Source of the DNA: Escherichia coli O127:H6 str. E2348/69
GTDB lineage: Bacteria > Pseudomonadota > Gammaproteobacteria > Enterobacterales > Enterobacteriaceae
Reading direction: 5' to 3' (one strand)
Assembly: GCF_000026545.1 (NCBI RefSeq)
Contig: NC_011601.1
Length of the DNA stretch: 64,000 nucleotides
In this document: positions 1 through 64,000 of the stretch, piece after piece
Layout of the letters: every line of letters begins with the position of its first letter
Position numbering within the stretch: the first letter of the stretch is position 1
Position numbers and translations under genes: made by a program
Notes under the pieces: model-generated
What the model saw: the letters and a program-made list of their open reading frames with translations, nothing else
Told to the model about the DNA's origin: nothing
The model's database searches: none

Positions 1-1787
1 TCGGGATTGCGATGGTGCTTTCGGCGGTATTTGTGCCAATGGCCTTCTTCGGCGGCACCACCGGTGCCATCTATCGCCAGTTCTCTATTACCATTGTTGC
101 GGCGATGGTGCTGTCAGTACTGGTAGCGATGATCCTCACTCCGGCTCTGTGTGCCACGCTACTTAAGCCACTGAAAAAAGGTGAGCATCACGGGCAAAAA
201 GGCTTTTTTGCCTGGTTTAACCAGATGTTTAACCGCAACGCCGAACGCTACGAAAAAGGGGTGGCGAAAATTCTCCACCGTAGCCTGCGCTGGATTGTGA
301 TTTATGTCCTGCTGCTTGGCGGCATGGTGTTCCTGTTCCTGCGTTTGCCGACGTCGTTCTTACCGCTGGAAGACCGTGGCATGTTTACTACCTCGGTACA
401 GTTGCCCAGCGGTTCAACCCAGCAACAGACCCTGAAAGTCGTTGAGCAAATCGAGAAATATTACTTCACCCATGAAAAAGACAACATCATGTCGGTGTTT
501 GCCACCGTGGGTTCTGGCCCTGGGGGTAACGGGCAAAACGTGGCGCGAATGTTTATCCGCCTGAAAGACTGGAGCGAACGCGACAGTAAGACCGGCACCT
601 CGTTTGCCATTATCGAGCGTGCAACGAAGGCGTTTAACAAGATTAAAGAAGCTCGCGTTATCGCCAGCAGCCCGCCAGCAATTAGCGGTCTTGGTAGTTC
701 TGCGGGTTTTGATATGGAGTTGCAGGACCACGCTGGAGCGGGTCACGATGCGCTGATGGCAGCACGAAACCAGTTGCTGGCGCTGGCAGCGGAAAACCCG
801 GAGCTAACCCGTGTGCGCCATAACGGCCTCGACGACAGTCCGCAGTTGCAGATTGATATCGACCAGCGTAAAGCTCAGGCGCTGGGCGTTGCTATCGACG
901 ATATTAACGACACACTGCAAACCGCCTGGGGTTCGAGCTATGTGAATGACTTTATGGATCGCGGTCGCGTGAAGAAAGTCTATGTGCAGGCAGCTGCGCC
1001 GTATCGCATGCTGCCAGATGACATCAATCTCTGGTATGTCCGAAATAAAGATGGCGGCATGGTGCCCTTCTCTGCTTTCGCGACCTCACGCTGGGAGACA
1101 GGCTCGCCGCGTCTGGAACGCTATAACGGTTATTCTGCGGTTGAGATTGTTGGGGAAGCCGCACCGGGGGTCAGTACCGGTACGGCGATGGATATTATGG
1201 AATCGTTAGTGAAGCAGCTGCCAAACGGCTTTGGTCTGGAGTGGACGGCGATGTCGTATCAGGAGCGGCTTTCCGGCGCGCAGGCTCCGGCGCTGTACGC
1301 CATTTCCTTGCTGGTGGTATTCCTGTGTCTGGCGGCATTGTATGAAAGCTGGTCGGTGCCGTTCTCGGTAATGCTGGTCGTGCCGCTGGGGGTTATCGGC
1401 GCGCTGCTGGCAACCTGGATGCGCGGGCTGGAAAACGATGTTTACTTCCAGGTGGGTCTGTTAACGGTCATTGGTTTATCGGCGAAAAACGCTATCCTGA
1501 TCGTCGAGTTTGCTAACGAGATGAACCAAAAAGGCCACGACCTGTTTGAAGCGACGCTCCACGCCTGCCGTCAGCGTTTACGCCCGATTCTGATGACCTC
1601 GCTGGCATTTATCTTCGGCGTATTGCCAATGGCAACCAGCACAGGTGCCGGTTCCGGTGGTCTGCATGCGGTGGGTACTGGCGTAATGGGCGGGATGATT
1701 TCGGCCACTATTCTGGCTATTTACTTCGTGCCGCTGTTCTTTGTGCTGGTGCGCCGCCGCTTCCCGCTGAAGCCGCGCCCGGAATAA
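1..1787 (+). CDS. acrD: RND efflux pump AcrD, C-terminal ~590 aa (5' end lies left of window)
   Basis: ORF 12..1787 open to the window edge; translation matches recalled AcrD C-terminal half and K-12 synteny. Confidence 0.9.
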
Positions 1788-1798
1788 GCAATAAAAAA

Positions 1799-1826
1799 GG
1801 CGACATGCCAATGTGTCGCCCTTTTC
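1799..1826 (+). terminator. Intrinsic terminator after acrD
   Basis: GGCGACA / TGTCGCC stem followed by CTTTTC just after the acrD stop. Confidence 0.6.
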
Positions 1827-1885
1827 AACTTTCCGATTAAGAACCTGCTCAGCGGGTTCTTGCTGTTTGTACTTTGTCTCAGGAA

Positions 1886-1945
1886 TTACTTACGAAGCAT
1901 AACTTCGATAAAGTCTTTCCAGTTCCCCAGTTCACGTTCAATCAT
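1886..1945 (-). CDS. ypfM: Small protein YpfM (19 aa)
   Basis: Minus-strand ORF translating MIERELGNWKDFIEVMLRK with GAGAGG ribosome-binding site; below the ORF-track size cutoff. Confidence 0.7.
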   Translation of the reverse strand: MIERELGNWKDFIEVMLRK

Positions 1946-2307
1946 AACAACCTCTCTTATAATTATGGGTATTCTACGGAAACAATATACCGTGGTGAAG
2001 CTAATTTACTCGATTGCTGTGATGACTACCTCCGGGGGACAAACCTTATGTAAATACTATGGTCCTGCGGTGATGATTTGTATGTGATGCACCGCAACAT
2101 TTCGAGATATTCATACGGCATCTAATACTGATTTAATTCTGGTTAAAATACAGACAGATAACAAGATGAATATTCTTAATGTTTACGTTAAAAATGTTTA
2201 ATGTTATTTAATGGTTGTTAATTTGAATACTTCGATAATGTTATATTTCCTGATAATCATTTGCAGGCAAAATGTTTTCACCTTTAAATGAGTATTTATT
2301 CTCATAA

Positions 2308-2682
<375 letters not shown>

Positions 2683-2685
2683 TCT

Positions 2686-3813
2686 ATGTCGTGCCCGGTT
2701 ATTGAGCTGACACAACAGCTTATTCGCCGCCCTTCCCTGAGTCCTGATGACGCAGGATGCCAGGCTTTGTTGATTGAACGTTTGCAGGCGATCGGTTTTA
2801 CCGTTGAACGCATGGACTTTGCCGACACGCAGAATTTTTGGGCATGGCGTGGGCAGGGTGAAACGTTAGCCTTTGCCGGGCATACCGACGTGGTGCCGCC
2901 TGGCGACGCCGACCGTTGGATCAATCCGCCGTTTGAACCCACCATTCGTGATGGCATGTTATTCGGGCGCGGTGCGGCAGATATGAAAGGCTCGCTGGCG
3001 GCGATGGTGGTAGCGGCAGAACGCTTTGTCGCACAACATCCCAACCATACGGGACGACTGGCATTTCTGATCACCTCTGATGAAGAAGCCAGTGCCCACA
3101 ACGGTACGGTAAAAGTCGTCGAAGCGTTAATGGCGCGTAATGAGCGTCTCGATTACTGCCTGGTCGGCGAACCGTCGAGTATCGAAGTGGTTGGTGATGT
3201 GGTGAAAAATGGTCGTCGCGGATCGTTAACCTGTAACCTTACTATTCATGGCGTGCAGGGGCATGTTGCCTACCCACATCTGGCTGACAATCCGGTACAT
3301 CGCGCAGCACCTTTCCTTAATGAATTAGTGGCTATTGAGTGGGATCAGGGCAATGAATTCTTCCCGGCGACCAGTATGCAGATTGCCAATATTCAGGCGG
3401 GAACGGGCAGTAACAACGTTATTCCGGGTGAACTGTTTGTGCAGTTTAACTTCCGCTTCAGCACCGAACTGACTGATGAGATGATCAAAGCGCAGGTACT
3501 TGCCCTGCTTGAAAAACATCAACTGCGCTATACGGTGGATTGGTGGCTTTCCGGGCAGCCATTTTTGACCGCGCGCGGTAAACTGGTGGATGCGGTCGTT
3601 AACGCGGTTGAGCACTATAATGAAATTAAACCGCAGCTACTGACCACAGGCGGAACGTCCGACGGGCGCTTTATTGCCCGCATGGGGGCGCAGGTGGTGG
3701 AACTCGGGCCGGTCAATGCCACGATTCATAAAATTAATGAATGTGTGAACGCTGCCGACCTGCAGCTACTTGCCCGTATGTATCAACGTATCATGGAACA
3801 GCTCGTCGCCTGA
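2686..3813 (+). CDS. dapE: Succinyl-diaminopimelate desuccinylase
   Basis: 375-aa ORF, M20 peptidase motifs ([15 protein letters not shown]). Confidence 0.95.
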
Positions 3814-3840
3814 TGAGTGGTTCTGCAAGAGGAAATAAGC

Positions 3841-4041
3841 ATGGACTGGCTGGCTAAATATTGGTGGATTCTGGTGATTGTCTTTTTGGTAGGCGTCCTG
3901 CTGAACGTGATTAAAGATCTCAAGCGCGTCGACCATAAGAAATTTCTCGCCAACAAGCCGGAGCTTCCCCCGCATCGTGATTTCAACGATAAATGGGACG
4001 ATGACGACGACTGGCCGAAAAAGGATCAACCGAAGAAGTAA
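3841..4041 (+). CDS. ypfN: UPF0370 small membrane protein YpfN
   Basis: ATG at 3841 preceded by AGGAAA; product MDWLAKYWW...; the ORF-track start at 3817 is an upstream extension. Confidence 0.85.
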
Positions 4042-4047
4042 GCTAAG

Positions 4048-4111
4048 TGGCCGGATAAGGCGTTAACGCCGCATCCGGCCATGATGCCTGATACGGTCTT
4101 ATCAGGCCTAC
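4048..4111. repeat. REP/BIME palindromic elements
   Basis: GCCGGATAAGGCG..CGCATCCGGC palindromic unit plus a second GCCTGATA..TATCAGGC unit between convergent ypfN and ypfH. Confidence 0.6.
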
Positions 4112-4121
4112 CCGGCTATTA

Positions 4122-4820
4122 TTACATCATTTCAATCACATCATCATCGCCAGGCTTACCGCCGCTTAGCGCTTCGTCGAAATAATGTTTCGGAATGGTA
4201 TAACGCAAGTGATCCAGGGCTAATTGCATACTGCGATTGTCGATCGCATGGCCTAAATCCTCCACGATATCCAGCGTCACATCGCCACCGGCACTGATTA
4301 ACGCTTCCTGCGCCGCAACCGCATGCGCCAGATCGATAACCGGATCTTCACCGCCATGAATCAAGTGAATTGTTGTGGCTGTAGACGCGGTTTCCGGCAG
4401 GCTCGCGTAGCGTCCGTTGAAGGCAATGACGCGCGAAGCAAGGCCCGGTTCGGCTTTAATGCTCTCCAGCGCCATAATCGCGCCTTGTGAGAAACCGATT
4501 AGCGCCGTGGCATTAGCCCCTACTCCGCTTTGTTTCTGCCAGTAGCGCACCGTCTCAATAAACGTCGGCATGATAGCATCCACACGCGCCTGGCGATTAT
4601 CTTCCGTAATACCCTGCACCGAAAACCACTGACGCCCCGCCGGATTACCGCTCGGCTCCGCGCCACCGACACTCACCACCAGCGCATCAGGAAACAGCGG
4701 CGCAAACCAGCTGCCTATTTCCCCCATTGCCACCGGGTTATCCCCGACACCGTGGAAAAGCAGTAACAACTGTTGTGCTGGTTTATCCGGGCTTTGAACA
4801 ACAAAATGGTCATGTTTCAT
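4122..4820 (-). CDS. ypfH: Esterase YpfH (phospholipase/carboxylesterase family)
   Basis: ORF 4122..4844; likely start at internal MKHDHFVV; alpha/beta hydrolase motifs. Confidence 0.9.
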   Translation of the reverse strand: MKHDHFVVQSPDKPAQQLLLLFHGVGDNPVAMGEIGSWFAPLFPDALVVSVGGAEPSGNPAGRQWFSVQGITEDNRQARVDAIMPTFIETVRYWQKQSGVGANATALIGFSQGAIMALESIKAEPGLASRVIAFNGRYASLPETASTATTIHLIHGGEDPVIDLAHAVAAQEALISAGGDVTLDIVEDLGHAIDNRSMQLALDHLRYTIPKHYFDEALSGGKPGDDDVIEMM

Positions 4821-4893
4821 GGCGAACTCCTTAACTGATGTCATTAATTTTACGCCGCTGACTCACAATGACCATGGGAGAAAATTGAAGGAG

Positions 4894-6909
4894 TCAGTGA
4901 AAAAATTGCCATTGCGTTATGCGATCGCGCAGACGCTCAGTGCGAACATCATCAAGTGCGAATAGCGCCTGCGCGGCCTCTTCCCGCTGGCGAACCAGTA
5001 ACAGCTTACGGCCTGAAAGTTTAAGTGTGGTACATAACTGCGCGTCACTGGCGTTTTTCTGTAAACGCCCACGCAGCGCCGGTAATGCCAGTTCGCTGGT
5101 TTGTAACAGACGCATTAAGCAACCTAACGACGTTAATAGCGGACGATGAGCGAAAGCAAAACCGGCCAGTTCAAGCCAGTCGTCGTCAGAAAGGACGGCA
5201 TCGTTTAGTGGATCAACAGGAAGCATTTCGCCATTCCACTGCGCGAGAACTTGCGCATCGCGACGTAAACGGTAATGCTCACGTTCAGCCAGCTGTTTAC
5301 CCGCATCACTCATCGGTAACAGCGCCATCGCCGTATAGCAACCGCTGCTGGCTTCACGATGATTACCCATTCGCACCAGCACAAAACCGCAGCGTTGCCA
5401 GAAACGCCATAATTCCCCGGTGTAACCAAAACTCACCGAAAGATAGTCGAGGTCCTGCGTATATTGCAAAGCACCAGCAATAAGTTGCCGCCCTGTGCCT
5501 TCCCGCTGACGCGCCGGATGAACTGCTATCCGGCTGACCCGCCGTCCACGCAATGTCGCTGCCAGTGGATTGCTGCCGTGCGCCGCCAGCGACTGGGCCA
5601 CCAGATTACCCCGTGGACGACGATAACCCGCCCATACCGCCTGACTGAGTTCTTGAGATAATCCACCCTCATCCACCAGCCACAGCGCTCCGGCAATCTC
5701 GTTTTCGCCAGCCGCCTGTAAAAAATGTTGACCTGGTGCATCCATCATGCGGCGTAAATCCAGCGGCGAAGTCCGGTAGTGCGCACCAGACAATAATTGA
5801 TAAACCTTTAACGGCGTTTCTGGCTCGCTTCGCCATAACGTCTGTTCAAATGCGGAAATAACGATATTGCCTTGTGGTGTATGGGTGAAGTTTTCATCGT
5901 CAAACACCAGTGCCTCACTAACCATTTTTTCCAGCGGGCATCCCTGCGCCCAACGGATCGGCTGTTGTAGTTCAAAACGGTGTAAATGCGGAAAGCGAGC
6001 GCAAAATTTCAGCAAAAAACCACGTCCGGTGCCTTCGTAGCCCTGCACCGTAGTGGTTAACAACGTTCGAGGAAAACGCGATACCAGTTGATGCAACAAC
6101 GGCGCAGGTATAGCTGCGGCTTCATCGACCACCAGCCAATCGGCTTGCTCATCGCTGGCTAACAAGGCATCCGGTGCAATAAAGCGAAACTTCTCGCCCG
6201 CAAATTGTGCCAGTACATCCGTTGCCGCTTTTGCGGGCGCGGTGACAATCGCACTGCCCGCAATACGAGAAATGAGTTGCCCTGCCAACGCCGACTTACC
6301 GCGCCCACGCGCAGCAGTTACCGCTGCCACGCCCGGCGGCATGGTCAGTAGCTGCTGTAAGAGTTGCTGTTGTTCTGGTTGTGGTGCGCCGGTAGCGGGG
6401 TGCCAGTCAGTACGGGGAGTAAAATGCGCCAACGAGAACGGCTGGTTTTGCCGCCAGAGGATGGCGTCGTTATTCGCCGTAAGTACACGTTTGAGGTGCA
6501 GGACAAAATGCGGCGTCGCAATAGGGTCAGGGCAATCACTCCAGCGCAGCGAGTCGGCATCAGGTTGGTTTTCCCACTCATCCCATACAGGGAGTAACAA
6601 CACCAGCCAGCTTCCCGCTTTCAACGTTCCGCTAAGTGCCGCAAAGGCAGCGGCATCAAAGCCGTGGCGGGCGTCGAATACCGCATGCCGGAACTCGCGC
6701 CCAAGTAAAGTTTGTAGTGCCGAGGGAGAACAGTGGTTTTCAGCATCTGGCTGCGGCGAAATCCACAGCCAGTCGCCAGGTAAGGCATCACGCAACTTAA
6801 GCGCATGATCAAAACACCAACGCTCTTCCCCGCTCAACACCAGCAAGCGGCGGATCCCTTCACGTTTCATTTGCGCTGTTAATGTGTGAAGCGCAGTCAG
6901 TTCAGCCAT
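4894..6909 (-). CDS. tmcA: tRNA(Met) cytidine acetyltransferase
   Basis: 671-aa ORF with helicase-like P-loop (GRGKSA) and GNAT region; synteny. Confidence 0.95.
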   Translation of the reverse strand: MAELTALHTLTAQMKREGIRRLLVLSGEERWCFDHALKLRDALPGDWLWISPQPDAENHCSPSALQTLLGREFRHAVFDARHGFDAAAFAALSGTLKAGSWLVLLLPVWDEWENQPDADSLRWSDCPDPIATPHFVLHLKRVLTANNDAILWRQNQPFSLAHFTPRTDWHPATGAPQPEQQQLLQQLLTMPPGVAAVTAARGRGKSALAGQLISRIAGSAIVTAPAKAATDVLAQFAGEKFRFIAPDALLASDEQADWLVVDEAAAIPAPLLHQLVSRFPRTLLTTTVQGYEGTGRGFLLKFCARFPHLHRFELQQPIRWAQGCPLEKMVSEALVFDDENFTHTPQGNIVISAFEQTLWRSEPETPLKVYQLLSGAHYRTSPLDLRRMMDAPGQHFLQAAGENEIAGALWLVDEGGLSQELSQAVWAGYRRPRGNLVAQSLAAHGSNPLAATLRGRRVSRIAVHPARQREGTGRQLIAGALQYTQDLDYLSVSFGYTGELWRFWQRCGFVLVRMGNHREASSGCYTAMALLPMSDAGKQLAEREHYRLRRDAQVLAQWNGEMLPVDPLNDAVLSDDDWLELAGFAFAHRPLLTSLGCLMRLLQTSELALPALRGRLQKNASDAQLCTTLKLSGRKLLLVRQREEAAQALFALDDVRTERLRDRITQWQFFH

Positions 6910-6923
6910 CCCTGCCCCGGAAG

Positions 6924-7787
6924 TTAAATGCTTTTACCAAAAGTATTGCATTGTGCCGGATCGCCGCTGTCGAAACCACGTTTAAACCAGCTGTAGCGTT
7001 GCTGAGAAGTGCCATGAGTGAAACTGTCTGGTACTACTCGCCCCTGACTTTGCTGTTGTAAACGGTCATCGCCGATGGCCTGCGCCGCGTTCAGCGCCTC
7101 TTCCAGATCGCCAGTTTCCAGAACACCTTGCTGCTGCATACTATGCCCCCATACACCGGCAAAACAGTCGGCCTGGAGTTCCATACGCACAGATAAGCGG
7201 TTTACTTCCGCCTGCGTCGCGTTTTGTTGCAGTTGACGAACTTTCGGCTCGATGCCTAGCAGTTTCTGCACATGATGACCGACTTCATGAGCGATAACGT
7301 ACCCCTGGGCAAAATCGCCATCCGCGCCAAGTTTGTCTTTCATGTCATCATAGAAGGAGAGATCGATATAAACTGTGCCATCCGCCGGGCAATAGAATGG
7401 CCCCATAATGGACTGTCCCGCCCCGCAGCCGGTACGCGTCATTCCACGGTACATGACCAGCTTCGGTTGCTGATAGGTTTTACCCATCTTCTCGAATTGC
7501 TGTCCCCAGGTGTCTTCCGTGGTTGCCAGAATCACCGAGGTGAATTTTGCGGCTTCGTCTTCATTAGGGCTAATTGACCGCGTTGATTGCTGTTGGGAAA
7601 CCGGCTGTCCGGTCATCAACCCGGTTAAATCAACGCCATAGTAGCCTGCAACCAGCACGACTATCAGTAAAATCAGCCCGCCTTTACCGCTTGGCAGGCG
7701 AAAACCGGGACCGCCCATAGACGGACCACCAGAGCTGTTGCGCCTGTCTTCAACATTGTCACTTTCACGTCGCCCTTGCCAACGCAT
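6924..7787 (-). CDS. ypfJ: Putative zinc metalloprotease YpfJ
   Basis: 287-aa ORF with HEVGHH motif and N-terminal membrane anchor. Confidence 0.9.
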
Positions 7788-7954
7788 AGATACCTCAACA
7801 TTATATTCATTATAGAAATGATCGTAGGTGGTTCAGAGGAAGATTACCACAGGAAAGCGGGATGAAATGGCGGAGGAATGAGCGTTCAATGCACATCTTA
7901 TGAGAGCGGTTGTCTTGCCGTGCCAGCAGCACGGCAAGATGATGAACAGAAAAA

Positions 7955-8668
7955 TCAGTCCAGCTGTACACCCAGGCGGCGGGCAACGGCTTCATAGGCT
8001 TCGATCAGGCCACCGAGGCTCTGTCGGAAACGGTCTTTGTCCATTTTCTCCAGCGTTTCTTTGTCCCACAGGCGGCTGCCGTCCGGGGAGAACTCATCGC
8101 CCAGAACCACTTCGCCTTTGTACAGACCAAACTCCAGCTTGAAGTCGACCAGAATCAGACCTGCATCATCGAACAGTTTTTTCAGCACGTCGTTCGCTTT
8201 GTAGGTCAGCTCTTTCATACGCGCCAGATTCTCTTTGCTCACCCAGCCAAAGGTTTCGCAGTAAGATTCGTTGACCATCGGATCGTGCATGGCGTCGTTT
8301 TTCAGGAACAGATCGAACAGTGGCGGGTTCAGCTCAATACCTTCTTCGATTCCAAGACGTTTCACCAGAGAGCCAGCAGCACGGTTACGCACGACACACT
8401 CAACCGGCACCATATCCAGCTTTTTCACCAGACATTCGGTATCGGAGAGCAGACGCTCCATTTGAGTCGGGATACCCGCTTCAGCCAGTTTGCTCATAAT
8501 GAAGTAGTTGAACTTGTTGTTCACCATACCTTTGCGATCAAACTGCTCAATGCGCGCGCCATCCCCTGCTGACGTATCATTGCGGAATTCGAGCACCAAC
8601 AGGTCCGGGTTTTCCGTGCTGTATACGGTTTTCGCTTTACCACGATACAACTCAGCTTGCTTTTGCAT
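7955..8668 (-). CDS. purC: SAICAR synthetase
   Basis: ORF 7955..8677; start placed at [18 protein letters not shown]. Confidence 0.95.
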
Positions 8669-8721
8669 CTTTATCACTCCTGGGTGTGAATTAACGTTTT
8701 AAAATCTTTTGCTGTCTGGTG

Positions 8722-8782
<61 letters not shown>

Positions 8783-8821
8783 TTTCGTGCGAATTACCGC
8801 TAAAATCGCGTTTTTCTGTCG

Positions 8822-8837
8822 ACGCACACGTTTGCGT
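8822..8837. promoter_or_regulatory. PurR box upstream of purC
   Basis: ACGCACACGTTTGCGT (reverse complement ACGCAAACGTGTGCGT) close to the PurR operator consensus, in the purC leader. Confidence 0.6.
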
Positions 8838-8880
8838 ATCATATCAGAAAAAAGGGCCGGATGACTCCAGCCCTGTATTT

Positions 8881-9915
8881 TTACTTGCTAAACGCAGCCT
8901 GGAAGACAGCTACCAGCGCGTCGTTCTGACTCTGAGTCAGAGTATGACCTTTCGGATCGATGAACTGTAGGCTGCTGCGGTTATCTAAATCGCCAACCTG
9001 CAGTTTATAGTCACCGGATGCCAGACCTGGATCGCTCGCGCCCAGTTCGTGCCATTCGCTGTCAGACAGCGGCTTATAAGTTACGGCCATGTTGCCCTGC
9101 GAACGGGTGCTGTCGGTCACTTTCATGCCCACTTTTTCCAGCGCAGCTGGCAGACGTTGCCAAACCACATTGAACGGCCCGCGTACGACCAGCATTGGTA
9201 AACCGGTGTCATCAGCTGCACTTTGTACGTCCATAGTGGTGGAGGCACGATTTTGCGCAGCGTTCGCGGCGTCAGTGGCAGATTTATCCAGACCGGCGGA
9301 AATAACGTTCATCATCTCCGTGCTGTAACGCTGCATAGAAGCCGCGTCTGCAACCGGTTTGCCCGCCTGTTCCAGGTTCAGCAGTTTAACCGTAACCGCC
9401 TGCTGATAACCCTGCGGCTTAACAGAGATTTGATAACGACCACGATACTGCTCGTCTTCGTCCAGACGGTTCCATTGTACCCAATCGGTGGTCAGTGTCT
9501 GACCAGCATCATCACGTTGGGTGATGGTGTAGTTTTTCGCCTGCAGCACGCTAACCACCTGCGGCCACAGAGTATTACCACGACCATTTTCCACCAGCAA
9601 TGAAGCGGTATCGCCCGTGAACTGGGTGCGCGCGCCAGAAACCAGTGCCAGCGGCTGGGCTGGTGGACGAATGTCCAGCGCCTTACCGACGGCACCACTA
9701 CCGTTGGTCACCGGGATTGCATAATCGCCGGAGGTCACCGGCAAGATCATTCCAGCCGGGGCATGAAGCTCCGCAAGCGGTGCCGCTTCCAGGTAGGCTT
9801 CATCACCACTGACCTGACGCTTATAGCGTGAGTCAGAACTACAGGCAGCGAGTAATAAAACAAGCGAAACACCCGCAACCTTTGCCAGGCGCGACTTTTG
9901 AACAGAGTAAGCCAT
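8881..9915 (-). CDS. bamC: Outer membrane lipoprotein BamC (NlpB)
   Basis: ORF 8881..9918; lipobox LLAAC near the N-terminus. Confidence 0.9.
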
Positions 9916-9931
9916 CAAATCTCCCTAAACT

Positions 9932-10810
9932 TTACAGCAAACCGGCATGCTTAAGCGCCGCTCTGACCGTCTCACGACCACTGTCGGTGATTGGTGTCAT
10001 TGGCAGGCGCAGCGTATCGGTCGCCACAAGACCCAGTTCCTTACATGCCCATTTCACCGGGATTGGATTGGGTTCGACAAATAGTTTGTTGTGTAATGGC
10101 ATCAGACGCTGATTAATAACGCGTGCCTCGGCAAAATGCCCTTCTGCTGCCAGTTTGCACATCTGGGCCATATCACGCGCTGCGACGTTAGCCGTAACGG
10201 AAATAACCCCATGACCGCCTAATTGCATGAAGTCCAGCGCGCTCGCATCATCGCCGCTCAGCAGAACAAAATCATCTGAAACCAGCTCTTTGATCTGGTT
10301 TACACGCGTTAAGTTCCCTGTTGCCTCTTTGATTCCGATAATATTTTTTACTTTCGCCAGACGGCCCACCGTTTCCGGGAGCAGATCGCAGCCAGTACGG
10401 GACGGCACATTATACAGAATTTGCGGCAGGTCAGTATGTTCAGCGATGGCTTTGAAATGCTGATACAAACCTTCTTGCGACGGACGATTGTAGTAAGGGG
10501 TTACCGTCAGGCAGCCGACGATACCGCTGTCATTGAAGCGCTGCGTCAGGCTAATGGCTTCCGCAGTAGCGTTAGCACCGGTCCCGGCAATCACCGGAAT
10601 GCGCCCGTCAGCCAGCTCCAGCGTCATCATCACCACATCAGCATGTTCGTCATGATTTAAGGTAGCGGACTCGCCAGTGGTGCCAACAGAAACGATCGCC
10701 GAAGTACCGCTGGCGACATGATAATCAATCAGTTTTTTCAAGCTAGCCCGACAGACATTACCTTTTTCATCCATCGGAGTAACAATCGCGACAATACTTC
10801 CCGTGAACAT
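9932..10810 (-). CDS. dapA: 4-hydroxy-tetrahydrodipicolinate synthase
   Basis: ORF 9932..10828; start placed at [13 protein letters not shown]. Confidence 0.95.
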
Positions 10811-10955
10811 GGGCCATCCTCTGTGCAAACAAGTGTCTCAATGGTACGTTTGGTATGGCATTAAAAGCAAGCAGACAGAACCGTTCTGATTGTTGTATGC
10901 ATGTTTTTTTTATGCTTTCCTTAAGAACAACTCACCCCTTGAAGGAATAACCAGT

Positions 10956-11528
10956 TTGACACTGTCATCGCAACATTATCTGGTGATCACTGCGTTGGGT
11001 GCCGATCGCCCTGGAATAGTGAACACCATCACCCGTCATGTCAGTAGTTGCGGCTGTAATATTGAAGACAGTCGCCTGGCGATGCTGGGAGAAGAGTTCA
11101 CGTTTATCATGCTGCTTTCCGGTTCATGGAATGCCATTACTCTGATTGAATCAACGTTACCGTTGAAAGGTGCCGAATTGGATCTTTTAATCGTGATGAA
11201 ACGGACAACAGCCCGTCCGCGTCCGCCCATGCCAGCATCGGTCTGGGTTCAGGTCGATGTGGCCGACTCTCCGCATTTGATTGAACGCTTCACAGCACTT
11301 TTCGACGCGCATCATATGAACATTGCGGAGCTGGTGTCGCGCACGCAACCTGCTGAAAATGAACGGGCTGCGCAGTTGCATATTCAGATAACTGCCCACA
11401 GCCCCGCATCTGCGGACGCAGCAAATATTGAGCAAGCGTTCAAAGCCCTATGTACAGAACTCAATGCACAAGGCAGTATTAACGTCGTCAATTATTCCCA
11501 ACATGATGAACAGGATGGAGTTAAGTAA
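10956..11528 (+). CDS. gcvR: Glycine cleavage system transcriptional repressor
   Basis: ORF 10890..11528; recalled GcvR begins at the TLSSQHYLVITALG region, implying an internal TTG start; ACT-domain protein. Confidence 0.8.
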   Translation: MTLSSQHYLVITALGADRPGIVNTITRHVSSCGCNIEDSRLAMLGEEFTFIMLLSGSWNAITLIESTLPLKGAELDLLIVMKRTTARPRPPMPASVWVQVDVADSPHLIERFTALFDAHHMNIAELVSRTQPAENERAAQLHIQITAHSPASADAANIEQAFKALCTELNAQGSINVVNYSQHDEQDGVK

Positions 11529-11998
11529 TGAATCCACTGAAAGCCGGTGATATCGCACCGAAATTTAGCTTGCCGGATCAAGACGGAGAACAAGTTAATT
11601 TGACCGACTTCCAGGGACAGCGTGTTCTGGTTTATTTCTACCCGAAAGCCATGACCCCCGGCTGTACCGTACAGGCCTGCGGCTTACGCGATAACATGGA
11701 TGAGTTGAAAAAAGCGGGCGTTGATGTGCTGGGTATCAGCACCGATAAACCCGAAAAACTCTCCCGTTTTGCGGAAAAAGAGCTGCTTAACTTTACGCTC
11801 CTGTCTGATGAGGACCACCAGGTGTGCGAACAATTCGGCGTCTGGGGTGAAAAGTCCTTCATGGGCAAAACCTACGATGGTATTCATCGCATCAGCTTCC
11901 TGATTGACGCTGATGGCAAAATCGAACATGTCTTTGACGATTTCAAAACCAGCAATCACCACGACGTTGTGCTGAACTGGCTGAAAGAACACGCCTGA
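11528..11998 (+). CDS. bcp: Peroxiredoxin Bcp
   Basis: 156-aa ORF with PGCT peroxidatic Cys motif; start overlaps the gcvR stop. Confidence 0.95.
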   Translation: MNPLKAGDIAPKFSLPDQDGEQVNLTDFQGQRVLVYFYPKAMTPGCTVQACGLRDNMDELKKAGVDVLGISTDKPEKLSRFAEKELLNFTLLSDEDHQVCEQFGVWGEKSFMGKTYDGIHRISFLIDADGKIEHVFDDFKTSNHHDVVLNWLKEHA

Positions 11999-12096
11999 TT
12001 ACTTTGCTCCATTCCGTGCTGGCTGCGCTTGCGGCCAGCACATCTCACATCTTCTCACTGCCCTGCAACACTCGTTTCAAATTTTTTCGCTGAAGG

Positions 12097-13158
12097 TCAG
12101 TCTTGCGCGATTTGCCCATCAGGCCAGGCGTGAATCACGGCTTTGATCAGCGTCGCCAATGGAATAGCGAAGAATACGCCCCAGAATCCCCACAAACCAC
12201 CGAAGATCACCACCGATAAAATAATCACCAGAGGATGCAGGTTAACCGCTTCGGAGAACAACACCGGTACTAACAGGTTGCCGTCCAGCGCCTGAATAAT
12301 CAGATACACCGCGAAACAGCTCCAGAATTCCGTGCCAGCACCAAACTGGAATAGCGCCACGCCAATCACCGGAATGGTCACCACAAATGCGCCAATGTAC
12401 GGAATAAGTACCGAGAAGCCGACCAGCACCGCCAGCAGCAGCGAATAGTTCAGCCCGAAGAGTAAGAACCCCAGCCAGGTGGCGATCCCTACCACGATCA
12501 TCTCCAGCACTTTGCCGCGGATATAGTTGGTGATTTGTTGATTCATCTCCTTCCACACCTGTCCTGCCAGTCCACGGTTGCGCGGCAGCACCCGGCGAAC
12601 GGCGTTCAGCATCTGCTCTTTGTCTTTCAGCAGGAAGAAGACCATCAATGGCACCAGCACCAGATAGACGGCAATGGTCAGCAAACCGACCAACGAGGCG
12701 AGGGAAATTTTCACCACCGAATCGCCCATGGTCAGCATCCGACTGCGCATATTTTCGGCCATTGCATCAATAATGCCCGCATCCATTAACGCCGGATAGC
12801 GGCGCGGCAACGTGGCGGCAAAGTCAGAAAGCTTATTGAGCATCCCCGGCATATCGCGGATTAAGTAGATGCCCTGCTGCCAGGCAATAGGCAGAACCAC
12901 GAACGCCATCAGTAGCAGGATGCCCACAAACAGGATCAGCACGATAGATGTCGCCCAAGGGCGGGAACAGCCAATAGACTGCAGGCGGACAGTCGGCCAT
13001 TCCAGTAAATAGGCCAGAACAATAGCCACCAGCAACGGAGCAAGCAGTCCACTAAAGAAAAAGATAATGCCAAATCCGGCAACTAAAATAACCAGCAAGG
13101 CAATCGCTTCCGGATCGCTAAAACGGCGGCGATACCATTGCATCAACATTTCGAGCAT
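12097..13158 (-). CDS. perM: AI-2E family permease PerM (YfgO)
   Basis: 353-aa polytopic membrane ORF; synteny. Confidence 0.9.
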   Translation of the reverse strand: MLEMLMQWYRRRFSDPEAIALLVILVAGFGIIFFFSGLLAPLLVAIVLAYLLEWPTVRLQSIGCSRPWATSIVLILFVGILLLMAFVVLPIAWQQGIYLIRDMPGMLNKLSDFAATLPRRYPALMDAGIIDAMAENMRSRMLTMGDSVVKISLASLVGLLTIAVYLVLVPLMVFFLLKDKEQMLNAVRRVLPRNRGLAGQVWKEMNQQITNYIRGKVLEMIVVGIATWLGFLLFGLNYSLLLAVLVGFSVLIPYIGAFVVTIPVIGVALFQFGAGTEFWSCFAVYLIIQALDGNLLVPVLFSEAVNLHPLVIILSVVIFGGLWGFWGVFFAIPLATLIKAVIHAWPDGQIAQD

Positions 13159-13370
13159 ACAGACCTTCCCTGAACCTCAAGAGCGGGATTGCGATCCGCA
13201 ATTGTATCGAAATGTCACAAAAAAGACTTCGCTTTTTATGACGGATTCAGGAAACTGAAAAGTCATTTGAGTGGGCTAATCTTCGCCGTTACACTCAAAG
13301 GCGGCGCGGTGGGAACGATATTTCACAGTATCGGTCAAATGACTATCTCCAGAAATACAGGATAGAGGTT

Positions 13371-14834
13371 ATGTTCAGGCAGTTGAAAAAAAACCTGGTT
13401 GCAACCCTCATTGCTGCTATGACCATTGGTCAGGTAGCCCCGGCGTTTGCCGACAGCGCAGACACCTTGCCGGATATGGGAACCTCCGCAGGAAGCACAC
13501 TTTCCATTGGTCAGGAAATGCAGATGGGCGACTATTATGTCCGCCAGTTACGCGGCAGCGCGCCGTTAATTAATGATCCGCTGTTAACGCAATACATTAA
13601 TTTGCTAGGAATGCGTCTGGTTTCGCATGCCAATTCGGTTAAGACACCGTTTCATTTCTTTCTGATCAACAACGATGAAATTAACGCCTTTGCTTTCTTT
13701 GGCGGCAACGTGGTGCTGCACTCTGCCCTGTTCCGTTATTCCGATAACGAAAGTCAACTGGCTTCAGTTATGGCGCACGAAATCTCCCACGTCACCCAAC
13801 GTCACCTGGCGCGAGCGATGGAAGATCAGCAGCGCAGCGCGCCGCTGACCTGGGTCGGCGCGTTAGGTTCTATTTTACTGGCGATGGCCAGTCCGCAGGC
13901 GGGGATGGCGGCGCTGACCGGTACACTGGCGGGAACGCGCCAGGGGATGATCAGTTTCACCCAGCAAAATGAACAGGAAGCGGACCGCATTGGTATTCAG
14001 GTGCTGCAACGCTCGGGATTCGATCCGCAGGCGATGCCGACCTTCCTCGAAAAATTACTCGATCAGGCGCGTTACTCTTCGCGCCCACCAGAAATTCTGC
14101 TCACTCACCCACTACCGGAAAGCCGTCTGGCTGATGCCCGTAACCGTGCCAATCAGATGCGCCCGATAGTGGTGCAATCGTCAGAAGATTTCTATCTGGC
14201 AAAAGTGCGCACACTGGGGATGTACAATTCAGGGCGTAACCAACTCACCAGTGATTTGCTGGATGAATGGGCGAAAGGAAACGTTCGTCAGCAACGAGCG
14301 GCGCAATATGGTCGTGCTTTACAGGCGATGGAAGCCAATAAATACGACGAGGCACGTAAAACGCTGCAACCGTTACTGGTGGCAGAACCTGGCAACGCAT
14401 GGTATCTCGATCTGGCTACCGATATTGATCTTGGGCAAAACAAAGCCAATGACGCTATCAATCGCCTGAAAAATGCCCGCGATTTGCGCACCAATCCGGT
14501 GTTGCAGCTCAACCTGGCGAACGCTTATCTGCAAGGGGGGCAACCACAGGAAGCGGCCAATATTCTGAATCGCTACACTTTTAACAATAAAGATGACAGC
14601 AACGGCTGGGATTTACTGGCACAGGCGGAAGCCGCACTAAATAACCGCGATCAGGAACTGGCTGCGCGAGCAGAAGGTTATGCGCTCGCCGGGCGACTCG
14701 ATCAGGCTATTTCCTTGTTGAGTAGCGCCAGTTCGCAGGTGAAATTAGGCAGCCTGCAACAAGCGCGTTACGATGCGCGCATCGACCAGTTGCGCCAGCT
14801 GCAGGAACGCTTTAAGCCTTATACCAAGATGTAA
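13371..14834 (+). CDS. bepA: Periplasmic M48 protease / chaperone BepA (YfgC)
   Basis: 487-aa ORF with signal peptide, HEISH zinc motif and C-terminal TPR-like region. Confidence 0.95.
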
Positions 14835-14854
14835 TTCGCATTAAAGGAAGAACA

Positions 14855-15214
14855 ATGACCAAACAGGTAAAAATCTACCATAACCCACGCTGTTCAAAGA
14901 GCCGGGAAACGCTGAACCTGCTGAAAGAAAACGGCGTGGAGCCAGAAGTGGTGCTCTACCTTGAGACACCCGCCGATGCGGCAACGCTGCGCGATTTGCT
15001 GAAAATGCTGGGGATGAATAGCGCTCGTGAATTGATGCGCCAAAAAGAGGATCTTTATAAAGAACTGAACCTGGCTGACAGTTCGCTTAGCGAAGAGGTG
15101 CTGATTCAGGCGATGGTAGAGAATCCGAAGCTAATGGAACGCCCGATTGTGGTCGCGAATGGCAAAGCGCGGATTGGTCGTCCACCGGAGCAGGTACTGG
15201 AAATCGTGGGTTAA
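14855..15214 (+). CDS. yfgD: ArsC-family reductase YfgD
   Basis: 119-aa ORF with N-terminal Cys motif (NPRCSKSR). Confidence 0.9.
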   Translation: MTKQVKIYHNPRCSKSRETLNLLKENGVEPEVVLYLETPADAATLRDLLKMLGMNSARELMRQKEDLYKELNLADSSLSEEVLIQAMVENPKLMERPIVVANGKARIGRPPEQVLEIVG

Positions 15215-15242
15215 GATGTGCTCCATCGCTAGTTGAAGCACA

Positions 15243-15340
15243 TTGCCGGATGCGACGCTTGCCGCGTCTTATCCGGCCTACGAATACTATGGATTAACTT
15301 CGCGTAGGTCGGATAAGGCGTTCGCGCCGCATCCGACAAT
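15243..15340. repeat. BIME (two inverted REP units)
   Basis: GCCGGATGCGACGC..CTTATCCGGCCTACG and the inverted copy CGTAGGTCGGATAAGGCG..GCATCCGACA. Confidence 0.6.
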
Positions 15341-15351
15341 AAACACCTTAT

Positions 15352-16098
15352 CTACAACTTCAGAATTTCTTTCACAAACGGAATGGTCAGCTTGCGTTGC
15401 GCGGTAATCGACGCACGATCCAGCTGATCCAGCGTCATAAACAACGTGCGCATTTCTCTGTCGAGCCGCTTCAGCAAGAAACGCCCCACATCTTCCGGCA
15501 GTTCAAAACCACGCAAACGCGCGCGTAACTGTAGCGCCTGCAACTTATCTTCATCAGAAAGTGGCTGCAATTTGTAGATCTGCCCCCAGTCGAGACGCGA
15601 CGCGAGATCCGGTAATCCAAGATTCAACTGCCGCGGTGGACGATCGCCGGTGATCAACAACCGTGTTTTGCCCGATTCCAGAATTCGATTGTAAAGATCG
15701 AAAATCGCCATCTCCCACAACTCATCGCCGGCAATACACTCAATGTTGTCAATACAGACCAGCGACAAATGCTCCATACCGTCGAGCACTTCCGGAACAA
15801 ACCAGGTGCGTTTATCCAGCGGGACATAGCCCACCGCATCGCCACGCTGTGACAATTCCGCGCAAGCCGCGTGCAGCAGATGGCTGCGCCCCGCGCCTTC
15901 GCGTGCCCAGAGATAGATGTAACCGCTATGTTCCTGACGCAGCACGTTTTGCAGCGCGGCCAGTAAAGAGGAGTTATCCCCCGGCCAGAAACTTGCAAAG
16001 GTTTCGTCGTCAGGAAGATAAAGTGGCAAAGAGAGCTGTGCCGGTGTGTTCAGAGATACCTCAACCAGGATTTCACAAAATCGCGAGAAGTTTACCAC
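15352..16098 (-). CDS. hda: DnaA-inactivating protein Hda
   Basis: 248-aa ORF, AAA+ Walker motifs; the true start is probably an internal non-ATG codon about 15 codons in. Confidence 0.85.
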
Positions 16099-16147
16099 AG
16101 AATCCCATGATGTTTGAACCGGGCAGCAACACTGCCCGGTCGGTACA

Positions 16148-17437
16148 TTATTTGTCTGTTATATCCGCGTCTTCTGCGTCCAGCACCACTTCTTCAGGGC
16201 GCAGCATACTAATCAGTTTGAAGATCAAACTTAAGCCGATACCGACGATGGTCGCCAGCGCCATACCTTTCAGCTCCGCCGCGCCAATGTTTACCTTCGC
16301 GCCACTGACGCCGATGATCAAAATAACGGAAGTCAGGATCAGGTTCTGTGCTTTGTTGTAATCCACTTTCGATTCGATCAACACACGAATACCGGAAGCA
16401 CCGATGACACCGTAAAGCAGCAGCGAAACGCCGCCCATCACCGGCAATGGAATCATCTGGATAGCAGCAGCCAGTTTACCGACGCAGGAAAGCAGGATAG
16501 CGAAAATCGCCGCACCGCCGATAACCCAGGTACTGTAAACACGGGTGATCGCCATCACGCCAATGTTTTCCCCGTAGGTGGTGTTTGGTGTGGAACCAAA
16601 GAAACCGGAGATCACGGTCGACAAGCCGTTAGCAAACATCGAACGGTGCAGACCTGGATCGCGCAGCAGATCTTTTTTGACGATATTAGCCGTTACCACC
16701 AGGTGCCCTACGTGTTCGGCAATAACCACTAACGCCGCTGGCAGAATAGTCAGAATGGCAAACCACTCGAAGCGCGGCGTATAGAGGGTTGGCAGCGCAA
16801 ACCAGTGAGCATTAATAATCGGCGTGGTATCGACAATTCCCATTGCGAAAGAGAGCGCGTAGCCCACCAGCACGCCAATTAAAATCGGGATAATTGCCAG
16901 GAAACCACGAAACAGCACGGAACCTAAAACCGTAACCGCCAGCGTGGTAATGGAGATGATGATGGTTTTGGAGTCTGGAGTTTGCCCTTCAGCCGGGAGT
17001 AAACCTGCCATACCGGCAGCTACGCCCGCCAGCTCCAGACCGATGACGGCAACGATTGCGCCCATTGCCGCAGGTGGAAACAGCACGTCCAGCCAGCCGG
17101 TCCCCGCTTTCTTCACGATAAAAGAAACCAGGCAGAACAGCACGCCGCACATAATAAAGCCGCCCAGCGCGACTTCATACCCCAACGGCAACAGTAACAA
17201 TACCGGTGAAATAAAGGCAAAGCTGGAACCAAGATAAGCCGGAATTTTCCCTTTACAGATGAAGAGATACAGCAGTGTTCCTATACCGTTAAATAACAGT
17301 ACAGTCGCCGGGTTAATATGAAATAAGACGGGCACCAGGACGGTTGCACCAAACATGGCGAACAAATGTTGCAAACTAAGCGGGATTGTCTGTAAAAGTG
17401 GCGGTCTTTCACTCACCCCGATAGCACGGCGCGTCAT
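16148..17437 (-). CDS. uraA: Uracil permease
   Basis: ORF 16148..17479; start placed at [15 protein letters not shown]. Confidence 0.95.
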
Positions 17438-17477
17438 AGTATTATCCTCTGTATTATGTGTTATAGGCGCTTTACTC

Positions 17478-17505
17478 AAAAAAAAGCCGACTCTTAAAGT
17501 CGGCT
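17478..17505 (-). terminator. Hairpin and U-run between upp and uraA
   Basis: AGCCGACT / AGTCGGCT stem followed on the minus strand by eight T. Confidence 0.55.
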
Positions 17506-17522
17506 TTAATTATTTTTATTCT

Positions 17523-18149
17523 TTATTTCGTACCAAAGATTTTGTCACCGGCATCGCCGAGGCCCGGAATAATGTATCCGTGCTCGTTCAGTCCCTGGTC
17601 AATCGATGCAGTATACAGTTCGACGTCCGGGTGCGCTTTTTCCAGCGCAGCGATACCTTCTGGTGCAGCTACCAGCACCAGAACTTTGATGCTGCTGCAG
17701 CCCGCTTTTTTCAGCAGGTCGATGGTCGCGATAACGGAACCACCGGTTGCCAGCATTGGGTCAACGATCAGCGCCATACGCTCATCGATGTTAGAAACCA
17801 GTTTCTGGAAGTACGGTACCGGCTCCAGCGTTTCTTCATTACGGTACATACCGACGACACTGATGCGCGCACTCGGAACGTTTTCCAGCACACCGTCCAT
17901 CATCCCAAGACCCGCACGCAGAATTGGCACAACGGTAATTTTCTTACCTTTGATCTGGTCGATTTCTACCGGGCCGTTCCAGCCTTCGATAGTGACTTTT
18001 TCCGTTTCGAGGTCGGCGGTCGCTTCGTAAGTCAGCAGGCTACCCACTTCGGAAGCGAGTTCGCGAAAGCGCTTGGTGCTGATATCTTGCTCACGCATCA
18101 GTCCCAGCTTGTGTTTGACGAGTGGGTGTTTGACTTCCACGATCTTCAT
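17523..18149 (-). CDS. upp: Uracil phosphoribosyltransferase
   Basis: ORF 17523..18176; start placed at [11 protein letters not shown]. Confidence 0.95.
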
Positions 18150-18394
18150 ACTCTTTCTCCTTTGAGGGGCAGCCACAAAAAAAATCGATGGATTATACCT
18201 CCTTTCTTCAAGGCGGCAATATTATTTTCGTTGACTTTAGTCAAAATGATAACGGTTTGAGATAAAGTTATTTTATATTCAAATGGTTATGGAAGAAGAT
18301 TATTCCATCCGAAAACGATCCTTTGCCCTGGTACAAGTATTCTTTCGCCGCGCGCCTGGGGAAAAGACGTGCAAAAAGGTTGTGTAAAGCAGTC

Positions 18395-18410
18395 TCGCAA
18401 ACGTTTGCTT
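18395..18410. promoter_or_regulatory. PurR box upstream of purMN
   Basis: TCGCAAACGTTTGCTT matches the PurR operator consensus, about 65 bp upstream of the purM start. Confidence 0.65.
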
Positions 18411-18455
18411 TCCCTGTTAGAATTGCGCCGAATTTTATTTTTCTACCGCAAGTAA

Positions 18456-19510
<1,055 letters not shown>

Positions 19511-19511
<1 letters not shown>

Positions 19512-20149
19512 TGAATATTGTGGTGCTTATTTCCGGCAACGGAAGTAATTTGCAGGCAATTATTGACGCCTGCAAAACCAACAAAATTAAAGGCACCGTA
19601 CGGGCAGTTTTCAGCAATAAGGCCGACGCGTTCGGCCTTGAACGAGCCCGCCAGGCGGGTATTGCAACGCATACGCTCATCACCAGCGCGTTTGACAGTC
19701 GTGAAGCCTATGACCGGGAGTTGATTCATGAAATCGACATGTACGCACCCGATGTGGTCGTGCTGGCTGGTTTTATGCGCATTCTCAGCCCGGCGTTTGT
19801 CTCCCACTATGCCGGGCGTTTGCTGAACATTCACCCTTCTCTGCTGCCGAAATATCCCGGATTACACACCCATCGTCAGGCGCTGGAAAATGGCGATGAG
19901 GAGCACGGTACATCGGTGCATTTCGTCACCGATGAACTGGACGGTGGCCCGGTTATTTTACAGGCGAAAGTCCCGGTATTTGCTGGTGATACGGAAGATG
20001 ACATCACCGCCCGCGTGCAAACCCAGGAACACGCTATTTATCCACTGGTGATTAGCTGGTTTGCCGATGGTCGTCTGAAAATGCACGAAAACGCCGCGTG
20101 GCTGGATGGTCAACGTCTGCCGCCGCAGGTCTACGCTGCCGACGAGTAA
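19511..20149 (+). CDS. purN: GAR transformylase
   Basis: 212-aa ORF whose ATG overlaps the purM stop. Confidence 0.95.
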
Positions 20150-20165
20150 TGCCCCCGTAGTTAAA

Positions 20166-20191
20166 GCGCCAGCTCTGCCGCTGGCGTTTTT
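20166..20191 (+). terminator. Intrinsic terminator after purN
   Basis: GCGCCAGC / GCTGGCGC stem followed by TTTTT. Confidence 0.6.
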
Positions 20192-20320
20192 CAATTCACC
20201 TGTAAATCGCAAGCTCCAGCAGTTTTTTTCCCCCTTTTCTGGCATAGTTGGACATCTGCCAATATTGCTCGCCATAATATCCAGGCAGTGTCCCGTGAAT
20301 AAAACGGAGTAAAAGTGGTA

Positions 20321-23933
<3,613 letters not shown>

Positions 23934-23939
23934 TGCTTT

Positions 23940-23966
23940 GCGGGCCGACGAGAAATGTCGGCCCGC
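23940..23966. terminator. Hairpin between convergent ppx and pdeF
   Basis: GCGGGCCGAC / GTCGGCCCGC 10-bp stem at the convergence point. Confidence 0.6.
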
Positions 23967-23971
23967 ATTAT

Positions 23972-26215
23972 TCAGGCACTTTCGCGAATGGGTTCGATTT
24001 CATTCAGCGTATCAATTAACGGTTGCGGCTTACCAATAAGATAACCCTGCATATAATCGATCCCCAAAGAGAGCACCGCCTCGCGGATCTCTTCGTTTTC
24101 AACGTACTCCGCCACTACCCGCATTTTCTTCATTCGCGCCAGGTGGCAAATCGACGCCACTATCTGATAATCCAGACTATTTGACACAATATTGCGGATA
24201 AAACTGCCGTCAATTTTAAGCAGATCGGCATTCACATTTTTAAGCCGCGCATAGCTGGCGTAGCCGGTGTCGAAATCATCAATCGCAATCTGGCAGCCTA
24301 ATTCCTGAAGATGCTGCAAGGTGATTTGCGCCTGCTTAACATTGGTCAGAGCATTACTTTCGGTGACTTCAAAAATAAGTTGCCACGCTTCAATCTGATA
24401 TTTAGCCAGCAGCTGACTGACTTCAACAGGAAAACGAGCCTGACATACCGAGGTTGGAGACAGATTAATAGCAAAACGGTGAGCGGGCATCTTCGCTCTG
24501 TTTTCAGCCATAAATTGCAGCGTATGCTCAAGGACCCACATGTCGATACTCGACGATAAACCAAATTCGTGCGCGACCGGTAAGAAGCTATCGGGGCTGA
24601 TCAGCTCATCATTCTCACCCTTCATGCGCAGAAGAATTTCATGGTAAACATCACCACGCATACCGGTAATCGGCTGGGCCATCAGGAAAAAATGGTTGTG
24701 TTCCAGCGCCTGCTGTAGTCGATTCATCATCACGACTTTATCTTTCAATTCGCGTTGCAAATACATTGCTCCGCGACGCTGCATATTTTCCGGGGTGTTG
24801 GTCACGATGGAAAGTTCGGCCACCGTATTTAGCTCTCCCAGCAGCAGGTAGATATGATTCACCGGCGAGCGCACATAGCAGTAACTGACGCCAATCTGCG
24901 GTTGCATCGGCATTCCATCCCAAAAGAAACGAAATTGCTTGAGATGGCTATCCAGTGCGGTAATGCGCTCCTGGTGCGATTCTGTATTCAGCCGCAGCGC
25001 GAGATCGTTACCCGAAAGCTGATAAACATCTTCACCCGGTTCCAGCAAGGGTGACAGCCAGTGAGAAAGTTTTTGCTTATATTGAATCCGCAGCATGATG
25101 CCATAATTCTTAACCAGCATTTCCATGCCAGGGATGCGTAAATAACAAAGCGCAGACCAGGGGGCATCACGTAACGCGCGATTCAGGGCGCGAACATTTG
25201 GCAGATGAACCACCGGGTCCACATACGCAAGCCGCTGAATGCGTCTGACTACCGCTCGCTGACGGGTTGCCAGTACAGCCATATAATTGACAATAAAAGA
25301 GAATACCAGATAACTGGAGGAGGTTATGGTCAGCTGCGTGGTATAGCCAGGATAAATGGGAATGTAATTTTGATAGCTGTGGATGCTGATCATCAACACG
25401 ACCGCCCAGAGCAATGAAATCAGCTTATAACCATAGCGCATCGCTCCCCACATCATCAGGGGCAGCAATAATGACAAGGTGTAATTGGTGCTAAAAATCG
25501 TGCTTTTTTCATTTAACGGCATGCATAACAGCAACAATAAAGCACCTAATGCCAGTAGCCAGATTGCGAACTCTTTTTGGGTAACTTTGGCATCAACCTG
25601 CTGTTTTAATTGCGAATAATAGCTACGTAAATAAAACGGATTTCGCACCACCCGAATGATGAAGTAGCACAGCGGGACACCAATCAGATTACCCACCAGC
25701 AAGGCCTGATAATTGATTAAGGTCCCGAGGTTAAAGGGCATGACGCCGACCAGATTTTCTCTGCTCGCCAGTAATCCAACAAACGCAGCAAACTGGAAAA
25801 GTATCAGAAACAGCGTTGCAGGAAACACAATCTGCCAGAATAGTCGCTGGGAAATTAAACGGCTATCACCATGTGAAACGTTGTTACGCCGGGGAGTAAA
25901 AACCCTGTAACCGCCCCAACAGAGAATGATAATGATAATAAAATTAGCCGTTAATGAGAGCGTTTCGTAAAAACCCAGCTCTGCATATTTGCGGACAAAA
26001 ATCCCTAAGGCGATCCCTGGCAATGCCGCCCAGTTGAAAAACATCATCATGCTGATCATCAGTGCCAGTGGCAGATAAAAGAGAAAAACTTCACCGGAAG
26101 AAATATGAGCGAAAGTATTAATGTGGGCGAAAATGGGCAAGATTAAAGAAGGCAGGAACAGCGGAAGCCCCCACCATTTATCACGTATTTTTATATAAGT
26201 TGCATTCAGTTTCAT
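23972..26215 (-). CDS. pdeF: c-di-GMP phosphodiesterase PdeF (YfgF): membrane sensor, degenerate GGDEF, EAL
   Basis: 747-aa ORF with N-terminal multi-TM region and C-terminal EAL-type sequence. Confidence 0.9.
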   Translation of the reverse strand: MKLNATYIKIRDKWWGLPLFLPSLILPIFAHINTFAHISSGEVFLFYLPLALMISMMMFFNWAALPGIALGIFVRKYAELGFYETLSLTANFIIIIILCWGGYRVFTPRRNNVSHGDSRLISQRLFWQIVFPATLFLILFQFAAFVGLLASRENLVGVMPFNLGTLINYQALLVGNLIGVPLCYFIIRVVRNPFYLRSYYSQLKQQVDAKVTQKEFAIWLLALGALLLLLCMPLNEKSTIFSTNYTLSLLLPLMMWGAMRYGYKLISLLWAVVLMISIHSYQNYIPIYPGYTTQLTITSSSYLVFSFIVNYMAVLATRQRAVVRRIQRLAYVDPVVHLPNVRALNRALRDAPWSALCYLRIPGMEMLVKNYGIMLRIQYKQKLSHWLSPLLEPGEDVYQLSGNDLALRLNTESHQERITALDSHLKQFRFFWDGMPMQPQIGVSYCYVRSPVNHIYLLLGELNTVAELSIVTNTPENMQRRGAMYLQRELKDKVVMMNRLQQALEHNHFFLMAQPITGMRGDVYHEILLRMKGENDELISPDSFLPVAHEFGLSSSIDMWVLEHTLQFMAENRAKMPAHRFAINLSPTSVCQARFPVEVSQLLAKYQIEAWQLIFEVTESNALTNVKQAQITLQHLQELGCQIAIDDFDTGYASYARLKNVNADLLKIDGSFIRNIVSNSLDYQIVASICHLARMKKMRVVAEYVENEEIREAVLSLGIDYMQGYLIGKPQPLIDTLNEIEPIRESA

Positions 26216-26566
26216 AGATGCTCAGCAGAATCCCCCACATCCTGAAGGAGGTGTATTCAGACAGGCATCCCACCTGACTTCGAATGATGATTATTCATCA
26301 CTATAGAGAGCAATGATTCTAAGTGTCATATGAAAGTTCCAATTGATATATATCAAACAAAATAACCCTGATTAATGAATTATTACGTTTATCATGTTAA
26401 CTCATCATTATTACATCATCATTGTAAATAATTAAATTAACTTCCATAACATTAAAATATGTATCAACTGACGCTTTTTTACATAACGAAGAATTGACCA
26501 TTTTGTCCTGTTGTGCCTTAATGTAAGTACCGTCCACGGCGTGGGACATACTTCAAGGAACCTTTT

Positions 26567-26758
26567 GTGAGTCAGGCAACCAGTATGCGAAAACGACACC
26601 GATTTAACAGTCGCATGACCCGTATCGTACTGCTCATCAGCTTTATCTTCTTCTTTGGCCGTTTTATCTACTCGTCCGTCGGTGCCTGGCAGCACCATCA
26701 GAGCAAAAAAGAAGCTCAGCAATCCACACTCTCCGTCGAATCACCGGTACAACGTTAG
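26567..26758 (+). CDS. yfgG: Small membrane protein YfgG
   Basis: 63-aa ORF with GTG start, AAGGAA ribosome-binding site and one TM helix. Confidence 0.8.
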   Translation: MSQATSMRKRHRFNSRMTRIVLLISFIFFFGRFIYSSVGAWQHHQSKKEAQQSTLSVESPVQR

Positions 26759-27068
26759 CGGTTACCTTCTCCACTCTCACAGAACATAACGGCACCTCGC
26801 TGTCGGATGCTTTTGCTCTTTGAGATTATCAAAGCGGCAGATATTCTTTCATCTTAAATTTTACGTCTTTGTTCTGACTGAAGTTCATCCTGTTCGGCTG
26901 CGAAATAAATACATCATTAATACATATGTTGTGATGATGTATTTTTATAAATTATTTCCCACATGAATTTTAATAAATTTAATCTATTCCTTTATACGCA
27001 ATACATTTACTTTCCTCTTTTGATGATCTTAAATGTCTTATTTTTCGTAATGTGTATAACAAGGAATA

Positions 27069-27587
27069 GTGATGAAATTTAAAAAATGTCTTCTGCCTGT
27101 GGCAATGTTAGCGTCATTCACTCTGGCAGGATGCCAGTCAAATGCTGATGATCATGCCGCCGATGTTTATCAAACCGATCAACTGAATACCAAACAAGAA
27201 ACTAAAACCGTTAATATTATTTCCATTCTTCCCGCAAAAGTTGCCGTAGACAACGCCCAAAATAAACGGAACGCACAAGCCTTCGGCGCGCTTATTGGCG
27301 CTGTCGCTGGCGGTGTTATCGGCCACAACGTCGGGTCTGGCAGCAATTCCGGAACGACAGCAGGTGCAGTTGGCGGCGGAGCTGTTGGCGCAGCAGCGGG
27401 TTCTATGGTGAATGATAAAACCTTAGTGGAAGGTGTTTCTTTAACATATAAGGAAGGCACCAAAGTGTATACCTCCACCCAGGTGGGTAAAGAGTGCCAG
27501 TTTACGACAGGTTTAGCCGTTGTTATTACCACGACGTATAACGAAACGCGTATTCAGCCAAATACCAAATGTCCTGAAAAGAGCTAA
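27069..27587 (+). CDS. yfgH: Glycine-zipper outer membrane lipoprotein YfgH
   Basis: Lipobox LAGC, Gly-rich region; the start may be the ATG at 27072. Confidence 0.85.
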   Translation: MMKFKKCLLPVAMLASFTLAGCQSNADDHAADVYQTDQLNTKQETKTVNIISILPAKVAVDNAQNKRNAQAFGALIGAVAGGVIGHNVGSGSNSGTTAGAVGGGAVGAAAGSMVNDKTLVEGVSLTYKEGTKVYTSTQVGKECQFTTGLAVVITTTYNETRIQPNTKCPEKS

Positions 27588-27602
27588 TAATCAGGAGGAG
27601 TC

Positions 27603-28142
27603 ATGAAGAAAGTTTTTCTTTGCGCCATCTTAGCCTCCTTAAGCTATCCGGCTATCGCCTCATCATTGCAGGATCAACTCTCGGCTGTCGCAGAAGCGGA
27701 ACAGCAAGGTAAAAATGAAGAGCAAAGGCAGCATGACGAATGGGTCGCGGAGCGCAACAGGGAAATCCAGCAAGAGAAGCAACGTCGCGCAAACGCCCAG
27801 GCCGCGGCTAATAAAAGAGCGGCAACGGCAGCAGCGAATAAGAAAGCTCGTCAGGATAAACTGGACGCCGAAGCCACTGCGGACAAAAAACGCGATCAAA
27901 GTTATGAAGATGAGCTACGCAGCTTAGAGATTCAGAAACAAAAACTGGCGCTGGCGAAAGAAGAAGCCCGCGTTAAGCGCGAAAACGAATTTATCGATCA
28001 GGAACTGAAGCACAAAGCTGCGCAAACCGATGTGGTGCAATCTGAAGCTGACGCAAACAGGAATATGACTGAAGGCGGTCGCGATCTGATGAAAAGCGTG
28101 GGCAAAGCAGAAGAGAATAAATCAGATAGCTGGTTTAACTAA
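27603..28142 (+). CDS. yfgI: Periplasmic coiled-coil protein YfgI
   Basis: 179-aa ORF with signal peptide and charged K/E/A/R-rich body. Confidence 0.85.
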   Translation: MKKVFLCAILASLSYPAIASSLQDQLSAVAEAEQQGKNEEQRQHDEWVAERNREIQQEKQRRANAQAAANKRAATAAANKKARQDKLDAEATADKKRDQSYEDELRSLEIQKQKLALAKEEARVKRENEFIDQELKHKAAQTDVVQSEADANRNMTEGGRDLMKSVGKAEENKSDSWFN

Positions 28143-28182
28143 ACGATGTTAGTAACTTCAAGTCTATAATTCTTTAGGATAA

Positions 28183-28212
28183 AAAACCCTCTGTAGTAAC
28201 AGAGGGTTTTGT
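28183..28212 (+). terminator. Intrinsic terminator after yfgI
   Basis: AAACCCTCTGT / ACAGAGGGTTTT hairpin followed by T-rich tail. Confidence 0.7.
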
Positions 28213-28359
28213 TCATTCATAGTGCAGGGTCAAATCATTCCCACTCAATTATTTACTAAACTCATAACTAATTGACTGAAAACAACTTTTAAAACAATGA
28301 AATTTTTCATACCGTTTTATATACCGTCACCGGAAATCAGTACCATGAAAAATGCCATG

Positions 28360-35901: not shown

Positions 35902-38376
35902 TTATTGCGGAGTAACATCCTGAGGTCGCCACCAGTATGTCTGGTTAAATTCTTTCTTCGAACGCTGCTCCATCTTACGCAGATAGCCAGGGGAAAAATA
36001 TTCTTGCATCTGATTAAAGATCATATGATCAAGCGCAGCCTTCAGGTACCAGATGTTGGCACCAGGTGTCAGACCTTTTCCAAGCTTAACCAGATCACCA
36101 CCAGTTTGCTCGCTCTTACCTTCTACCGCATTCAGTGGAATACCCTGGCCTATTTTGATAACGTCATCGACCAGGCCAGCCACCGGTCCGAGCATTGAAG
36201 CCAGTGCGCCGCTTCCGTACCGGGTGTGATCAGACAACAGGAAATCACCGTACAGGCCAAGACCGCCGCCTTTCAGCAGAGCACCAAGCCAGAATTTAGC
36301 AGCATCTTCACCGACCATATCCCGCGGATTACGGCCTGATGCCATGTCATTTAGTTGCTGAGAAAGCGCGCCAAGTATTGTCGTGCTGGCTATAAACGTC
36401 GCGATATAAGCAGCCCGCCCACCAGCAGAAGGCATACCCATAGCCCGCGACCAGTGGCGCATCACGACAGAGATCGGGAATGACTTGAACAAGAATACGC
36501 TGCGGGTTAATTCACCTTTCCATGTTCCGCGCTGAATACCTGAACCGGTAACCATCTGCTCACGCGCGCCCGGAGTTATCACAGCCATGTCAACTTCTTC
36601 GGTAACCGCTCCGAGTAACTTACGCATTGCTTCAAACTTCACGCGCTCCGGTGATCCGAGGTGCTCTACAGCAGCATCGGGTATACGCATGATGCTTTCC
36701 GGAGTCAGCATCGTATCGTTGCCTTTCCCCCAGTCCTCCTGTTGCGCCAGTTTCCACACGCTCCAGTCGGTATCGGTGATTCCTTTGCTTTTCAGTATGC
36801 GGAAATCGTCATTAGACAGGCTTTTCAGATCCGGCGTTCTGGTGACAACATCACCAAGACTGCCCATCATAGTGACACCGTAGGCACGCTTGTGCGCGTC
36901 TGACCACGCAGTTAATCCACTGGCGCGCATAACCGCAGTTGCAGCCCACCGGGAGACAGACGGTCCCATATTATCCATCGCCCAGCGGTTAACGCTGCCG
37001 AGCAGTGATTCCATAGCCAAGCCAGCACGACGAGCCCTGGCCAATTCAGTGCGATTCGTTGGGTCCATAGCTTCAAGCTGGTTACGGAATAGCTGATTCA
37101 TCGGAAGGTTGGTAACCTTCGCTGACAGGTACATGGTTCCAAGATCAGAGAACGATGACAACAGAGCAGAACCGAGACGACTGGCAACCATCCAGTTGCG
37201 GATGTTATCCGACCAGCGCGCAATATGCGGGTTTGCAACAGGCTGAGTTTTACCAGAAATAAAGTTATACAGGTTCTCAGTATTGTTTGCCTGGCGCTCT
37301 ATACTACCGGTATCCTGCGGGTTAGCCGTAGCTGTCTCTGATTTCGTCTGATCCAGCAGTGAGCGGAACACATGATCCGGGTTTGGTCCGTAGGTTTCCA
37401 CCAGCGCAATGTCTTTACTGATACCTTCCAGGTGCCCTACCATGATTTCCCAGAGTGACCGGTCGCCGTACATCTGCTGGTACTGAAGGTATGAATCAGC
37501 GTCTTTAAAGTGGATTTGGCGTGAGGCGTTGCCACGGTTTGCCCGCGCACCGGAAATACGCATACCGGTATCAGTGAGTTTATTCAGGCCACCTGTGGCA
37601 ATCGTGTTATAGGCTTCACCGAGAAAAGCTGATAACTCAGTATCATTCATCAACTGGCCGTCGGCGCGTGTGTAATATTTGCGATCGAGTTTACCAATCA
37701 CATCACTTACCCACTTATCCTTCGATACCGCCCCAACCTTTTCCATAGAGTGGTGCTGTGGTATACCCCAGTTTTCCAGATATCCGATATCACCACCAGC
37801 ATCATTAAACCTGCGGCGCAGTAGCTCAGTAACTTCGCCCCAGGCTTTAGCCCCTTTCATGGCTTTCGCATTGCCAGTTTTCTGGCCGCGCATCTCAAAC
37901 ACCAGATCACGGACTCCGGCTTCATCTTCAAACAGACCGAAGAAACGAGGATCAACAGCCTCGAATACCTCCTGTAACTGGCTTAATGCGTAATCACGGG
38001 TCGCTTTCGTGCGTGACTCAACAGACAGAAAGTTTGATTTACCGTCAGCGCTGAAGGCGATCGTGCGGTTGAGTGCGCCTAGCTTTCCGTCAGCACCCTG
38101 ATAACTGTTAATGAAGTTGTCCAGGCGCTGACGCGCTGCGATGGTAAGCGCGACACGGCGTTTTTTCAGTGCCACCTCTCGCTGCAACTCTTCAGCCGCC
38201 AGTTGCCCGGCTCGGCGCAGGCGTTCAGCGTCGTTAAGTTGACGCCATGACATCGGATCGTCACGGGCAATAGATCGCATATTGCGGTAAATGCGGTCTT
38301 CGATATTCTGTATTTCTCGGGCTGTAAGAGTGCGCTGTGCTGCCTGTTGCACGGCCTGAATACATTCCTGTCTCAT
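35902..38376 (-). CDS. Internal virion / ejection protein (T7 gp16-like position)
   Basis: 824-aa ORF in the block of large proteins between tail and tailspike genes. Confidence 0.5.
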   Translation of the reverse strand: MRQECIQAVQQAAQRTLTAREIQNIEDRIYRNMRSIARDDPMSWRQLNDAERLRRAGQLAAEELQREVALKKRRVALTIAARQRLDNFINSYQGADGKLGALNRTIAFSADGKSNFLSVESRTKATRDYALSQLQEVFEAVDPRFFGLFEDEAGVRDLVFEMRGQKTGNAKAMKGAKAWGEVTELLRRRFNDAGGDIGYLENWGIPQHHSMEKVGAVSKDKWVSDVIGKLDRKYYTRADGQLMNDTELSAFLGEAYNTIATGGLNKLTDTGMRISGARANRGNASRQIHFKDADSYLQYQQMYGDRSLWEIMVGHLEGISKDIALVETYGPNPDHVFRSLLDQTKSETATANPQDTGSIERQANNTENLYNFISGKTQPVANPHIARWSDNIRNWMVASRLGSALLSSFSDLGTMYLSAKVTNLPMNQLFRNQLEAMDPTNRTELARARRAGLAMESLLGSVNRWAMDNMGPSVSRWAATAVMRASGLTAWSDAHKRAYGVTMMGSLGDVVTRTPDLKSLSNDDFRILKSKGITDTDWSVWKLAQQEDWGKGNDTMLTPESIMRIPDAAVEHLGSPERVKFEAMRKLLGAVTEEVDMAVITPGAREQMVTGSGIQRGTWKGELTRSVFLFKSFPISVVMRHWSRAMGMPSAGGRAAYIATFIASTTILGALSQQLNDMASGRNPRDMVGEDAAKFWLGALLKGGGLGLYGDFLLSDHTRYGSGALASMLGPVAGLVDDVIKIGQGIPLNAVEGKSEQTGGDLVKLGKGLTPGANIWYLKAALDHMIFNQMQEYFSPGYLRKMEQRSKKEFNQTYWWRPQDVTPQ

Positions 38377-38380
38377 TCAA

Positions 38381-40183
38381 TTATCCTCTCAAGAAACACG
38401 CTACAGCCACGTCAAAAAGGCTGGAATCCTGTACTGCCTGCTCATTCTCTCTGCTCACTTCGTCCAGCACTTCCCGAGCGCTGCGCGACTGTGGGTTTCC
38501 GTCATCATCGAGAATGGTGATCATCATGTCAGGTGACTCAACAAGCGAGTCTTCAGCGATACGCAGATCCATATCTCCGGCCTGTTCAGCCGTTGGCCTT
38601 TGCTCTGCATGTCGCAATACAGCACCAGGTTCAAAAGGTGCAGCCTCGTCAGGAGTCCGCACTTCTGCTGTTTTATAGAATGACATGGCCTGTGCGTTAA
38701 GATCGCTTTCTGCCTGCTGGCGTCTGGCTAATTCAGCCCGCGCTTCAAAGTTAACCCCTCCCTCAACATTCGCCGCCAGATTATCCTTTGCCGTCTGTAG
38801 TCTGACCGACTCGTCATTGATACGCTGGTCAATATCACGCAGCCTTTCCTGACGCGCTGCACGTGAACGTGATAATTCACGTCCGCTGCCTGAAGGTTGT
38901 TCGTTCAGGACTCCTGAGCGTTCCTGGTTGAGTGTTTCAATGGATCTCTCGATGCCAGCGATATCAGTCTGCAACTGATTAACCTGCTCAACGTCTAAAG
39001 CCTGAGCCGCTTGCTGTTCCAGCGCTCTGGTATCAACAGCTATCTGAGTGCTTCCTTCTTCAGAGCGATACAGGGTTTCATCTATGGCCTGAGAAATAAG
39101 GTTTCTCCTCCCAGGAATATCGCTAAATGATGCTGGTTCGGCAATGCTGGCCACATCAACTGCACGACCCTGGCTTACATCGTTCATTGCTTTCTGTAGC
39201 GCCTGTATATGCGCATCACGTGACAGAACATTAACCGGAACACCAGGAGCAACATCGATCTCAGCGTGATGTGAGGCATTTGCTGCCAGCGCTGCATCCA
39301 CCTCCGCTGGGGAAAATTCAGGAGTTGCAGCGCTCTCACCGCGGGCGTTCAGGAACCTACCTACACCACCAAATGCCACACCAAGAACCGCATCGATGGC
39401 GATAGACTGGCGATCAAACACATCGTACTGAGCCGCCATTTCGTTATAACCACCATCACGCAGCGTCTTTGCAGTCAGCCCACGCTGGGCCATCCCAAAG
39501 GCAATGTTAGTTCCGGCTGCGTATGCGATATCTGGAGCAGCGCGAACAGCAGTAGCTGCAACATTACGCACAGCACTTTCACCTGTCCTCGCTAGTTGTG
39601 CGCCAACACTTTCTGCCAGCGCACCACCAGCGCGCAGACCGAGGCTCATAGGGATCAATGTACCAGCGCCAGCAGTGACACCCTGCACCAGACCAGCTTC
39701 CTGAGCGGTCCTGAAATCTACGCCCTGAGCAGTCAATTTCTCAAACTCAGAGAAGCCCTGCAGTGCAGTGACGGCAGCAGCACCACCGGCTGGACCGGCC
39801 AGCAGCGTACCAACGACAGCCTGCCCGCCCATATCGAACAGACCATTCAGTACCTGACCAGCAGTTCCTGTTGTGGCGGCGTCAGGAGTCAGGCGCTTAA
39901 CTTGCTGCTCTGCGAGTTTTCGCTGTTCGCCGATGTATTCAGCCGATGTATCATTGATGGAAGTGTTTTCGTTAACAAACTTAGCGATGGGTGAAACGAT
40001 CTTATCCATTCCAGCCCAAAGAAGCTGGTCTGGTTTGGCAACCAGTCCAGAGTAAAGGCCCGAAACAGCAGCAGTACCTGAGTTATCGAAGAAACCGACA
40101 TCGGTATTAAACCCTGCTGGGTTAGATGCCGCTTCATCCAGTTGCTGATTCTGGTTAACTGCGTTGAGACCAAAGTAACTCAT
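38381..40183 (-). CDS. Internal virion / ejection protein
   Basis: 600-aa ORF, Ala/Gly-rich; gene-order analogy. Confidence 0.5.
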   Translation of the reverse strand: MSYFGLNAVNQNQQLDEAASNPAGFNTDVGFFDNSGTAAVSGLYSGLVAKPDQLLWAGMDKIVSPIAKFVNENTSINDTSAEYIGEQRKLAEQQVKRLTPDAATTGTAGQVLNGLFDMGGQAVVGTLLAGPAGGAAAVTALQGFSEFEKLTAQGVDFRTAQEAGLVQGVTAGAGTLIPMSLGLRAGGALAESVGAQLARTGESAVRNVAATAVRAAPDIAYAAGTNIAFGMAQRGLTAKTLRDGGYNEMAAQYDVFDRQSIAIDAVLGVAFGGVGRFLNARGESAATPEFSPAEVDAALAANASHHAEIDVAPGVPVNVLSRDAHIQALQKAMNDVSQGRAVDVASIAEPASFSDIPGRRNLISQAIDETLYRSEEGSTQIAVDTRALEQQAAQALDVEQVNQLQTDIAGIERSIETLNQERSGVLNEQPSGSGRELSRSRAARQERLRDIDQRINDESVRLQTAKDNLAANVEGGVNFEARAELARRQQAESDLNAQAMSFYKTAEVRTPDEAAPFEPGAVLRHAEQRPTAEQAGDMDLRIAEDSLVESPDMMITILDDDGNPQSRSAREVLDEVSRENEQAVQDSSLFDVAVACFLRG

Positions 40184-42690
40184 TGCGGGATCCCCTCTGA
40201 GAATCTCTGGCGCTGTTGGGTAAGGTCGATGACGACAGGAGTTCCATCATCTTTCAGCAAATACCCAGTGCCGAGTTTCACCAGATACTGGCTATCTCCA
40301 TAGCTTTGCAGACCGTACTGGCCTGGCGGTGCTTTAATTCCTGCGCCAGTCACCTGAGTTTTCCATGCCTGATCAACTTGTTTATCAAATTGTTCGGCAG
40401 ACATCCCCCAAGGCAAAAGAACACTTCCCATGCCGTTATAATCGTGCACGCCACCAGTAGCTACGTTAACAGCCTGCTTCCATGTGTCACTGTCAACTTC
40501 ACCCGAAACCACACCCTTCTTCGCCATCACCCCAGCGTAATAGTCCTTTGCTATCTCATAGGCCATTGATGCACCCTGCGCGTCACCGGCAAACGCATCC
40601 TTCACCATGTCAGAAAACTCTAGTCGCAGATCGTTATCCTTCGGCATTGGTATGCCCTTAGCATCATCAGTTCCTTTACGAGCCGCGGCACCGGACAGGA
40701 TGGTTTGCGCTGCTGTTTCTGGTGATACAGAAACATCAGGGTTAAACCAGTTTTTCTCAGCTACCACTCCTCCTGGCTTATCCATCAGGATCCCAGCTAC
40801 TGCTGCTGATGGCGCATTGGTGCTTATCTGCTGAAGCGCTGACATATATACCTGACCGCCCCCGGTGCTCTGCCGAATGGTGTCGAGATATGCAGTCTGC
40901 TGAGAAACTGGTGCATCGCGGAAGAAAGCCCCGATCTGATTCGCCTCTTCTTTGGAAAAGAACGTCAGCGGCGTACCGTATGACTTAGCCAGATCTACAG
41001 CCTGAGAAGCCCGAAGGGAAATCGTCTGGCCGAAATTGTTCTGGTTGGTCATATCAATAGGCTTTGTTTGACCGGAAGAAAGTGAAAACTGAATTGGGTC
41101 TGCTTTACGTTGCGCAAGAACAGTACTGGCAGCAGAGACAACGGCGTCATAGGTTTGGGCGCGCGCTGCATATCCTTCGCCAGTTTCACCAGTATCTGGC
41201 TTCAGATTTTCTACTGCTGCCTGAATGCTGCTGGTCGGCATGTTGCGAAACGATCCTATGTACTGCCCTGCGATCTGCGTGTTGCGAAACTCGGTATAGC
41301 GTAGATTTCCCTCCCGCACGCCGTAGGCGGCGAGGAAGTCGTTCTGCGTAGGCGCGTTCGGGAAATCAACTCCGCGCATGTATGCCGCGCTGGCATCGCG
41401 TACGCGGCTGTCGATATTGGTGCGGTATTCAGCCTGCTGCTGTTTACGGATCTGGTCAGCCTGGCGAAGGAATGTCGCCTGGGCCTCCGGAGATGCTGCA
41501 TCGAATGCCGCATTGCCGGTATAGCGCTTTGTGCTGGTTGGAAGTTGAGAGAGGCCAATTGCCGCGCTAACACCGGTAGCAAGTTGCTGATCGCTGTACG
41601 GCTGACTGCCGTTCTCATGTTGGATAATGGAGGCACACAAAGCCTTTAGCGTATCAGGGTTTGAGGCATCAAGCGGCTGGTCAGGCGTCACACCGAGTTG
41701 AGCACATACTGCCTGAATATAGGCGTCAGTGTTGTTATTGTCAGACGGCGGTGCCCAGCGATTAATGATGTCGTTTACAGTATCAATACCCTGTCTCTGG
41801 TATGACAGCAGGTTGCGTCCAAGCGCCCGAATGCCGTGTTCTGGCGTTTCGAATTTTGCAAATCGACCATCATCACCGGTCTGGCCCACCCACGGATTGG
41901 TTTTGCTGTATTCGAGGTTTCCTGGGTTGTTGTTGCGAATGCCACGGGCGCTATCACCAGAACCACCTTCTGATACTGCACGGCGGGAACCAGTAACTGT
42001 ATCGCTTAACTCGCCATTGCTCTGGATGAACTCGATCGAATTATTTGCCGACCACTGAGAAAGGGAAGCATCGGCGACCTTCTCTTTGAACTCAATCTTT
42101 TTGGCCTGAATCTGTTCAGAACTCCAGCCATGAGCGGAGCCATAATCTTCGATCTGCTGGAAAGTCTGCTGGTTGTAGAGAACATAATTGGCATTATCAC
42201 CATAGGCGGCAGCAGCCAGTTTTCCGTTGTTCGCCAGAGTCGCCTGGAACTGACCTTCTTCATAGGCATTGAGTTGGCTTATCTCATGCCTGCCAGCCTG
42301 GGTGGTGAACTGAATGCGCTGCTGCTGAGCCTGCTGTATAAATCCAGCCCGGGCACCTTCCGGCAATGTCATCGCGATCTGCTCTGCCTGAGCATCGAAT
42401 TGCTGGGTATAAACCTGCCCCTTGCCAAGAGCGTTCTTACCCTGCATGTTTAGAAGCCCGGTATCCGGGTTGGTTAGCAGATCACTGGAAATCTGGCTGA
42501 GTTGCAATGATGCATCCTGAGCCTGAGCAACATCCGCGCGCTGTTTTGCCTGAGCAAAAACATCAAGTGCTTTACCACCAACCTGCGTCAGGGCATCTCC
42601 GATATTTGGCTGATCGAATGCCTGAAAACCAGGAGACTGAAACCCTCTGCTTTCGACCTGACGACCGGTGACTGTTGGTACTGTTGGCAT
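40180..42690 (-). CDS. Internal virion protein (T7 gp15-like position)
   Basis: 836-aa ORF; gene-order analogy. Confidence 0.5.
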   Translation of the reverse strand: MPTVPTVTGRQVESRGFQSPGFQAFDQPNIGDALTQVGGKALDVFAQAKQRADVAQAQDASLQLSQISSDLLTNPDTGLLNMQGKNALGKGQVYTQQFDAQAEQIAMTLPEGARAGFIQQAQQQRIQFTTQAGRHEISQLNAYEEGQFQATLANNGKLAAAAYGDNANYVLYNQQTFQQIEDYGSAHGWSSEQIQAKKIEFKEKVADASLSQWSANNSIEFIQSNGELSDTVTGSRRAVSEGGSGDSARGIRNNNPGNLEYSKTNPWVGQTGDDGRFAKFETPEHGIRALGRNLLSYQRQGIDTVNDIINRWAPPSDNNNTDAYIQAVCAQLGVTPDQPLDASNPDTLKALCASIIQHENGSQPYSDQQLATGVSAAIGLSQLPTSTKRYTGNAAFDAASPEAQATFLRQADQIRKQQQAEYRTNIDSRVRDASAAYMRGVDFPNAPTQNDFLAAYGVREGNLRYTEFRNTQIAGQYIGSFRNMPTSSIQAAVENLKPDTGETGEGYAARAQTYDAVVSAASTVLAQRKADPIQFSLSSGQTKPIDMTNQNNFGQTISLRASQAVDLAKSYGTPLTFFSKEEANQIGAFFRDAPVSQQTAYLDTIRQSTGGGQVYMSALQQISTNAPSAAVAGILMDKPGGVVAEKNWFNPDVSVSPETAAQTILSGAAARKGTDDAKGIPMPKDNDLRLEFSDMVKDAFAGDAQGASMAYEIAKDYYAGVMAKKGVVSGEVDSDTWKQAVNVATGGVHDYNGMGSVLLPWGMSAEQFDKQVDQAWKTQVTGAGIKAPPGQYGLQSYGDSQYLVKLGTGYLLKDDGTPVVIDLTQQRQRFSEGIPQ

Positions 42691-42702
42691 TTCTATGTCT
42701 CC

Positions 42703-43245
42703 TTATCGACCGGTTGGTGTGCCGATGGCAGCGCTGATCGGTGCCGCTTTGCTTTGAGTGAATGGTGACCACGTTCCGCCGCCCATCTGGTAAGCGCCGT
42801 ATGCCTGAAGTGGAGCAGTCAGCAGTGTGGTAAATGCGCCCATATTCCCCTGCTTGCGTGCTGAGCTGGCCTGAGCTTTGTAGTTTTCAGCCTGAACCTG
42901 AAAGCCATATGCTTCACGCTGAGCGTTATTAACCGTAGTCAGCGCATCAAGCGCGCCAAACTGAGCTGTATCGCCAAAGATATCAAGCGCTCCACCAGTG
43001 GAAAGATCTGCGCCAGTTGCGCCCATGGTTGCCGCCTGGGTGCCAGCAGCCTGGCGGTTACGACGACGAACCTCATCAGCCTGAGCATTACCACGGTTGA
43101 TAGAATCCTGTGCCTGTGCCGTGGCCACTTCTGCATTTTGCTCGGCTACAGCAGACGAATACTTACCTTGCTGGTACTGGTTGTATGCTGAAACGCCACT
43201 TAATGCGACACTGGCGCCAGCGAGAGCGATAGCCGGGCTGCACAT
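42703..43245 (-). CDS. Internal virion protein (T7 gp14-like position)
   Basis: 180-aa ORF; gene-order analogy. Confidence 0.45.
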   Translation of the reverse strand: MCSPAIALAGASVALSGVSAYNQYQQGKYSSAVAEQNAEVATAQAQDSINRGNAQADEVRRRNRQAAGTQAATMGATGADLSTGGALDIFGDTAQFGALDALTTVNNAQREAYGFQVQAENYKAQASSARKQGNMGAFTTLLTAPLQAYGAYQMGGGTWSPFTQSKAAPISAAIGTPTGR

Positions 43246-43709
43246 TATTTTCTCTCCATGTGGAAACGGTGAAACGGTAGGTTTTTAATGCCGTATGGCT
43301 GAGGTTCATCGATGGTGAATCCCAGCCAGTGAAGCCAGATGCGCGCTGTGTGGTTGCGTGCATCAACATAATTTTCAAGATACGGGTAAACAGTCAGCAT
43401 TGCATTGACCACTTTTCCGCACCGACGCAGGAAAGTACGCTGGTATTTCTCCAGCGCGTCAGTGCCCACCAGCCATGGGATACCACTGCCGCCGATCATC
43501 GATGCCGGTGCTACGCCAAAGACAGTCACTACTTCACCGTTAATCAATCCGGCACAGCAAAATGTTGACGTGCGTAGACCGGTCTCCAGCACGCGGCGCG
43601 GACTCCAACCGTTGGTTGCCAGAAACTCATCGATATCAGCCTGGCGAACAAGCGGAATAATGGCTTCGATATGCTCTGCTGTAGCGGGTACGATCTGAGC
43701 TTTAATCAT
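43245..43709 (-). CDS. Internal virion protein (T7 gp13-like position)
   Basis: 154-aa ORF; gene-order analogy. Confidence 0.45.
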   Translation of the reverse strand: MIKAQIVPATAEHIEAIIPLVRQADIDEFLATNGWSPRRVLETGLRTSTFCCAGLINGEVVTVFGVAPASMIGGSGIPWLVGTDALEKYQRTFLRRCGKVVNAMLTVYPYLENYVDARNHTARIWLHWLGFTIDEPQPYGIKNLPFHRFHMERK

Positions 43710-46186
43710 CAGAAGCCTCCGACGGTGAGGCGAGGCAATACAGCAAGAACAGAAAGCGGGAGTGGGTCAAGCTGGCGAACCTTAACGCGTCCGTTTTTAT
43801 CCCAGTTGCTGTCGAGTTTCACTTCAACCTTGCCTGTAGCATCATCAACAGGATCGTCGTAGAACTCAAATTCACGCTGCGGATATTCATACCAGGTTCC
43901 GCCAGGAGTTGTTGCCCAGATTCCACGGCTTGCGTTGACCACCATCGTGACAGTAGGAATGACCTGCTTTTTATCCAGCAGTGTTTCCTGCCCGTTGATG
44001 TTGATATCCAGTGTTTCGAATTCAGCGGTGATAGGCAATCCAATATGCACAACTGCACCTGGTGACTCCAGCGTGACTGAGCCACCAGTGACAACCTTCT
44101 GAGGCTCAACGCTCGCGTCTGAAAGAATGTTGACTGTCTGGCCTTCGAGATGCGACAGTCCGCTGAATGTCTGGCGCGCCATTTGCCAGTTAGTTGTGGC
44201 CACATTGCGAAGCGCAGGTGGCACGTTTCGATTGAATCGGACGGTAACCGCGGTATTGCTGGTTACAGAGATGATATCGCCTCGCAGCTCTTTAGCCACC
44301 GGTTCGTTGGTGTCTGGATCTGTTCCGGTATATGGGAACTGAATCTGAGCGCCTACATCAGTATTAACGAAATACGCACCACCGCTTACTGTAACCGGGT
44401 AATCAACCTGATAGTTCCAGTCACCGGTGCCTCCACTGATGGTCATTGTGCGTGATGATGTATTGCGCCCGTCGTAGCTCAGTCCGCAGTCTACAAAGAA
44501 TGCGTCTTCATCATTGGTGAACAGGCGACTGGAAAGGCGTTCGATGTAACGTACGGTCTGCCCATTGATATTACGGTTAACCACGAAGTAAACAGCATCC
44601 TCGCTGCCTTCACTGATTGAGCATGTGCTTTCGTACTTCCCGGAGCTGGATTGTGGTGCCCATGCGAAAACCTGCTGATCGCGCAGATAGGTGAGCACCA
44701 GCAACTTGCCGTCATCCCGAATGCAGAAAGCGCTGCTGTACGGCACAATGCAGAATGACCAGTCGACAATGCTATGCTTCTGGAACAGGTGGTTTGCCAG
44801 TATGGTCAGGTCAGTTCCCTGATATCCGTCAACGTCGAAAGAGTAGGCCAGATCGCGCACAACGCTGCCTTTCTCCTGGATGAACAACGCGATATTGGCC
44901 ACGGCGATAGGTGGTACGTTACTTGATCCGTTATTCCCCTGAGAGCTGAACGAGAACGCCGATGGCGTGAGGACCTTATTCTGGTCCCCGGATATCGTAT
45001 ATTCCCCGCCAGATGTCAGAGCGACCAGGTTACCAACATCAATAAGGTGACGGATCTCATTCACCTGACGCCCTGCGTAGGTGTAGATGATGCGATCGTC
45101 ATCCTGAATAGGGTTGTTCTTACCGAAGTCTTTATAGTCTCCGGTGCGGCTTGCCCAGATGGTTTGTGGATATGCGGTAGACGCGGCAAAGTACAGGCGC
45201 TGCTGGTAGTAAACAACGGTACTAGGGTAGCCGTTAACGCTGTTCCACGCATATTTCGCCCACTTATAACTGGCGTTAGCGGATCCAACAACCTGAGATG
45301 GAATGAACGAAACCACATCGGCAGTTGCTGTGAGGCCATCGCCAGACACTGCTGTTATTTTTGCAATGCCGAAACCGCTGTGCAGGTACTCCCACTGGAT
45401 CCCGGTATCATCTGATCCGGTACCGCCCCATCCATCCCAAGACATACCTTCAGTGTGAGACGGGCGAAGGGTCCCGGTCTTACCTGCAGTATTCGCGCGG
45501 TAGTAGTTGCTGTCTGCACGACGAACGTCGTTTATTGCTGTGGTTTTACTGGTTTCCCATACTGGGACGGAATCAACCGCGGGCTGCTCGAGATAGAACA
45601 GTTTTCCTACCTGTTCAGCACCGAAGATTGCAGAACTGGCCGTTAGTGTAATTGTTCCGGTGCTGGCGCTGGCGTAGACCTTCACAGTATCGTCAACGTT
45701 GATATCTTCGAACGGCCCGTTTTTGGTGGTGACATCGACGATCTGCCAGTTGTCGTGCGCATAGCGGCGCAGTTCTTTCGGAGGGTATGCGGGATGCACC
45801 AGCGTCAGAACGTCGGCGCTCTGCGTGAATTTAATACGGAAAAGGTCAGTGTCAGCATACGGCATCGCCAGCTCATAAATCACATTGCTGGTCGTCAGAA
45901 CATACTCGCCGTCTTTGATAACGCGCATATAGTTGTGCCCGAACTCCAGAGCATAGGTCTGTACGGTCGAGAACTGGAACGGGATTAACCGGCACTTGCG
46001 ATCAGGGTATTTAGCAGGACCAACAAAGCGCGTACCTGGCCTGTTCTCTACACCGCCATATTGGCGAACAATGAAGTTATCGCACTTGCGCAGTGCCACC
46101 TGATACTTTGACATATCAATGCGGCCATACAGTGACGGACCAATTTCACCACCGGCAAAGCTCGGTTGAATCCAGCTAAAAGCCAT
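43709..46186 (-). CDS. Tail tubular protein B-like (nozzle)
   Basis: 825-aa ORF directly downstream of the gp11-like gene. Confidence 0.45.
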   Translation of the reverse strand: MAFSWIQPSFAGGEIGPSLYGRIDMSKYQVALRKCDNFIVRQYGGVENRPGTRFVGPAKYPDRKCRLIPFQFSTVQTYALEFGHNYMRVIKDGEYVLTTSNVIYELAMPYADTDLFRIKFTQSADVLTLVHPAYPPKELRRYAHDNWQIVDVTTKNGPFEDINVDDTVKVYASASTGTITLTASSAIFGAEQVGKLFYLEQPAVDSVPVWETSKTTAINDVRRADSNYYRANTAGKTGTLRPSHTEGMSWDGWGGTGSDDTGIQWEYLHSGFGIAKITAVSGDGLTATADVVSFIPSQVVGSANASYKWAKYAWNSVNGYPSTVVYYQQRLYFAASTAYPQTIWASRTGDYKDFGKNNPIQDDDRIIYTYAGRQVNEIRHLIDVGNLVALTSGGEYTISGDQNKVLTPSAFSFSSQGNNGSSNVPPIAVANIALFIQEKGSVVRDLAYSFDVDGYQGTDLTILANHLFQKHSIVDWSFCIVPYSSAFCIRDDGKLLVLTYLRDQQVFAWAPQSSSGKYESTCSISEGSEDAVYFVVNRNINGQTVRYIERLSSRLFTNDEDAFFVDCGLSYDGRNTSSRTMTISGGTGDWNYQVDYPVTVSGGAYFVNTDVGAQIQFPYTGTDPDTNEPVAKELRGDIISVTSNTAVTVRFNRNVPPALRNVATTNWQMARQTFSGLSHLEGQTVNILSDASVEPQKVVTGGSVTLESPGAVVHIGLPITAEFETLDININGQETLLDKKQVIPTVTMVVNASRGIWATTPGGTWYEYPQREFEFYDDPVDDATGKVEVKLDSNWDKNGRVKVRQLDPLPLSVLAVLPRLTVGGF

Positions 46187-46791
46187 TATGACAACCTCGC
46201 TGCTGTGAACTCATCTACCGGCGGTTGTGGCTCCTGTGATTCGTTCTGGCTATGTGAGCCAGCGCTCAGGATCACACGGTTGTACATCGTCAGTGCATTG
46301 TTACCGAGATCTGCGCTACCGGTCAGCGCCATATTAATTGCAGCAGCCAGACGCCAGGAAAGCGCCTCCATAAAAATGGCATCATACATATTGACGTCAG
46401 TAACCCGCGCCACGTACTTCAACCACGCTTTCGGCTGATCGGTGTAAATGAGCTTACCTGTCAGTTCCTCATTGGAACCGACAACATATTCAATGCGCTG
46501 CGCAGCGGTAGGATTACGTATGCCGGTCGGCATGATCTCAGTTATACGGACGCAATCAGATGGGTACTGGTAAGCGTACTGCCAGTCAGGAGGCGGGTTA
46601 TTGGTATCAGCCAGCGCCACGCGTTTGGTAGCAAAGTTCCAGTCGAAGTCAGCCAGAGCAGCATCACGACATGCATCAAAATGCAGGGAGCACTGCCCGG
46701 CCTCTTTGCTGGCTTCATTCAGGCTGTTAATGCTACGACTGTTGCCGATATTGCTCAGCGCGCGGTTGCAGATCTCGATAACAGAAGCCAT
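46186..46791 (-). CDS. Tail tubular protein A-like (adaptor)
   Basis: 201-aa ORF; N-terminal ICNRALSNIGNSRSINSLNE resembles T7 gp11 INDILASIGEPPVSTLEG. Confidence 0.45.
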   Translation of the reverse strand: MASVIEICNRALSNIGNSRSINSLNEASKEAGQCSLHFDACRDAALADFDWNFATKRVALADTNNPPPDWQYAYQYPSDCVRITEIMPTGIRNPTAAQRIEYVVGSNEELTGKLIYTDQPKAWLKYVARVTDVNMYDAIFMEALSWRLAAAINMALTGSADLGNNALTMYNRVILSAGSHSQNESQEPQPPVDEFTAARLS

Positions 46792-47129
46792 TAATCATCC
46801 TCCCCACCGTAGAGAGTTTGCGCTGCTGACTTCGGTTGCTCGCCTGATACTGGACTGAGCGCCATATCAGTGATCTGCAGACTGGCGTTATGCTGCATTC
46901 CACCTTCCGCTTCGCGGGTAGAAGTTGAGCGAATAGTTGCCTTTGCGGTGATCATTACTTCAGTGCCAGCAGATTGAGGTGCTGCCTTTAGCTTGGCTAA
47001 CGTCTCGTTGTTCAATTCAATGCAAAGGCCCCACGGATAATCATCACGAGTCTGGGTTTTACCCTCCTCATCCTGATAGGTGTCGGTGCCGGTTTTGAGG
47101 TTTACCAGATCCATAACGGACTCCTGCAA
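46791..47129 (-). CDS. Hypothetical virion-module protein
   Basis: 112-aa ORF with start/stop coupling to its neighbour. Confidence 0.5.
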   Translation of the reverse strand: MQESVMDLVNLKTGTDTYQDEEGKTQTRDDYPWGLCIELNNETLAKLKAAPQSAGTEVMITAKATIRSTSTREAEGGMQHNASLQITDMALSPVSGEQPKSAAQTLYGGEDD

Positions 47130-47165
47130 TAAAGGGGCCGAAGCCCCTTGTTTGATTAGCGAGGC

Positions 47166-47546
47166 TTAGACGCCCAGTTCGGCACGCTTTTCGGCGATCT
47201 CTTTTGCCAGAGTTTCAGCCGTTTTATTGCCCGGCTTCTTGCCTAGTAAATCCTCATACTGCTGTCGAAGCAGAGTAAGGTCTTCACTTACCGCGCCAGT
47301 GCCATCAGATTTCACTTCCTCCACTACTTGATGAACCGCAGCTGGAGATGGAACATTGATAACTACAGAAGCCGATCTTCCTTTACGCTTTTCGGCGATC
47401 TCTTTTGCCAATTTCGCCGCATCGTTCAGTGGCTCCAGCGCCGTACCTGGTTCGCCGTCATACTCAACTTCAGAGCCTTCTGGCCAGAGGTTGTTATGAA
47501 TGTGAGATAAACGCAGGACGCGGTATCTTGCTTTTTCACCTGACAT
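47166..47546 (-). CDS. Hypothetical protein with internal sequence duplication
   Basis: 126-aa ORF containing two copies of LAKEIAEKR encoded by a 25-bp direct repeat. Confidence 0.5.
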   Translation of the reverse strand: MSGEKARYRVLRLSHIHNNLWPEGSEVEYDGEPGTALEPLNDAAKLAKEIAEKRKGRSASVVINVPSPAAVHQVVEEVKSDGTGAVSEDLTLLRQQYEDLLGKKPGNKTAETLAKEIAEKRAELGV

Positions 47547-47556
47547 CGCTATCCCC

Positions 47557-47997
47557 TTAGCCAGTCACTTTTGAACGAATCGGGTAGTACGGGCTGTTGT
47601 TATCAACATCCAGGTTAATTCCCGAGGTGAAAGCACCGGCCGTCAGCGGACCAGTACCGACCACATAGTTAACACGCAGATAACGCTGGACACCTGCCGG
47701 AACTTTCGCGGAAAACAGGCGCTTTCCAGCAGTCAACGCCGCTAGCGCCAACGTGCCGCTATCGTACAGCGTGGTCCAGGTGGAGTTATCCGGGCTGGTC
47801 TGCAACTGAACGTTCAGGGTTGCAGCACCTCCTGCGGTTGCAGTGGTATTCACGTTTGCCCAGAACTCCAGCGGGTAACCAACTCCGATATCACGACGGG
47901 TACCGTCAATTGGACCGAGATCGATTACATCAGTAGAAGCTGCGGAAGCCGTAACCGCCTGCGCTTCGGAGAACATCAACAGTTTGTCGAGGATCAT
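47557..47997 (-). CDS. Putative capsid accessory or decoration protein
   Basis: 146-aa ORF immediately downstream of the capsid gene. Confidence 0.4.
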   Translation of the reverse strand: MILDKLLMFSEAQAVTASAASTDVIDLGPIDGTRRDIGVGYPLEFWANVNTTATAGGAATLNVQLQTSPDNSTWTTLYDSGTLALAALTAGKRLFSAKVPAGVQRYLRVNYVVGTGPLTAGAFTSGINLDVDNNSPYYPIRSKVTG

Positions 47998-48048
47998 TTT
48001 CTTTCTCCATTCATGGGCCGGTTAAGGCCCATCAGTTAATAACAGGCG

Positions 48049-49035
48049 TTAAACAACTCGCGCTTCTGTTTCCAGAATCGCATCGGTTTCACGGATAGGA
48101 ATGCCACGGAAAGTGGTCCACCATTCGCCTTCTGTCTCTTTGACGGACAGAGCCAGAGAAGCTTTATCCAGAGATTGCAGGTCGAGAGCCTGGGCAACGG
48201 TACGGTTCATGTAGAAAGCCGCACGGCCCATCTTCAGGTTAGGAACGCGGTGCAGCGCTTTAACCATCTGCGTGACGATGTTTGCAGCAGAGGCAGGAAC
48301 AGACAGATCGCTTACATCGATGTTGGCGATACGTACTACATAGCGCCAGTCACGAAGAGTCAGGCCGTTATCCCATTTATAATGAGTGCGATAGCCCTGA
48401 TATTGACCACCAGCAGCATCACGCAGAGTCTGCTCACCGAGATCTTGCATTTGCAGACCAGCTTTCTGTCCTTTAGGGAAGATGCCGTGAACGGTGTTTT
48501 CACCCCACACAACCAGCCAGATAGAAGTGTTATCGGTGCCAGTGCCGCCAGCGTCGATAATGTTCTGACCGTTACCTGCTGATTTGCTGGAATAACGAGA
48601 CGCCAGCCCCATAAACTGCTGTGGGTTAACGCTGGTATCACCATAGAACAGGGTCTGAGCCATCTTCTGGTTCATCGCCTCAAGGAATGCCCGGTCTTCA
48701 GACAGGCGGAATTCAGCGGTGTTACCGTTCAGGTCGGCCAGAGACTTATCGATTTCGGCATAGGTTTCCAGCATACCCATGGTATCAGTCACCTGAGCAG
48801 TGGTACTTTTGCTGTTAGGTACGCCATAGTTCAGAAGACGCCACGTCGCATCTGGAAGCCCGGTGCGTACAGTGGTTTTATGACCTGTTGGAGAGTTACT
48901 CTCCATGATCATCATGTCCAGAAGAATTGGGTTGGTCTGGGAAAGCAGCTCGATAATCTTATCGACTTTCCCGTTCGGGTCGATGCGCTTGCCCCAGTCT
49001 GCCAGCGTCAGCGCAGTTAAGCCTTTAACAGCCAT
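48049..49035 (-). CDS. Major capsid protein
   Basis: 328-aa ORF between scaffold-like and accessory genes. Confidence 0.65.
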   Translation of the reverse strand: MAVKGLTALTLADWGKRIDPNGKVDKIIELLSQTNPILLDMMIMESNSPTGHKTTVRTGLPDATWRLLNYGVPNSKSTTAQVTDTMGMLETYAEIDKSLADLNGNTAEFRLSEDRAFLEAMNQKMAQTLFYGDTSVNPQQFMGLASRYSSKSAGNGQNIIDAGGTGTDNTSIWLVVWGENTVHGIFPKGQKAGLQMQDLGEQTLRDAAGGQYQGYRTHYKWDNGLTLRDWRYVVRIANIDVSDLSVPASAANIVTQMVKALHRVPNLKMGRAAFYMNRTVAQALDLQSLDKASLALSVKETEGEWWTTFRGIPIRETDAILETEARVV

Positions 49036-49049
49036 GGTTATTTCCTCTC

Positions 49050-49760
49050 TTATTTGCCATAGAGCACTTCGGCAGCACTACGCTGACCGCTTTCTTTCCC
49101 GGTTACCATGCCGTCTTCTGACATGGCCTTACCGACTTTTATGAAGGCTTTAACCAGCTCAGGGTGATTACCCAGGCCGGTGCCTTCCAGATATTCTTTC
49201 AGTTCAGGTGTACCGAACTGAGCAAGAGCACGCTGTGCCGCGCTCAGGTTACCGGTGAGATTGTCTCCGCCGATTTCCTTGTCCGCCTTAACGTCAGCAG
49301 CCCACTGTTCGGTGGTTTTCTGCCAGGCTTCCGCCTGCTGCTGCTGGACCATTGGCATAATCTTGGTGCCGTACAGATCGACCATCTTCTGCGCCTGCTC
49401 ATTAGTCAGGTTCAGTTCGCGGGCGATAGGCTCGAACTGATCCAGAGCGGCAGCATCAAGTTCCTGACCTTCAGCTGGTTTGAACTCGTATTTCTCCGGA
49501 GCGCCTTCCGGCTTCTTATCCTTGTCTTCACCAGGCTTTTCCTCTTTTGGCTTATCGCCATCGATAGGCTTGTCGTCCTGAGGCTTGTCGCTTTCAGTGC
49601 CAGGCTGTGACTTATCGCCTTCTGGTTTAGCCGGATCGCCAGCTGGTGCCGGATTATCGCTAGTTGATGCTGCGGGTTCAGATGCAGCAGGAGCTGCGCC
49701 ACCATCAGCAGGTTGCTCATTGCAAAGACGGCGATGCAGCAAACGATCAAATAAATTCAT
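49050..49760 (-). CDS. Scaffolding protein
   Basis: 236-aa acidic, Pro/Glu/Lys-rich N-terminus and helical C-terminus, directly upstream of the capsid gene. Confidence 0.55.
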   Translation of the reverse strand: MNLFDRLLHRRLCNEQPADGGAAPAASEPAASTSDNPAPAGDPAKPEGDKSQPGTESDKPQDDKPIDGDKPKEEKPGEDKDKKPEGAPEKYEFKPAEGQELDAAALDQFEPIARELNLTNEQAQKMVDLYGTKIMPMVQQQQAEAWQKTTEQWAADVKADKEIGGDNLTGNLSAAQRALAQFGTPELKEYLEGTGLGNHPELVKAFIKVGKAMSEDGMVTGKESGQRSAAEVLYGK

Positions 49761-49774
49761 ACGTTACCTTCTTG

Positions 49775-50320
49775 TTAATCAATGCTGATGACGCGTTGAA
49801 CCCTGACAGATACAGAGGTCAACGTGATGGTCTGGCCTGATTCATTTGAAAGGCCGACCTGAATTCCGCTGACGGTGAACGGATCAAGTTCATTCATGGT
49901 GAAACTGGCAAGTACATCGTCACGGTTACTGATGCTGGTTCCGTTCACCTTCACGCTTGACTCGGATCCGACGATGTCGCCATTTGGGCGCCTGGTCTGA
50001 ATCATCCATTCCCTTGCCGTTCCTGACGCACCACCAACGGTACCGTTAATACGGGTACTGAAAAGAACCTGGCTCGGCGCTTCCTGAGCAGGGAATATAA
50101 GATTTCCCGAATTGATGCTGAGATTCGCGTTACCGTCAGCAGCTTTAACGATCCCGGAAAGTGAAAAGAAGTTCTGAAAAGCGGCATCAGCCACAACCTG
50201 AGATCCAGTCCAGTTAAATATGTCCATCTGAAATGTCTGCGGCTCTTCATCCACTGCATAAAAGTCTGCAATGGTCGAGTTACCATCGTTTCTCAGCCTG
50301 ATCATGCGTTTACGGATCAT
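49775..50320 (-). CDS. Hypothetical head-module protein
   Basis: 181-aa ORF. Confidence 0.5.
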   Translation of the reverse strand: MIRKRMIRLRNDGNSTIADFYAVDEEPQTFQMDIFNWTGSQVVADAAFQNFFSLSGIVKAADGNANLSINSGNLIFPAQEAPSQVLFSTRINGTVGGASGTAREWMIQTRRPNGDIVGSESSVKVNGTSISNRDDVLASFTMNELDPFTVSGIQVGLSNESGQTITLTSVSVRVQRVISID

Positions 50321-50616
50321 TTGTCTTTCTCCTGAGACTCAGCGGCCATTTTCAGATACTGTTCAGGACAGTGCGCCATGACGCGCTGAAACAATGCCAG
50401 TGCCAGGTTGCGCTGCCCTTCGTTGAATGCAGTTAAGTGCGAATCACCAGCGAAGCATGGTGAGAACACCTTTCCCCTCTCCAGCATCGACCAGATAACG
50501 CGGCGGCCTTGCTCGCTACCCATAACGAACTTGATGTCGTCGATATCACGCTGAGCCAGAAGTTGCTGTTTGGCGTCAAGCTCTGCTTTGCGTCCTTCGT
50601 CGTCGATATCCATCAT
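50317..50616 (-). CDS. Hypothetical head-module protein
   Basis: 99-aa ORF overlapping both neighbours. Confidence 0.5.
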   Translation of the reverse strand: MMDIDDEGRKAELDAKQQLLAQRDIDDIKFVMGSEQGRRVIWSMLERGKVFSPCFAGDSHLTAFNEGQRNLALALFQRVMAHCPEQYLKMAAESQEKDK

Positions 50617-52283
50617 TGCTGCGGTGCTCCTGCTGCATTAGCGATAGCAGTTAATGCGCTCGGGTCGCTGGTCTGCGTTTCGCTGAGAGTCTTGGCCCCC
50701 TGCGCTGCCGCCTGACCCATAGCCATTGCCTGTGCCGCCTGAGCCTGTTTAGCTCGCTCTTCACGAATACCCTGTACCTGCTCCTGCGGAACGATGACGG
50801 TTGGCGATACGCCTGACATTTCAGAGAACGCGTCGATAGCCTGATCCACATCAAGCTTGTCGAGCGCTTCAGGTTTGAACTGCGCCAGTTGCCCGATAAA
50901 TCCAACTGTCTGCGACAGGCTGGTGAGGCCGATAGATTTCTGAGCCTGAGCCATCACAGAGATGTACTCGATACGCAGCGGCATACCCTGAAGAACGTCA
51001 GGAGGTTCGGGCAACATGTTCTTGCGGGCCATGATTGAGAACACGCGATCGATAAGCGGGTTAAGCGCTTCGTCATTCAGGCGCTCAAGCACCGGGCCAA
51101 GCATCAGCAGTTTCTCTTCCTTCATCTCGATCACCGCTTCCACCGGCATAGATCGGGTGTTGATTTTTTGCAGCATCATGAAGAGGTCAACGAAGTAGGC
51201 GCTGTTGATGGTCTGCCTAGTGTCCTGAATGTCAGCCAGCAGGTCGGCGGTATTCGGGTTTACCAGGTATGCAGGTTTGAAACCATCCTGACCGGTCAAC
51301 ACGTCGAGATATGTCACATCGCCAGGCAACAGGGAAACACGCTGATTCTTGAGCGATGTTGGGGCAACCATCGGCGGGTTAGTGGCTTTATCGATCAGCT
51401 GAGCTTTGCGCTTCTGCTCAACCTGAAGTGCTTTAACCTGACCGAGTGCCAGCATACCAGGGCAAGATGAGGCGTAAACGTCTTCGCCATTCACTTCCCA
51501 GCGCGGCGCCAGAATAGGGAATTCATCAAATCCGGATTCACGCAGCAGCTTGTCGGAGTCGCCGCCAGACTCGAAATAGACAGAGCGGTAAGGCTTGTTC
51601 TTGCTGTCCATCTTCCCGCTGTCGCGGTTGACGTTAGGTGTGATGCAGTGGTTAACCTTCACCCACGTTTCATACGTGCCGTTTTCCCACATGCCTTTTA
51701 CGGATGTGCTGACGTTATCCAGACCGAATTCCTGCACCATCTGGCGCACGGTCATGGAGAACTGGCGAATGCAGGTGTCTACGCTACCGCGCGGACTGTT
51801 AGCCAGGTAGTAACTGCCAATAGGGAAAGGCATTGTGCGGATCACGTCCTGGTCATCTTCCAGAACAGCCATAGCGCCGGTGCCGAAAGTACCCAGACTT
51901 GCGTACATAACAGGCAGTGACTGATACAAATTCGATTTGTTGAACACTTCGTTCATGCGGCGCTGCACGACTTCCAGCCAGATTTTCACCGGGCCATAGT
52001 CCATCATGTCAGGGTCAGGCGTTGCCAGTTTGAACCACGGTCGTGCCGGACTGGTGATGCCTGACATCATGCCGCTGGACAGAATTCGCTGAGCCATTGA
52101 GCCAGTGGGATCAACAATCTTGGTGTTACGGCGATCATCACGGTTTACATCAGATGTCAGAAAGCGGGAGCCACGCGGATTGATGAAGTCACTAAGATCA
52201 CGCCAATGCGATTCGAACGATGTGCGCTCATTCTTCAGCTGTGCGAGCTGCTTCAGCAGGCGCTCTTTTTCGGTTTCCGCCAT
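50613..52283 (-). CDS. Portal protein
   Basis: 556-aa ORF, first large gene of the head operon. Confidence 0.7.
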   Translation of the reverse strand: MAETEKERLLKQLAQLKNERTSFESHWRDLSDFINPRGSRFLTSDVNRDDRRNTKIVDPTGSMAQRILSSGMMSGITSPARPWFKLATPDPDMMDYGPVKIWLEVVQRRMNEVFNKSNLYQSLPVMYASLGTFGTGAMAVLEDDQDVIRTMPFPIGSYYLANSPRGSVDTCIRQFSMTVRQMVQEFGLDNVSTSVKGMWENGTYETWVKVNHCITPNVNRDSGKMDSKNKPYRSVYFESGGDSDKLLRESGFDEFPILAPRWEVNGEDVYASSCPGMLALGQVKALQVEQKRKAQLIDKATNPPMVAPTSLKNQRVSLLPGDVTYLDVLTGQDGFKPAYLVNPNTADLLADIQDTRQTINSAYFVDLFMMLQKINTRSMPVEAVIEMKEEKLLMLGPVLERLNDEALNPLIDRVFSIMARKNMLPEPPDVLQGMPLRIEYISVMAQAQKSIGLTSLSQTVGFIGQLAQFKPEALDKLDVDQAIDAFSEMSGVSPTVIVPQEQVQGIREERAKQAQAAQAMAMGQAAAQGAKTLSETQTSDPSALTAIANAAGAPQQ

Positions 52284-52297
52284 CTCTGCCTACTCCG

Positions 52298-52504
52298 TTA
52301 CTGACCAAGCAGCGTTTTACCGCTGGTGTTTGCGGTTGAAGTGTCACCCTGCGCACCAGTCAGCAGAGTAGAGCTGCGCCCTGCTGCTGCGCGGCGGCGG
52401 CGCTCTTCGTCGTCACGAGAACTGACAACTGCTGCATCCTGCTCCTGTGGCGCAGCCTGTACTTCTGGCGCTGCTGGCACTGATGGCTTGCTGCCGATAC
52501 ACAT
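52298..52504 (-). CDS. Small basic protein upstream of portal
   Basis: 68-aa ORF ending 15 bp before the portal start. Confidence 0.4.
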   Translation of the reverse strand: MCIGSKPSVPAAPEVQAAPQEQDAAVVSSRDDEERRRRAAAGRSSTLLTGAQGDTSTANTSGKTLLGQ

Positions 52505-52593
52505 AGCAATAGCTCCGTACGCAATTAAATTATTACCAATTTAACCACATATGATTTATTTAGCGTAGGATATTGACACTTATAACATCAGAT

Positions 52594-52610
52594 ATTACCT
52601 TTTAGGTAAT
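52594..52610. promoter_or_regulatory. Operator-type palindrome ATTACC-N5-GGTAAT (site a)
   Basis: ATTACCTTTTAGGTAAT with TTGACA 16 bp upstream; lies between the head operon and the plus-strand island. Confidence 0.5.
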
Positions 52611-53056
52611 TGGTTCGTGTGTTGAATTGATGAATTGCGGAGGTGGTTATGTAACCGCTTGTGCAGTAGCCCGGAGTACCGCAGCAATAAATTGGGCTTA
52701 AAAGTAAAGGCGGTGGATAAGCGGAGCATCATCTCCGCACATAACTAAAAGCGCGCTTCAGTGAATGACCTTTGAGCCTGGTCGTTAAATCCAAACGGTG
52801 GAGTGCGCTTTCAGGTGTGTAGCAGTACGGCATATGGCACATGTGCCGCAGCGGTCCGGATGGGTTCCCTTGATGCTACTTCCCCAGCCGGGTAGCCGGA
52901 ATGTGCAAGCCAGTGTTAGGTAAGCACGGACAGACGATTCACCATCGTGGCGATACGGTGTGACACCTCGGAAGAGACGAGGATGCAACGATGATAGCAT
53001 TGGGGTGACCGGTTAATCCCATGACGATAACCGATACAGGCGCAGTGCTCTCTTCG

Positions 53057-53169
53057 TTGTGGTTAGCTCAGATAGGTTAGAGCTCCATCCATGCTTGCCA
53101 TTGCTGCATGGGCGGGGAATGGGTTCCGAAAGGATCGCCGCGCAGGTTCGAATCCTGCACCACAACCCA
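53057..53169 (+). ncRNA. tRNA-like element with non-canonical 58-nt middle region
   Basis: 7-bp acceptor stem (TTGTGGT/ACCACAA), D-arm TAGCTCAGATAGGTTAGAGC, T-arm GCAGGTTCGAATCCTGC, discriminator and encoded CCA; no standard anticodon arm. Confidence 0.5.
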
Positions 53170-53338
53170 ATCACGCCTTAGGACCGTGATGAAGCGCCCA
53201 TAAGAACAATGCTGTGTAGCCTTTGGCGGTGGCAGTTTCCCTTGATGCTGACCACCGTCACTTTTACACCAGAACGCCATTGCGATGACGTTGCGCTGTA
53301 AACCCGTAAGCCATGGAAGGCACCCTTGCTTCCATTTC

Positions 53339-53363
53339 GCCCGGTTCGTCCGGGCATTTTTTT
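53339..53363 (+). terminator. Intrinsic terminator downstream of the tRNA-like element
   Basis: GCCCGG-TTCGT-CCGGGC hairpin followed by ATTTTTTT. Confidence 0.65.
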
Positions 53364-53375
53364 AAGGTGATTAGA

Positions 53376-53807
53376 ATGAGTAAAGACCTGTTCGACATGA
53401 AGCGCCTTCCGGTTGACCGGGTTGCTGCGAGAGTTGTTGGTAAGGGCGTTGATTGGACGCCAAATAAAGTTATTCAAACTGGTGACAGCGATCTTCCGTT
53501 GCCAGTATTTCCTGCATATAACATTAAAAACCCGCAACAACGACGCGAAGTGCAAGCAATGATCGGAAGAAAGAGCGGGAGATTGACAATAATTGGTCTC
53601 GCGGTCACACAGGGAGCAAAAAATAAAGGGGCTCGCTATGTTGCTCGTTGTGTTTGCGGGATTTATACGTATCGCAGAGCAAAAAATTTCAAGAATAATT
53701 CTGATGATTTTGACGGATGCGAGCGCTGCAGAGAACTGTTGTTTCTCAAAAGGGAAGAAGTTAAACGCAGAACGGGAAAATGGGTTGACTGGAAAGAGCT
53801 GATGTAA
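53376..53807 (+). CDS. Cys-rich protein of unknown function (moron gene)
   Basis: ATG at 53376 with AAGGTGA ribosome-binding site; 143 aa containing CVCG...CERC; opposite strand to the flanking terminase and portal genes. Confidence 0.55.
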   Translation: MSKDLFDMKRLPVDRVAARVVGKGVDWTPNKVIQTGDSDLPLPVFPAYNIKNPQQRREVQAMIGRKSGRLTIIGLAVTQGAKNKGARYVARCVCGIYTYRRAKNFKNNSDDFDGCERCRELLFLKREEVKRRTGKWVDWKELM

Positions 53808-53810
53808 GAC

Positions 53811-53824
53811 TGTGACACGTCACA
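53811..53824. repeat. Palindrome TGTGACACGTCACA (copy 2)
   Basis: GTGAC-AC-GTCAC dyad directly 5' of the terminator at 53828-53852. Confidence 0.5.
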
Positions 53825-53827
53825 ACT

Positions 53828-53852
53828 AGCCCGCCGATGCGCGGGCTTTTTC
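53828..53852 (+). terminator. Intrinsic terminator after the Cys-rich ORF
   Basis: AGCCCGC-CGATGC-GCGGGCT hairpin followed by TTTTT. Confidence 0.6.
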
Positions 53853-55332
53853 ATGCATAGGGATCGTACTCTGTGAGAGCCTTGCCCTGTTGGCTCTGTT
53901 GCTGCCCATAGTTAAACTGTTTTTTGGTGACCGGCGCGGCATATGTCAGCACGTAGGCGTCGGCATCGTTCGGGGATCTGCCAAGCAACTCTTTGACTTC
54001 TTCCTTGTCCTGCAAAATCTTCCTGCTGTCCTTCAGCCTGACCTTGTACTCCGGCGCACTCAGCTCATCGGCAAGGTTCTGGCTATCCAGTTGCGCCCCA
54101 AGCTTCAGTGCGTCGCGGGCTGATTTGTACATCTCCCCGCGCTTATTGCCCATCTCGGGATCCGCGGTACCGCTTCCGAACTGAATCAGCGTCCAGTTTC
54201 GCCCCCAGTTATCGCCAACTGATTTAAGCCCGGTCCCGTACCCGTAATCGATAAACACAGCATCGGCCTGGTACTGGTCCTCGAAGTCGGCAATTATTTT
54301 GGCAAACAATACGTCGTCAGTGGTGCGTTGCCACTCCCCGAGTTTCTTACAGTGCAGTCCCTGCCGAAGATAGATAACCGCCGGGTCTTTACCCTGGTGA
54401 GACGGGTCGACGCCAAGAACTACAGCAGCGTGCTGAACCTGTGCCGGAGTAATAACCCTGCCAACAGCTGGCTGAGTCAGGCCAGACGGAATGAACTGGT
54501 TTTCAGACGCATCAGGGAAGATCCCGCGCACGCGAACCTTCACGAAGTCGCTGTCTTCGCCGTAGTCGTCCACCCACTTTTGCAGTTGCTGCTTGTTGGT
54601 GCCTTCCACGGTGCGGCTGTCAATCTGCGCGCACTTCCAGCGGTGTTTGTACTTGCGGAAACATTCACGGAAACGCCCGGTGTTACGCGTCGGGTTACCG
54701 AACGCCACCCAGATGATTTCGGTGTCTTCGTCCGTCAGCGCCCCTTCAGCTACCTCCCACACCAGATCGGCAATGTTGGATGCTTCGTCGAATACCACGA
54801 TGATGCGCTTGCGCTCGTTGTGCAGCCCTGCGAACGCCTCGGTGTTGTGTTCAGACCATGGGATTGCGTCAGCGCGCCAGCGTTTATCGTGACCGGGATC
54901 GTTGCTGTACATCGCTGTGGCGGTGCAGGTGAACCACTCTTTCGTAATAGCCAGGTTCGACCATTTGATGATTTCCGGCCATGTCTTGGTACGCAACTGA
55001 TTGTCGGTGTTGGCGGTCACCACCACCTTGCAGTCCTCGCAGGTGGACATGCCCCAGTTAATCAGCATCGAGATGAAAGCAGATTTGCCGATACCATGGC
55101 CGGATGCGCGCGCCAGCATCAAAGGCTGGTGACGCGTCGCTGGGTTCTGGAGGTGATCGCGTATCTCGCGGAAGGCGTCAGCCTGCCACTTTCTGGGACC
55201 TGTGGCGTGCGCCAGCTCTGTGCCATCCTCTCCCCACGGAAACGCGTACAGCGCATAGCCCAGCGGGTCATACGTGAACGAGGCGATATCCTCAACGAGC
55301 TGCTCTTCCGGCGACATGGCTTCGGCTGTCAT
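53851..55332 (-). CDS. Terminase large subunit
   Basis: 493-aa ORF with ATPase-like and nuclease-like regions, downstream of the small-subunit gene. Confidence 0.8.
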   Translation of the reverse strand: MTAEAMSPEEQLVEDIASFTYDPLGYALYAFPWGEDGTELAHATGPRKWQADAFREIRDHLQNPATRHQPLMLARASGHGIGKSAFISMLINWGMSTCEDCKVVVTANTDNQLRTKTWPEIIKWSNLAITKEWFTCTATAMYSNDPGHDKRWRADAIPWSEHNTEAFAGLHNERKRIIVVFDEASNIADLVWEVAEGALTDEDTEIIWVAFGNPTRNTGRFRECFRKYKHRWKCAQIDSRTVEGTNKQQLQKWVDDYGEDSDFVKVRVRGIFPDASENQFIPSGLTQPAVGRVITPAQVQHAAVVLGVDPSHQGKDPAVIYLRQGLHCKKLGEWQRTTDDVLFAKIIADFEDQYQADAVFIDYGYGTGLKSVGDNWGRNWTLIQFGSGTADPEMGNKRGEMYKSARDALKLGAQLDSQNLADELSAPEYKVRLKDSRKILQDKEEVKELLGRSPNDADAYVLTYAAPVTKKQFNYGQQQSQQGKALTEYDPYA

Positions 55333-55922
55333 TCTTCACCACCAGCCCGCTCTTTCACGCGACGGCGGGCCTTAGCCATGCGGTCGGCAATGGTGACGGT
55401 GCCGGAAACTTCCAGGCGCTCTTTGAACGCATTGACGTCGACGTGCTTACCAATCAGCTCGAGGTTCTTCACCTTGTCAGGCCATTTGATTTTCTTGAGG
55501 ATGGTCTCGATTGATGTCTCATCCATGTTCATGATGGTAGAGGACAGGTCGAAACCACTCAGTGTGGTGCGCCATATCTTCGGCCACTCGCGGATAGGCT
55601 TCAGGGTGCCATCATCGTTCAGGATGTCGATCACATCCATCTGGTCGATTTCCACCAGGCGAAGTAGCACGTAATCAGCACTGACGCGCAAACGCTTGTT
55701 GCGTTCCTCCATCAGCTCGGCGATCCGTTTCTGGATGCGCTCATCACGCATCATGACACTGGCTTTAACCGCTGCCGTATTAGGCGAGAACCCTGCGTTA
55801 ATCGCCGCCTGCGTCTGATTCTCAGGGCATTTGGTATATTCCTGCGCATAAGCCTCCTGCATCGCTGTTAGGGGCTTGTACTGAGTTGATTTTCGTTTTG
55901 GTGCTTTTGGTTCTGCGGGCAT
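55329..55922 (-). CDS. Terminase small subunit
   Basis: ORF 55329..55997; start placed at MPAEPKAPKRK (GGTGG ribosome-binding site). Confidence 0.65.
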   Translation of the reverse strand: MPAEPKAPKRKSTQYKPLTAMQEAYAQEYTKCPENQTQAAINAGFSPNTAAVKASVMMRDERIQKRIAELMEERNKRLRVSADYVLLRLVEIDQMDVIDILNDDGTLKPIREWPKIWRTTLSGFDLSSTIMNMDETSIETILKKIKWPDKVKNLELIGKHVDVNAFKERLEVSGTVTIADRMAKARRRVKERAGGEE

Positions 55923-55941
55923 TGTTACCACCGAAGTAATA

Positions 55942-55958
55942 ATTACCGTTTTGGTAAT
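55942..55958. promoter_or_regulatory. Operator-type palindrome ATTACC-N5-GGTAAT (site b)
   Basis: ATTACCGTTTTGGTAAT about 20 bp upstream of the terminase small-subunit start. Confidence 0.5.
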
Positions 55959-55963
55959 AGTAA

Positions 55964-55994
55964 CACGCAAAACAAAGCCGCCATAGTCGGCGGC
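55964..55994 (-). terminator. Intrinsic terminator at the end of the early operon
   Basis: GCCGCC-ATAGTC-GGCGGC hairpin followed on the minus strand by TTTGTTTTG. Confidence 0.55.
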
Positions 55995-56017
55995 CATTGC
56001 AATTTATTGTCGATATC

Positions 56018-56029
56018 GTGACATGTCAC
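56018..56029. repeat. Palindrome GTGACATGTCAC (copy 3)
   Basis: Perfect 12-bp palindrome overlapping the stop of the 112-aa gene, 5' of the terminator at 55964-55994. Confidence 0.5.
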
Positions 56030-56364
56030 ACTGATAATTTAGTTTCATGCCAGCCACGAGTTACCCAACATGCCGAATCACCATCGCACGGACACGACTT
56101 AACTGGTAATACATCGCCGCATTTTACGCAGCGGTTAGCACTGATTGACTTGATACGAACACGAACGCGGGCATTATCCTGACGGATAAGCAACGCGATG
56201 TACTCGCTCATATCATACGGCGCACGACCAGGGCGACGGGCGGCGCAGTTACGCGCCAGCATTTCCATTTCCTGCTCGTCGAGTTGCAATTCCATCTTGC
56301 GGTTACCGGCTTCAGCCAGACGGGCACGCTGCGCGGCTTTGCGTTCTGCTGTGGATTTAGCCAC
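56026..56364 (-). CDS. Cys-rich small protein (possible regulator), last early gene
   Basis: 112-aa ORF with GTG start and C-terminal CxxC...CxC motif. Confidence 0.5.
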   Translation of the reverse strand: MAKSTAERKAAQRARLAEAGNRKMELQLDEQEMEMLARNCAARRPGRAPYDMSEYIALLIRQDNARVRVRIKSISANRCVKCGDVLPVKSCPCDGDSACWVTRGWHETKLSV

Positions 56365-56479
56365 GGATAGCGCTCCATGCCAGATTAATTAATGATTCCC
56401 AGGCGATGTAAACCCTGATTCCTGCAGCCACGCCAAACCCGATTATCATGGAGTAAAGCAGAGCGTCGCACTTGGACAT
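56357..56479 (-). CDS. Small hydrophobic protein (40 aa)
   Basis: ATG overlaps the upstream stop (TGATG) and its stop overlaps the downstream GTG start; GGAGGTG ribosome-binding site; below the ORF-track cutoff. Confidence 0.5.
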   Translation of the reverse strand: MSKCDALLYSMIIGFGVAAGIRVYIAWESLINLAWSAIRG

Positions 56480-56901
56480 CACTTCACCTCCTGCTGTGGT
56501 GCTGCTGCTAAATGCTCGACACCTTTAGCCCAAATAGCTTTGATGGTCGTCCATGTGACAGGAACGGTGATTTCAATTCTTCCGCTGCCGTCGCAGGTTT
56601 CGCAATCATCATCACCAAAACACTCTGGGCAGTTTATAAATTTCGTTTCTGAAAACTCACCGGACAACACACCCTTTGCGCCGTTCTCAGCGGTTAGCTT
56701 CTTCGGCACTAGTACGTAACCATCCGGAGATACCGGAGAGTTGCCAGCCTGAAGCATGGCTGCGCGGAGTTGTTGTAGTTCGGCCAGCGCTAGCATTACA
56801 TCATCAATGACAGGCAACTCCATTTCATACAATTCAAGAGAATCCCTAGCCACACGGATAAGTACGCTCAGACGCTCGTCTGTTAGGTTGTTATTGGTCA
56901 T
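56479..56901 (-). CDS. Hypothetical early protein with CxxC...CxxC motif
   Basis: 140-aa ORF with overlapping start and stop codons to its neighbours. Confidence 0.5.
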   Translation of the reverse strand: MTNNNLTDERLSVLIRVARDSLELYEMELPVIDDVMLALAELQQLRAAMLQAGNSPVSPDGYVLVPKKLTAENGAKGVLSGEFSETKFINCPECFGDDDCETCDGSGRIEITVPVTWTTIKAIWAKGVEHLAAAPQQEVK

Positions 56902-57194
56902 TTTTCATCTCCTTTAAGCATGGCGGCGCGGCAGTCACATTCGATGAGTATCGGCTCTCCCCATGGCTGAACGCCGCCACTATCAGCCATTCCGGTGTCG
57001 TTACATTTAGGACAAGGTACTGGCTCCGCACTAAACGATGCAATCACTCCATCAATCACCTTCACAGCATCAGCCATTGCGTAGCCGAGATTGCCTCCGT
57101 CACTTTGTGCTGCTGCTTTGCTGAGTATTTCGCTTATCTGGTGCAGGCGATCGAGTGATACAGGACCGTTCGCCGGGTGGTTGTTAGTTGTCAT
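56898..57194 (-). CDS. Hypothetical early protein, Cys-rich
   Basis: 98-aa ORF. Confidence 0.5.
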   Translation of the reverse strand: MTTNNHPANGPVSLDRLHQISEILSKAAAQSDGGNLGYAMADAVKVIDGVIASFSAEPVPCPKCNDTGMADSGGVQPWGEPILIECDCRAAMLKGDEK

Positions 57195-57204
57195 GGGTTA
57201 GTCC

Positions 57205-57411
57205 TCAGTTGTAACCAATCGGATTAACTGCAACCAGAACGCCGTCTGCGAACAGGTCTTTAATAATGTGCTCACACGGCTCGCCTGTTTCGTACTCTTC
57301 AACCAGGTACGTGTCGCCATCTTCATTGAGATAAACAGGAAAGATGGAACCATTGATAAAGTAGGTGCCGTTGTTATCAAGAATCTTTGCTTCTGCAATT
57401 TGTGTTTTCAT
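57205..57411 (-). CDS. Hypothetical early protein
   Basis: ORF 57205..57438; start placed at MKTQIAEAK (GGAGG ribosome-binding site). Confidence 0.5.
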   Translation of the reverse strand: MKTQIAEAKILDNNGTYFINGSIFPVYLNEDGDTYLVEEYETGEPCEHIIKDLFADGVLVAVNPIGYN

Positions 57412-57413
57412 TG

Positions 57414-57665
57414 TTAGTCCTCCCACTCTGTATCCCATTCAACCCAAGCGCCTTCACCATCAGCCTCGATAACACCCTGATTGCCACACTGCGGACACTT
57501 AACCAGGTCACCGCCGTAAAGGTATGTCCCTGCCAATGAGCGACTGATAACTTCAATCCCCTTGCTGCACTGGCAGTGTTCGCACGAATTAAGCCAGTCA
57601 ACGCGATATAACACTGGCTCCCACAACATGGTTTTGCTCTCACTTTGGAACAGCAATCTGCTCAT
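57414..57665 (-). CDS. Zinc-ribbon-like small protein
   Basis: 83-aa ORF with CEHCQC and CPQC motifs. Confidence 0.5.
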   Translation of the reverse strand: MSRLLFQSESKTMLWEPVLYRVDWLNSCEHCQCSKGIEVISRSLAGTYLYGGDLVKCPQCGNQGVIEADGEGAWVEWDTEWED

Positions 57666-57964
57666 ATCTCCCCCTTCACGCCAATGCCAGCGGCGCTTTC
57701 TAACAAGTCGTCAGCGGCCTGAATATCAGCGCCATCCAGCGATGCGCCATCAGCCGCAGCACGGAAACAGGTTTTGACAAATTCCTTCAGCCCCGCATTC
57801 TCCGCAGCCAGAGCATTACTACGAGCAAGTTGCACATCCAACTGCGTTGCCAGATCGCTAATCAGTTGTGCCACGTCTCGCACATCGACGGCGCCGCATG
57901 ATGCCTTCAGCTCTGCGGACTGATCATGTCCGCGCTTTACCAGATCACTCACTTTGCATTCCAT
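57662..57964 (-). CDS. Hypothetical early protein
   Basis: 100-aa ORF. Confidence 0.5.
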   Translation of the reverse strand: MECKVSDLVKRGHDQSAELKASCGAVDVRDVAQLISDLATQLDVQLARSNALAAENAGLKEFVKTCFRAAADGASLDGADIQAADDLLESAAGIGVKGEI

Positions 57965-58025
57965 CTTTACCCCCGCTTACCCGTATAAGTTATTGATTAC
58001 GTTGATATCCAAAAGGATCATCGTT

Positions 58026-58367
58026 TCAGAACGTTTCGCAGTTCCAGCCACCACCTTTGCTTTTCGGTATTGGCTTTAGCGCTCTAAACGTGAATGGGTA
58101 CATGTCTGCGGCTACCTTGATTTTCACCCTGGCGTCATCAGTCCAGAACCCTTTCACCTCGTGCAATTCCATCTCTCCGGTGGTTAGCATCACCGCGAAG
58201 TCCGGCGTGTAGAACGTGTTATCAGCCAGCCTCAGCTTGATGCCCTCAAATTTGTACCAGGCTACGACAGTGCCGGTTATGCGCTTTAGGTGTGCCGCAT
58301 AAGCCTCTTCCGTCTTGTTCATCTGGCCTGTCTTGAGCCTTCCGAGCGCCTGCAACTGCCTTTTCAT
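58026..58367 (-). CDS. Hypothetical early protein
   Basis: 113-aa ORF with GAGAGG ribosome-binding site. Confidence 0.5.
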   Translation of the reverse strand: MKRQLQALGRLKTGQMNKTEEAYAAHLKRITGTVVAWYKFEGIKLRLADNTFYTPDFAVMLTTGEMELHEVKGFWTDDARVKIKVAADMYPFTFRALKPIPKSKGGGWNCETF

Positions 58368-58369
58368 GA

Positions 58370-58448
58370 TTTACCTCTCAGGTAATTTAAAACCACAAAC
58401 GAGTTAATTTCAATAGCAATGCGCATATTTTATTACCTTTTTGGTAAT
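58370..58448. promoter_or_regulatory. Two operator-type palindromes (TTTACC-N5-GGTAAT and ATTACC-N5-GGTAAT)
   Basis: Sites at 58370-58386 and 58432-58448 between the P-like gene and the 113-aa gene. Confidence 0.45.
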
Positions 58449-58484
58449 TCACCAGATGTAAAAAAATGCGCTACTGCGCCGGTA

Positions 58485-59225
58485 TTACTTGATGAGTCCC
58501 GCTGCCTTCCCTCGTCTGTATTCCTCCATAAGCCACTGTGCCGGTGTTATCCCTCCCAGGGTGGCTGCGTTCGGCATGCATCCGAAACTTCGCCCTGGTG
58601 GATGATAGGCGTTACCTGAGCCTGTTGGTGGTGTGCTCATTGGTTCTGGCTTGGCCTGTATGCTGAGTATTGGATCTGGAATCTGGTGACCGGATGCCAC
58701 TTTTGCCGACCATTCATCCAGCAGCTTTCGCGCATGCTTCTCGACTTCAGCCTCACTCAGTTGTCGCTGATACATCGCCCTGCGGGTATCACACACAATC
58801 CAGTACATGACCGGGTGGCGCCACGGGAATCTCTCGGGTCCACCAGGCTGGAGGCTTTTCTCTTTGGCGTAACGGTGAAACTCACCCATCACGTCTTCGA
58901 TGCTGATTCCCAGCACCATCTTGCTGTCTTTGCACCACTTGATGAATTGCCCAGGCGAAGGCCAGAACGGTGATTCACTGGCGCGGGCATGGCGCATTCC
59001 TGCCGATACCTGCTCACGGGTACGAACACCACCTTCAGCGAATGCAGCGATCCACTGCTGTTTTGCCGCTGTCTCCTGTGCCGGAGTCTTCAGGTTGGTC
59101 TGTTCTGCTGCCGGGAATAGCTGCTTAAGCTGTTTAAACAGGGCATCCACAAGTCGCTCTGCCGTAATGTTCACAACGTTGTCGCTACCTGCATACTGAC
59201 GGTCTGATCCGGTTAATTGGGCCAT
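58485..59225 (-). CDS. Replication protein P-like (helicase loader)
   Basis: ORF 58485..59285; SPFWPSPGQFIKWCKD matches lambda P RPFLPSPGQFVAWCRE; start uncertain (59225 ATG or 59285 GTG). Confidence 0.65.
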   Translation of the reverse strand: MAQLTGSDRQYAGSDNVVNITAERLVDALFKQLKQLFPAAEQTNLKTPAQETAAKQQWIAAFAEGGVRTREQVSAGMRHARASESPFWPSPGQFIKWCKDSKMVLGISIEDVMGEFHRYAKEKSLQPGGPERFPWRHPVMYWIVCDTRRAMYQRQLSEAEVEKHARKLLDEWSAKVASGHQIPDPILSIQAKPEPMSTPPTGSGNAYHPPGRSFGCMPNAATLGGITPAQWLMEEYRRGKAAGLIK

Positions 59226-59266
59226 AGCCTCAGCGTCTCGGTTCTGGATGGCGGTAAATACGTTAT

Positions 59267-60073
59267 TCACAGGAAATCCTCCCACGCCTCTGGACTGTTC
59301 CAGTGCGGTACGTTGTTTTCAGGTGAGGTCAGTTTGTTCTGTCTGCTGATCTGCAGACGTCTGGCAAGTTTTTGCTCCCATTGCGCATGGTGGAAAGCCT
59401 TACCCTCGGCCATCCAGTAAACCCTGAACTCTGCAAGCTCCTGCGGTGTTGGCTGGCAATCCAGGTTAATACCCTGCAGAGATGACACCCGGAGAAAATC
59501 ATCCGATGGTGACCAGAGCTCATGCATGACAAATTTCCCGAATTGCCCAAGTCCACCAGGAGGGACAAAGTTGTTAATTACGGCGTTGTTGGCGTCAGGT
59601 TCAGGCGGTACTAAACCACCAGTTTTATCGCCCCTCTCCTTCTCTTGGTTATATGACTGGTTAACTGATAGGTTCTGCATCCCGTTTTTGGGATCATTCA
59701 ACTTCCCGTTTTTGGGATCATTCAACTTCCCGTTTTTGGGTATACTCCCAATTTTGGTAACATTACCGTTTTTGGGTATACTCCCAATTTTGGTAACATT
59801 ACCGTTTTTGGGTATGTTTAAAGAGAAAACCCGGACCCTTCTTGTTGCCCCTTTTCTTTCTCCTGTATCTGAAATTAACCCCATACCGATGAGCGAAATC
59901 AGCCCTGCCTGAACCGTTTTTTTATTCAGGCTTGTGTCGGTAACCAGGCGTTCGATGCTTGGATAACACAGGTTATATTCATCGGCTCGATCAGCCATCG
60001 AGAGCAGGATGAGTTTCAGTGATGAGCTGCCCGGATTTGTTTTCCATGCCCACTCTGTTGCGTGTCTGCTCAT
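59267..60073 (-). CDS. Replication initiator O-like, with iterons inside the gene
   Basis: 268-aa ORF whose central region is encoded by tandem repeats (IPKNGNVTKIGS, KLNDPKNG); located upstream of the P-like gene. Confidence 0.65.
   Translation of the reverse strand: MSRHATEWAWKTNPGSSSLKLILLSMADRADEYNLCYPSIERLVTDTSLNKKTVQAGLISLIGMGLISDTGERKGATRRVRVFSLNIPKNGNVTKIGSIPKNGNVTKIGSIPKNGKLNDPKNGKLNDPKNGMQNLSVNQSYNQEKERGDKTGGLVPPEPDANNAVINNFVPPGGLGQFGKFVMHELWSPSDDFLRVSSLQGINLDCQPTPQELAEFRVYWMAEGKAFHHAQWEQKLARRLQISRQNKLTSPENNVPHWNSPEAWEDFL
59681..59812. repeat. Iteron array (candidate origin of replication)
   Basis: Five copies of CCGTTTTTGGG spaced 24, 24, 36 and 36 bp; the 36-bp units each contain GGTAACATTACC. 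Confidence 0.6.
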
Positions 60074-60088
60074 GGTAAATACCTGTCG

Positions 60089-60289
60089 TCAGCTTGAATG
60101 TTGCAGGCTGGCTTCGGCCATGAGCTGCTTTATTTCTGCCTGGCGGCGCAGGCTTGTGTTGATGGCGCACGTAACGCAGTGCCCGTTATAAACATAACGT
60201 TCACTGTCATGACCATGCTTACACTGCTTGCCGGTGTAATAACGCTTAAGACCTGCCTTTGCAGCGTCAATACGAGTAATAATCTCCAT
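60089..60289 (-). CDS. Small Cys/His-rich protein at the cII-equivalent position
   Basis: 66-aa ORF containing CKHGH...HCVTC, between the cro-like and O-like genes. Confidence 0.45.
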   Translation of the reverse strand: MEIITRIDAAKAGLKRYYTGKQCKHGHDSERYVYNGHCVTCAINTSLRRQAEIKQLMAEASLQHSS

Positions 60290-60436
60290 TGCACAACCTC
60301 ATTACCGTTTACTATTACGATGATTTTGATGCAGGAAGAAAAAAAGATCAACCGTATATGGTTTTTTATTACCAGAAAGGTGTTTTATGCAGGAAGGAGC
60401 CGCCATGGTATGACGGCATTGATGGGTTCAGAGGGA

Positions 60437-60670
60437 TTATCGGTCGTAGAAGAAGAGCACTAATTCAGGTTTAGACTTTGTCCATTCGCGGGAGCGACAC
60501 GCTTTAAAAAGACCTTCCATCAGACGCTTACCCGGCATCTTACGGCGACCGGTCAGGTGCGTCTGGATGTAATGACTGGTGGTACCGGCTTCAACTGCAA
60601 ATGCTTCACGCTCATCAGGAGACAGCCCCAGCCAGTGCTTTTTGAAATCAAATTTTTTTTCGTCACTCAT
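60437..60670 (-). CDS. Cro-like HTH regulator
   Basis: 77-aa ORF, first gene of the leftward operon, divergent from the repressor gene. Confidence 0.65.
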   Translation of the reverse strand: MSDEKKFDFKKHWLGLSPDEREAFAVEAGTTSHYIQTHLTGRRKMPGKRLMEGLFKACRSREWTKSKPELVLFFYDR

Positions 60671-60704
60671 ATTTTGCTTATCTCAGCCTGTCTATTCATA
60701 TCTG

Positions 60705-60772
60705 AATTATTACCTTTCTGGTGAAAAAATCAATGATTATTACCATTATGGTAACTTTACCTTTATGGTAAT
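60705..60772. promoter_or_regulatory. OR-like region: three operator palindromes plus leftward promoter
   Basis: Sites at 60709-60725, 60739-60755 and 60756-60772; minus-strand TTGATT-N17-ATAATT promoter at 60705-60733 with the first site in its spacer. Confidence 0.6.
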
Positions 60773-60825
60773 ATTCATTTAAATTTAGAAGGTTAGGTAA
60801 TAATAAATGGGCAAATACAATAGCT

Positions 60826-61422
60826 ATGAAAAGTATTTATGACATAAGACGCAAAAACCTTAACGAAATCATTCGCCGGGATTTCGATGACACCCAGTTA
60901 CGCTTTGCAGAACGGGTGAAGCGTTCGCAGAACCTGGTCAACAGGTGGTGTACTGGTATCAAAAATATCGGACCTAATGCCGCGCGTATCATCGAAGAAG
61001 CAGCCCGCAAAGAAAAGTTCTGGCTTGATGTCGATCACGAACTGGACGCAGTACAGGATGATATCTTTATTCCGGCCACTGAAGATGGAGAATGGACTGT
61101 AGAGAAGCAGGCCGCCGCCACGCTCAATGCCTGGATGAGAAAGAACAGTGAAATGACATCCGAAAAGAAAGTTGCTGTTGCAGCTGGCATTGGACCTGCC
61201 ACCGTTAACCGCATCATGAAAGCGGAAGTCAGCACAACCATCGGCGTTCTTTCCTCCCTGGCGCGCGCGTTCGGGCATGAAGCATACGAGATGATTATTC
61301 CCGTCGGCTCACCTGGTGTTATCGACTATGACCACCGGATGTATGCAGCCCTGCCACAGGAAGAGAAAAACAAGATCACCTCATTCATCAACTTCGTGTT
61401 TGAGCAGAACAAAAGCAAGTAA
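60826..61422 (+). CDS. Prophage repressor (CI-equivalent) without S24 peptidase domain
   Basis: 198-aa ORF divergent from cro-like gene; HTH-like segments; no Ala-Gly / Ser-Lys autocleavage signature seen. Confidence 0.55.
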   Translation: MKSIYDIRRKNLNEIIRRDFDDTQLRFAERVKRSQNLVNRWCTGIKNIGPNAARIIEEAARKEKFWLDVDHELDAVQDDIFIPATEDGEWTVEKQAAATLNAWMRKNSEMTSEKKVAVAAGIGPATVNRIMKAEVSTTIGVLSSLARAFGHEAYEMIIPVGSPGVIDYDHRMYAALPQEEKNKITSFINFVFEQNKSK

Positions 61423-61479
61423 TCCCCCGCCATTCTGACGCTTTACCTGCCCAATGGCGGTAGGCTCACGCCTCACTCA

Positions 61480-61634
61480 ATTACCAAAATGGTAATTTTT
61501 TCTCGTCATACCTATTGACACAATCACTTTTTGATCTGATTATTACCTAAAAGGTAATACAAGAGCGCATTGCTCAGGCAGAAACCACCACTTCGTGGCT
61601 TTCCTGTATCTACTAGTATTACCAAAATGGTAAT
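61480..61634. promoter_or_regulatory. OL-like region: three operator palindromes plus rightward promoter
   Basis: Sites at 61480-61496, 61542-61558 and 61618-61634; plus-strand TTGACA-N17-GATTAT promoter at 61515-61543. Confidence 0.6.
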
Positions 61635-61646
61635 AGCGAGGTTTGT

Positions 61647-61796
61647 ATGCAGTGGAAAATCATCAACGGTTGGTACTGCGTTACAGCTTGCGGGCTGATG
61701 AGCTGGAAGTTCCGCACGCTGGGTGAAGCAATGAACTGGGTATTCGTCAGCAAGCTGGCGGTAAAAACAGAAATGGATATGGGGGTGAGCAAGTGA
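61647..61796 (+). CDS. Small protein (49 aa), first gene of the rightward operon
   Basis: ATG at 61647 with GAGG ribosome-binding site; stop overlaps the GTG start of the next gene (GTGA); below the ORF-track cutoff. Confidence 0.5.
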   Translation: MQWKIINGWYCVTACGLMSWKFRTLGEAMNWVFVSKLAVKTEMDMGVSK

Positions 61797-62752
61797 GCGA
61801 ATTAGCAATTATCGAAATTGCGCCGGACATGGCGCCAAGTATTTACGTAGAAAACGGTCTGGAAAAGTTCCTCGAACAGATCCGCGAAAGCGTTAAGGAA
61901 GTTCCTGACCTGAGTACTGCCAAAGGTCGTGCCCGCATTGCATCTCTGGCAGCACAGGTTTCTCGCAGTAAAACAGCAGTTGAAAAGCCTGGCCGCGATT
62001 ACCTTCGTCATCTGAAAGAAGCCGTCAAACCTGCTGAGGCTGAACTTCGTCGATTTGTATCAGCTTGCGATGAGATGCGCGATGAAGTTCGCCGCCCGCT
62101 TACCGAATGGGAAGCAGAACAAGAACGCATCAAGGCAGAAGAAGCCATGAACGCGATGCACGTCGAAGCGCTGGAGATGAACATTAAGTTCGACCAGGAG
62201 CTGGCGGCCAAGTTCGAAGCAGATCACGAAATGGCATTGCTGATGAATGACGCATTCGACCGCGAAGCGAAGGCGAAAGCAGAAGAAGCAGAACGCCAGC
62301 GCATTGCTCATGAAGAAGAGTTGAAGCGCCAGTCAGAAGAAAAGGCCAAGCGTGAAGCTGAAGAGAAAATCGAACGCGAACGCGCTGAATCTGCACGTCG
62401 CGAGGCTGAATTAAAGTTCAAGGCTGAGCAAGCAGAGCGTGACCGTATTGCCGCAGAGCAAAAAGCTGAAGCAGAGAAGAAGGAAGCCGCTGATCGTGCC
62501 GAGCGCGAAAAGCAGGAAGCTATCGCAGCCGAACAACGCAAAGCCGAAGCAAAAGATGCTGCTCGCCTGGCTGAAGAGAAGCGAATCGCTGATGAAGCTG
62601 CAGCGCGCGCCGCTGATGTAGAGCATCGTCGCGCTATTAATGCCTCTGCTGTTCAGGCTCTGATCGAGCAGGGCATTCCAGAAGACTGGGCCAAAGCCTG
62701 CGTAGTCGCTATCGCTCGCGGGAAAGTTCCGGCAACAACCATCAACTACTGA
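61793..62752 (+). CDS. Coiled-coil protein in the recombination operon
   Basis: 319-aa ORF with long E/K/A/R-rich helical region. Confidence 0.5.
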   Translation: MSELAIIEIAPDMAPSIYVENGLEKFLEQIRESVKEVPDLSTAKGRARIASLAAQVSRSKTAVEKPGRDYLRHLKEAVKPAEAELRRFVSACDEMRDEVRRPLTEWEAEQERIKAEEAMNAMHVEALEMNIKFDQELAAKFEADHEMALLMNDAFDREAKAKAEEAERQRIAHEEELKRQSEEKAKREAEEKIERERAESARREAELKFKAEQAERDRIAAEQKAEAEKKEAADRAEREKQEAIAAEQRKAEAKDAARLAEEKRIADEAAARAADVEHRRAINASAVQALIEQGIPEDWAKACVVAIARGKVPATTINY

Positions 62753-62759
62753 GGTGGCT

Positions 62760-63062
62760 ATGCACATTCAGCAATTCAATAACCTGAAAAAAATAGCCGC
62801 TCAGTTCAGCAGCGACTACCAGCTGTCATCAGAACTGTATGACCGCCACGTTGAGCTGATCGAAGCAGTCGCTGGTTGCGAAATGGAAGAGTCATTCAAA
62901 CGCGCCATTCTCCGTGCCGGTGTTCGCTATGAAGTTCTGGAGGCGGCATTTGAAAGTGATGATTTCGAAGAGCTGATGTCGTCATTCAAACGTGAATTGA
63001 CTGGCGTCATCGCACGTCTTGACCTTGCTGACCAGATCGACAGCAAAAGGAATGCAGCATGA
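62760..63062 (+). CDS. Hypothetical protein
   Basis: ORF 62754..63062; ATG at 62760. Confidence 0.5.
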   Translation: MHIQQFNNLKKIAAQFSSDYQLSSELYDRHVELIEAVAGCEMEESFKRAILRAGVRYEVLEAAFESDDFEELMSSFKRELTGVIARLDLADQIDSKRNAA

Positions 63063-63880
63063 ATACCGGTATCTATTTCGACATCAGCAATGAGGACTAC
63101 CACGACGGTGACGGAGTGAGTAAGTCACAACTGGATATGGTAGCCAAGAACCCTGCCCTTCTGAAATGGGTCAAGGCAGCGCCGGAAGATGAAGAGAAAA
63201 AATCGGCACTGGACATGGGTACCGCCCTGCACTGCCTGCTACTGGAGCCGAAGGAATTCGATAAGCGTTTCATCGTGGCGCCACAGTTCAACCGCCGCAC
63301 AAATCAGGGAAAAGCAGACGAAGAAGCATTCCTGAAAGACGTTGCCGACATGGGTATGACGGTGATGGATGCCGAGCAGGGCCGGAAGCTGAAACTGATG
63401 CGCGACAGCGCAATGGCTCACCCGGCGGCGCGCTGGATGCTGGAAGCGCCAGGACACTGTGAAGCATCGATGTACTGGAATGACGAAGATACTGGCGAAC
63501 TGTGCCGAATCCGTCCGGATAAATGGCTGAACGAGCACAACGTGATCGTCGATGTGAAAAAGGTTGCAGACATGGATCGCTTTGCCCGTCACATCGAGGA
63601 ATTCCGCTACCACGTCCAGGACGCCATGTACCGCGAAGGCGCACTGAAAGTAACCGGGCAGCCACACGGATTCTTCTTTCTGGCTGTGAGCGAAACCATC
63701 GACTGCGGTCGATACCCTGTCCGCGTGTTCGAGCTGGATGCGCCAGATGTTGACGCCGGGCATCAGTTATTCCGCCGGGATCTGAACACCTATCACGAAT
63801 GCCGCATCAGCGATGAATGGGGCGGCGTGGAAATTATTAAACGCCCTGAATGGGCACGAAAACAGGATATGTACGTATGA
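63059..63880 (+). CDS. PD-(D/E)XK-type exonuclease-like protein
   Basis: 273-aa ORF; N-terminus MNTGIYFDISNEDYH and acidic motifs recall RecE/YqaJ-type phage exonucleases. Confidence 0.55.
   Translation: MNTGIYFDISNEDYHDGDGVSKSQLDMVAKNPALLKWVKAAPEDEEKKSALDMGTALHCLLLEPKEFDKRFIVAPQFNRRTNQGKADEEAFLKDVADMGMTVMDAEQGRKLKLMRDSAMAHPAARWMLEAPGHCEASMYWNDEDTGELCRIRPDKWLNEHNVIVDVKKVADMDRFARHIEEFRYHVQDAMYREGALKVTGQPHGFFFLAVSETIDCGRYPVRVFELDAPDVDAGHQLFRRDLNTYHECRISDEWGGVEIIKRPEWARKQDMYV

Positions 63881-64000: not shown

Follow-up and report, generated by a model that had tools for sequence, protein, structure and literature searches.

PurR operators of the purC and purMN transcription units of Escherichia coli O127:H6 E2348/69

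The 64-kb window analysed here, that is, the whole stretch of DNA under study, comes from E. coli O127:H6 E2348/69 and contains the purC and purMN transcription units on opposite strands (Table 1). Next to each of them lies a 16-bp box resembling the PurR palindrome ACGCAAACGTTTGCGT. The purC box, which reads ACGCACACGTTTGCGT on the plus strand and ACGCAAACGTGTGCGT in the orientation of purC, differs from this palindrome at one position, and the purMN box at two; the central CG is kept in both. The interval between the boxes (8838-18394) is occupied by the unrelated genes bamC, dapA, gcvR, bcp, yfgO, bepA, arsC, hda, uraA and upp.

Table 1. Features of the purC and purMN loci of E2348/69 and of the cognate repressor gene (window positions unless an accession is given).
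Feature	Position	Strand	Evidence and remarks
purC CDS (SAICAR synthetase)	7955..8668	-	gene call
rest of 163-nt purC 5' UTR	8669..8830	-	REP hairpin at 8735-8768
purC PurR operator	8822..8837	-	spans -6..+10 relative to purC TSS; match statistics, K-12 ChIP-chip motif, K-12 offset, TSS, conservation
purC TSS (A)	8831	-	carried over from K-12 TSS 2,595,803(-); 24 reads
putative purC extended -10 TGaTATGAT	8838..8846 (TG 8846-8845, hexamer 8843-8838)	-	adjoins operator directly
bamC intrinsic terminator hairpin	8853..8874	-	weak purC -35 region lies inside hairpin
weak PurR-like box CCGGAAGCGATTGCCT, inside 5' end of yfgO	13098..13113	-	13.25 bits, chance range
purMN PurR operator TCGCAAACGTTTGCTT	18395..18410	+	spans -35..-20 relative to purM TSS; statistics, ChIP-chip motif, TSS, conservation
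putative purMN extended -10 TGtTAGAAT	18415..18423	+	sequence; position relative to TSS
purM TSS (G)	18430	+	carried over from K-12 TSS 2,619,175(+); 40 reads; 44-nt leader
purM CDS, GTG start	18474-19511	+	gene call
purN CDS	19511-20149	+	gene call
purR, intact, 341 aa	NZ_LT827011.1 1,768,483-1,769,508		E2348/69

Transcription start sites (TSSs) were taken from the supplement of a K-12 study (Kim et al., 2012; PMC3415461) and mapped to E2348/69 through a gap-free alignment; in fact, all the experimental evidence used here, PurR occupancy as well as TSSs, was obtained in K-12 and transferred to E2348/69. At purC, the box begins 169 nt before the ATG and contains the TSS, with 10 of its 16 bp being transcribed, and the probable extended -10 element ends 7 nt upstream of the mapped K-12 TSS. 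The purC leader exceeds that of other Enterobacteriaceae by about 100 nt. At purMN, the box begins 79 nt before the start codon of purM and is separated from the presumed -10 hexamer by a gap of 7 nt that is invariant in 14 species. A consensus promoter scan found no σ70 promoter at purC and no promoter for purM, which is attributable to the poor -35 hexamers of both; the promoter/terminator scan recovered the bamC terminator and the upp promoter. The promoter call at purC rests on the mapped K-12 TSS and the extended -10 element. Both boxes overlap a promoter or a TSS, and PurR sites are found in general between the -35 and -10 elements (PMC3159470) and mostly overlap the promoter according to a review (PMC6245113). 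The sequence-only reading had placed both boxes in expected leader or promoter positions, which holds for purMN, where the box is a promoter operator, and is refined for purC, where the box straddles the TSS instead of lying far down the 163-nt leader.

The two boxes stand out from the rest of the window. Exactly two matches to the PurR palindrome with at most two mismatches occur in it, namely the purC and purMN boxes, against 0.03 expected, and none of 100 shuffles of the sequence produced two such matches. A position weight matrix (PWM) built from 24 other PurR motifs of Cho et al. (2011), with the purC and purMN boxes held out, gives these boxes the two highest scores in the 64-kb window, 19.8 and 18.3 bits, respectively, both of which fall among the scores of validated PurR sites. 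With the same matrix, the best score of random 64-kb sequences is 14.1 +/- 2.1 bits (maximum 20.7 over 200 simulations). The earlier statement that both 16-mers are close to the PurR box is borne out by these mismatch counts and scores.

Other, weaker matches occur in the window. The sequence of the box inside yfgO is the motif under the K-12 'yfgO/yfgC' ChIP-chip peak. A site inside hda (15511-15526; three mismatches, 12.9 bits) and one inside uraA (17046-17061; 14.6 bits), both with scores in the random range, are present in K-12 and missing from the ChIP list, and were set aside as chance or cryptic matches. The guaBA PurR site GCGTAACCGATTGCAT is not found in the window because a prophage of about 40 kb between yfgI and guaA displaces guaBA past the window end. 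Across the whole window, Rfam at gathering thresholds gave no match to an RNA family and ARAGORN detected no tRNA, which leaves no riboswitch or leader RNA as a competing explanation.

The sequence-only reading had pointed to the PurR sites of K-12 as the relevant comparison, and in this comparison both boxes have the same sequence and the same offset as K-12 motifs that lie under PurR ChIP-chip peaks. Both intergenic regions of E2348/69 are equal in length to those of K-12 MG1655 and align without gaps; 5 of 212 positions differ at purC and 9 of 324 at purMN, none of them within the boxes, and three of the single-nucleotide differences are found shortly past the downstream edge of the purC box (8815, 8819 and 8820, corresponding to +17, +13 and +12). 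The distances of the operators to start codons and TSSs and the -10 elements are likewise the same in both strains. What differs is the spacing between the purC and purMN sites, which is 9.6 kb in E2348/69 and 23.3 kb in K-12, the shorter spacing being due to the absence of the hyf-focB cluster. The motifs listed under PurR ChIP-chip peaks are ACGCACACGTTTGCGT at 2,595,794-809 for purC and TCGCAAACGTTTGCTT at 2,619,140-155 for purM-purN (Cho et al., 2011, Table 1; PMC3159470), both shifted by the same 1,978 bp relative to NC_000913.3. The log2 ratio of the ChIP-chip signal is 2.08 with adenine and 1.52 without it at purC, and 2.08 and 0.98, respectively, at purMN, and both units are listed among the PurR-repressed biosynthetic genes (PMC3159470).

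Conservation extends well beyond these two strains. Of 5426 complete E. coli genomes, 5410 carry the purC box with its -10 element, and 5422 that of purMN, at an identity of at least 99%. In a comparison across genera, a box scoring at least 15 bits was found in the 400 bp preceding purC at 45 of 80 loci (0.023 expected), and the identical purC box is present in most Enterobacteriaceae. At purM, all 14 species have the box with the fixed 7-nt gap to TAGAAT, despite divergent flanks and leader lengths. The repressor itself is conserved as well: purR is present in 5424 of the 5426 E. coli genomes, and the E2348/69 protein is identical to that of K-12 at 340 of 341 residues, with no difference in residues 1-60 or in the DNA-binding domain.

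Given the identity of the boxes with PurR-occupied K-12 sites, the positions of the TSSs, the conservation and the intact purR gene, both 16-mers are almost certainly operators of PurR, a member of the LacI/GalR family, that repress initiation at the purC and purMN transcription units. PurR is thus predicted from K-12 site identity to bind both boxes in E2348/69. With hypoxanthine or guanine as corepressor, a PurR dimer would sit on each 16-bp imperfect palindrome, covering at purMN the -35 hexamer together with most of the spacer (-35..-20), and at purC the region from just past the -10 hexamer through the TSS (-6..+10). At both promoters, bound PurR would block RNA polymerase binding or open-complex formation, and transcription initiation at purC and purMN would be lowered when purines are plentiful. 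The operator geometry, together with established knowledge, points to this occlusion of the polymerase.

At purC, the repressor could instead act after polymerase binding, as a block of promoter escape or as a very early roadblock. The location of the TSS within a partly transcribed box is compatible with this, and a PurR roadblock is known at purB (PMC3159470; PMC6245113). The boxes of E2348/69 are arranged in another way than a purB-type roadblock, since the purMN box lies entirely before +1 and the purC box spans it. In other genera the presumed purC -10 element is found on either side of the box, which also fits an action after polymerase binding, and PurR appears able to repress from several positions. 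However, the footprint of RNA polymerase in the open complex extends from about -55 to +20, and a repressor bound at -6..+10 overlaps it, which makes simple competition the simplest reading and a block replacing it at purC unlikely. That the main binder is a different member of the LacI/GalR family whose half-site is similar is very improbable: LacI-family operators have the central CG and a comparable palindromic arrangement in common, but the ChIP-chip signal was obtained with tagged PurR and responds to adenine, both boxes score like validated sites on a PurR-specific matrix, and repression is reportedly lost upon purR deletion in K-12, in work attributed to He et al. and Meng et al. in 1990. 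The reading of both boxes as functionless chance matches to the PurR consensus, to which only the occasional lone score near 18-20 bits in random 64-kb sequence lends colour, is effectively refuted already by the excess of close matches over expectation, their location exactly at pur gene promoters, their identity with ChIP-bound K-12 sites, and their near-invariance in over 5,400 genomes and retention across genera while flanks diverge.

As PurR operators, the two boxes can be set beside other sites of the same family. The purF operator shares the repressor and the 16-bp palindromic layout with a central CpG, although it is a different sequence variant (AAGAAAACGTTTGCGT) and has another position relative to its promoter. 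Co-crystal structures of PurR with DNA exist, e.g., PDB 1PNR, the PurR-hypoxanthine-purF operator complex, which is the structural paradigm. The intragenic operators of purB and purR also use the same repressor and box, but they lie in the coding sequence well downstream of the TSS and block elongation (He and Zalkin, 1992), whereas the purC and purMN boxes overlap the core promoter and TSS.

A different arrangement was observed at purC in other Enterobacterales. Among 65 purC loci of this order, a PurR box is located upstream of the gene in 44, right after the stop codon and before the terminator in 20, at both places in one, and at neither in none. The 3' box lies 2 nt past the stop codon, immediately ahead of the terminator. 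Yersinia, Photorhabdus, Proteus, Pectobacterium, Brenneria, Budvicia, Cedecea and others carry it, and in about one third of the sampled Enterobacterales purC has its box at the 3' end instead of at the promoter, the distribution being complementary to that of the upstream boxes. This distribution and the conservation of the 3' box are supported. An element belonging to ypfJ was rejected as the main reading, because the box is kept in the absence of ypfJ and a terminator separates the two. PurR bound to the 3' box may stall the polymerase before it reaches the purC stop codon and terminator hairpin, which would yield an unstable or non-stop purC mRNA. A possible analogue is the LacI-family site at the extreme 3' end of lacI, an arrangement absent from the E. 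coli window; a roadblock at the lacI 3' end/O3 reportedly gives rise to non-stop lacI mRNA, as attributed to Abo et al. in 2000. The complementarity of upstream and 3' boxes makes the E. coli purC operator look like a lineage-specific replacement of a putative 3'-end operator. It is conceivable, though we hold it only tentatively, that the E. coli operator is derived, that a roadblock at the 3' box was the ancestral control, and that upstream operators replaced the 3' box several times independently. A PurR site at the 3' end of purC was not found in a literature search, and the pattern may be new.

In all, the purC and purMN operators are already known, textbook biology, and the PurR operators of both units in K-12 were reportedly described by He et al. 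in 1990. As anticipated when the boxes were first read as expected biology that checks the annotation, two validated operators were located to the exact base; their recovery supports the purC and purMN gene calls and the identification of the organism, and represents a positive control and not a discovery. The comparison also yields a precise operator-promoter geometry for the EPEC strain E2348/69. In upstream-only regulon reconstructions, the PurR-purC link has an SOS of 0.18 versus 0.38 for purM, and if the 3' box is functional, it would explain this poor conservation score and would represent a natural example of control exerted from the 3' end of a gene, and of turnover of operators between its two ends.

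The two PurR sites that the sequence-only reading had placed upstream of purC and purMN are recovered, at exactly the same coordinates, by searching the window with the palindromic PurR consensus ACGCAAACGTTTGCGT: 8822-8837 reads ACGCACACGTTTGCGT, with one mismatch, and 18395-18410 reads TCGCAAACGTTTGCTT, with two. They are the sole matches with at most two mismatches in the 64 kb, where 0.03 are expected, and no shuffled sequence contained two. With a symmetrised position weight matrix (PWM) made from 24 PurR motifs of Table 1 in Cho et al. (2011), from which all sites in the window were left out, these boxes rank first and second in the window, scoring 19.8 and 18.3 bits; simulated 64-kb sequences reach a top score of 14.1 +/- 2.1 bits on average.

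Over positions 7800-19600 the window matches the E. coli O127:H6 E2348/69 chromosome with 100% identity. Aligned with those of K-12 MG1655, the bamC-purC (212 bp) and upp-purM (324 bp) intergenic regions show no gaps and five and nine substitutions, respectively, none of which falls in a box. In NC_000913.3 the K-12 boxes are found at 2,597,772 (purC) and 2,621,118 (purMN), and the published motifs at 2,595,794-809 (ACGCACACGTTTGCGT; purC) and 2,619,140-155 (TCGCAAACGTTTGCTT; purM-purN) (Cho et al., 2011; PMC3159470); the constant offset of 1,978 bp indicates that both sets of coordinates denote the same sites, the published ones being from an older version. The PurR ChIP-chip peaks over both motifs are higher with adenine, rising from 1.52 to 2.08 at purC and from 0.98 to 2.08 at purMN (PMC3159470). 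No site is displaced relative to the curated K-12 sites, which supports reading both boxes as PurR operators; the two belong to the known operators of the PurR regulon and have not changed in this EPEC strain. Probes of 30-32 bp covering box and -10 element, searched at >=99% identity in 5426 complete E. coli genomes, were found in 5410 (purC) and 5422 (purMN).

Genes flanking the two operators in the window, and purC loci of other species with a PurR box 3' of purC
Feature	Position	Strand	Remarks
purC	7955-8668	-	RefSeq annotation
bamC	8881-9915	-	RefSeq annotation
upp	17523-18149	-	RefSeq annotation
purM	18474-19511	+	GTG start; RefSeq annotation
purN	19511-20149	+	RefSeq annotation
3' box of purC, other species	about 10717-10732 in most of these loci		21 Enterobacterales species: L021, L024, L025, L029, L030, L032, L034, L037, L040, L042-L045, L047, L050, L052, L056-L058, L065, L073

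The gene layout around the operators differs from that of K-12. In K-12 a 13.8-kb hyfABCDEFGHIJR-focB cluster separates bcp from yfgO; the window lacks it and has a bcp-yfgO gap of 98 bp (11999-12096), and the PurR sites are therefore 9.6 kb apart instead of 23.3 kb. This compact arrangement is common to ~1,129 of the 5,426 E. coli genomes and to K. pneumoniae MGH78578. A prophage of roughly 40 kb lies between yfgI and guaA (~28360-64000, running to about 68.3 kb in the genome), with its integrase adjoining guaA, and displaces the guaBA PurR site beyond the window. It encodes a T7 gp14-like core protein, a Bbp16-like cement protein, portal, terminase, RecT and a PerC-family regulator. Within the prophage, RefSeq marks a 113-nt 'pseudogenic tRNA-Gly' at 53057-53169, in which neither ARAGORN nor Rfam (gathering thresholds) finds a tRNA.

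Elsewhere in the window, a third consensus match inside hda (15511-15526) has three mismatches and a chance-level score of 12.9 bits, and a PurR-like 16-mer inside uraA (17046-17061, ACGGCAACGATTGCGC, 14.6 bits) is one base off the yieG site. Both also occur in K-12, neither is in the ChIP-chip list of Cho et al. (2011), and they are probably not functional. The sequence CCGGAAGCGATTGCCT at 13098-13113 is unchanged from the motif under the K-12 'yfgO/yfgC' ChIP-chip peak (Cho et al., 2011); it sits 46-61 nt into the yfgO coding sequence rather than between yfgO and bepA, and its score of just 13.25 bits is within the chance range.

For each promoter, Kim et al. (2012; PMC3415461, supplement) list a single K-12 transcription start site (TSS): 2,595,803(-) for purC (24 reads, 5'UTR of 163 nt) and 2,619,175(+) for purM (40 reads, 5'UTR of 44 nt), which transfer to 8831 and 18430 in the window. 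Relative to these transferred starts, the purC box covers -6 to +10 and is abutted on its upstream side by an extended -10, TGaTATGAT (8846-8838), the -35 region being poor and located inside the bamC terminator hairpin (8874-8853). The purMN box covers -35 to -20, and 7 nt separate it from the TAGAAT of TGtTAGAAT (18415-18423). We infer these hexamers from the sequence plus the mapped starts. The geometry agrees with PurR sites in general, which mostly overlap the promoter (PMC3159470, PMC6245113). The upp promoter, divergent from purM (TTGCCG-16-TATAAT, 18186-18219; K-12 TSS at 18186), is >200 bp away from the purMN box, and the placing of upp in the PurR regulon by Tractor_DB via the intergenic region shared with purM (PMC2329645) is probably an artefact.

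A dimeric repressor of the LacI/GalR family, PurR binds DNA together with its corepressor, hypoxanthine or guanine (PMC3159470, PMC6245113), and structures of it exist (e.g., 1PNR). In E2348/69 purR is intact, with 340 of 341 residues identical to K-12 and an identical DNA-binding domain. A dimer bound at either operator would overlap the polymerase footprint and thus occlude the promoter, and repression of initiation by occlusion is the best-supported mechanism, although at purC PurR might, less probably, block promoter escape.

Conservation was followed across species in 80 purC loci with 10-kb flanks. In each of the 14 loci extending to purM the box reads TCGCAAACGTTTGC(C/T/G)(T/A) and the gap between box and TAGAAT is a constant 7 nt, while the sequence upstream diverges and leaders vary in length (about 35-100 nt). 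A purC box of >=15 bits within 400 bp upstream is present in 45 of the 80 (0.023 expected per locus). Across most Enterobacteriaceae the same box lies 65-68 nt before the ATG, compared with a distance of 168-169 nt in Escherichia. A REP element, which forms a strong hairpin at 8735-8768 within the 5'UTR (8669-8831), makes up the difference of ~100 nt between the Escherichia leader (163 nt) and the leaders of about 60 nt in Citrobacter, Enterobacter and others. The inserted stretch is bordered by an imperfect direct repeat (gattttagcggtaattcgcac / gattttaaaacgttaattcacac), and a second REP is found at 15304-15337. When window 8822-8846 is compared with nine purC upstream regions (L006, L009, L016, L017, L035, L041, L053, L055, L063), the same or a similar box is paired with a putative -10 whose place varies: it precedes the box in Escherichia and Citrobacter, precedes it by about 11 nt in Erwiniaceae, and follows it at a distance of a few nt in Enterobacter, Leclercia, Phytobacter and Edwardsiella. 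This suggests that the promoter has shifted around a retained operator between genera.

The remaining 35 purC loci, which lack an upstream box, are of two kinds. In those outside Enterobacterales (Gilliamella, Pseudomonas, Alteromonadales and others) a box is missing altogether, whereas the 20 from Enterobacterales carry a strong one (15.6-21.9 bits) directly 3' of the purC stop codon. The arrangement is TAA, 2 nt and box in 17 of the 20 (18 including Shimwellia), from six families; in Rahnella and Rouxiella the box lies 22-26 nt beyond the stop. In most cases a terminator hairpin comes next, 0-25 nt further on. Among 65 Enterobacterales loci, 44 have only the upstream box (including L067, which lacks 3' sequence, so that a 3' box is possible there), 20 only the downstream one, one has both and none has neither; the two positions are almost perfectly complementary. 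Shimwellia is the sole locus with both, each weak (15.1 and 15.7 bits). Information per column is 1.70 bits in the 3' box versus 1.48 in the adjacent coding sequence (0.97 at third codon positions) and 0.22-0.67 in the flanks.

Synteny (dapA-bamC-purC-(ypfJ)-tmcA) is alike in both classes. The 3' box does not belong to the downstream gene ypfJ, since it persists in loci that lack ypfJ (Pectobacterium, Brenneria, four Photorhabdus and Rouxiella), and therefore goes with purC. A literature search for a PurR box 3' of purC found no description. In an upstream-only regulon comparison the PurR-purC link appeared poorly conserved (SOS 0.18 versus 0.38 for purM), as a layout with boxes at the 3' end of purC would give. 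As a working hypothesis, the 3' box is possibly a 3'-end roadblock operator, for which purB and lacI/O3 provide analogues. While the window sites themselves are of low interest, these 3'-end purC boxes are the sole element that might merit separate follow-up.

Follow-up and report, generated by a model that had tools for sequence, protein, structure and literature searches.

How does a short coding sequence come to stand twice, letter for letter, within one small gene, and what becomes of the two copies once they are there? The question is raised by a 126-codon gene in the head module of a prophage, found within a 64,000-nt stretch of Escherichia coli DNA that is referred to here as the window. 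A first-pass annotation, made from the letters alone, had noticed the repeat and had offered two readings of its exact identity: that it reflects a recent duplication, or that it forms a recombination substrate from which length variants could arise. Here we deal with the setting of the gene and the extent of the repeat, and then detail how the copies appear to have originated, how they have changed together, and which length variants they have given rise to.

Over the region tested, the window matches E. coli E2348/69 (EPEC O127:H6) with 100% identity. The window has 98.5% identity to the Salmonella phages PAT1, 65FD and 66FD and about 73% to phiV10, TL-2011b and Tyrion, and it is an epsilon15-like (Uetakevirus-type) podovirus prophage of this strain. 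On the minus strand the genes run from a scaffold-like gene (phrog_458) through the GP7 major capsid (PF20911), a Bbp16-family gene (PF21190), phrog_590, and the Gp10-like staple (PF21628) to two tail genes. The description of the repeat's host as a virion-module gene is borne out by these GP7, Bbp16-like and Gp10-like flanks, and the RefSeq annotation of the neighbors agrees with the head-module assignment. The order of Bbp16-like, phrog_590, and Gp10-like or tail gene, downstream of GP7, is also found at other loci (L081, L082, L087-L092 and L095). In one lineage (P0010/P0011; L080 873-1478 and L082 1941-2546) the Gp10-like staple gene is absent, and a 201-aa tail gene directly follows phrog_590. 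In the window, 36 nt separate the 126-aa gene's stop codon from the start of the Gp10-like gene, and in this gap lies a GC-rich hairpin (AAGGGGCCGAAGCCCCTT, 47132-47149), which looks like a terminator or attenuator and might tune the relative expression of head-module genes.

The host gene itself is matched by the phrog_590 profile over its full length, with residues 1-126 aligned to profile positions 1-111 of 111. A Pfam search of the protein gave no match, and the PHROGs entry is labelled "unknown function". Homologues are numerous: the homology search returned 511 matches, and of the 5,426 complete genomes of E. coli, about 500 contain the gene family. The epsilon15, phiV10 and BPP-1-like podoviruses are alike in having a full-length phrog_590 HMM match at the gene between the capsid cement and staple genes, and they share the gene order portal, Bbp19-like, scaffold-like, GP7 capsid, Bbp16-like, phrog_590, Gp10-like and tail tube. 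The LAKEIAEKR repeat, in contrast, is peculiar to one clade among the epsilon15-like members of the family. The literature on the epsilon15 capsid names only gp7 and gp10 (PMC12391199), and a search for literature on the phrog_590 gene in epsilon15-like phages found none. The coordinates of the gene, its neighbors, and its internal features are collected in Table 1.

Table 1. Features of the phrog_590 gene and its immediate neighbors, in window coordinates.
Feature	Position	Strand	Description
Bbp16-family capsid cement-like gene, upstream neighbor	47557..47997	-	PF21190, E=3.9e-43
126-aa ORF, host gene of the repeat	47166..47546	-	phrog_590, E=3.4e-42; RefSeq "hypothetical protein" in E. coli E2348/69
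Small N-terminal beta domain, conserved (residues 1-41)	47424..47546	-	predicted strands at residues 7-39, pLDDT 72-84; many invariant columns
Repeat copy 1	47385..47410	-	gene nt 137-162; LAKEIAEKR, residues 46-54; core of predicted helix H1
201-nt unit	47210..47410	-	copy 1, linker, H2 and start of H3; deleted in the 59-aa and duplicated in the 193-aa alleles
Disordered, length-variable linker (residues 57-86)	47289..47378	-	predicted, pLDDT <50; gap-rich and variable in the alignment
Helix H2 (residues 86-101)	47244..47291	-	predicted; carries the family-invariant Y97, E98 and L100; missing from the 59-aa product
Repeat copy 2	47184..47209	-	gene nt 338-363; LAKEIAEKR, residues 113-121; core of predicted C-terminal helix H3
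Gp10-like capsid staple gene, downstream neighbor	46791..47129	-	PF21628, E=6.9e-45

The repeat had first been described as 25 bp long. The sequence given for it, CGCTTTTCGGCGATCTCTTTTGCCA, is found exactly at 47185-47209 and 47386-47410, so that the sequence, the positions and the duplication are all correct, but the identity in fact runs one base further, to 26 nt. The copies are in frame and 201 nt (67 codons) apart, and both encode, as had been stated, the LAKEIAEKR peptide, within the minus-strand ORF. Identity between them is confined to these 26 nt, and the sequences on either side are unrelated. With up to three mismatches allowed, no further copy of the 26-mer is found in the 64-kb window, and none of 100 dinucleotide shuffles of the window reproduced the match. 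When the codons of the gene were shuffled, the longest direct repeat had a mean length of about 8 nt and a maximum of 12 nt. Given the shared peptide and the module's own codon usage, the probability that the eight fully identical codons would coincide is about 8e-4, which argues that DNA was copied, beyond any mere sharing of a peptide. A second, imperfect direct repeat, of 15 nt with one mismatch, is found between the Gp10-like gene (CAGTGCCAGCAGATT, 46961-46975) and the 126-aa gene (CAGTGCCATCAGATT, 47297-47311), and is probably due to chance.

The two copies encode parts of different predicted helices. An AlphaFold model, built from 45 sequences and of moderate quality (pLDDT 68, pTM 0.34), places copy 1 at the core of a basic helix, H1 (residues 42-55), and copy 2 at the core of the C-terminal helix H3 (residues 110-124), with the linker and H2 between them; H2 and H3 are conserved across the family. 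A PDB sequence search with the 126-aa protein gave chance-level matches only, and Foldseek searches of PDB and BFVD returned nothing significant, the N-terminal domain showing a weak SH3-like resemblance at E>1. A form of 92 aa (L086 2492-2770) occurs naturally in an isolated Uetakevirus, the Klebsiella phage vB_KpnP_BUCT711; this form is without H1 and retains only a short linker. At least some lineages can thus dispense with the H1-linker region, and the minimal functional core appears, from such comparisons, to consist of the N-terminal domain, H2 and H3. A dispensable or plastic region of this kind provides a useful entry to the role of the protein in epsilon15-like virions.

The exact nucleotide identity of the copies is what would be expected of a recent segmental duplication that took in LAKEIAEKR and lengthened the gene. 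However, the gene has not gained length, as its 126 aa lie within the family range of about 111-146 aa. Copy 1 falls residue for residue on the helix-1 segment of relatives, which carry AAKKKADQK, AAKAKAKHK and similar sequences there, and it replaces that segment instead of being inserted next to it. Outside the query clade and the sister lineage L080/L082, the two sites have no more than 1-5 residues of 19 in common, and their in-register exact runs are 2-9 nt long. The placement of copy 1 on the helix-1 columns of relatives, together with the small similarity of the sites outside the clade, therefore argues for replacement and against insertion. Nor does the repeat look recent. It is common to a clade of prophages of E. 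coli, Salmonella and Citrobacter, from which 18 distinct haplotypes were sampled, with a nucleotide divergence outside the repeat of 8.4% on average and 13.2% at most; divergence up to this level across three host genera is at odds with a recent origin. Since the identity is also restricted to the 26 nt, between unrelated flanks, a recent lengthening duplication is extremely improbable, and the first of the two original readings is abandoned. Exact repetition within a phage gene is thus not in itself a sign of recent duplication.

Copy 1 represents the derived state, with relatives retaining the AAKKKADQK type at its site. The sequence type at site 2, ATC GCC GAx AAG CGT, is family-typical at the C-terminus, which points to a main transfer from H3 to H1 and makes copy 2 the likely donor. 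At the second position the Ala codon is GCA, as is typical for site 1 of relatives (the Cronobacter allele L088, for example), and this codon may have moved in the opposite direction, from H1 to H3. The nearest outgroup lineage, L080/L082, is 64% identical, its sister status being taken from overall similarity, and has an exact match of its own, of 15-18 nt, between the same two sites. Its repeat codons read GCT GAG AAG CGG AAA, as against GCC GAA AAG CGT in the query clade.

Following their origin, the copies appear to have changed together. Of the 18 haplotypes of the query clade, 16 carry two identical 26-mers. A synonymous GCC>GCT change (C>T) is present at both gene nt 153 and its partner nt 354 in the same three haplotypes (L089-L091), and a GAA>GAG change (A>G) is found at both nt 156 and nt 357 in L009 and L092. 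The relative L083 has the latter change in copy 1 only and looks like an intermediate state. Within the query clade, the chance that a partner position varies in exactly the same pattern was estimated empirically at about 0.001; the paired changes there are few, amounting to two sites of which one is imperfect. Unpaired changes all fall in copy 1, and comprise a change at nt 159 in L083, an Arg>His replacement in L089, and a 3-nt deletion in P0002. From these it follows that the identity is restored from time to time, under no absolute constraint. The copies also resemble each other within a lineage more than the same copy does across lineages, both in the comparison of the query clade with L080/L082 and in the EPLNDA and YDGEPGS types described below. 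Taken together, these patterns indicate that the copies evolve in concert, via short-tract conversion or template switching; the individual events were assigned by parsimony (L009/L092 against L083, and L056 against L096). Concerted evolution is hereby documented at a very short scale, of 12-30 nt. A search of the literature on concerted evolution of intragenic repeats in phages found nothing directly relevant.

The second of the original readings, that the repeat is a recombination substrate giving length variants, is upheld by public assemblies, in which both of the predicted products, a 193-aa duplication and a 59-aa deletion, occur. The opposite pattern, set down beforehand as copies that had diverged in relatives with no length polymorphism, was looked for and not found. 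The 193-aa allele (L017 = L095 = P0136) contains three 26-mers and two 201-nt units that are 100% identical, and corresponds to the L010 haplotype with an exact duplication of one unit. It is a single observation, on a 42.9-kb JGI scaffold (3300034521, Ga0310137_000398) in which the neighboring head and tail genes are intact. The 59-aa alleles (L093 and L094; P0148/P0149) are exact 201-nt deletions, with 0 mismatches, of an L013-type haplotype and of the window's own haplotype. They come from metagenome contigs that are short and of low coverage, one of 867 nt at a k-mer coverage of 2.47 and one of 2201 nt (ENA ERZ783888, NODE_2020, and ERZ28622085, scaffold_7045), and are possibly assembly artefacts in which a de Bruijn graph was shortcut across the repeat. 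The 59-aa product is probably defective and non-functional, because H2 is lost from it with the invariant residues Y97, E98 and L100. These forms were found by exact-sequence look-up; a homology search with the 59-aa product, in which they were concealed within a 90% cluster, brought up alleles of 86-87 aa instead.

Length variants are rare: among the listed cluster members they account for 3 contigs, or at most about 0.5%, while at least 630 carry 126-aa genes, and all three assemblies of E2348/69 have the 126-aa form. For those who annotate or assemble such genomes, the practical consequence is that the gene may appear with 59, 87, 126 or 193 aa, and that short-read assembly may fabricate such forms.

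The same behavior is seen across the family. Exact in-frame direct repeats of at least 14 nt are present in 26 of 57 distinct alleles of the phrog_590 gene, as compared with 1 of 60 Bbp16-like, 0 of 59 Gp10-like, and 0 of 61 tail-tube alleles from the same loci. The repeats fall into three registers. In addition to LAKEIAEKR, there is an EP[L/I/M]NDA(A) register of 12-25 nt at a spacing of 75-84 nt, found in phiV10-like alleles, and a YDGEPGS register of 21-22 nt at a spacing of 123-138 nt. In both of these types the two copies vary together from lineage to lineage. The Pro codon is matched between the copies, as CCG/CCG, CCC/CCC or CCA/CCA, in all 14 sequences. Further co-variation between copies includes Leu>Ile, Leu>Met, AAC>AAT, GAT>GAC, GGC/GGC or GGT/GGT, and Ser>Gly. 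In the EPLNDA type (type B), 2 variable columns are identical and 3 are near-identical between the copies, against 0.5% in the control. Two alleles that are 95% identical, L056 and L096, differ by two clustered changes, each of which brings copy 2 to the state of copy 1.

Deletions have likewise occurred between the EPLNDA copies. The 86-87-aa alleles P0122, P0124 and P0127 are exact deletions of this kind, and P0122 is present in isolate assemblies. In one prophage that carries the 87-aa P0122 allele (L087 1512-2498), the GP7 major capsid gene is split into ORFs of 220 aa and 73 aa, and this prophage is probably decaying. Other forms of rearrangement are also encountered in the family. The 127-aa allele P0009, from an ENA metagenome, has an unrelated N-terminal domain (MSLSEIPRFKLLEKSFIDGALLDEGTEIEFSGIPGSR) joined at LEPLNDAAK to the H1-linker-C-terminal part of the query clade. 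It keeps both LAKEIAEKR copies, and with its breakpoint in the LEPLNDAAK segment this chimera is evidence of allelic mosaicism. Among Enterobacter-type alleles (P0034, P0054 and P0112), a PEPQ/SQPE tandem repeat in the linker gives rise to 4-aa steps in length (122, 126 and 130 aa), and in the 146-aa P0030 helix H1 contains a tandem duplication, AEQK-AEQK. Such polymorphisms are a further, slippage-type source of length variation in the phrog_590 gene.

In the alignment, the distal copies of the EPLNDA and YDGEPGS types sit 6-9 residues before H2 (L056, L047, L067 and type B alleles), and both types copy parts of the segment at the end of the N-terminal domain, YDGEPGSALEPLNDAA. This shared source segment is a possible sign that a "loop + helix" unit was duplicated within the gene long ago. 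The proneness of the gene to such events is plausibly due to weak pre-existing internal similarity combined with a permissive, disordered middle.

Explanations that place selection at the center have to be weighed against this record. It could be argued that the protein requires the same nine residues in H1 and in H3, for instance for contact with a common partner, and that nucleotide identity is a by-product. Both helices are indeed predicted to be amphipathic and basic, and some of the co-varying changes in the other registers are non-synonymous, with Leu>Ile, Leu>Met and Ser>Gly appearing in both copies. However, convergence of peptides does not account for the identical choice of synonymous codons, with its probability of about 8e-4, or for the pairing of synonymous changes, and most family members work with unrelated H1 and H3 sequences, while the isolated phage manages without H1. 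Convergence at the level of the peptide is accordingly thought very unlikely as the source of the repeat, although conversion could be accompanied by selection for peptide identity. A requirement for the nucleotide sequence itself, with the 26-mer serving twice as a binding site or RNA motif under purifying selection, would be in line with the depletion of variable sites within the two copies, which have 2 among 52 positions as compared with 62 among 329 elsewhere in the gene (Fisher p=0.005). Significance is lost when third codon positions are counted by themselves (p=0.15), and for this reason the depletion was set aside as evidence of nucleotide constraint. Moreover, copy 1 of L083 tolerates two synonymous changes, lineages differ both in the sequence that is repeated and in where it lies, and the element has no Rfam match at E<=1, no complementary partner nearby, and no additional copy in the window, all of which make such an element very unlikely. 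The reading as an RNA element was rejected on the same Rfam and complementarity results. Programmed translational bypassing of the T4 gene 60 type was also considered and rejected, as the intervening 201 nt are open, conserved coding sequence with family-invariant residues.

A further proposal is that the repeats are kept because they raise the rate at which isoforms arise, in the manner of a contingency locus. Second-order selection would then maintain the micro-repeats for the sake of short (59 and 86-87 aa), standard (111-126 aa) and extended (193 aa) proteins. Exact repeats around the same helix and linker region have arisen in three registers in different lineages, deletion and duplication alleles both occur, and a viable isolated phage has a natural short form. 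If the proposal were true, it would represent a contingency mechanism built from dispersed micro-repeats instead of simple-sequence tracts. Against it stand the great rarity of the variants in the listed cluster members, the loss of family-invariant residues from the 59-aa product, and the finding that one 87-aa allele belongs to a prophage that is probably decaying, its capsid gene being split. Neutral conversion, acting at weak prior similarity in a permissive region, is the simpler account, and a selected length switch is regarded as very improbable. Assignment to the contingency-locus or phase-variable class was rejected, as the repeat is a dispersed 26-mer in two copies and not a simple-sequence tract, and the variants make up at most about 0.5% of contigs.

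The reading that we favor, and consider probable, is that the 26-nt repeat arose by, and still serves as a substrate for, misaligned recombination within a head-module gene that tolerates change in its middle part. In the ancestor of the query clade, the coding sequence of H3 was written over the homologous positions of H1, with the length of the gene preserved. Transfer would have run mainly from H3 to H1, with at least one transfer in reverse. Thereafter, both copies have co-evolved, probably by short-tract gene conversion or by template switching during replication, and the exact outcomes of recombination between them, loss of the 201-nt unit (59 aa, possibly an assembly artefact) and its duplication (193 aa), are present in public assemblies. 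The route may involve RecA-independent template switching or slipped misalignment, or else misaligned annealing by phage recombinases. Homogenization could be direct or could proceed through cycles of duplication followed by deletion, in which case the 193-aa allele would represent an intermediate. The same process, operating at other short segments in other lineages, would generate the family-wide hotspot. The support for this mechanism is wholly comparative, and an identity of 26 nt is short for classical homologous recombination. What emerges, between two helices of a single protein, is a conversion tract that is old and maintains itself; the biology is modest.

Several known systems provide points of comparison for misaligned recombination of this sort. 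Repeat-containing surface proteins of bacteria, such as the streptococcal M proteins, undergo concerted evolution by gene conversion or unequal crossing-over. The phrog_590 repeats resemble them in the similarity of copies within an allele, in paired synonymous substitutions, and in size variants that arise by recombination between repeats. In contrast to the tandem arrays of M-type proteins, however, there are here two dispersed and very short copies, which encode distinct helices, H1 and H3, with unique sequence in between.

In E. coli, RecA-independent template switching gives both deletions and expansions at direct repeats of less than 200 bp that lie within a few kb of each other (Romero et al. 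2019, PMC7145654). The present case is like these Lovett-type assays in having exact repeats close together (201 nt), in showing expansion as well as putative deletion, and in having junctions inside the repeat, with one or three copies kept. It differs in scale and setting, as the assays used plasmid repeats of 101-787 bp (PMC7145654) whereas the natural repeats here measure 26-30 nt and reside in a prophage gene. RecA independence was shown in the assays, whereas phage-encoded recombinases may contribute here. In yeast coding sequences, short imperfect inverted repeats are homogenized by polymerase template switching (PMC8604942). In both instances non-identical short repeats are made identical by clustered coding changes, as seen in L056 and L096, but in the yeast work the repeats are inverted and the switch is intra-strand, whereas the phage repeats are direct and give rise to deletion and duplication. 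Seen alongside these systems, the mechanism is of a known kind, the gene family that hosts it is new for it, and within that family it forms a recurrent hotspot.

Follow-up and report, generated by a model that had tools for sequence, protein, structure and literature searches.

A common pseudoknotted phage RNA and a tRNA-like element in a modular non-coding unit of Escherichia coli prophage PP10

Elements shaped like tRNA can serve as processing handles at which cleavage by RNase P creates the 3' end of the preceding RNA, as in the MALAT1-mascRNA pair and in tRNA punctuation. GOLLD and ROOL RNAs are encoded by phages and prophages, where they lie beside tRNA genes or contain them, and they combine pseudoknotted cores with variable inserts (10.1101/2024.12.08.627333). 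The locus considered here, in which a structured RNA adjoins a tRNA-like element, lies in a window of 64,000 nucleotides (contig NC_011601.1) from E. coli O127:H6 str. E2348/69, within the epsilon15/phiV10-like prophage PP10.

A sequence-only reading of the window had described a hairpin-rich stretch without a convincing open reading frame, inserted between the terminase and portal genes and bounded by an operator and a terminator; every feature that it listed was found in its place when the sequence was read directly. The genes for the portal (50613-52283) and the large terminase (53851-55332) are both encoded on the minus strand, and the insertion between them is an 870-nt non-coding unit on the opposite strand that begins at a TTGACA promoter covered by an operator and ends at a strong terminator (Table 1). 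The same reading had proposed either a tRNA mimic or a larger structured RNA with a tRNA-like 3' domain. The structured RNA stands but the single RNA does not, as the unit is modular and consists of leader hairpins specific to the lineage, a core RNA of wide distribution, a tRNA slot and two downstream small RNAs. A modular alignment showed that the promoter and operator, the core, its closing helix P6, a hairpin following the tRNA slot, a DicF-like hairpin and the terminator are common to 8 relatives. The tRNA slot is occupied in relatives by tRNA-Arg(UCU), by the tRNA-like element or by no tRNA.

Table 1. Positions of features in the non-coding unit and of the open reading frame that follows it, numbered by window
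Feature	Position	Strand	Basis or remark
Promoter -35 TTGACA	52573-52578	+	sequence read directly
Palindromic operator ATTACCTTTTAGGTAAT over the -10/+1 region	52594-52610	+	sequence read directly
Leader module A, hairpins including GCGGAG-CATCAT-CTCCGC	52634-52739	+	lineage-specific
Leader module B, 12-bp hairpin AAAGCGCGCUUC with GGAGUGCGCUUU	52747-52811	+	in minimum-energy fold
Core pseudoknotted RNA	52826-52984	+	covariance model R1, 47 homologues
Closing helix P6, 52985-53002 with 53043-53060; 40-nt variable insert 53003-53042	52985-53060	+	covariation, minimum-energy fold
tRNA-like element, E2348C_ncR36 / PGAP pseudo-tRNA-Gly	53057-53169 (from 53056 if G-1 is counted)	+	fold, RF00005, annotations
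Conserved hairpin ATCACGCCTTAGGACCGTGAT directly 3' of the tRNA slot	53170-53190	+	after both tRNA-Arg and the tRNA-like element in relatives
DicF-like small RNA, hairpin GGCGGUGGCAG...CUGACCACCGUC and short U run	53204-53266	+	Hfq RIL-seq
Small RNA E2348C_2757.EST5UTR, invariant stretch ACGCCAUUGCGAUGACG and intrinsic terminator	53269-53365	+	PMC8550237 Table S6B
143-aa ORF E2348C_2757	53376-53807	+	RefSeq CDS; starts 13 nt past the terminator U run

Folding of the region 52612-53060 gave a z-score of -3.73. The hairpin-rich stretch is a genuine structured RNA, as covariation in homologues shows. Since homologues differ by compensatory changes and by insertions and deletions that are not multiples of three, the unit is non-coding, as the lack of a convincing open reading frame had suggested, and a decayed protein-coding gene is ruled out on the same grounds. 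Open reading frames called over the region in relatives (mEp390_036, PhiV10p04 and a Tyrion ORF) overlap the conserved helices.

At the 5' end of the unit, the bases TTGACA, ATTACC and GGTAA are invariant in an alignment of 8 Uetakevirus relatives. The operator palindrome that had been reported together with TTGACA is annotated as a repressor-binding site in epsilon15, where a second copy is located upstream of the small terminase gene. A consensus scan did not report the promoter and found no good -10 hexamer there. Leader module A, which carries the GCGGAG-CATCAT-CTCCGC stem at 52721-52738, is restricted to E2348, PM4, PAT1 and epsilon15 and is absent from SPC32H, phiV10 and the KPC3 phage, while module B is kept in most Uetakevirus relatives. 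An RNase III processing site annotated in epsilon15 corresponds approximately to window positions 52722-52821 and covers module B; one of the leader hairpins is likely to be an RNase III site.

The most important part of the region is the core, which the sequence-only reading had not singled out apart from its GGCACA-TG-TGCC stem, located at 52836-52847. The core comprises a 9-bp helix P1, a helix P2 that carries a GUA bulge, the junction helix GCC/GGC, a variable hairpin P3, a helix P4 whose CACC loop forms a pseudoknot with a GGUG further downstream and, at its 3' end, a helix P5 with the loop GAAGAGA. A covariance model built in this analysis (R1) scores the core at 159.5 bits (E = 3e-49), as the sole copy in the window, with P1, P2, the junction, P4, P5, the invariant stretch GGUAGCCGGAAUGUGCAAG and the CACC/GGUG pseudoknot all in place. 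Among 47 distinct homologues, 95.9% of the cells in the alignment of paired positions are paired, as compared to 28-43% when the partners are slid, and 95 cells show double changes versus 29 +/- 3.7 in shuffles, none of 500 of which reached 95. Compensatory change was seen in 11 pairs, one of them in the pseudoknot. G.U pairs are frequent, which establishes the plus strand as the one transcribed. The core also has invariant single-stranded stretches, and it contains an invariant stretch of 19 nt.

The core represents a new RNA family that is not yet described. It matched no family in Rfam 15 when the window and 12 related loci were scanned by gathering score and by E-value, and no description of it was found when the freely accessible literature was searched by keyword and for the invariant 16-mer. 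Three groups of previously described RNAs were considered and set aside. The match in P1 lies in the ban operon and not in the immunity region immI, which distinguishes it from the c4 antisense RNA; the PasA-D small RNAs of E2348/69 are located in other prophages, and neither the PasB nor the PasC probe sequence occurs in the window; the AgvB, AsxR and EcOnc small RNAs, set apart by context alone, occupy late-region insertion sites downstream of PR'. The core is common. Of the 5426 complete genomes of E. coli, 656 contain it without annotation (12%, about one in eight), and it occurs in textbook phages such as P1 and the Stx-converting phages as well as in other lambdoid phages, Uetakevirus and SopranoGao (genus Lastavirus); EC958 also carries a copy. 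Its hosts belong to the Enterobacteriaceae and Erwiniaceae.

The location of the core in these genomes bears on its possible role. In mEp390, BUCT708 and Stx2a_WGPS2 it lies just downstream of the cI repressor gene and on the same strand, and in mEp390 and BUCT708 it is preceded by a good promoter; in BUCT708, a promoter at 2348-2376 is followed by the core and then by a terminator at 2781-2797. The core of SopranoGao starts at approximately +1 of a TG-extended promoter, and that of P1 lies inside the long untranslated leader of the ban operon, which unites a dicF-like region, tRNAs and the core. One role that could be imagined from such positions is that of a leader acting in cis to render RNA polymerase insensitive to terminators, a processive antitermination similar to that by HK022 put but unrelated to put. 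The polymerase would read past the DicF-like terminator and the strong one and enter the cargo ORF or, in lambdoid phages, the leftward early (PL) operon. The placement downstream of cI, which in mEp390 and BUCT708 is also promoter-proximal, is like that of HK022 putL (PMC9378689), and the long untranslated leader around the P1 core points the same way. A strong terminator separates the core from the next ORFs in BUCT708 and in all Uetakevirus relatives. In three lambdoid phages, none of the ORFs that follow the core matched a named function (including that of an N-type antiterminator), and the interval in PP10 between the terminator and the ORF that begins so shortly after its U run contained no promoter-like site. 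However, when putL of HK022 was located via published primers (PMC9378689), it showed no similarity to the core in sequence or by model, and R1 found nothing in HK022 at E <= 10; homology to put is thus rejected. For mEp390 and WGPS2, no plus-strand terminator could be found beyond the core. Whereas put consists of putL and putR, one downstream of each early promoter, mEp390 has a single copy of the core even with filters off, and none in its rightward early (PR) operon. Finally, a tRNA directly follows the core in Uetakevirus, such that cleavage by RNase P would detach the RNA from the polymerase, although put tolerates loss of its tether to polymerase. Taken together, we consider an antiterminator role for the core to be unlikely.

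The core is closed by helix P6, in which the 5' variant AGGTAAGAGC is invariably accompanied by the 3' variant GCTCTTTCC (16 of 16 distinct loci) and GATGAG[A/G]GC goes with GCTCTC[AG/TT]C in 24 of 25 loci. The P6 insert ranges in relatives from about 40 to >300 nt and carries T-loop-like hairpins. The 3' strand of P6 leads directly into tRNA-Arg(TCT) at 26 loci and into the tRNA-like element at 8; another 2 loci have tRNA-Ile there, and modules other than tRNAs take this place in the rest. In PP10, the structured stretch runs straight into the tRNA-like element, as had been noted, to the extent that P6 overlaps the first four bases of the acceptor strand; because the base of P6 and the acceptor stem share 53057-53060, only one of them can be fully formed before cleavage.

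Core, P6 and inserts might instead form a stand-alone, trans-acting lytic RNA similar to GOLLD and ROOL that binds a protein or the ribosome, or self-assembles, and is co-encoded with tRNAs, with the tRNA-like element as a working component of this RNA or as its cargo. The physical connection to tRNAs in phages and prophages is one that GOLLD and ROOL share (10.1101/2024.12.08.627333), and the invariant single-stranded stretches, the pseudoknot and the T-loop-like hairpins of the P6 inserts are what might be expected of such an RNA. Its occurrence in phages as unrelated as P1, lambdoid phages, Uetakevirus and SopranoGao also favors independent action, as do the dedicated promoter and terminator that it has in BUCT708 and SopranoGao. 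Nevertheless, the conserved core, at only ~160 nt, is far below GOLLD and ROOL in size, and the Rfam models of these two classes do not match it, whether at gathering score or at E <= 10. This reading is therefore regarded as possible, if on the improbable side.

The tRNA-like element itself is already annotated, as the ncRNA E2348C_ncR36 and, by PGAP, as a pseudo-tRNA-Gly. The perfect 7-bp acceptor stem recognized earlier is present, and amounts to 8 bp when G53056 is paired with C53166; also present are a D arm with its GG, the T arm GCAGG-TTCGAAT-CCTGC with a GTTCRANYC T loop, the discriminator base C and an encoded CCA. Missing from the features of a canonical tRNA are the 5-bp anticodon stem with 7-nt loop and a length of ~74-95 nt. 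The 58-nt region between the D and T arms is folded by RNAfold just as had been drawn: the anticodon arm is replaced by a 6-bp stem whose 11-nt loop (UUGCCAUUGCU) is invariant, and there follows a 31-nt extra arm in which a GCGG/CCGC stem encloses a GAAA hairpin. The folding energy of the element is -47 kcal/mol versus -36.4 +/- 3.5 kcal/mol for shuffles (z = -3.06). When scanned alone against the tRNA model RF00005, the element scored 35.8 bits (gathering score 29) over model positions 1-71, with matching acceptor, D and T arms and a 41-nt insertion replacing the anticodon arm. It should be noted that this match is obtained only when the element is scanned alone, as speed filters caused Rfam scans of the whole window and of a 1.1-kb segment to miss it. 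ARAGORN called no tRNA, in agreement with the absence of a standard anticodon arm; its tmRNA mode found no tmRNA in the window, and there was no Rfam tmRNA match. With its length of 113 nt and no anticodon loop, the element is neither a standard tRNA with a small insertion nor a decayed coding gene, and its unusual arms retain compensatory changes. No complement of the 11-nt loop was found elsewhere in the unit.

Conservation of the element is relevant to whether it is functional. Its four variants show 3 compensatory pairs, located in the anticodon-like stem, the GAAA hairpin and the T stem, with 96.3% pairing, and because only these four exist the covariation statistics are thin. The element is the best-conserved segment of the unit, with 95.6% identity between E2348 and PM4 as compared to 52-57% in the neighboring variable segments, and the 58-nt region is 96.6% identical between lineages. 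The PGAP label of a pseudogenic tRNA-Gly would be apt if the element were a decaying tRNA gene with a junk insertion and without function, and such an origin would be compatible with the absence of a usable anticodon loop, with the normal tRNA-Arg or empty slot of relatives and with the rarity of the element, which was found in 8 IMG/VR contigs and in few E. coli genomes. Yet decay is difficult to reconcile with a segment that is conserved above its neighbors, that has intact acceptor, D and T arms, that has undergone compensatory change in three stems and whose 11-nt loop is invariant in all four variants; a pseudogene is thus judged quite improbable.

A G-1:C73 pair is a hallmark of bacterial tRNA-His identity. 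The equivalent pair, between G53056 and C53166, is invariant in the four variants of the element, which lacks a GUG anticodon, as its fold has no anticodon loop. Along with the intact acceptor, D and T arms, the encoded CCA and the conservation of arms that do not decode, this pair would be consistent with a mimic that can be aminoacylated, perhaps with histidine, or that binds enzymes and serves as a decoy or inhibitor of tRNA-directed host enzymes or of anti-phage tRNA nucleases. On the other hand, G-1 may be incidental since it is also part of the conserved P6 strand CGTTGT, one variant (L033) does not encode CCA, and no known defense system points to such a decoy. A mimic of this kind is accordingly viewed as very improbable.

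The 3' part of the unit yields two Hfq-bound small RNAs. The first, DicF-like RNA was detected by RIL-seq in chimeras with lpp (25 fragments) at NC_011601 positions 2837204-2837266, equivalent to window positions 53204-53266 (PMC8550237 supplement), and was always the second RNA in the chimeras (PMC8550237). It resembles DicF in its Hfq association and in having a hairpin and U run in a prophage leader, from which it would be processed; the Rfam DicF model RF00039 scores 16.1 bits at 53211-53260, below the gathering score of 48. The second, E2348C_2757.EST5UTR, is listed at 2837269-2837365 (+), and its chimeras involve the cfa 5'UTR and perC (PMC8550237 Table S6B). The strong terminator noticed ~170 nt downstream of the tRNA-like element, which has a stem at 53339-53355 and a U run of seven T at 53357-53363 and is 97% identical between E2348 and PM4, belongs to this small RNA, which Pearl Mizrahi et al. 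2021 had included in their list (PMC8550237). The ORF beyond it, E2348C_2757, matches phrog_18493 (no assigned function), is weakly related to an HNH-endonuclease family and has no Pfam match; a different cargo gene is found at this position in every relative.

With modest confidence, we favor the explanation that the unit is a repressor-controlled, rightward non-coding RNA operon situated in the late operon of PP10, the polycistronic precursor of which is cut by RNase P. A single primary transcript of ~770 nt would run from the operator-covered promoter, presumably under the control of the phage repressor, to the terminator at 53363 and would contain, in order, the leader hairpins, the core closed by its long helix, the tRNA-derived element and the two Hfq-binding small RNAs. 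Alongside putative RNase III cleavage in the leader, RNase P would cleave immediately before the tRNA-like element, just as it is expected to do before the genuine tRNA-Arg(UCU) of relatives, thereby releasing a structured RNA whose 3' end is defined and detaching it from the small RNAs further downstream. On this view the element would serve mainly for processing or punctuation and not for decoding. The poor -10 hexamer at the promoter and the many relatives that manage without a tRNA at the slot count against this explanation, as does the competition between the base of P6 and the acceptor stem. Moreover, a pure punctuation role leaves the conservation of the 58-nt region, its 11-nt loop and its GAAA hairpin unexplained. 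A bolder proposal, and one that we hold to be doubtful, is that the core founds a new class of functional phage RNA acting on a host machine and that the tRNA-like element is a non-decoding tRNA mimic, with a histidine-type G-1:C73 acceptor end, whose function exceeds that of an RNase P handle; the core could be, for example, a protein-free processive antiterminator or an anti-Rho element for long untranslated early transcripts, or else an RNA-only assembly or decoy.

The position of the core behind repressor-controlled early promoters and its linkage to tRNAs and DicF-type RNAs suggest a role in early lytic development or in the handling of long untranslated phage transcripts. If the core is an antiterminator or an RNA of the GOLLD/ROOL type, it would provide a genetically tractable E. 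coli model for that class of phage RNA. The tRNA-like element offers a clean natural case of a tRNA scaffold that remains under selection after loss of the anticodon loop. The unit as a whole accounts for two Hfq-bound small RNAs in interactome data from EPEC and corrects pseudo-tRNA-Gly and "hypothetical protein" annotations in many phage genomes.

In comparison with known systems, the unit shares with GOLLD and ROOL a phage or prophage site adjoining tRNAs, a pseudoknotted core and variable inserts, but is smaller, with a core of ~160 nt, or 230-650 nt when P6 and its inserts are included, versus 580-800 nt. With HK022 put it has in common a compact fold in the nascent RNA and a site just past an early phage promoter, with terminators and cargo genes lying beyond (PMC9378689); the core differs in having ~160 nt, a pseudoknot and one copy per genome, as compared to ~70 nt and two stems in put. 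The leader of the dicB operon in the K-12 prophage Qin is likewise an early, repressor-controlled and untranslated leader that yields an Hfq-bound small RNA, DicF, with a hairpin and U run. Qin ggttgtggcaacccgcgaaatggcgcggcggtaagtatggcggggtta is identical at ~44 of 50 positions to the module that follows P6 in Stx-type loci, and GTGGTGAATGCG follows the dicF terminator in Qin and P6 elsewhere; the Qin dicF locus shares these short modules only and was rejected as a relative, as no core motif was found in it even with filters off. The DicF-like hairpin of PP10 differs from DicF in that its main RIL-seq partner is lpp and in failing the Rfam DicF threshold. The nearest counterpart of the tRNA-like element is the tRNA-Arg(UCU) of phiV10 and SPN1S, which occupies the same slot behind the same 5' leader CGTTGTGG, has an identical T arm (GCAGGTTCGAATCCTGC) and is followed by the same 3' hairpin; unlike in that tRNA, the acceptor stem of the element is shifted 2 nt into the leader. 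Finally, as a non-decoding, tRNA-shaped element directly 3' of a structured RNA, it may be regarded as analogous to mascRNA at the end of MALAT1 and to tRNA punctuation, while differing from simple processing handles in its bacterial phage context, its predicted cleavage and its extra conserved arms.

The non-coding stretch contains a real and widespread structured RNA, a pseudoknotted element termed here the core. The prophage that carries it is designated PP10 in the supplementary annotation of PMC8550237 (Pearl Mizrahi et al., 2021), from which window coordinates are obtained by subtracting 2,784,000 from the NC_011601 position. PP10 is related to two Uetakevirus phages, epsilon15 of Salmonella and phiV10 of E. 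coli. The gene annotation bears out the sequence-only reading of an insertion between terminase and portal, the stretch forming a rightward-reading unit within leftward-reading late genes. Each element proposed in that reading (stems, TTGACA hexamer and its palindrome, tRNA-like element, terminator) was found where it had been placed, and the region with the hairpin-rich stretch (52612-53060) folds with z = -3.73.

Features of the unit and of related loci (window coordinates unless a locus sequence is named)
Feature	Coordinates	Strand	Remark
Portal gene	50613-52283	minus	
68-aa gene	52298-52504	minus	
Non-coding stretch	52505-53375		
Module 1, promoter/operator			TTGACA and palindromic operator ATTACCTTTTAGGTAAT; kept in 8/8 aligned
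Module 2, module A	52634-52739		in only 4/8 aligned
Module 3, module B	52747-52811		12-bp hairpin; overlain by the RNase III site annotated in epsilon15
Module 4, core	52826-52984		
Module 5, P6	52985-53002 and 53043-53060		two strands with a variable insert between
Module 6, tRNA slot			
Module 7, conserved hairpin	53170-53190		
Module 8, DicF-like hairpin			with U run
Module 9, conserved stretch			strong terminator at its end
143-aa cargo ORF (E2348C_2757)	53376-53807	plus	
Large terminase gene	53851-55332	minus	small terminase gene also minus
mEp390_036	L003 2578-2820		probably a spurious gene call
PhiV10p04	L008 1932-2183		probably a spurious gene call
Tyrion gp54	L011 1906-2067		probably a spurious gene call
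C4 antisense RNA and isrK, Stx2a_WGPS2	L007 131-319	minus	the two lie side by side
int-alpA RNA, Tyrion	L011 2903-2967		between cargo ORFs
Shared modules, K-12 Qin	L169 ~4252-4300 and 4455-4470		

The core structure, tested on 47 distinct sequences, comprises helices P1 (9 bp), P2 with a GUA bulge, a GCC/GGC junction helix, P4, and P5, along with a pseudoknot in which the P4 loop CACC pairs with a downstream GGUG. Across these sequences 95.9% of cells are paired, compared with 28-43% when partners are slid, and 95 cells carry double changes against 29 +/- 3.7 in shuffled data, a value reached in 0 of 500 shuffles. Compensatory change was found at 11 pairs, one of which is in the pseudoknot (C-G to A-U, in Stx-type sequences), and the frequent G.U pairs indicate that the RNA strand is the plus strand. 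A covariance model built on the core (R1) found a single copy in the window (159.5 bits) and none in HK022 or in the dicF locus (ydfC-dicF-dicB region) of K-12 Qin. No Rfam 15 family for the core was found in any of 12 loci, and no paper containing the invariant 16-mer was returned by a full-text search, which covered literature other than subscription-only sources; on these grounds the core and P6, the helix that closes it, appear to be undescribed. Their interest lies in the prevalence of the core, its occurrence in model phages, and its experimental tractability.

When the region was searched by BLAST, unrelated phages matched over the core alone. The P1 and P7 copies have tRNA-Ile on one side and ban on the other. 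They belong to the ban operon, which is under C1 control and includes two further tRNAs along with an annotated dicF-like region. In the lambdoid phages mEp390, BUCT708, and Stx2a_WGPS2 the core closely follows cI, the repressor gene, and shares its strand; in Klebsiella phage SopranoGao it follows the lysis genes. Exact searches with the invariant GGTAGCCGGAATGTGCAAG matched at least 120 IMG/VR contigs and gave 24 hits in species-representative genomes, 22 of these hits being in Enterobacteriaceae or Erwiniaceae; the remaining two, assigned to Bacillota and Lachnospiraceae, come from short contigs in metagenome-assembled genomes and are probably contamination. A total of 656 of 5426 complete E. 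coli genomes carry the core by BLAST, and 72 of its places in these genomes are on plasmids, those sampled being ~90 kb, the size of P1. An annotated feature under the core was present in 0 of 30 sampled matches in complete E. coli genomes. Many matches share identical statistics (H124-H142; 74% identity to the window copy) and come mostly from human isolates, with ST131 strain EC958 (copy at NZ_HG941718.1 2080329-2080479) among them. Elsewhere in the loci, hypothetical-protein ORFs of mEp390, phiV10, and Tyrion overlie conserved RNA structures or the tRNA region, and Rfam places known RNAs in the cII/regulator region of Stx2a_WGPS2 and in Tyrion (Table).

The modular layout emerged from an alignment of the whole intergenic region of E2348, E. 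coli PM4, PAT1, Tyrion, SPC32H, phiV10, a Klebsiella prophage, and epsilon15. The operator palindrome is a repressor site in the annotation of the epsilon15 authors, and a second copy lies upstream of the small terminase gene. The insert within P6 measures 40 nt in E2348, ~95 nt in SPC32H, and >300 nt in PAT1. In this alignment epsilon15 (L002 3001-3490) has neither core nor tRNA, and the end-points of its deletion coincide with a direct repeat, TTCCCTTGATGCT, found in E2348 at 52865-52877 and 53237-53249, as if core, P6, and tRNA had been lost by recombination between the copies. The copies lie in two loops, that of core helix P2 and that of the DicF-like hairpin.

The core is linked through P6 to the tRNA slot, which holds tRNA-Arg(UCU), a tRNA-like element, or no tRNA. 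The P6 3' strand, GTGCTCTnnnCGTTGTGG, occurs 145-540 nt after the 19-mer of the core in 95 of 162 loci, and the two strands are linked, AGGTAAGAGC being paired with GCTCTTTCC in 16/16 distinct loci and GATGAG[A/G]GC with GCTCTC[AG/TT]C in 24/25. P6 is followed directly by tRNA-Arg(TCT) in 26 loci, by a GTGAAT-plus-hairpin module in 22, by a module like the dicF-like region of P1 in 22, by the tRNA-like element in 8, by a PAT1-type module in 5, by tRNA-Ile in 2, and by others besides. The final CGTTGT of P6 in E2348 (53055-53060) shares four bases with the start of the acceptor strand, which puts the two helices in competition until the RNA is cut. The sequence GUGCUCUUU / GUGCUCUCU, at 53045-53056 and in homologous P6 3' strands, is like the boxA consensus UGCUCUUUAACAA; covariation with the 5' partner indicates that this strand is constrained as a helix. 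The P6 inserts of SPC32H (L010 ~1780-1900) and of Stx phages (L007 ~2610-2700) contain two T-arm-like hairpins, CTGGTTCAATTCCAG and GTCAGTTCGATTCGGAC / GTCCGTTCGATTCGGTC, which by sequence are candidates for further tRNA-fragment-like modules within structured RNA.

For 53056-53169, RNAfold recovered the fold drawn in the sequence-only reading, with an 8-bp acceptor stem counting G-1:C73, D and T arms, a 6-bp stem with an 11-nt loop, and an extra arm with a GAAA hairpin (-47 kcal/mol; shuffled sequences, -36.4 +/- 3.5; z = -3.06). PGAP annotates this element as a pseudogenic tRNA-Gly, and the original genome annotation, as reproduced in the supplement of PMC8550237, has an ncRNA, E2348C_ncR36, at exactly 53057-53169. 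ARAGORN calls neither a tRNA nor a tmRNA. The Rfam tRNA model matches the element, scoring 35.8 bits (gathering score 29) via the acceptor, D, and T arms, but with 41 nt inserted at the anticodon-arm position; this score is from the element scanned alone, as a filter effect causes it to be missed in scans of the whole window or of 1.1 kb. Lacking a 7-nt anticodon loop, the element cannot decode. The searches recovered four variants, namely the E2348 type, a pair of PM4 types, and L033 from IMG/VR, which has no encoded CCA; in their alignment 96.3% of cells pair, compared with 34-45% when slid. Both partners differ at three pairs: a C-G pair of the anticodon-like stem and the C-G pair that closes the GAAA hairpin are each replaced by A-U, and an A-U pair of the T stem is replaced by C-G. 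All four variants agree in the 11-nt loop UUGCCAUUGCU and at G-1:C73. E2348 and PM4 are 95.6% identical over the element and 96.6% over its odd 58 nt, compared with 52-57% over the P6 insert and DicF-like region. The covariation, the invariant loop, and this high identity argue against a decaying pseudogene, with statistics that are thin at four variants. The features recognised by RNase P, the CCA-adding enzyme, and T-loop-modifying enzymes are all kept. G-1:C73 is the identity mark of bacterial tRNA-His, and histidine acceptance is a lead ranked as speculative because G-1 is also part of the conserved P6 strand. The 8-mer GCCATTGC of the invariant loop (53097-53104) is repeated at 53275-53282, within ACGCCATTGCGATGACG, likewise an invariant stretch, in the 3' small RNA; one shared 8-mer per 870 nt is about the chance expectation.

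Two Hfq-bound small RNAs make up the 3' 200 nt of the unit. According to the Hfq RIL-seq tables of PMC8550237, RNA between E2348C_ncR36 and E2348C_2757 forms 25 fragments chimeric with lpp at 2837204-2837266 (window 53204-53266), and RNA of the same interval forms chimeras with bfpP too, always as the second RNA. This partner of lpp is the DicF-like hairpin, which falls below the Rfam DicF threshold (16.1 vs 48 bits). Table S6B of the same source has E2348C_2757.EST5UTR (2837269-2837365; window 53269-53365) among new small RNAs unique to EPEC, with partners that include the cfa 5'UTR and perC, and its 3' end is the strong terminator. By these tabulated fragments, which span 53204-53365, the plus strand is transcribed in lysogenic cultures. 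The tRNA-like element and both small RNAs had been annotated or listed previously and never explained. The cargo ORF starts 13 nt past the U run of the terminator, its Shine-Dalgarno AAGGTGA abutting the run. The cargo gene differs in every relative (61-173 aa), one encoding a DUF2829 protein and one a protein similar to Sf6 gene 66; that of E2348 is weakly similar to HNH-endonuclease-family proteins (phrog_374, E = 1.9e-5).

Parts of this layout recur in the dicB operon of Qin, where ggttgtggcaacccgcgaaatggcgcggcggtaagtatggcggggtta upstream of dicF is ~44/50 identical to the post-P6 module of Stx-type loci and GTGGTGAATGCG, which elsewhere comes after P6, lies past the dicF terminator. A P6-like helix, GAAAGCGCA ... 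GTGCGCTTCCGGTTGTGG, may be present in the Qin leader; other similarity to the window was weak in automated local alignments. The phage units are read as mosaics drawn from a common pool of early-leader RNA modules.

From promoter to terminator, the unit comprises the structured core, P6, the tRNA slot, and the Hfq small RNAs. Most likely, the promoter would be de-repressed when the phage repressor leaves the operator, and a single untranslated precursor would be made. RNase III would cut it in module B, as annotated for epsilon15; RNase III cutting is known for the dicB operon. Cleavage by RNase P at the tRNA or tRNA-like element would give the freed core RNA a defined 3' end and release the downstream small RNAs, which would end at their respective terminators. 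By analogy with mascRNA at the MALAT1 3' end, the tRNA-like element would be mainly a processing handle, and the conservation of its odd arms suggests an additional role.

Two functions can be considered for the core itself. It may be a cis-acting antiterminator or anti-Rho leader, given its position directly behind early promoters in mEp390, BUCT708, and SopranoGao, the strong terminator ahead of the cargo genes, and a region downstream of it that had no match to a named function, N-type antiterminators included. However, it is unrelated to put, occurs as one copy per genome, and has a tRNA directly downstream. Alternatively, the core may be a trans-acting structured RNA of the kind represented by GOLLD and ROOL, with which it has a phage and tRNA context in common (10.1101/2024.12.08.627333).

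Follow-up and report, generated by a model that had tools for sequence, protein, structure and literature searches.

The window analysed here is a stretch of 64,000 nucleotides from Escherichia coli O127:H6 strain E2348/69 (contig NC_011601.1) and represents an epsilon15-like (Uetakevirus) prophage of this enteropathogenic strain, whose relatives include epsilon15, SPN1S/SPN9TCW, PAT1 and phiV10. The gene under study, WP_000031196.1, encodes a protein of 143 aa and is annotated in RefSeq as a hypothetical protein. It is already catalogued (PHROG 18493, WP_000031196.1), without a function, a domain name or an analysis of its context. A 561-bp region of the locus is 100% identical in three genomes of the E2348/69 lineage; none of the remaining 5,423 complete genomes of E. 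coli contains it at 85% identity or above. The coordinates of the gene and of the features around it are collected in Table 1.

Table 1. Features of the locus, in window positions
Feature	Position	Strand	Basis or remark
Portal gene	50613-52283	-	
gp3-like gene (68 aa)	52298-52504	-	
Candidate sigma-70 promoter TTGACA-17-TACCTT with overlapping inverted repeat TTACC-N5-GGTAA	52573-52609	+	Conservation
Structured modular non-coding leader, holding the tRNA-like element	52610-53338	+	Folding; alignment across phages
tRNA-like element	53056-53169	+	Canonical acceptor, D and T arms
Intrinsic terminator T1	53339-53363	+	Pattern scan; folding energy; compensatory changes
Shine-Dalgarno sequence AAGGTGA	53364-53370	+	Invariant in 31/31 aligned phage loci, whatever the cargo
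143-aa cargo ORF	53376-53807	+	ATG start; ORF list
Near-palindrome GTGACACGTCAC (GTGACATGTCAC in most relatives)	53812-53823	.	Right flank of the cargo slot
Intrinsic terminator T2	53828-53852	+	Pattern scan; folding; overlaps the TerL stop codon on the other strand
TerL, large terminase	53851-55332	-	

The gene, its start and its flanking signals

The first-pass annotation of this DNA had described a 143-aa ORF with a good ribosome-binding site, antiparallel to the terminase and portal genes and bracketed by two terminators, and all of this was borne out. The ORF lies on the plus strand, and the genes for TerL, the small terminase TerS, the gp3-like protein and the portal protein all lie on the minus strand. 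The Shine-Dalgarno sequence precedes the ATG by 5 nt (6 nt when counted from the GGTG core). In the family alignment of 20 members, all homologues share a Met-Ser/Thr-Lys start, which favours the start at 53376 over an upstream ATG at 53313. Comparison with four orthologues gave dN/dS values of 0.05-0.08, with synonymous sites near saturation. The ORF is thus a real gene under strong purifying selection.

Terminator T1 ends 12 nt before the ATG. Its sequence, GCCCGG-UUCGU-CCGGGC followed by an A and seven U residues, forms a stem of six G-C pairs with a 5-nt loop and a folding energy of -13.1 kcal/mol (z -4.0), and compensatory changes in it (GC to AU, GC to CG) were found in 12 of 31 related sequences. 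T1 closes an upstream structured RNA unit, and its T-run abuts AAGGTGA with a gap of 0 nt. Terminator T2 begins 20 nt past the cargo stop codon, and compensatory variants of it are seen in PAT1 and phiV10; a hairpin is also possible on the minus strand there, but the U-tract is poor on that strand. The number of terminator-like sites as such was not significant (3, against 2.0 +/- 1.5 in shuffled sequences).

A cargo slot behind a structured RNA leader

The terminase-to-gp3 intervals of the window, epsilon15, PAT1 and SPN9TCW were aligned, and the alignment defined a slot. Its left flank is conserved and consists of T1 and, as the final conserved element, AAGGTGA, with ATGAG following after 5 nt; its right flank, also conserved, consists of GTGACATGTCAC and T2. 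The ORF between these flanks is swapped for unrelated genes in the relatives. The slot has a fixed position, between the terminase genes and the gp3/portal genes and antisense to the late operon. The palindrome GTGACATGTCAC occurs in 44 of 77 epsilon15-like loci regardless of the cargo. It separates the stop codon of the cargo from T2 and could act as a small hairpin or be bound by a protein.

A census of the cargo was taken over these 77 loci, obtained from IMG/VR, 57 of which keep the left flank. At least 10 unrelated cargo families occupy the slot in these 57 loci. PHROG 322 is the most frequent (25 loci), the WP_000031196.1 family occupies 11 slots and PHROG 4846 occupies 10; further occupants are several membrane proteins and one intact HNH homing endonuclease, the only cargo family for which a known function was found. 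Unrelated genes thus replace the 143-aa ORF in about 80% of the related phages. The GC content of the cargo ORF is 45%, compared with 57% for TerL and 54% for portal, and the cargo alleles have diverged far more than the flanks. The number of families within the same flanks, the foreign GC content and the divergence of the alleles mark the slot as a cargo hot-spot, and the 143-aa gene fits, on these comparisons, a swappable accessory (moron-type) cargo of epsilon15-like prophages. The earlier proposal of a moron-type accessory gene therefore held, given the foreign composition and the 10 or more cargo families that share the same flanks.

Several further observations were made on the slot and its neighbours in related phages. 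The HNH homing endonuclease in the slot of locus L133 (IMG/VR 2806310681_000007) is an intact protein of 139 aa that matches PHROG 6254 at 3e-31. The identities of TerL and of portal vary independently among loci (e.g. 83% and 99%, 94% and 81%), so that the slot looks like a recombination boundary. The TerL of PAT1 (L002, 4325-6775) has 816 aa, compared with 493 aa, and carries a LAGLIDADG homing-endonuclease domain at residues 280-355; it is therefore probable that this is an intein. The annotated start of SPN9TCW_003 (L003, 3334-3840) falls within the conserved non-coding RNA; since the conserved ribosome-binding site and ATGAG lie further downstream, the true product is likely to have about 138 aa and not 168 aa. 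The slot region is not mentioned in the paper on the epsilon15-like phage ZX5 (PMC9782041).

The 143-aa gene had been taken as independently transcribed, and this was not supported. A promoter scan of 52200-54200 gave nothing above threshold, and neither the interval from T1 to the ORF nor the conserved 3' module of the RNA yielded a convincing promoter; moreover, since the T-run of T1 abuts the ribosome-binding site, there is no room for a promoter of its own, and the unit that is swapped starts at the ribosome-binding site right after T1. Only one conserved promoter-like element could account for transcription of the RNA unit and, if T1 is read through, of the cargo as well: the candidate TTGACA-17-TACCTT at 52573-52601, about 800 nt upstream of the cargo gene. 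Both hexamers and the 17-nt spacing are retained in 75 of 77 loci, in which the spacer occurs in 31 different sequences; fixed hexamers and spacing with a variable spacer are the signature of a promoter. Its candidate -10 hexamer is weak (3/6), and the element lies below the promoter-scan threshold. The overlapping inverted repeat TTACC-N5-GGTAA is annotated as a repressor site in the epsilon15 record. The candidate promoter belongs to the slot and not to the cargo, and the cargo gene is, as we infer, most likely expressed from it through read-through of T1. T1 looks strong, and read-through may be very low. Our literature search found nothing on WP_000031196.1 or on transcription of the epsilon15-like prophage of E2348/69.

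In the conserved region between gp3 and the RNA unit, the sequence TTATTACC occurs twice, at 52530-52546 and 52592-52609. One TTATTACC copy lies within the operator-like inverted repeat and the other about 60 nt nearer to gp3; the pair may be sites for one regulator of divergent promoters.

These features distinguish the slot from a classical moron. The 143-aa gene is like the morons of the Hendrix/Juhala concept, and like those at P2 positions (PMC3573123), in being non-essential, foreign in composition, antiparallel to the structural genes around it, bounded by terminators and variable among phages that are otherwise alike. A classical moron carries its own promoter, whereas here the coding sequence alone is exchanged and the frame of promoter, RNA, terminator and ribosome-binding site is fixed and common to all cargo genes. 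The paper on the neaT moron concerns a P2-like prophage and not the epsilon15-like slot (PMC3573123).

The leader that T1 closes is about 750 nt long and strongly folded (minimum free energy -289 kcal/mol, z -4.7). Its modules differ between phages, and a 3' domain of about 125 nt is conserved. It gave no match to Rfam at gathering or relaxed thresholds. The whole non-coding unit (52573-53363, plus strand, about 790 nt) is antisense to the late operon and is present in essentially all epsilon15-like phages with any cargo gene. In an RNAalifold model, CGCC at 53285-53288, within the conserved 3' domain, pairs with the GGUG of the Shine-Dalgarno sequence (53366-53369); in this model CGCC could act as an anti-Shine-Dalgarno sequence, although both partners are invariant at every position and so show no covariation. 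Some phages carry a genuine tRNA-Arg(UCU) within the leader, which argues for transcription of that strand.

In the tRNA-like element of the window, two hairpins (about 56 nt) replace the anticodon arm. The element is labelled "pseudogenic tRNA-Gly" by PGAP/RefSeq; with ARAGORN and Rfam (gathering and relaxed thresholds), the window yielded neither a tRNA nor any RNA family already described. The sub-slot that it occupies holds the genuine tRNA-Arg(UCU) in SPN9TCW and in loci L025 and L027, and in PAT1 it holds unrelated inserts with the same GTTGTGG...CCACAAC stem. The tRNA-like segment is bracketed by a 13-nt direct repeat, TTCCCTTGATGCT, at 52865-52877 and 53237-53249. Exactly the DNA between the TTCCCTTGATGCT copies is missing from epsilon15, which points to its loss or gain through recombination at this repeat.

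The protein and its zinc-module family

The protein has a mass of 16.4 kDa and a pI of 10.0, with 30 Lys and Arg residues against 16 Asp and Glu residues and no histidine, so the basic context assigned to it at first was confirmed. The description as Cys-rich was an overstatement: there are exactly four cysteines in 143 residues (C92, C94, C115 and C118), though none of them varies among 20 members of the family. Of the two CxxC pairs reported, the second (C115-E-R-C118) stands and the first is a CxC pair (C92-V-C94), so that the arrangement is CxC-20-CxxC. An N-terminal PVDRVAARV motif and a DSDLPLP motif are accompanied by one zinc module (GRKSGRLTIIG...RYVARCVCG...CERC), after which there is space for no more than some 25 residues, among them a basic C-terminal helix. 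The AlphaFold2 model has a pLDDT of 75, and its core, spanning roughly residues 40-135, is confident. Strands are predicted on either side of the first cysteine pair, at 87-92 and 97-101, a helix begins after the second pair, and the PVDRVAARV and DSDLPLP motifs are predicted to be disordered.

The protein showed no domain match in Pfam (even at E = 10) or NCBIfam and no defence-family match in PADLOC at E <= 1. It matched the function-less family PHROG 18493 at 1.6e-63 and, weakly, PHROG 374 "HNH endonuclease" (1.9e-5), in the accessory module only (profile positions 189-249 of 617). A PDB search with the single sequence gave a chance-level match only (E 0.67). The PDB profile search gave a marginal match to the zinc ribbon of the RNA binder bL31 (E 0.025) through the common CxCG...CxxC pattern; no other solved structure was matched by sequence beyond chance level. 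Foldseek searches of AFDB50 and BFVD returned full-length matches to uncharacterised proteins only, together with partial matches to HNH and AP2 proteins; no match to a known DNA-binding domain fold was found.

A word-indexed search detected only 22 relatives, and an exhaustive profile search detected 8,737 cluster representatives at E <= 1e-3. Hundreds of these are full-length proteins of 125-150 aa from diverse Proteobacteria, all uncharacterised. In some of the other matches the central module (residues ~55-118) is repeated in up to 11 copies, in the form DLTGxxFGxLTVL...W-x-C-x-C-x-C-G-N17-S-C-G-C. The family HMM matched the repeat arrays at E = 7e-38 over 11 stretches; one repeat protein, P0036, matches PHROG 18493 at 1.4e-37, and repeat proteins also match PHROG 374. 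Alignment of the family with a Firmicute repeat by hhalign gave a probability of 96.9% (E = 1.8e-10) over 32 columns, which cover the first half of the module only. The repeats are present in 363 cultured phage genomes, where they are mostly annotated as HNH endonuclease, transcription factor or hypothetical protein, and one array is fused to a Cro/C1 HTH domain. No Pfam family was found for this CxCxCG...SCGC module (P0030, P0036 and relatives), which has thousands of members. On profile evidence, the zinc core of the 143-aa protein and the CxCxCG...CGC repeat found ahead of HNH and AP2 domains are homologous. With four invariant cysteines and such a core, the zinc-ribbon nucleic-acid-binding protein suggested by the first-pass annotation appears a reasonable assignment.

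The CxCxCG...CGC repeat is probably the "CapR domain" of published work, since the cysteine spacing of that domain in CasPRs (C33/35/37 and C56/58) is identical to that of the CxCxCG-N17-SCGC repeat matched by the family profile. CapR of the Vibrio cholerae satellite PLE is a stand-alone 15.5-kDa protein related to the N-terminal domain of phage homing endonucleases (Netter et al. 2021, PMC8096241); it binds DNA and represses transcription, and its cysteines are essential (PMC8096241). CasPRs are prophage proteins with a CapR and an AP2 domain, and they silence cas genes by binding within them (Sanderson et al. 2026, bioRxiv 10.64898/2026.02.23.707548). They require the CapR-domain cysteines named above and are essentially confined to Bacillota; as anti-CRISPR silencers (AcrIB12/AcrIB14), CasPRs are encoded by prophage accessory genes that lysogens express (bioRxiv 10.64898/2026.02.23.707548). 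The closest characterised relatives of the zinc module thus appear to be sequence-specific DNA-binding silencers.

Like CapR, the 143-aa protein is a small stand-alone protein on a mobile element and is essentially one four-cysteine module of the homing-endonuclease N-terminal type, with a G-x-L-x-V-x-G strand before the first pair. As in CapR-type modules, two close cysteine pairs lie between beta strands, 20 residues apart (range 19-26); the order of the pairs differs, being CxC-20-CxxC here and CxxC-24/26-CxC in CapR. The 143-aa family also differs from CapR in its own conserved N-terminal motifs, its basic C-terminal helix, its host clade and its genomic setting. With CasPRs it shares the nature of a prophage accessory gene. 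The CasPR arrangement is CxCxC-18-CxC, whereas the 143-aa protein has neither the third cysteine nor the CGC pair and is proteobacterial; since it lacks an AP2 domain (Pfam, E = 10), it is not a CasPR. A six-frame hmmsearch of the last 50 kb of phage ICP1 (76000-125956, with ORF165 and ORF174) with the family profile gave no match, and hhalign against the N-domains of ORF165 and ORF174, a profile of two sequences, gave a non-significant E of about 0.08.

In other phages, homologues of 30-54% identity belong to co-directional runs of small early genes, and in no case is a terminase nearby. In a Salmonella prophage and in Klebsiella phage SopranoGao the homologue has cI on one side and int on the other; others lie beside an MT-A70 methylase gene or near DUF1376, DnaA-like, NinG, RusA, VRR-NUC and NusG-like genes. 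No constant partner gene was found among 70 homologue loci, only generic early or nin-region neighbours, in keeping with an accessory protein that belongs to the early programme and is self-sufficient. One homologue, from a Rhizobium phage, is annotated as "HNH endonuclease"; an HNH domain in it was rejected, as Pfam finds none.

Possible functions of the protein

By analogy with CapR and CasPRs, we propose that the protein is a sequence-specific DNA binder that represses or otherwise regulates a target gene, a proposal to which we give close to an even chance. The slot is laid out as a conserved candidate promoter with an operator, a structured RNA of about 750 nt with an optional tRNA, T1, the ribosome-binding site, the ORF, the palindrome and T2. 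The cargo ORF, for which no promoter of its own was found, would be expressed from transcripts that read through T1. Its product is small and basic, contains no histidine and has a single zinc module of four cysteines, akin to the CapR-type modules that phage homing endonucleases carry next to their HNH, GIY-YIG-like and AP2 domains and that also occur in the silencers CapR and CasPRs. The zinc module and the flanking basic helix would bind a specific DNA sequence, and binding would repress or otherwise regulate a gene of the host, of a competing phage or of the prophage itself. Several results speak against this proposal: the cysteine arrangement departs from that of CapR and of CasPRs, the hhalign homology covers half of the module, the comparison with the ICP1 N-domains gave no significant score, the one marginal match of known structure, bL31, binds RNA, and the expected expression route combines a weak candidate -10 hexamer with a terminator that looks strong. 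Since the gene is not needed for virion assembly, we further propose that its benefit would be conditional.

The main alternative is that the zinc module serves protein-protein contact and that the protein is a small inhibitor of a host or rival-phage protein, for example in anti-defence or host takeover. The family occurs in early accessory regions where inhibitors are common, the predicted disordered N-terminal motifs PVDRVAARV and DSDLPLP resemble short binding motifs, and, as described above, the fold searches returned no known DNA-binding domain. However, the homologous module behaves like a unit that reads DNA, in that it occurs in tandem arrays and beside nuclease, AP2 and HTH domains; the protein has a pI of 10, and its characterised relatives bind DNA (PMC8096241; bioRxiv 10.64898/2026.02.23.707548). 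We therefore regard an inhibitor as unlikely, while still deserving consideration.

A decaying remnant of a homing endonuclease, retaining the DNA-binding domain only and now functionless, is very unlikely. The gap between TerL and portal is a typical site of homing endonuclease genes, and the intact HNH homing endonuclease in the L133 slot and the probable LAGLIDADG intein in the TerL of PAT1 are in keeping with such an origin. Against decay stand the dN/dS of 0.05-0.08 with synonymous sites near saturation, and the full-length architecture of 125-150 aa kept across hundreds of clusters in many Proteobacteria. A domesticated homing-endonuclease origin is compatible with the DNA-binder explanation and is not its rival.

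The first-pass annotation had also suggested that the protein and the adjacent tRNA-like RNA form one accessory module. The RNA adjoins the ORF and is probably co-transcribed with it in the window, and the marginal likeness of the cysteine motif to the rRNA-binding bL31 zinc ribbon (E 0.025) would suit a protein that binds the tRNA-like or structured RNA and acts with it as one system. The distribution of the two does not agree with this. In 16 IMG/VR loci with close orthologues (ORF at least 84% identical, all in the terminase-gp3 slot), the tRNA-like element is present at two, one of which is the same prophage; two others have the true tRNA-Arg and the remaining 12 have neither RNA. None of 64 loci with distant homologues has a terminase, a portal or the RNA region nearby. 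Conversely, the same RNA region precedes unrelated cargo in most relatives, among them epsilon15, SPN9TCW and phiV10. Linkage to the RNA element is thus absent in related genomes, and the suggested protein-plus-RNA module is refuted; such a joint system is most improbable, and the structured leader is the expression context of the protein and not its partner.

A packaging accessory that works with the terminase, as HNH proteins beside HK97-like terminases do, has next to no probability: the gene adjoins TerL and matches PHROG 374 "HNH endonuclease" weakly (1.9e-5), but it lies on the opposite strand behind a terminator, unrelated genes stand in its place in some 80% of related phages, homologues elsewhere lie in early regions and not in packaging modules, no clear homology to a routine packaging accessory protein was found, and an HNH packaging cofactor in particular is ruled out by the context, by the lack of a Pfam HNH domain and by the lack of histidines, without which there is no HNH motif and the protein cannot be an HNH nuclease.

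The novelty lies in assigning the domain and in describing the slot; the gene itself was known as a hypothetical one, and as it stands it is an ordinary hypothetical prophage gene with a plausible, predicted function. Taken together, the protein might be a proteobacterial counterpart of CapR and CasPRs, that is, a zinc-dependent, sequence-specific silencer of host-defence or rival-phage genes, deployed from a plug-and-play slot that is gated by a repressor-controlled promoter, a structured leader and a terminator, and its module, with about 8,700 clusters and arrays of up to 11 copies, might be a modular DNA-reading unit of phages. This joint reading is possible but, in our estimate, doubtful as a whole.

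If the protein is a DNA-binding silencer, the strategy of CapR and CasPRs, by which mobile elements switch off host or rival genes through domesticated DNA-binding modules of homing endonucleases, would reach beyond Vibrio satellites and Bacillota prophages into those of enterobacteria, and a very large protein family without a Pfam entry would become more accessible. With its fixed regulatory flanks and freely exchanged coding sequences, the slot is a convenient natural catalogue of candidate genes for accessory, defence or counter-defence functions in the Uetakevirus prophages of pathogenic E. coli and Salmonella.

Follow-up and report, generated by a model that had tools for sequence, protein, structure and literature searches.

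Late regulators of the Q type in lambdoid phages (Q-lambda, Q21 and Q82) are encoded at loci with a common layout, in which the regulator gene is followed by a DNA site, a terminator and the late genes; Q-lambda contains zinc. The ribbon-helix-helix (RHH) proteins, which include Arc/MetJ/CopG, antitoxins and MatP, display a strand-helix-helix fold, dimerize through the strand, in an antiparallel two-stranded ribbon, and recognize palindromic sites. The matS sequence of Escherichia coli, GTGAC[AG]N[TC]GTCAC, is a 13-bp site of the form GTGAC-RNY-GTCAC (PMC3603311). TraR is defined by a DxxDxA motif and by a CxxC-17-CxxC zinc finger (PMC9239242). The roadblock that LacI forms at its O3 operator yields a truncated, SsrA-tagged lacI transcript (PMC3711431).

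The locus described here belongs to an epsilon15-like prophage (Uetakevirus) contained in a 64,000-nucleotide stretch of the genome of E. coli O127:H6 str. E2348/69 (hereafter, the window). A megablast search with positions 55300-57300 matched the Salmonella phages 65FD, 66FD and PAT1, as well as epsilon15, SPN1S, phiV10 and TL-2011b. The layout of the locus is that of the Q loci, with a candidate regulator gene, a palindromic DNA site, a terminator and the late genes in succession (Table 1), but no conserved promoter and pause site was recognised between gene and terminator, where the promoter-like matches differ in their -10 elements, and scans of the encoded protein against Pfam, PHROG and PDB gave no match to the Q family. 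The half-sites of the palindrome (GTGAC/GTCAC) are identical to those of E. coli matS, whereas the spacer measures 2 nt instead of 3 and the sites are found at the ends of phage genes rather than in the chromosomal terminus region.

Table 1. Coordinates in the window of the gp49-like gene, the palindromes and the neighbouring elements.
Feature	Position	Strand	Remarks
gp49-like gene	56026..56364	-	GTG start, 112 aa; stop codon TGA at 56026-56028; PHROG match, homologs and structure models
Upstream 41-aa ORF	56357..56482	-	8-nt overlap with the start of the gp49-like gene, GTGGCTAA
Palindrome A	56018..56029		GTGACATGTCAC; overlaps TGA 56026-56028; presumed binding site of the gp49-like protein
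Intrinsic terminator ending the early-right operon	55967..55995	-	GGCCGCCG-ACTA-TGGCGGCT then TTTGTTTTG
Prophage-repressor operator	55942-55958		ATTACCAAAACGGTAAT; annotated repressor site in epsilon15
Operator copy with 2 mismatches	55924-55940		Overlaps the terS ribosome-binding site
terS	55329..55922	-	Terminase small subunit, first late gene; ATG 55922 likely start
Palindrome C	53812..53823		GTGACACGTCAC; between the 3' ends of terL (-) and a plus-strand moron
Terminator hairpin at palindrome C	53828..53852	+	AGCCCGCCGATGCGCGGGCT then T5; immediately after palindrome C
Palindrome B	35732..35743		GTGACATGTCAC; end of the head/tail operon
Terminator at palindrome B	35704..35730	-	Strong; AGGCCGC-AATA-GCGGCCT and T-tract; directly after palindrome B
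Fourth perfect site	34795..34806		GTGACGGGTCAC; within the tailspike gene, ~490 nt past the gene start

The gp49-like gene and the predicted fold of its product

The Cys-rich 112-aa protein that the earlier note had singled out is upheld by the ORF call, by its homologs and by a structure model. The databases yielded 716 homologs, the identical protein is recorded for E. coli O127:H6, and an exhaustive profile search of the gp49-like family gave 229 clusters at 50% identity. PHROG 536 ('transcriptional regulator') matches residues 1-111 of the protein with an E-value of 1.1e-49, and the AlphaFold model of the monomer has a pLDDT of 91.8. On these grounds, the ORF is a real gene and no chance reading frame. 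Scans with Pfam and NCBIfam returned no model for the protein. PADLOC returned no match, and a role in a defence system was accordingly discarded.

The direct homologs are gp49 of epsilon15 and p55 of phiV10, at 74-88% identity (86.6% for the epsilon15 protein), and gp45 of phiKO2, at 41% identity. The epsilon15 protein is annotated as similar to gp46 of N15. No experimental characterisation of epsilon15 gp49, phiV10 p55 or phiKO2 gp45 was found in the searchable literature, and the 'regulator' label borne by the members of PHROG 536 is, as far as the records go, annotation only. The phage records with homologs name Enterobacterales and Vibrio hosts. In the Uetakevirus relatives, the gp49 homolog is likewise the last gene ahead of terS. 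The overlap between the 41-aa ORF and the gp49-like gene is of the same 8-nt type as that between gp48 and gp49 of epsilon15, and suggests translational coupling.

The model, which is a confident one, predicts an RHH domain with a Cys4 zinc module on its C-terminal side. A basic helix (residues 5-18) precedes a beta strand (21-29) and two further helices (30-42 and 52-75), after which the zinc module (79-99) and a last helix (100-107) complete the chain. Residues 21-29 form a coil in the monomer model and a strand in both copies of a tethered-dimer model (pTM 0.70), a switch that an RHH dimer would be expected to show. The C-terminal CxxC...CxC motif pointed out in the earlier note is present as C79-x2-C82 and C92-x-C94, and is joined by C99. 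Among 78 diverse full-length members drawn from the 229 clusters (alignment A2), R13, C79, C82 and C99 are invariant and R8, E54, L59 and P87 are conserved in at least 90%; the fourth cysteine, in the pattern CxxC-x6-10-C-x7-9-C, is found in 77 of the 78. Very probably, the gp49-like protein is a regulator that contains zinc and binds nucleic acids.

The strand-helix-helix arrangement, the predicted strand-mediated dimer and the palindromic site are common to the gp49-like protein and the RHH proteins. In contrast to these, the gp49-like protein has a conserved basic helix before the strand and the Cys4 zinc module at the C-terminus, and its strand residues are not conserved although the candidate site is. 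The strand positions with which RHH proteins usually read bases are variable in the family, the conserved basic residues being located in the preceding arginine-rich helix (R8, K9, R13 and R15). Curated RHH models (RHH_5, RHH_1 and RepB-RCR_reg) gave only sub-threshold matches, in 1-2 of the 78 members, and Foldseek searches of PDB and BFVD returned nothing besides RHH matches and one fragment belonging to the gp49-like family itself. Many cluster representatives are devoid of the RHH part, being either truncated at the N-terminus or reduced to the zinc module fused to an upstream gene. The latter is the case in proteins P0177, P0179, P0223, P0228, P0200 and P0240, where an upstream early gene is fused to the C-terminal zinc part only; read by eye, the N-terminal parts of these fusions look like early genes (e.g. 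Ea22-like or DUF551-like). The fusions suggest either recurrent deletions that spared the 3' end and the site, or a modular reuse of the zinc module.

MatP has in common with the gp49-like protein the RHH fold predicted for the latter, whereas the four-helix bundle and the coiled coil of MatP are absent and the zinc module is found instead. True homology to MatP is not supported: the hhalign probability is 1%, and there is neither a BLASTP alignment nor a match to the Pfam model MatP_C; the MatP homologs retrieved are near-identical and do not yield a MatP profile. At 0 mismatches, the window contains no matS site.

The zinc region was further compared with proteins of the TraR/DksA type (F TraR, lambda Orf73 and P2 Orf82). 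Residues 47-106 align with TraR and YbiI in a PDB profile search (E 0.004-0.008), and hhalign of the zinc region against the TraR type gives a probability of 79%; in Pfam scans, no DksA/TraR-type zinc-finger model matches the family, and the similarity is a weak one. A long helix, a zinc module of the form CxxCG..(L/I)P...G...C and a short C-terminal helix are common to both groups, and both are encoded in phage early operons. On the other hand, the fourth zinc ligand of the gp49-like protein is displaced with respect to the CxxC-17-CxxC of TraR, and DxxDxA is absent. The position of the fourth cysteine of TraR is mostly occupied by Thr in the gp49-like alignment, and the region aligned to the DxxDxA tip reads RRPGRAP, with no acidic motif. 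[quoted passage not shown] In the absence of the defining motifs, a functional TraR/DksA homolog was discarded, and for this reason the module is named here TraR/DksA-like and not TraR; a distant relationship with the TraR/DksA zinc finger is possible.

The palindrome on the stop codon and its other copies

The gene ends at a palindrome-plus-terminator module, as the earlier note had described: palindrome A overlaps the stop codon, and the terminator hairpin lies 22 nt further on. The consensus of the site is GTGAC-N2-GTCAC, 12 bases in length. The overlap with the stop codon is found in the window, in epsilon15, 65FD and TL-2011b and, with one mismatch, in phiV10. It is also found in a P2-like Yersinia myovirus (TGTGACGCGTCACA; protein 46% identical), in the N15-like phiKO2 (GTGACTGGTCAC) and in a Vibrio-type contig (TGTGACAGGTCACA; protein P0145, 37% identical in alignment A2), and spans phages of E. 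coli, Salmonella, Klebsiella, Yersinia and Vibrio with podo-, myo- and siphovirus types.

We assembled 163 loci from viral contigs and phage records, amounting to 2.77 Mb and encoding 131 distinct proteins. A perfect GTGAC-N2-GTCAC is located at the stop codon for 111 of the 131 and starts exactly 1 nt ahead of the stop (G-TGA-C) for 107; allowing for sites at the stop codon or up to 5 nt away, the number is 114. Over the 163 loci, perfect sites number 277 against about 2.6 expected, an enrichment of more than 100-fold. The palindrome is kept although the sequence directly 3' of it differs completely among loci, where it may be a terminator and terS, a LexA-box promoter of an antirepressor-/UmuD-like gene, or an abutting next gene. 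The earlier view that nothing in the sequence supported a regulator beyond its position and its zinc-binding character is outdated, mainly by this gene-linked palindrome.

The arms of the palindrome are fixed and its centre is free, with AT, AG, GC, GG, CT, GT, CA and TG all observed. The central dinucleotide was discarded as a determinant of specificity, in that the centres of sites A and C do not co-vary. Fixed arms around a free, non-covarying centre would fit a symmetric dimer on duplex DNA better than an RNA hairpin. A copy of the site contains the stop codon of the gene itself, with the result that the two are inherited together. A search for the palindrome sequences in a relevant context found none in the searchable literature, which makes no mention of the stop-codon-embedded operator or of the matS-like half-sites; to that extent, both are new.

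Other identities of the site were considered. The CRP consensus is TGTGA-N6-TCACA, and a CRP site is unlikely because the TGTGA arms of the palindrome are separated by a 4-nt spacer. A long-range RNA pairing, in which the fold joins the palindrome to sequence past the terminator (z = -2.5), was dropped, as by inspection it is not conserved in TL-2011b. The GTGACA within the palindrome matches the -35 consensus at 5 of 6 positions, and promoter-like calls of 9/12 with GTGACA as the -35 element were obtained for both the window and TL-2011b. The two calls have -10 elements that are not homologous, and a late promoter at the palindrome was rejected on account of this lack of conservation.

The window contains four perfect sites (starting at 56018, 53812, 35732 and 34795), where about 0.06 would be expected by chance, and none of 100 shuffled controls reached the observed count. 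Sites are present in epsilon15 and SPN1S at the same three positions as A, B and C of the window. Sites B and C sit between convergent units. Palindrome C lies 4 nt past the stop codon of the moron; the hairpin with T-tract beside it serves the moron and, seen in the late direction, the palindrome follows the hairpin. The moron adjoining site C varies among relatives and begins exactly at the palindrome edge. That of the window (53313-53807, plus strand) is a Cys-rich protein of 164 aa (PHROG 18493) encoded on the opposite strand between terL and the portal gene, with a weak HNH-like match.

Beyond the window, the stop codon of epsilon15 gp18 is also contained in a palindrome, and further copies overlap or abut the stops of unrelated ORFs of 76, 122, 114 and 284 codons. 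In L099, which represents another podovirus type, a 190-aa gene that separates the protease/scaffold gene from the capsid gene has a site on either side; a strong terminator comes after the second site, immediately ahead of the major capsid gene. Vibrio phage K308 has a site 20 nt upstream of the terS ATG. The P2-like Yersinia phage has a single site, and no terminator follows the site in this phage, in phiKO2 and in several prophage contexts. The second palindrome of phiKO2, identical to the first including its centre, lies inside repA (gp35; L004 330-341, ~37663 in the record), near a putative partition site.

The early/late boundary and the proposed function

The gp49-like gene closes the early-right operon, which encodes a Cro-like repressor, an O-like initiator, a P-like helicase loader, a Holliday-junction resolvase and several unknowns. 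Its designation in the earlier note as the last early gene before the terminase agrees with this arrangement, in which terS follows the terminator. On the minus strand, the TGA in the palindrome is succeeded by 22 nt, the hairpin, an operator, a degenerate operator over the ribosome-binding site, and terS. The terminator, a strong one, comprises an 8-bp GC-rich hairpin (55995-55976) and the tract UUUGUUUUG, and a rho-independent terminator is annotated at the equivalent position of epsilon15. The start of terS is most likely ATG 55922 and not the upstream ATG 55997, which falls within the terminator. Neither scanning nor reading by eye revealed a consensus sigma-70 promoter in the interval from the terminator to terS; a weak -10-like AATTAT upstream of terS is overlapped by an operator. 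PHROG scans of the right-operon ORFs revealed no Q, N, Ogr-like or other antiterminator or late activator.

The late activator or antiterminator that the earlier note had proposed is to be judged in two parts. The predicted zinc-containing regulator, its placement and the lack of any other late regulator in the right operon by PHROG speak in its favour, and as a hypothesis for the epsilon15-like group the role is partly supported. The protein has, however, no homology to a known late activator or antiterminator, with no Ogr_Delta or Q match, and a family-wide function of this kind is unsupported, since the Yersinia phage has an Ogr beside its homolog, and phiKO2 the Q-like gp38. The P2-like Yersinia phage (vB_YenM_31.17) carries its own Ogr-like ORF in addition to the gp49 homolog. 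This unannotated ORF of 71 aa (L011 32431-32646, plus strand) looks, judged by eye, like the late activator Ogr of P2; the record annotates an opposite-strand 92-aa CDS (gp44), which has no Pfam match and looks spurious. An Ogr/Delta-type late activator was rejected, given the absence of an Ogr_Delta Pfam match and the coexistence with an Ogr-like ORF. In phiKO2, gp45 coexists with the lambda-Q-like gp38, for which there is a separate late promoter. The homolog of SPN1S (L167 38348-38656) has its first ~25 codons replaced, with loss of the conserved R8/R13 helix, in what looks like a deletion joining a ParB-like frame; the lineage is viable, which also speaks against a family-wide late-activator role, and all three palindromes are intact.

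From the linkage of gene and site and from the predicted fold, we consider it probable that the gp49-like protein forms a zinc-containing RHH dimer and has GTGAC-N2-GTCAC as its binding site. It is a credible, though unproven, controller of transcription across the early/late boundary. Our preferred reading of its action, put forward tentatively and as one that may well be wrong, is that of a factor which is loaded at DNA and enables RNA polymerase to cross terminators marked by the palindrome. The protein would be produced as the last early product, its dimer would bind the palindromes and act on RNA polymerase crossing them, and the adjacent terminator would then be read through; late-gene transcription would thereby be coupled to completion of the early operon, with a Q-like logic and an unrelated fold. 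Binding of the protein to the site, contact with RNA polymerase (possibly via the TraR/DksA-like module) and read-through rather than block are the steps that we infer. Read-through is favoured because the protein is a lytic-only last early product and the sites precede terminators on the path to the late genes, because terS is without a recognisable promoter and the right operon without another detected late regulator, and because of the likeness of the zinc module to an RNA polymerase-binding one. Against it count the homologs beside Ogr or the Q-like gp38, the sites with no terminator downstream, and the position of palindrome C after the hairpin in the late direction. The viability of SPN1S, which keeps its sites without the conserved N-terminal basic helix, the many representatives without RHH, the variable strand residues and the absence of the TraR hallmarks weigh on the same side, and the operator-overlapped AATTAT upstream of terS could be an independent late promoter.

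The placement of the site on the stop codon would be better explained by a roadblock or insulator with self-limitation, in which a dimer on the palindrome blocks RNA polymerase both ways and reinforces the ends of transcription units, while polymerase stalled at the gene's own stop codon leaves a stop-less mRNA and causes negative autoregulation. The analogy is with LacI, whose O3 operator, at the 3' end of its own gene as palindrome A is, can truncate the transcript and limit synthesis; LacI belongs to an unrelated protein family, and self-limitation of the gp49-like protein would follow by analogy. The sites of 114 of the 131 proteins, within 5 nt of the stop, have the geometry for truncated, stop-less transcripts. 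Copies at the stops of unrelated genes (epsilon15 gp18 and the four ORFs cited above) and the run from operator to palindrome in the checkable units of the window are consistent with such a block. The location of sites B and C between convergent units, the portability of the module to any downstream context, even one without a terminator, and the dispensability seen in SPN1S, which fits an accessory role, are likewise better explained by it. Nevertheless, a block would shut off terS at site A and the capsid gene in L099, unless promoters there went unrecognised; it would be redundant, since intrinsic terminators already adjoin the sites, and a lytic-only protein would be more useful as an antiterminator than as a terminator. 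We regard a roadblock, the main rival to read-through, as possible but somewhat unlikely. An operator-type regulator of the next downstream promoter, which in many prophages is the SOS (LexA-box) promoter of an antirepressor-/UmuD-like gene, would account for two unrelated contexts in which 6-7 bp separate the end of the palindrome from a downstream TTGAC -35 element, itself followed by a LexA box, for the LexA-box promoter that also lies downstream in the Yersinia phage, and for the -35-like GTGACA with its 9/12 scanner calls. Such regulation is improbable, however, as the next promoter is 6 to >80 nt away or absent, the promoter called in the window would initiate at the foot of the terminator, its -10 element has no homologous counterpart in TL-2011b, and the location of sites B and C is the 3' end of genes and not a promoter.

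Transcription would not be the target if the protein were a MatP-like organiser bridging matS-like sites, or took part in another DNA transaction in which the palindromes are junctions for cassette-swap recombination. The Enterobacterales and Vibrio hosts of the phage records, the variable morons and downstream modules that begin at the palindrome edge, the 190-aa gene of L099 flanked by two sites and the second identical site inside repA of phiKO2 are in line with this. But homology to MatP is missing by hhalign, BLASTP and MatP_C, the spacer is 2 nt and not 3, and the P2-like phage with its single site would have nothing to bridge; as for recombination, the protein is without a catalytic recombination domain, and ordinary homologous recombination would be expected to leave breakpoints at the border of a conserved functional element. 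We assign these DNA transactions a low probability. The arginine-rich N-terminal helix, the transcription of the sites at mRNA 3' ends beside terminator hairpins, and a G-to-T change in phiV10 that still permits a G-U pair could also be taken to indicate an RNA-level element, with the palindrome as a boxB/nut-like hairpin or a 3'-end stabiliser bound by the N-terminus. This is very improbable: the sequence of the two arms is conserved and compensatory changes are absent, while the would-be loop is free to vary, the stem would have only 5 bp, and the perfect twofold symmetry of the DNA together with an RHH dimer fits recognition of double-stranded DNA.

Returning to the read-through factor, it is conceivable, though rather unlikely, that the gp49 family represents a fourth, structurally unrelated class of DNA-loaded antiterminators, in which an RHH DNA-binding dimer is combined with a zinc module derived from TraR/DksA, the latter for engaging RNA polymerase. 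The action of such a class would take place at portable cassettes made of a palindrome and a terminator. The epsilon15/phiV10 (Uetakevirus) group would then have its missing late-gene switch, and the tolerance of morons with their own terminators within late operons would be explained. Our literature search found no paper on late-gene control in Uetakevirus/epsilon15-like phages, which include O157 typing phages and serotype-converting Salmonella phages. The small protein, the 12-bp site with its more than 100-fold enrichment and the defined terminators provide a direct experimental handle. Read-through, if true, would add a new structural class to the antiterminators; block, if true, would amount to a terminator from nature that is portable, depends on a protein and limits itself, and that could serve as a genetic part. 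The stop-codon operator with matS-like half-sites can be used to annotate the family and its sites in hundreds of prophages.

Further features of the prophage

The repressor operator ATTACC-N5-GGTAAT occurs in the window in 18 copies with up to 2 mismatches, against 1.7 expected, at positions 35348, 52594, 55924-55958, 58370, 58432, 60709-60772 and 61480-61634. The checkable transcription units of the window have an operator at the start and a GTGAC-N2-GTCAC palindrome at the end. Two of the operators lie over ribosome-binding sites, namely those of the gene at 58026-58367 and of terS.

A LexA-like box, CTGTATGTTTTATACAG (~35395-35415), with a spacer of 9 nt and not 8, is located upstream of a plus-strand 92-aa ORF (35423-35701). 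The ORF has a weak anti-repressor PHROG match (E=1e-7) and, in view of this match and of the upstream box, may encode an SOS-controlled antirepressor. Finally, a 36-bp direct repeat (59736-59787) is found within the gene of the O-like replication initiator, where it gives rise to the protein repeat PKNGNVTKIGSI; the repeat probably corresponds to the iterons of the origin.

Follow-up and report, generated by a model that had tools for sequence, protein, structure and literature searches.

A conserved 40-codon gene for a predicted membrane peptide near the end of a putative early operon in an epsilon15-like prophage of Escherichia coli E2348/69

Does a frame of just 40 codons, overlapped by both of its neighbours in a prophage operon, represent a real gene, and what might its product do? 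This question is raised by the minus strand of the 64,000-nucleotide stretch of DNA that we analysed (the window), which is 100% identical to the chromosome of E. coli E2348/69 (EPEC O127:H6). The frame runs from an ATG at 56479..56477 to a TAA at 56359..56357, and the 40-residue peptide quoted in the initial annotation of this DNA, MSKCDALLYSMIIGFGVAAGIRVYIAWESLINLAWSAIRG, is an exact match to its translation. We treat 56357..56479 as a peptide CDS on the grounds of the sequence itself, the PGAP annotation, a match to phrog_5525, purifying selection acting in frame and a predicted transmembrane (TM) helix.

One claim of the initial annotation, namely that the gene was unlisted, has to be withdrawn. 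RefSeq/PGAP carries exactly this CDS as H4J01_RS25325 (WP_000030836.1, hypothetical protein), and it is also found in several phage records and in phrog_5525. The protein entry, "MULTISPECIES: hypothetical protein [Enterobacteriaceae]", is placed on 60 contigs; the commonest allele of the peptide is found on at least 1,000 contigs, and a PGAP annotation of the CDS was present at every locus that we opened. Phage annotations include Orf32 of Escherichia phage phiv142-3 (QGF19637.1), WYA78225.1 of EC.W1-9, gp090 of Salmonella phage SJ46 (YP_009293547.1) and an entry in vB_EcoM-813R1, and homologous proteins are annotated in assemblies of Citrobacter, Klebsiella and Salmonella as well as in P1-like plasmid prophages. 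The HMM of phrog_5525 (PHROGs v4, unknown function) matched the peptide over its whole length (residues 1-40 on profile positions 1-40 of 40; E = 2.8e-28, 98.4 bits). These relatives belong to the same family, those of Uetakevirus phages also share its position and overlaps, and we see no difference in kind between them and the gene in the window. Among 5,426 complete E. coli genomes, the DNA of the ORF was present in 163 (about 3%), each time as one chromosomal copy; in comparison with the common E. coli allele, 5 of the 40 residues are different in the window (88% identity).

A word-indexed search for the peptide yielded 39 clusters from Escherichia, Citrobacter and Klebsiella, of which about 34 are full-length, with identities of 75-98%. 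An exhaustive profile search of 1.84 billion representative proteins gave just 18 hits, all from the same narrow family or fragments of it, and the family is therefore considered narrow; it falls into three branches plus outliers. The profile also matched a 2,840-aa protein in 20 short stretches, which is probably a repeat or composition artefact. Scans of Pfam and NCBIfam with the peptide and its P1-like homologue yielded sub-threshold noise only (best: DUF2109, E = 0.072; CydH, E = 0.15), and Pfam, NCBIfam, PADLOC and the profile search revealed no homology to any characterised protein or toxin family. Our literature searches on the peptide motifs, the accessions, the PHROG identifier and phiv142-3 found no mention of the gene: the papers on phiv142-3 deal with orf6 and orf10, and the one on ZX5 is silent about it. 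Overall, the gene is already known as a sequence feature, that is, as a catalogued hypothetical protein of an uncharacterised family.

The home of the gene is an epsilon15-like (Uetakevirus-type) prophage of about 40 kb located between guaA and yfgI. Following the RefSeq annotation along the minus strand, the prophage starts with the integrase, a leftward early operon (RecT, a PD-(D/E)XK nuclease-like protein, PerC and others) and an HTH repressor. Next comes a rightward operon composed of a cro-like gene, a DnaT-like O protein, replication protein P, a PDDEXK nuclease and small accessory genes, and last come terS, terL, portal, capsid and tail genes, an O-antigen acyltransferase and the lysis cassette. 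The accessory array is of the Ead/Ea22/DUF551 type and is followed by the peptide gene, a phrog_536 gene and a terminator. The gene immediately upstream of the peptide (56479..56901, minus strand, 140 aa) resembles phrog_60/DUF551-type proteins in its C-terminal part; PGAP recognises just 56479..56766 of it and calls it a partial pseudogene. The overlapping gene immediately downstream (56026..56364, minus strand, 112 aa), the last of the operon, matches phrog_536 with E = 1e-49 and is a homologue of epsilon15 gp49. Its protein has a Cys-rich C-terminus and bears the PHROG label 'transcriptional regulator'; sequence and profile searches against PDB gave nothing or noise, and its AF2 model reached a pLDDT of only 63.

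About 30 nt past the phrog_536 stop, scanning and folding identified a terminator-like intrinsic hairpin, GGCCGCCGACTATGGCGGC followed by TTTGTTTT (55966..55995, minus strand), with a folding energy of -24.4 kcal/mol (z = -2.8). Its sequence is identical to that of the epsilon15 stem-loop annotated as a rho-independent terminator, and it appears to mark the end of the early-right operon. Promoter-like sites in the region occur at chance level (8 found, 6.7 expected). The placement of the gene in an early operon agrees with the extent of that operon, from a start next to the repressor to a terminator ahead of terS. Synteny supports the peptide gene as the penultimate cistron of this rightward operon, "early" being a designation by synteny as well.

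How would such a short frame be translated? As originally proposed, a Shine-Dalgarno (SD) sequence, GGAGGTG, does lie at 56491..56485 on the minus strand, inside the last codons of the upstream gene, with 7 nt between GGAGG and the ATG of the peptide. The proposed overlaps with both neighbours are there too. The TGA stop of the upstream gene (56479..56481, minus strand) has its last base in common with the ATG of the peptide (TGATG, a 1-nt overlap), an arrangement also found in most of the loci compared. At the other end, in the GTGGCTAA junction (56357..56364, minus strand), the downstream GTG start (56364..56362) overlaps the final codons and the stop of the peptide gene by 8 nt. As to the translational coupling put forward in the initial annotation, the strong ribosome-binding site and the overlapping starts and stops are precisely the layout to be expected; the coupling itself we infer from this geometry. 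Ribosomes would initiate de novo on the peptide ORF at GGAGG, reinitiate there after terminating at TGATG, or do both, and would then go on to the phrog_536 start within the downstream junction. With such a layout, any transcription of the early operon would yield the peptide along with the products of the neighbouring genes. Some annotations choose an alternative start, an in-frame GTG at 56482, one codon upstream of the ATG. In many alleles the frame is open for some codons 5' of the ATG, leading to inconsistent calls of 55-70 aa in some databases.

A frame this short might simply be open by chance in GC-balanced DNA, an explanation that would suit both the inconsistent database calls and the codons that many alleles keep open ahead of the ATG. 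The conservation statistics are contrary to it. Aligned with the common E. coli allele, to which it is 82% identical in nucleotide sequence, the window allele shows 15.5 synonymous changes against 6.5 nonsynonymous ones, which corresponds to pS of 0.55, pN of 0.07 and dN/dS of about 0.08 (Fisher p = 7.6e-8), and two shifted control frames show no synonymous excess. Variable alignment columns at codon positions 1, 2 and 3 number 20, 10 and 32, respectively. Of the five other frames, four are interrupted by stops in all alleles and one (+2) in 12 of 24. Conservation of the reading frame in related prophages, which the initial annotation had named as a check, was likewise found there and in phages: the ORF is intact, at 40-45 codons, in all of the 68 IMG/VR viral-contig loci with a full-length or near-full-length match. 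A conserved SD sequence and an independent P1-like branch point in the same direction. The reading as a spurious ORF is effectively refuted by these sequence comparisons, and the 40-aa ORF is almost certainly a real translated gene.

The P1-like branch deserves a separate comment. Plasmid prophages of this type (Punavirus) encode the homologue MSKVNVLIFSAIVGFGFTAGVQIYIAWEKIINYAWSCFIK, which is 50-53% identical at the protein level and just 57% identical at the DNA level, with a GC content of 34% versus 51%. This copy is free-standing: it has its own intergenic spacers (48 nt on the upstream side) and an in-frame upstream stop, and it overlaps no neighbour. Since the P1-like branch uses different codons and has no overlaps, conservation arising from an overlapping signal or RNA is excluded. 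We also considered the peptide as a frameshifted C-terminal extension of the upstream protein, because its frame is open upstream in many alleles. This idea was rejected in view of the in-frame upstream stop and the 48-nt spacer of the P1-like copies and of the conserved SD sequence.

The tight junction with phrog_536 allows for a further explanation, in which translation of the ORF would serve to deliver ribosomes to the phrog_536 start and the peptide itself would be functionless. An SD-like GGAG lies within peptide codons 35-36 and, together with the 8-nt overlap, places the initiation region of the partner inside the peptide ORF. Moreover, some prophages contain truncated, frameshifted or chimeric copies of the peptide gene with breakpoints near codons 20-22, and the chimeric ones keep just the 3' half, beside phrog_536. 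However, pure coupling would preserve neither the strongly conserved amino-acid sequence (see the dN/dS value above) nor a hydrophobic helix with invariant glycines, and the protein motifs are kept on other codons in the P1-like phages, where no genes overlap. We regard a functionless coupling frame as very improbable.

What kind of protein, then, might be conserved here? The peptide has a GRAVY of 0.95, and its best 21-residue segment, residues 7-27, shows a Wimley-White octanol dG of -6.6 kcal/mol and a Kyte-Doolittle mean of 1.6. The C-terminal residues 27-40 are amphipathic (hydrophobic moment 1.5). AF2 run with the family alignment returned one unbroken helix spanning residues 3-39 with a pLDDT of 93. 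The single TM helix suggested in the initial annotation is thus in line with both predictions, and by the same predictions the protein, at fewer than 50 aa, has one hydrophobic segment able to span the bilayer. The product is predicted to be a continuous helix of about 37 residues with a TM part at about 7-27 and an amphipathic tail at 27-40, and on these models its insertion in the membrane is quite probable. Charged residues K3 (and D5) on the N side and R22, E28 and R39 on the C side give a balance compatible with either topology.

No branch of the family departs from M1, K3, G14, F15, G16, G20 and W27; this invariant set comprises a mid-membrane GFGxxxG motif and an interfacial tryptophan, W27. 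Position 22 may be R, H or Q, and E28 shows no conservation. A single conserved stripe formed by G16, G20, Y24, W27, I31 and W35 was also considered and discarded: there is no significant 100-degree periodicity, and 3,622 of 5,000 shuffles equal it.

Such a pattern brings to mind small proteins that act through larger ones. AcrZ, a small single-TM protein, binds the larger membrane protein AcrB. More generally, it is common for small proteins with one TM segment to bind a larger membrane protein and modulate it, as MgrB does with PhoQ (PMC12648545). Like the peptide, small regulators of this kind have 50 residues or fewer and one TM helix; in common with them, the peptide has no plausible catalytic capacity and possesses a conserved small-residue motif that suits helix packing. 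In contrast to them, it resides in an early phage operon rather than in a host stress regulon, and there is no sequence relationship. By analogy, the invariant G14-F15-G16-x3-G20 stretch, a GxxxG-type small-residue face, might mediate tight helix-helix packing together with W27, the partner being either the peptide itself or a larger inner-membrane protein of the host or the phage. The peptide could then modulate its membrane partner as known bacterial small membrane proteins do, and a plausible outcome would be a changed envelope physiology or the exclusion of other phages in early development. The part in host takeover or exclusion suggested in the initial annotation is to be read as a generic expectation for such peptides. 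Binding and modulation of a partner specifically is an analogy that we put forward tentatively, as somewhat doubtful in itself. The best explanation overall, namely a conserved accessory gene with coupled early expression whose product is a membrane helix packing through its glycine motif, is one to which we lean with nearly even confidence.

Still, the GxxxG motif suits a pore-forming or toxic oligomer just as well as partner binding. It is conceivable that an oligomer held together by the glycine motif depolarises or permeabilises the inner membrane in the manner of type I toxins or small pore-formers; were this so, the peptide might aid host shut-off or act as an abortive or addiction factor. 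Type I toxins (Hok, TisB, DinQ, Ldr and others, some of them prophage-borne) are likewise short hydrophobic alpha-helical peptides of the inner membrane, the size, single TM helix and amphipathic tail of our peptide are typical of them, such toxins are carried by some prophages (PMC12648545), and the invariant GFGxxxG core is compatible with homo-oligomer packing. Nevertheless, the peptide gene differs from type I toxin genes in being embedded in a polycistronic operon, with a strong SD sequence and overlapping neighbours, instead of having an independent promoter, a structured leader and tightly repressed translation of its own. No Rfam family, antisense or sRNA elements included, was matched on either strand of 55800-57000 at E <= 1, although a novel, uncatalogued sRNA could have escaped this search; nothing resembling an sRNA antitoxin was thus identified, and the peptide shows no sequence match to toxin families. 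Nor is there any fixed 'antitoxin' neighbour in P1-like phages or in the loci L007, L012 and L013. Together these points make a membrane-perturbing role unlikely, if worth keeping in mind. The resemblance of the peptide to single-TM regulators, as to type I toxins, is one of architecture only.

Other classes of small phage membrane proteins can be weighed against the same features. A holin, an antiholin or a spanin-like component of lysis would also be a small phage membrane protein, and this likeness is what speaks for such a role. Yet the complete lysis cassette of the prophage (two holins, a GH19 endolysin and DUF2514) lies at the opposite end of the late region, at a distance of about 26 kb, while the peptide gene sits in the early operon, upstream of the terminator and away from the endolysin. 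In addition, the peptide has just one TM segment and 40 residues, carries no holin signature and gives no significant Pfam match (the DUF2109 score was given above), its sole strong PHROG match being phrog_5525. A function in lysis is accordingly highly improbable. Superinfection-exclusion proteins such as HK97 gp15, P22 SieA and T4 Imm are larger or multi-spanning and typically expressed from prophages. Similar to them, the peptide is phage-encoded, predicted to reside in the inner membrane, non-essential and patchily distributed; unlike a homologue of any of them, it bears no sequence relationship to these proteins, and neither it nor the P1-like homologue matched the defence and exclusion models of PADLOC-DB at E <= 1.

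If a target of the peptide were identified, it would become one more phage small membrane protein manipulating the host envelope, and its 40 aa, with GFGxxxG/W27 as a clear core to mutagenise, make it a tractable object. Otherwise, a conserved 40-aa membrane peptide in the accessory region of a temperate phage would be no surprise to a specialist, and the finding matters little beyond correct annotation, in that a conserved phage gene is recognised in an ORF so short that length cut-offs easily pass over it.

We next turn to the genomic neighbourhood of the peptide gene, which was compared across 81 loci, the downstream neighbour being identified by direct tblastn. The upstream gene falls into at least 10 unrelated clusters, including DUF551, Eaa/Ea22 and dATP/dGTP pyrophosphohydrolase. 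Despite this diversity, the SD-bearing last codons caGGAGGtgaagtgATG are kept, and a start region of the form caGGAGGtgaagt(a/g)ATG is retained in most homologous loci. The preservation of caGGAGGtgaagtgATG across unrelated upstream genes indicates that the peptide gene travels with its own SD sequence.

The downstream side is more uniform. In 66 of the 81 loci, phrog_536 follows directly through the same 8-nt (A/G)TGGCTAA overlap. This overlap persists in a divergent branch whose peptides are 56-62% and whose partners are 60-69% identical, and in which the upstream gene is a different one and no window-type terS is detectable. Pairwise identities of the peptide and phrog_536 co-vary as well (Spearman 0.85, Mantel 0/2,000). 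It is tempting to suppose that the two genes form a functional module in which the peptide tethers or sequesters the Cys-rich regulator at the membrane or times its activity; such a module might influence the switch to late (terminase, structural) gene expression. The persistence of the overlap where neither the upstream gene nor a window-type terS is recognisably conserved, along with the co-variation, fits this idea. Physical linkage alone, however, predicts co-variation, and there are discordant loci, with the peptide 85% and the partner 92% identical in L073 and 53% and 80%, respectively, in L081, indicating that recombination happens between the peptide gene and phrog_536. Furthermore, each gene occurs without the other. 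The peptide lacks phrog_536 in 15 loci, including all P1-like phages, L007 (where it adjoins pol III theta and DUF1367 genes), L012 (where it lies upstream of DUF4224 and integrase genes, an early-left setting) and L013. Conversely, phrog_536 is present and the peptide absent in epsilon15, SPN1S and ETEC H10407. A functional module is distinctly unlikely on this balance.

One might extend the thought to a two-component switch that operates where early expression gives way to late in Uetakevirus-type phages, with the membrane peptide controlling a putative late-gene regulator, phrog_536. If so, a recombination slot with fixed junctions would let phages swap the 'input' peptide. We consider this speculation improbable. 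The frequent adjacency of the two genes and their rank correlation are explained equally well by plain physical linkage as by such a switch.

That the peptide gene is an accessory gene of temperate enterobacterial phages is shown by what occupies its place elsewhere. In epsilon15, the slot holds gp48 (NP_848256.1), a hydrophilic and unrelated protein of 90 aa, with both junctions the same. ETEC H10407 has an unannotated 65-aa ORF in the slot, which is also found in L075. Both occupants take the same position between a DUF551-type gene and phrog_536, and they share with the peptide gene the SD-containing upstream junction and the ATGGCTAA downstream overlap; the (A/G)TGGCTAA junction, in turn, also precedes unrelated downstream genes in L012 and L075. 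The absence of the peptide from epsilon15 and SPN1S and the presence of other occupants in its slot characterise it as an exchangeable accessory cassette rather than a core gene, and, judging from these genomes, it is dispensable for this type of phage. The conserved junctions illustrate the swapping of accessory cassettes in the early operons of temperate phages. As for the products, those of gp48 and of the 65-aa ORF are unrelated in sequence to the peptide, and neither is a membrane peptide; gp48 resembles a coiled coil, its maximum Kyte-Doolittle mean over 19 residues being -0.24.

The slot between the DUF551-type gene and phrog_536, the gene labelled 'transcriptional regulator', behaves as an exchangeable cassette site with fixed junctions. 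In the window, these junctions lie on the minus strand at 56477-56491 (upstream) and 56357-56364 (downstream); the former reads caGGAGGtgaagt(a/g)-ATG/GTG, while the latter reads (A/G)TGGCTAA. It is this shared junction that explains why downstream genes of different families have an M-A-(K/N) start in common. Genes occupying the slot in different phages are unrelated: a 40-aa peptide with a predicted TM helix in the window prophage, the hydrophilic 90-aa gp48 in epsilon15 (L089, 1235-1507), and a 65-aa Cys-containing ORF in ETEC H10407 (L090, about 1856-2053). Cassettes can also be stacked, as exemplified by the IMG/VR locus L075, where the 65-aa ORF comes after the peptide.

The H10407 occupant (NC_017633.1) is an intact ORF of 65 codons situated directly upstream of phrog_536, in a gap without RefSeq annotation, and its product would be MDKCRGVLGFLFGHSYRHAITRGYPSAKLGEVKGSSSFIISLIDKTRPETFHGIYCKRCGKVING. 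Since its overlap junctions are the same as those at the peptide slot and a homologue is present in L075, this ORF is probably a small gene missed by annotation.

In some prophages, we came across chimeric or frameshifted derivatives of the peptide (P0035-P0039 and P0047-P0051). Some of them keep only the C-terminal half, from about I21-R22 (IRVYI(A/T)WESLINLAWSAIRG), joined to unrelated N-termini; in others, the N-terminal half alone is left. Such half-length copies indicate that mid-ORF breakpoints have arisen recurrently, by recombination or deletion, and that the peptide gene is decaying in some lysogens. Two decaying prophages, from E. coli Ecol_881 (L010) and isolate 648 (L011), still carry the 40-codon ORF intact, with the upstream DUF551 gene truncated and the downstream phrog_536 frameshifted. 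The survival of the ORF in these two prophages may be mere chance, its target being 123 nt.

Immediately upstream of the peptide gene, window 56479-57194 holds two intact minus-strand ORFs of 140 aa (56479..56901) and 98 aa (56898..57194), overlapping each other by ATGA. PGAP marks only parts of both, as partial pseudogenes ('missing N-terminus', 'missing C-terminus'). To us, both have the appearance of mosaics, fused from pieces of accessory genes of the DUF551/phrog_60 type and of other types, and not that of simple pseudogenes.

On the other side of phrog_536, the terS ORF as called (55329..55997, minus strand) has its 5' end at window 55966-55997, and its first codons contain the hairpin annotated as a rho-independent terminator in epsilon15. 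This hairpin lies inside terS by both the ORF listing and PGAP, the PGAP start being 6 nt further upstream. Given this position of the hairpin, and the fact that in a single related locus, L081, tblastn aligns terS only from residue 26 onwards, the real start of terS is probably the ATG inside the ORF near window 55922 (MPAEPKAPK...). The N-terminus as annotated is then likely too long.

A 113-nt 'pseudogenic tRNA-Gly' (window 53057-53169) is placed by RefSeq in the interval that separates terL from the portal gene. ARAGORN found no tRNA over window 52200-53900; in phiv142-3, a related phage, terL is followed by a tRNA-Arg(tct). The 53057-53169 segment may be a degraded phage tRNA.

Finally, the O-like replication-initiator ORF (59267..60073, minus strand) contains tandem peptide repeats, two copies of NGNVTKIGSIPK and two of NGKLNDPK, at window about 59700-59800. 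At the DNA level, the palindrome TTGGGTATACTCCCAA is repeated in this stretch, its copies 36 nt apart. These look like iteron-type origin repeats lying inside the initiator gene, an arrangement also found in lambda O.
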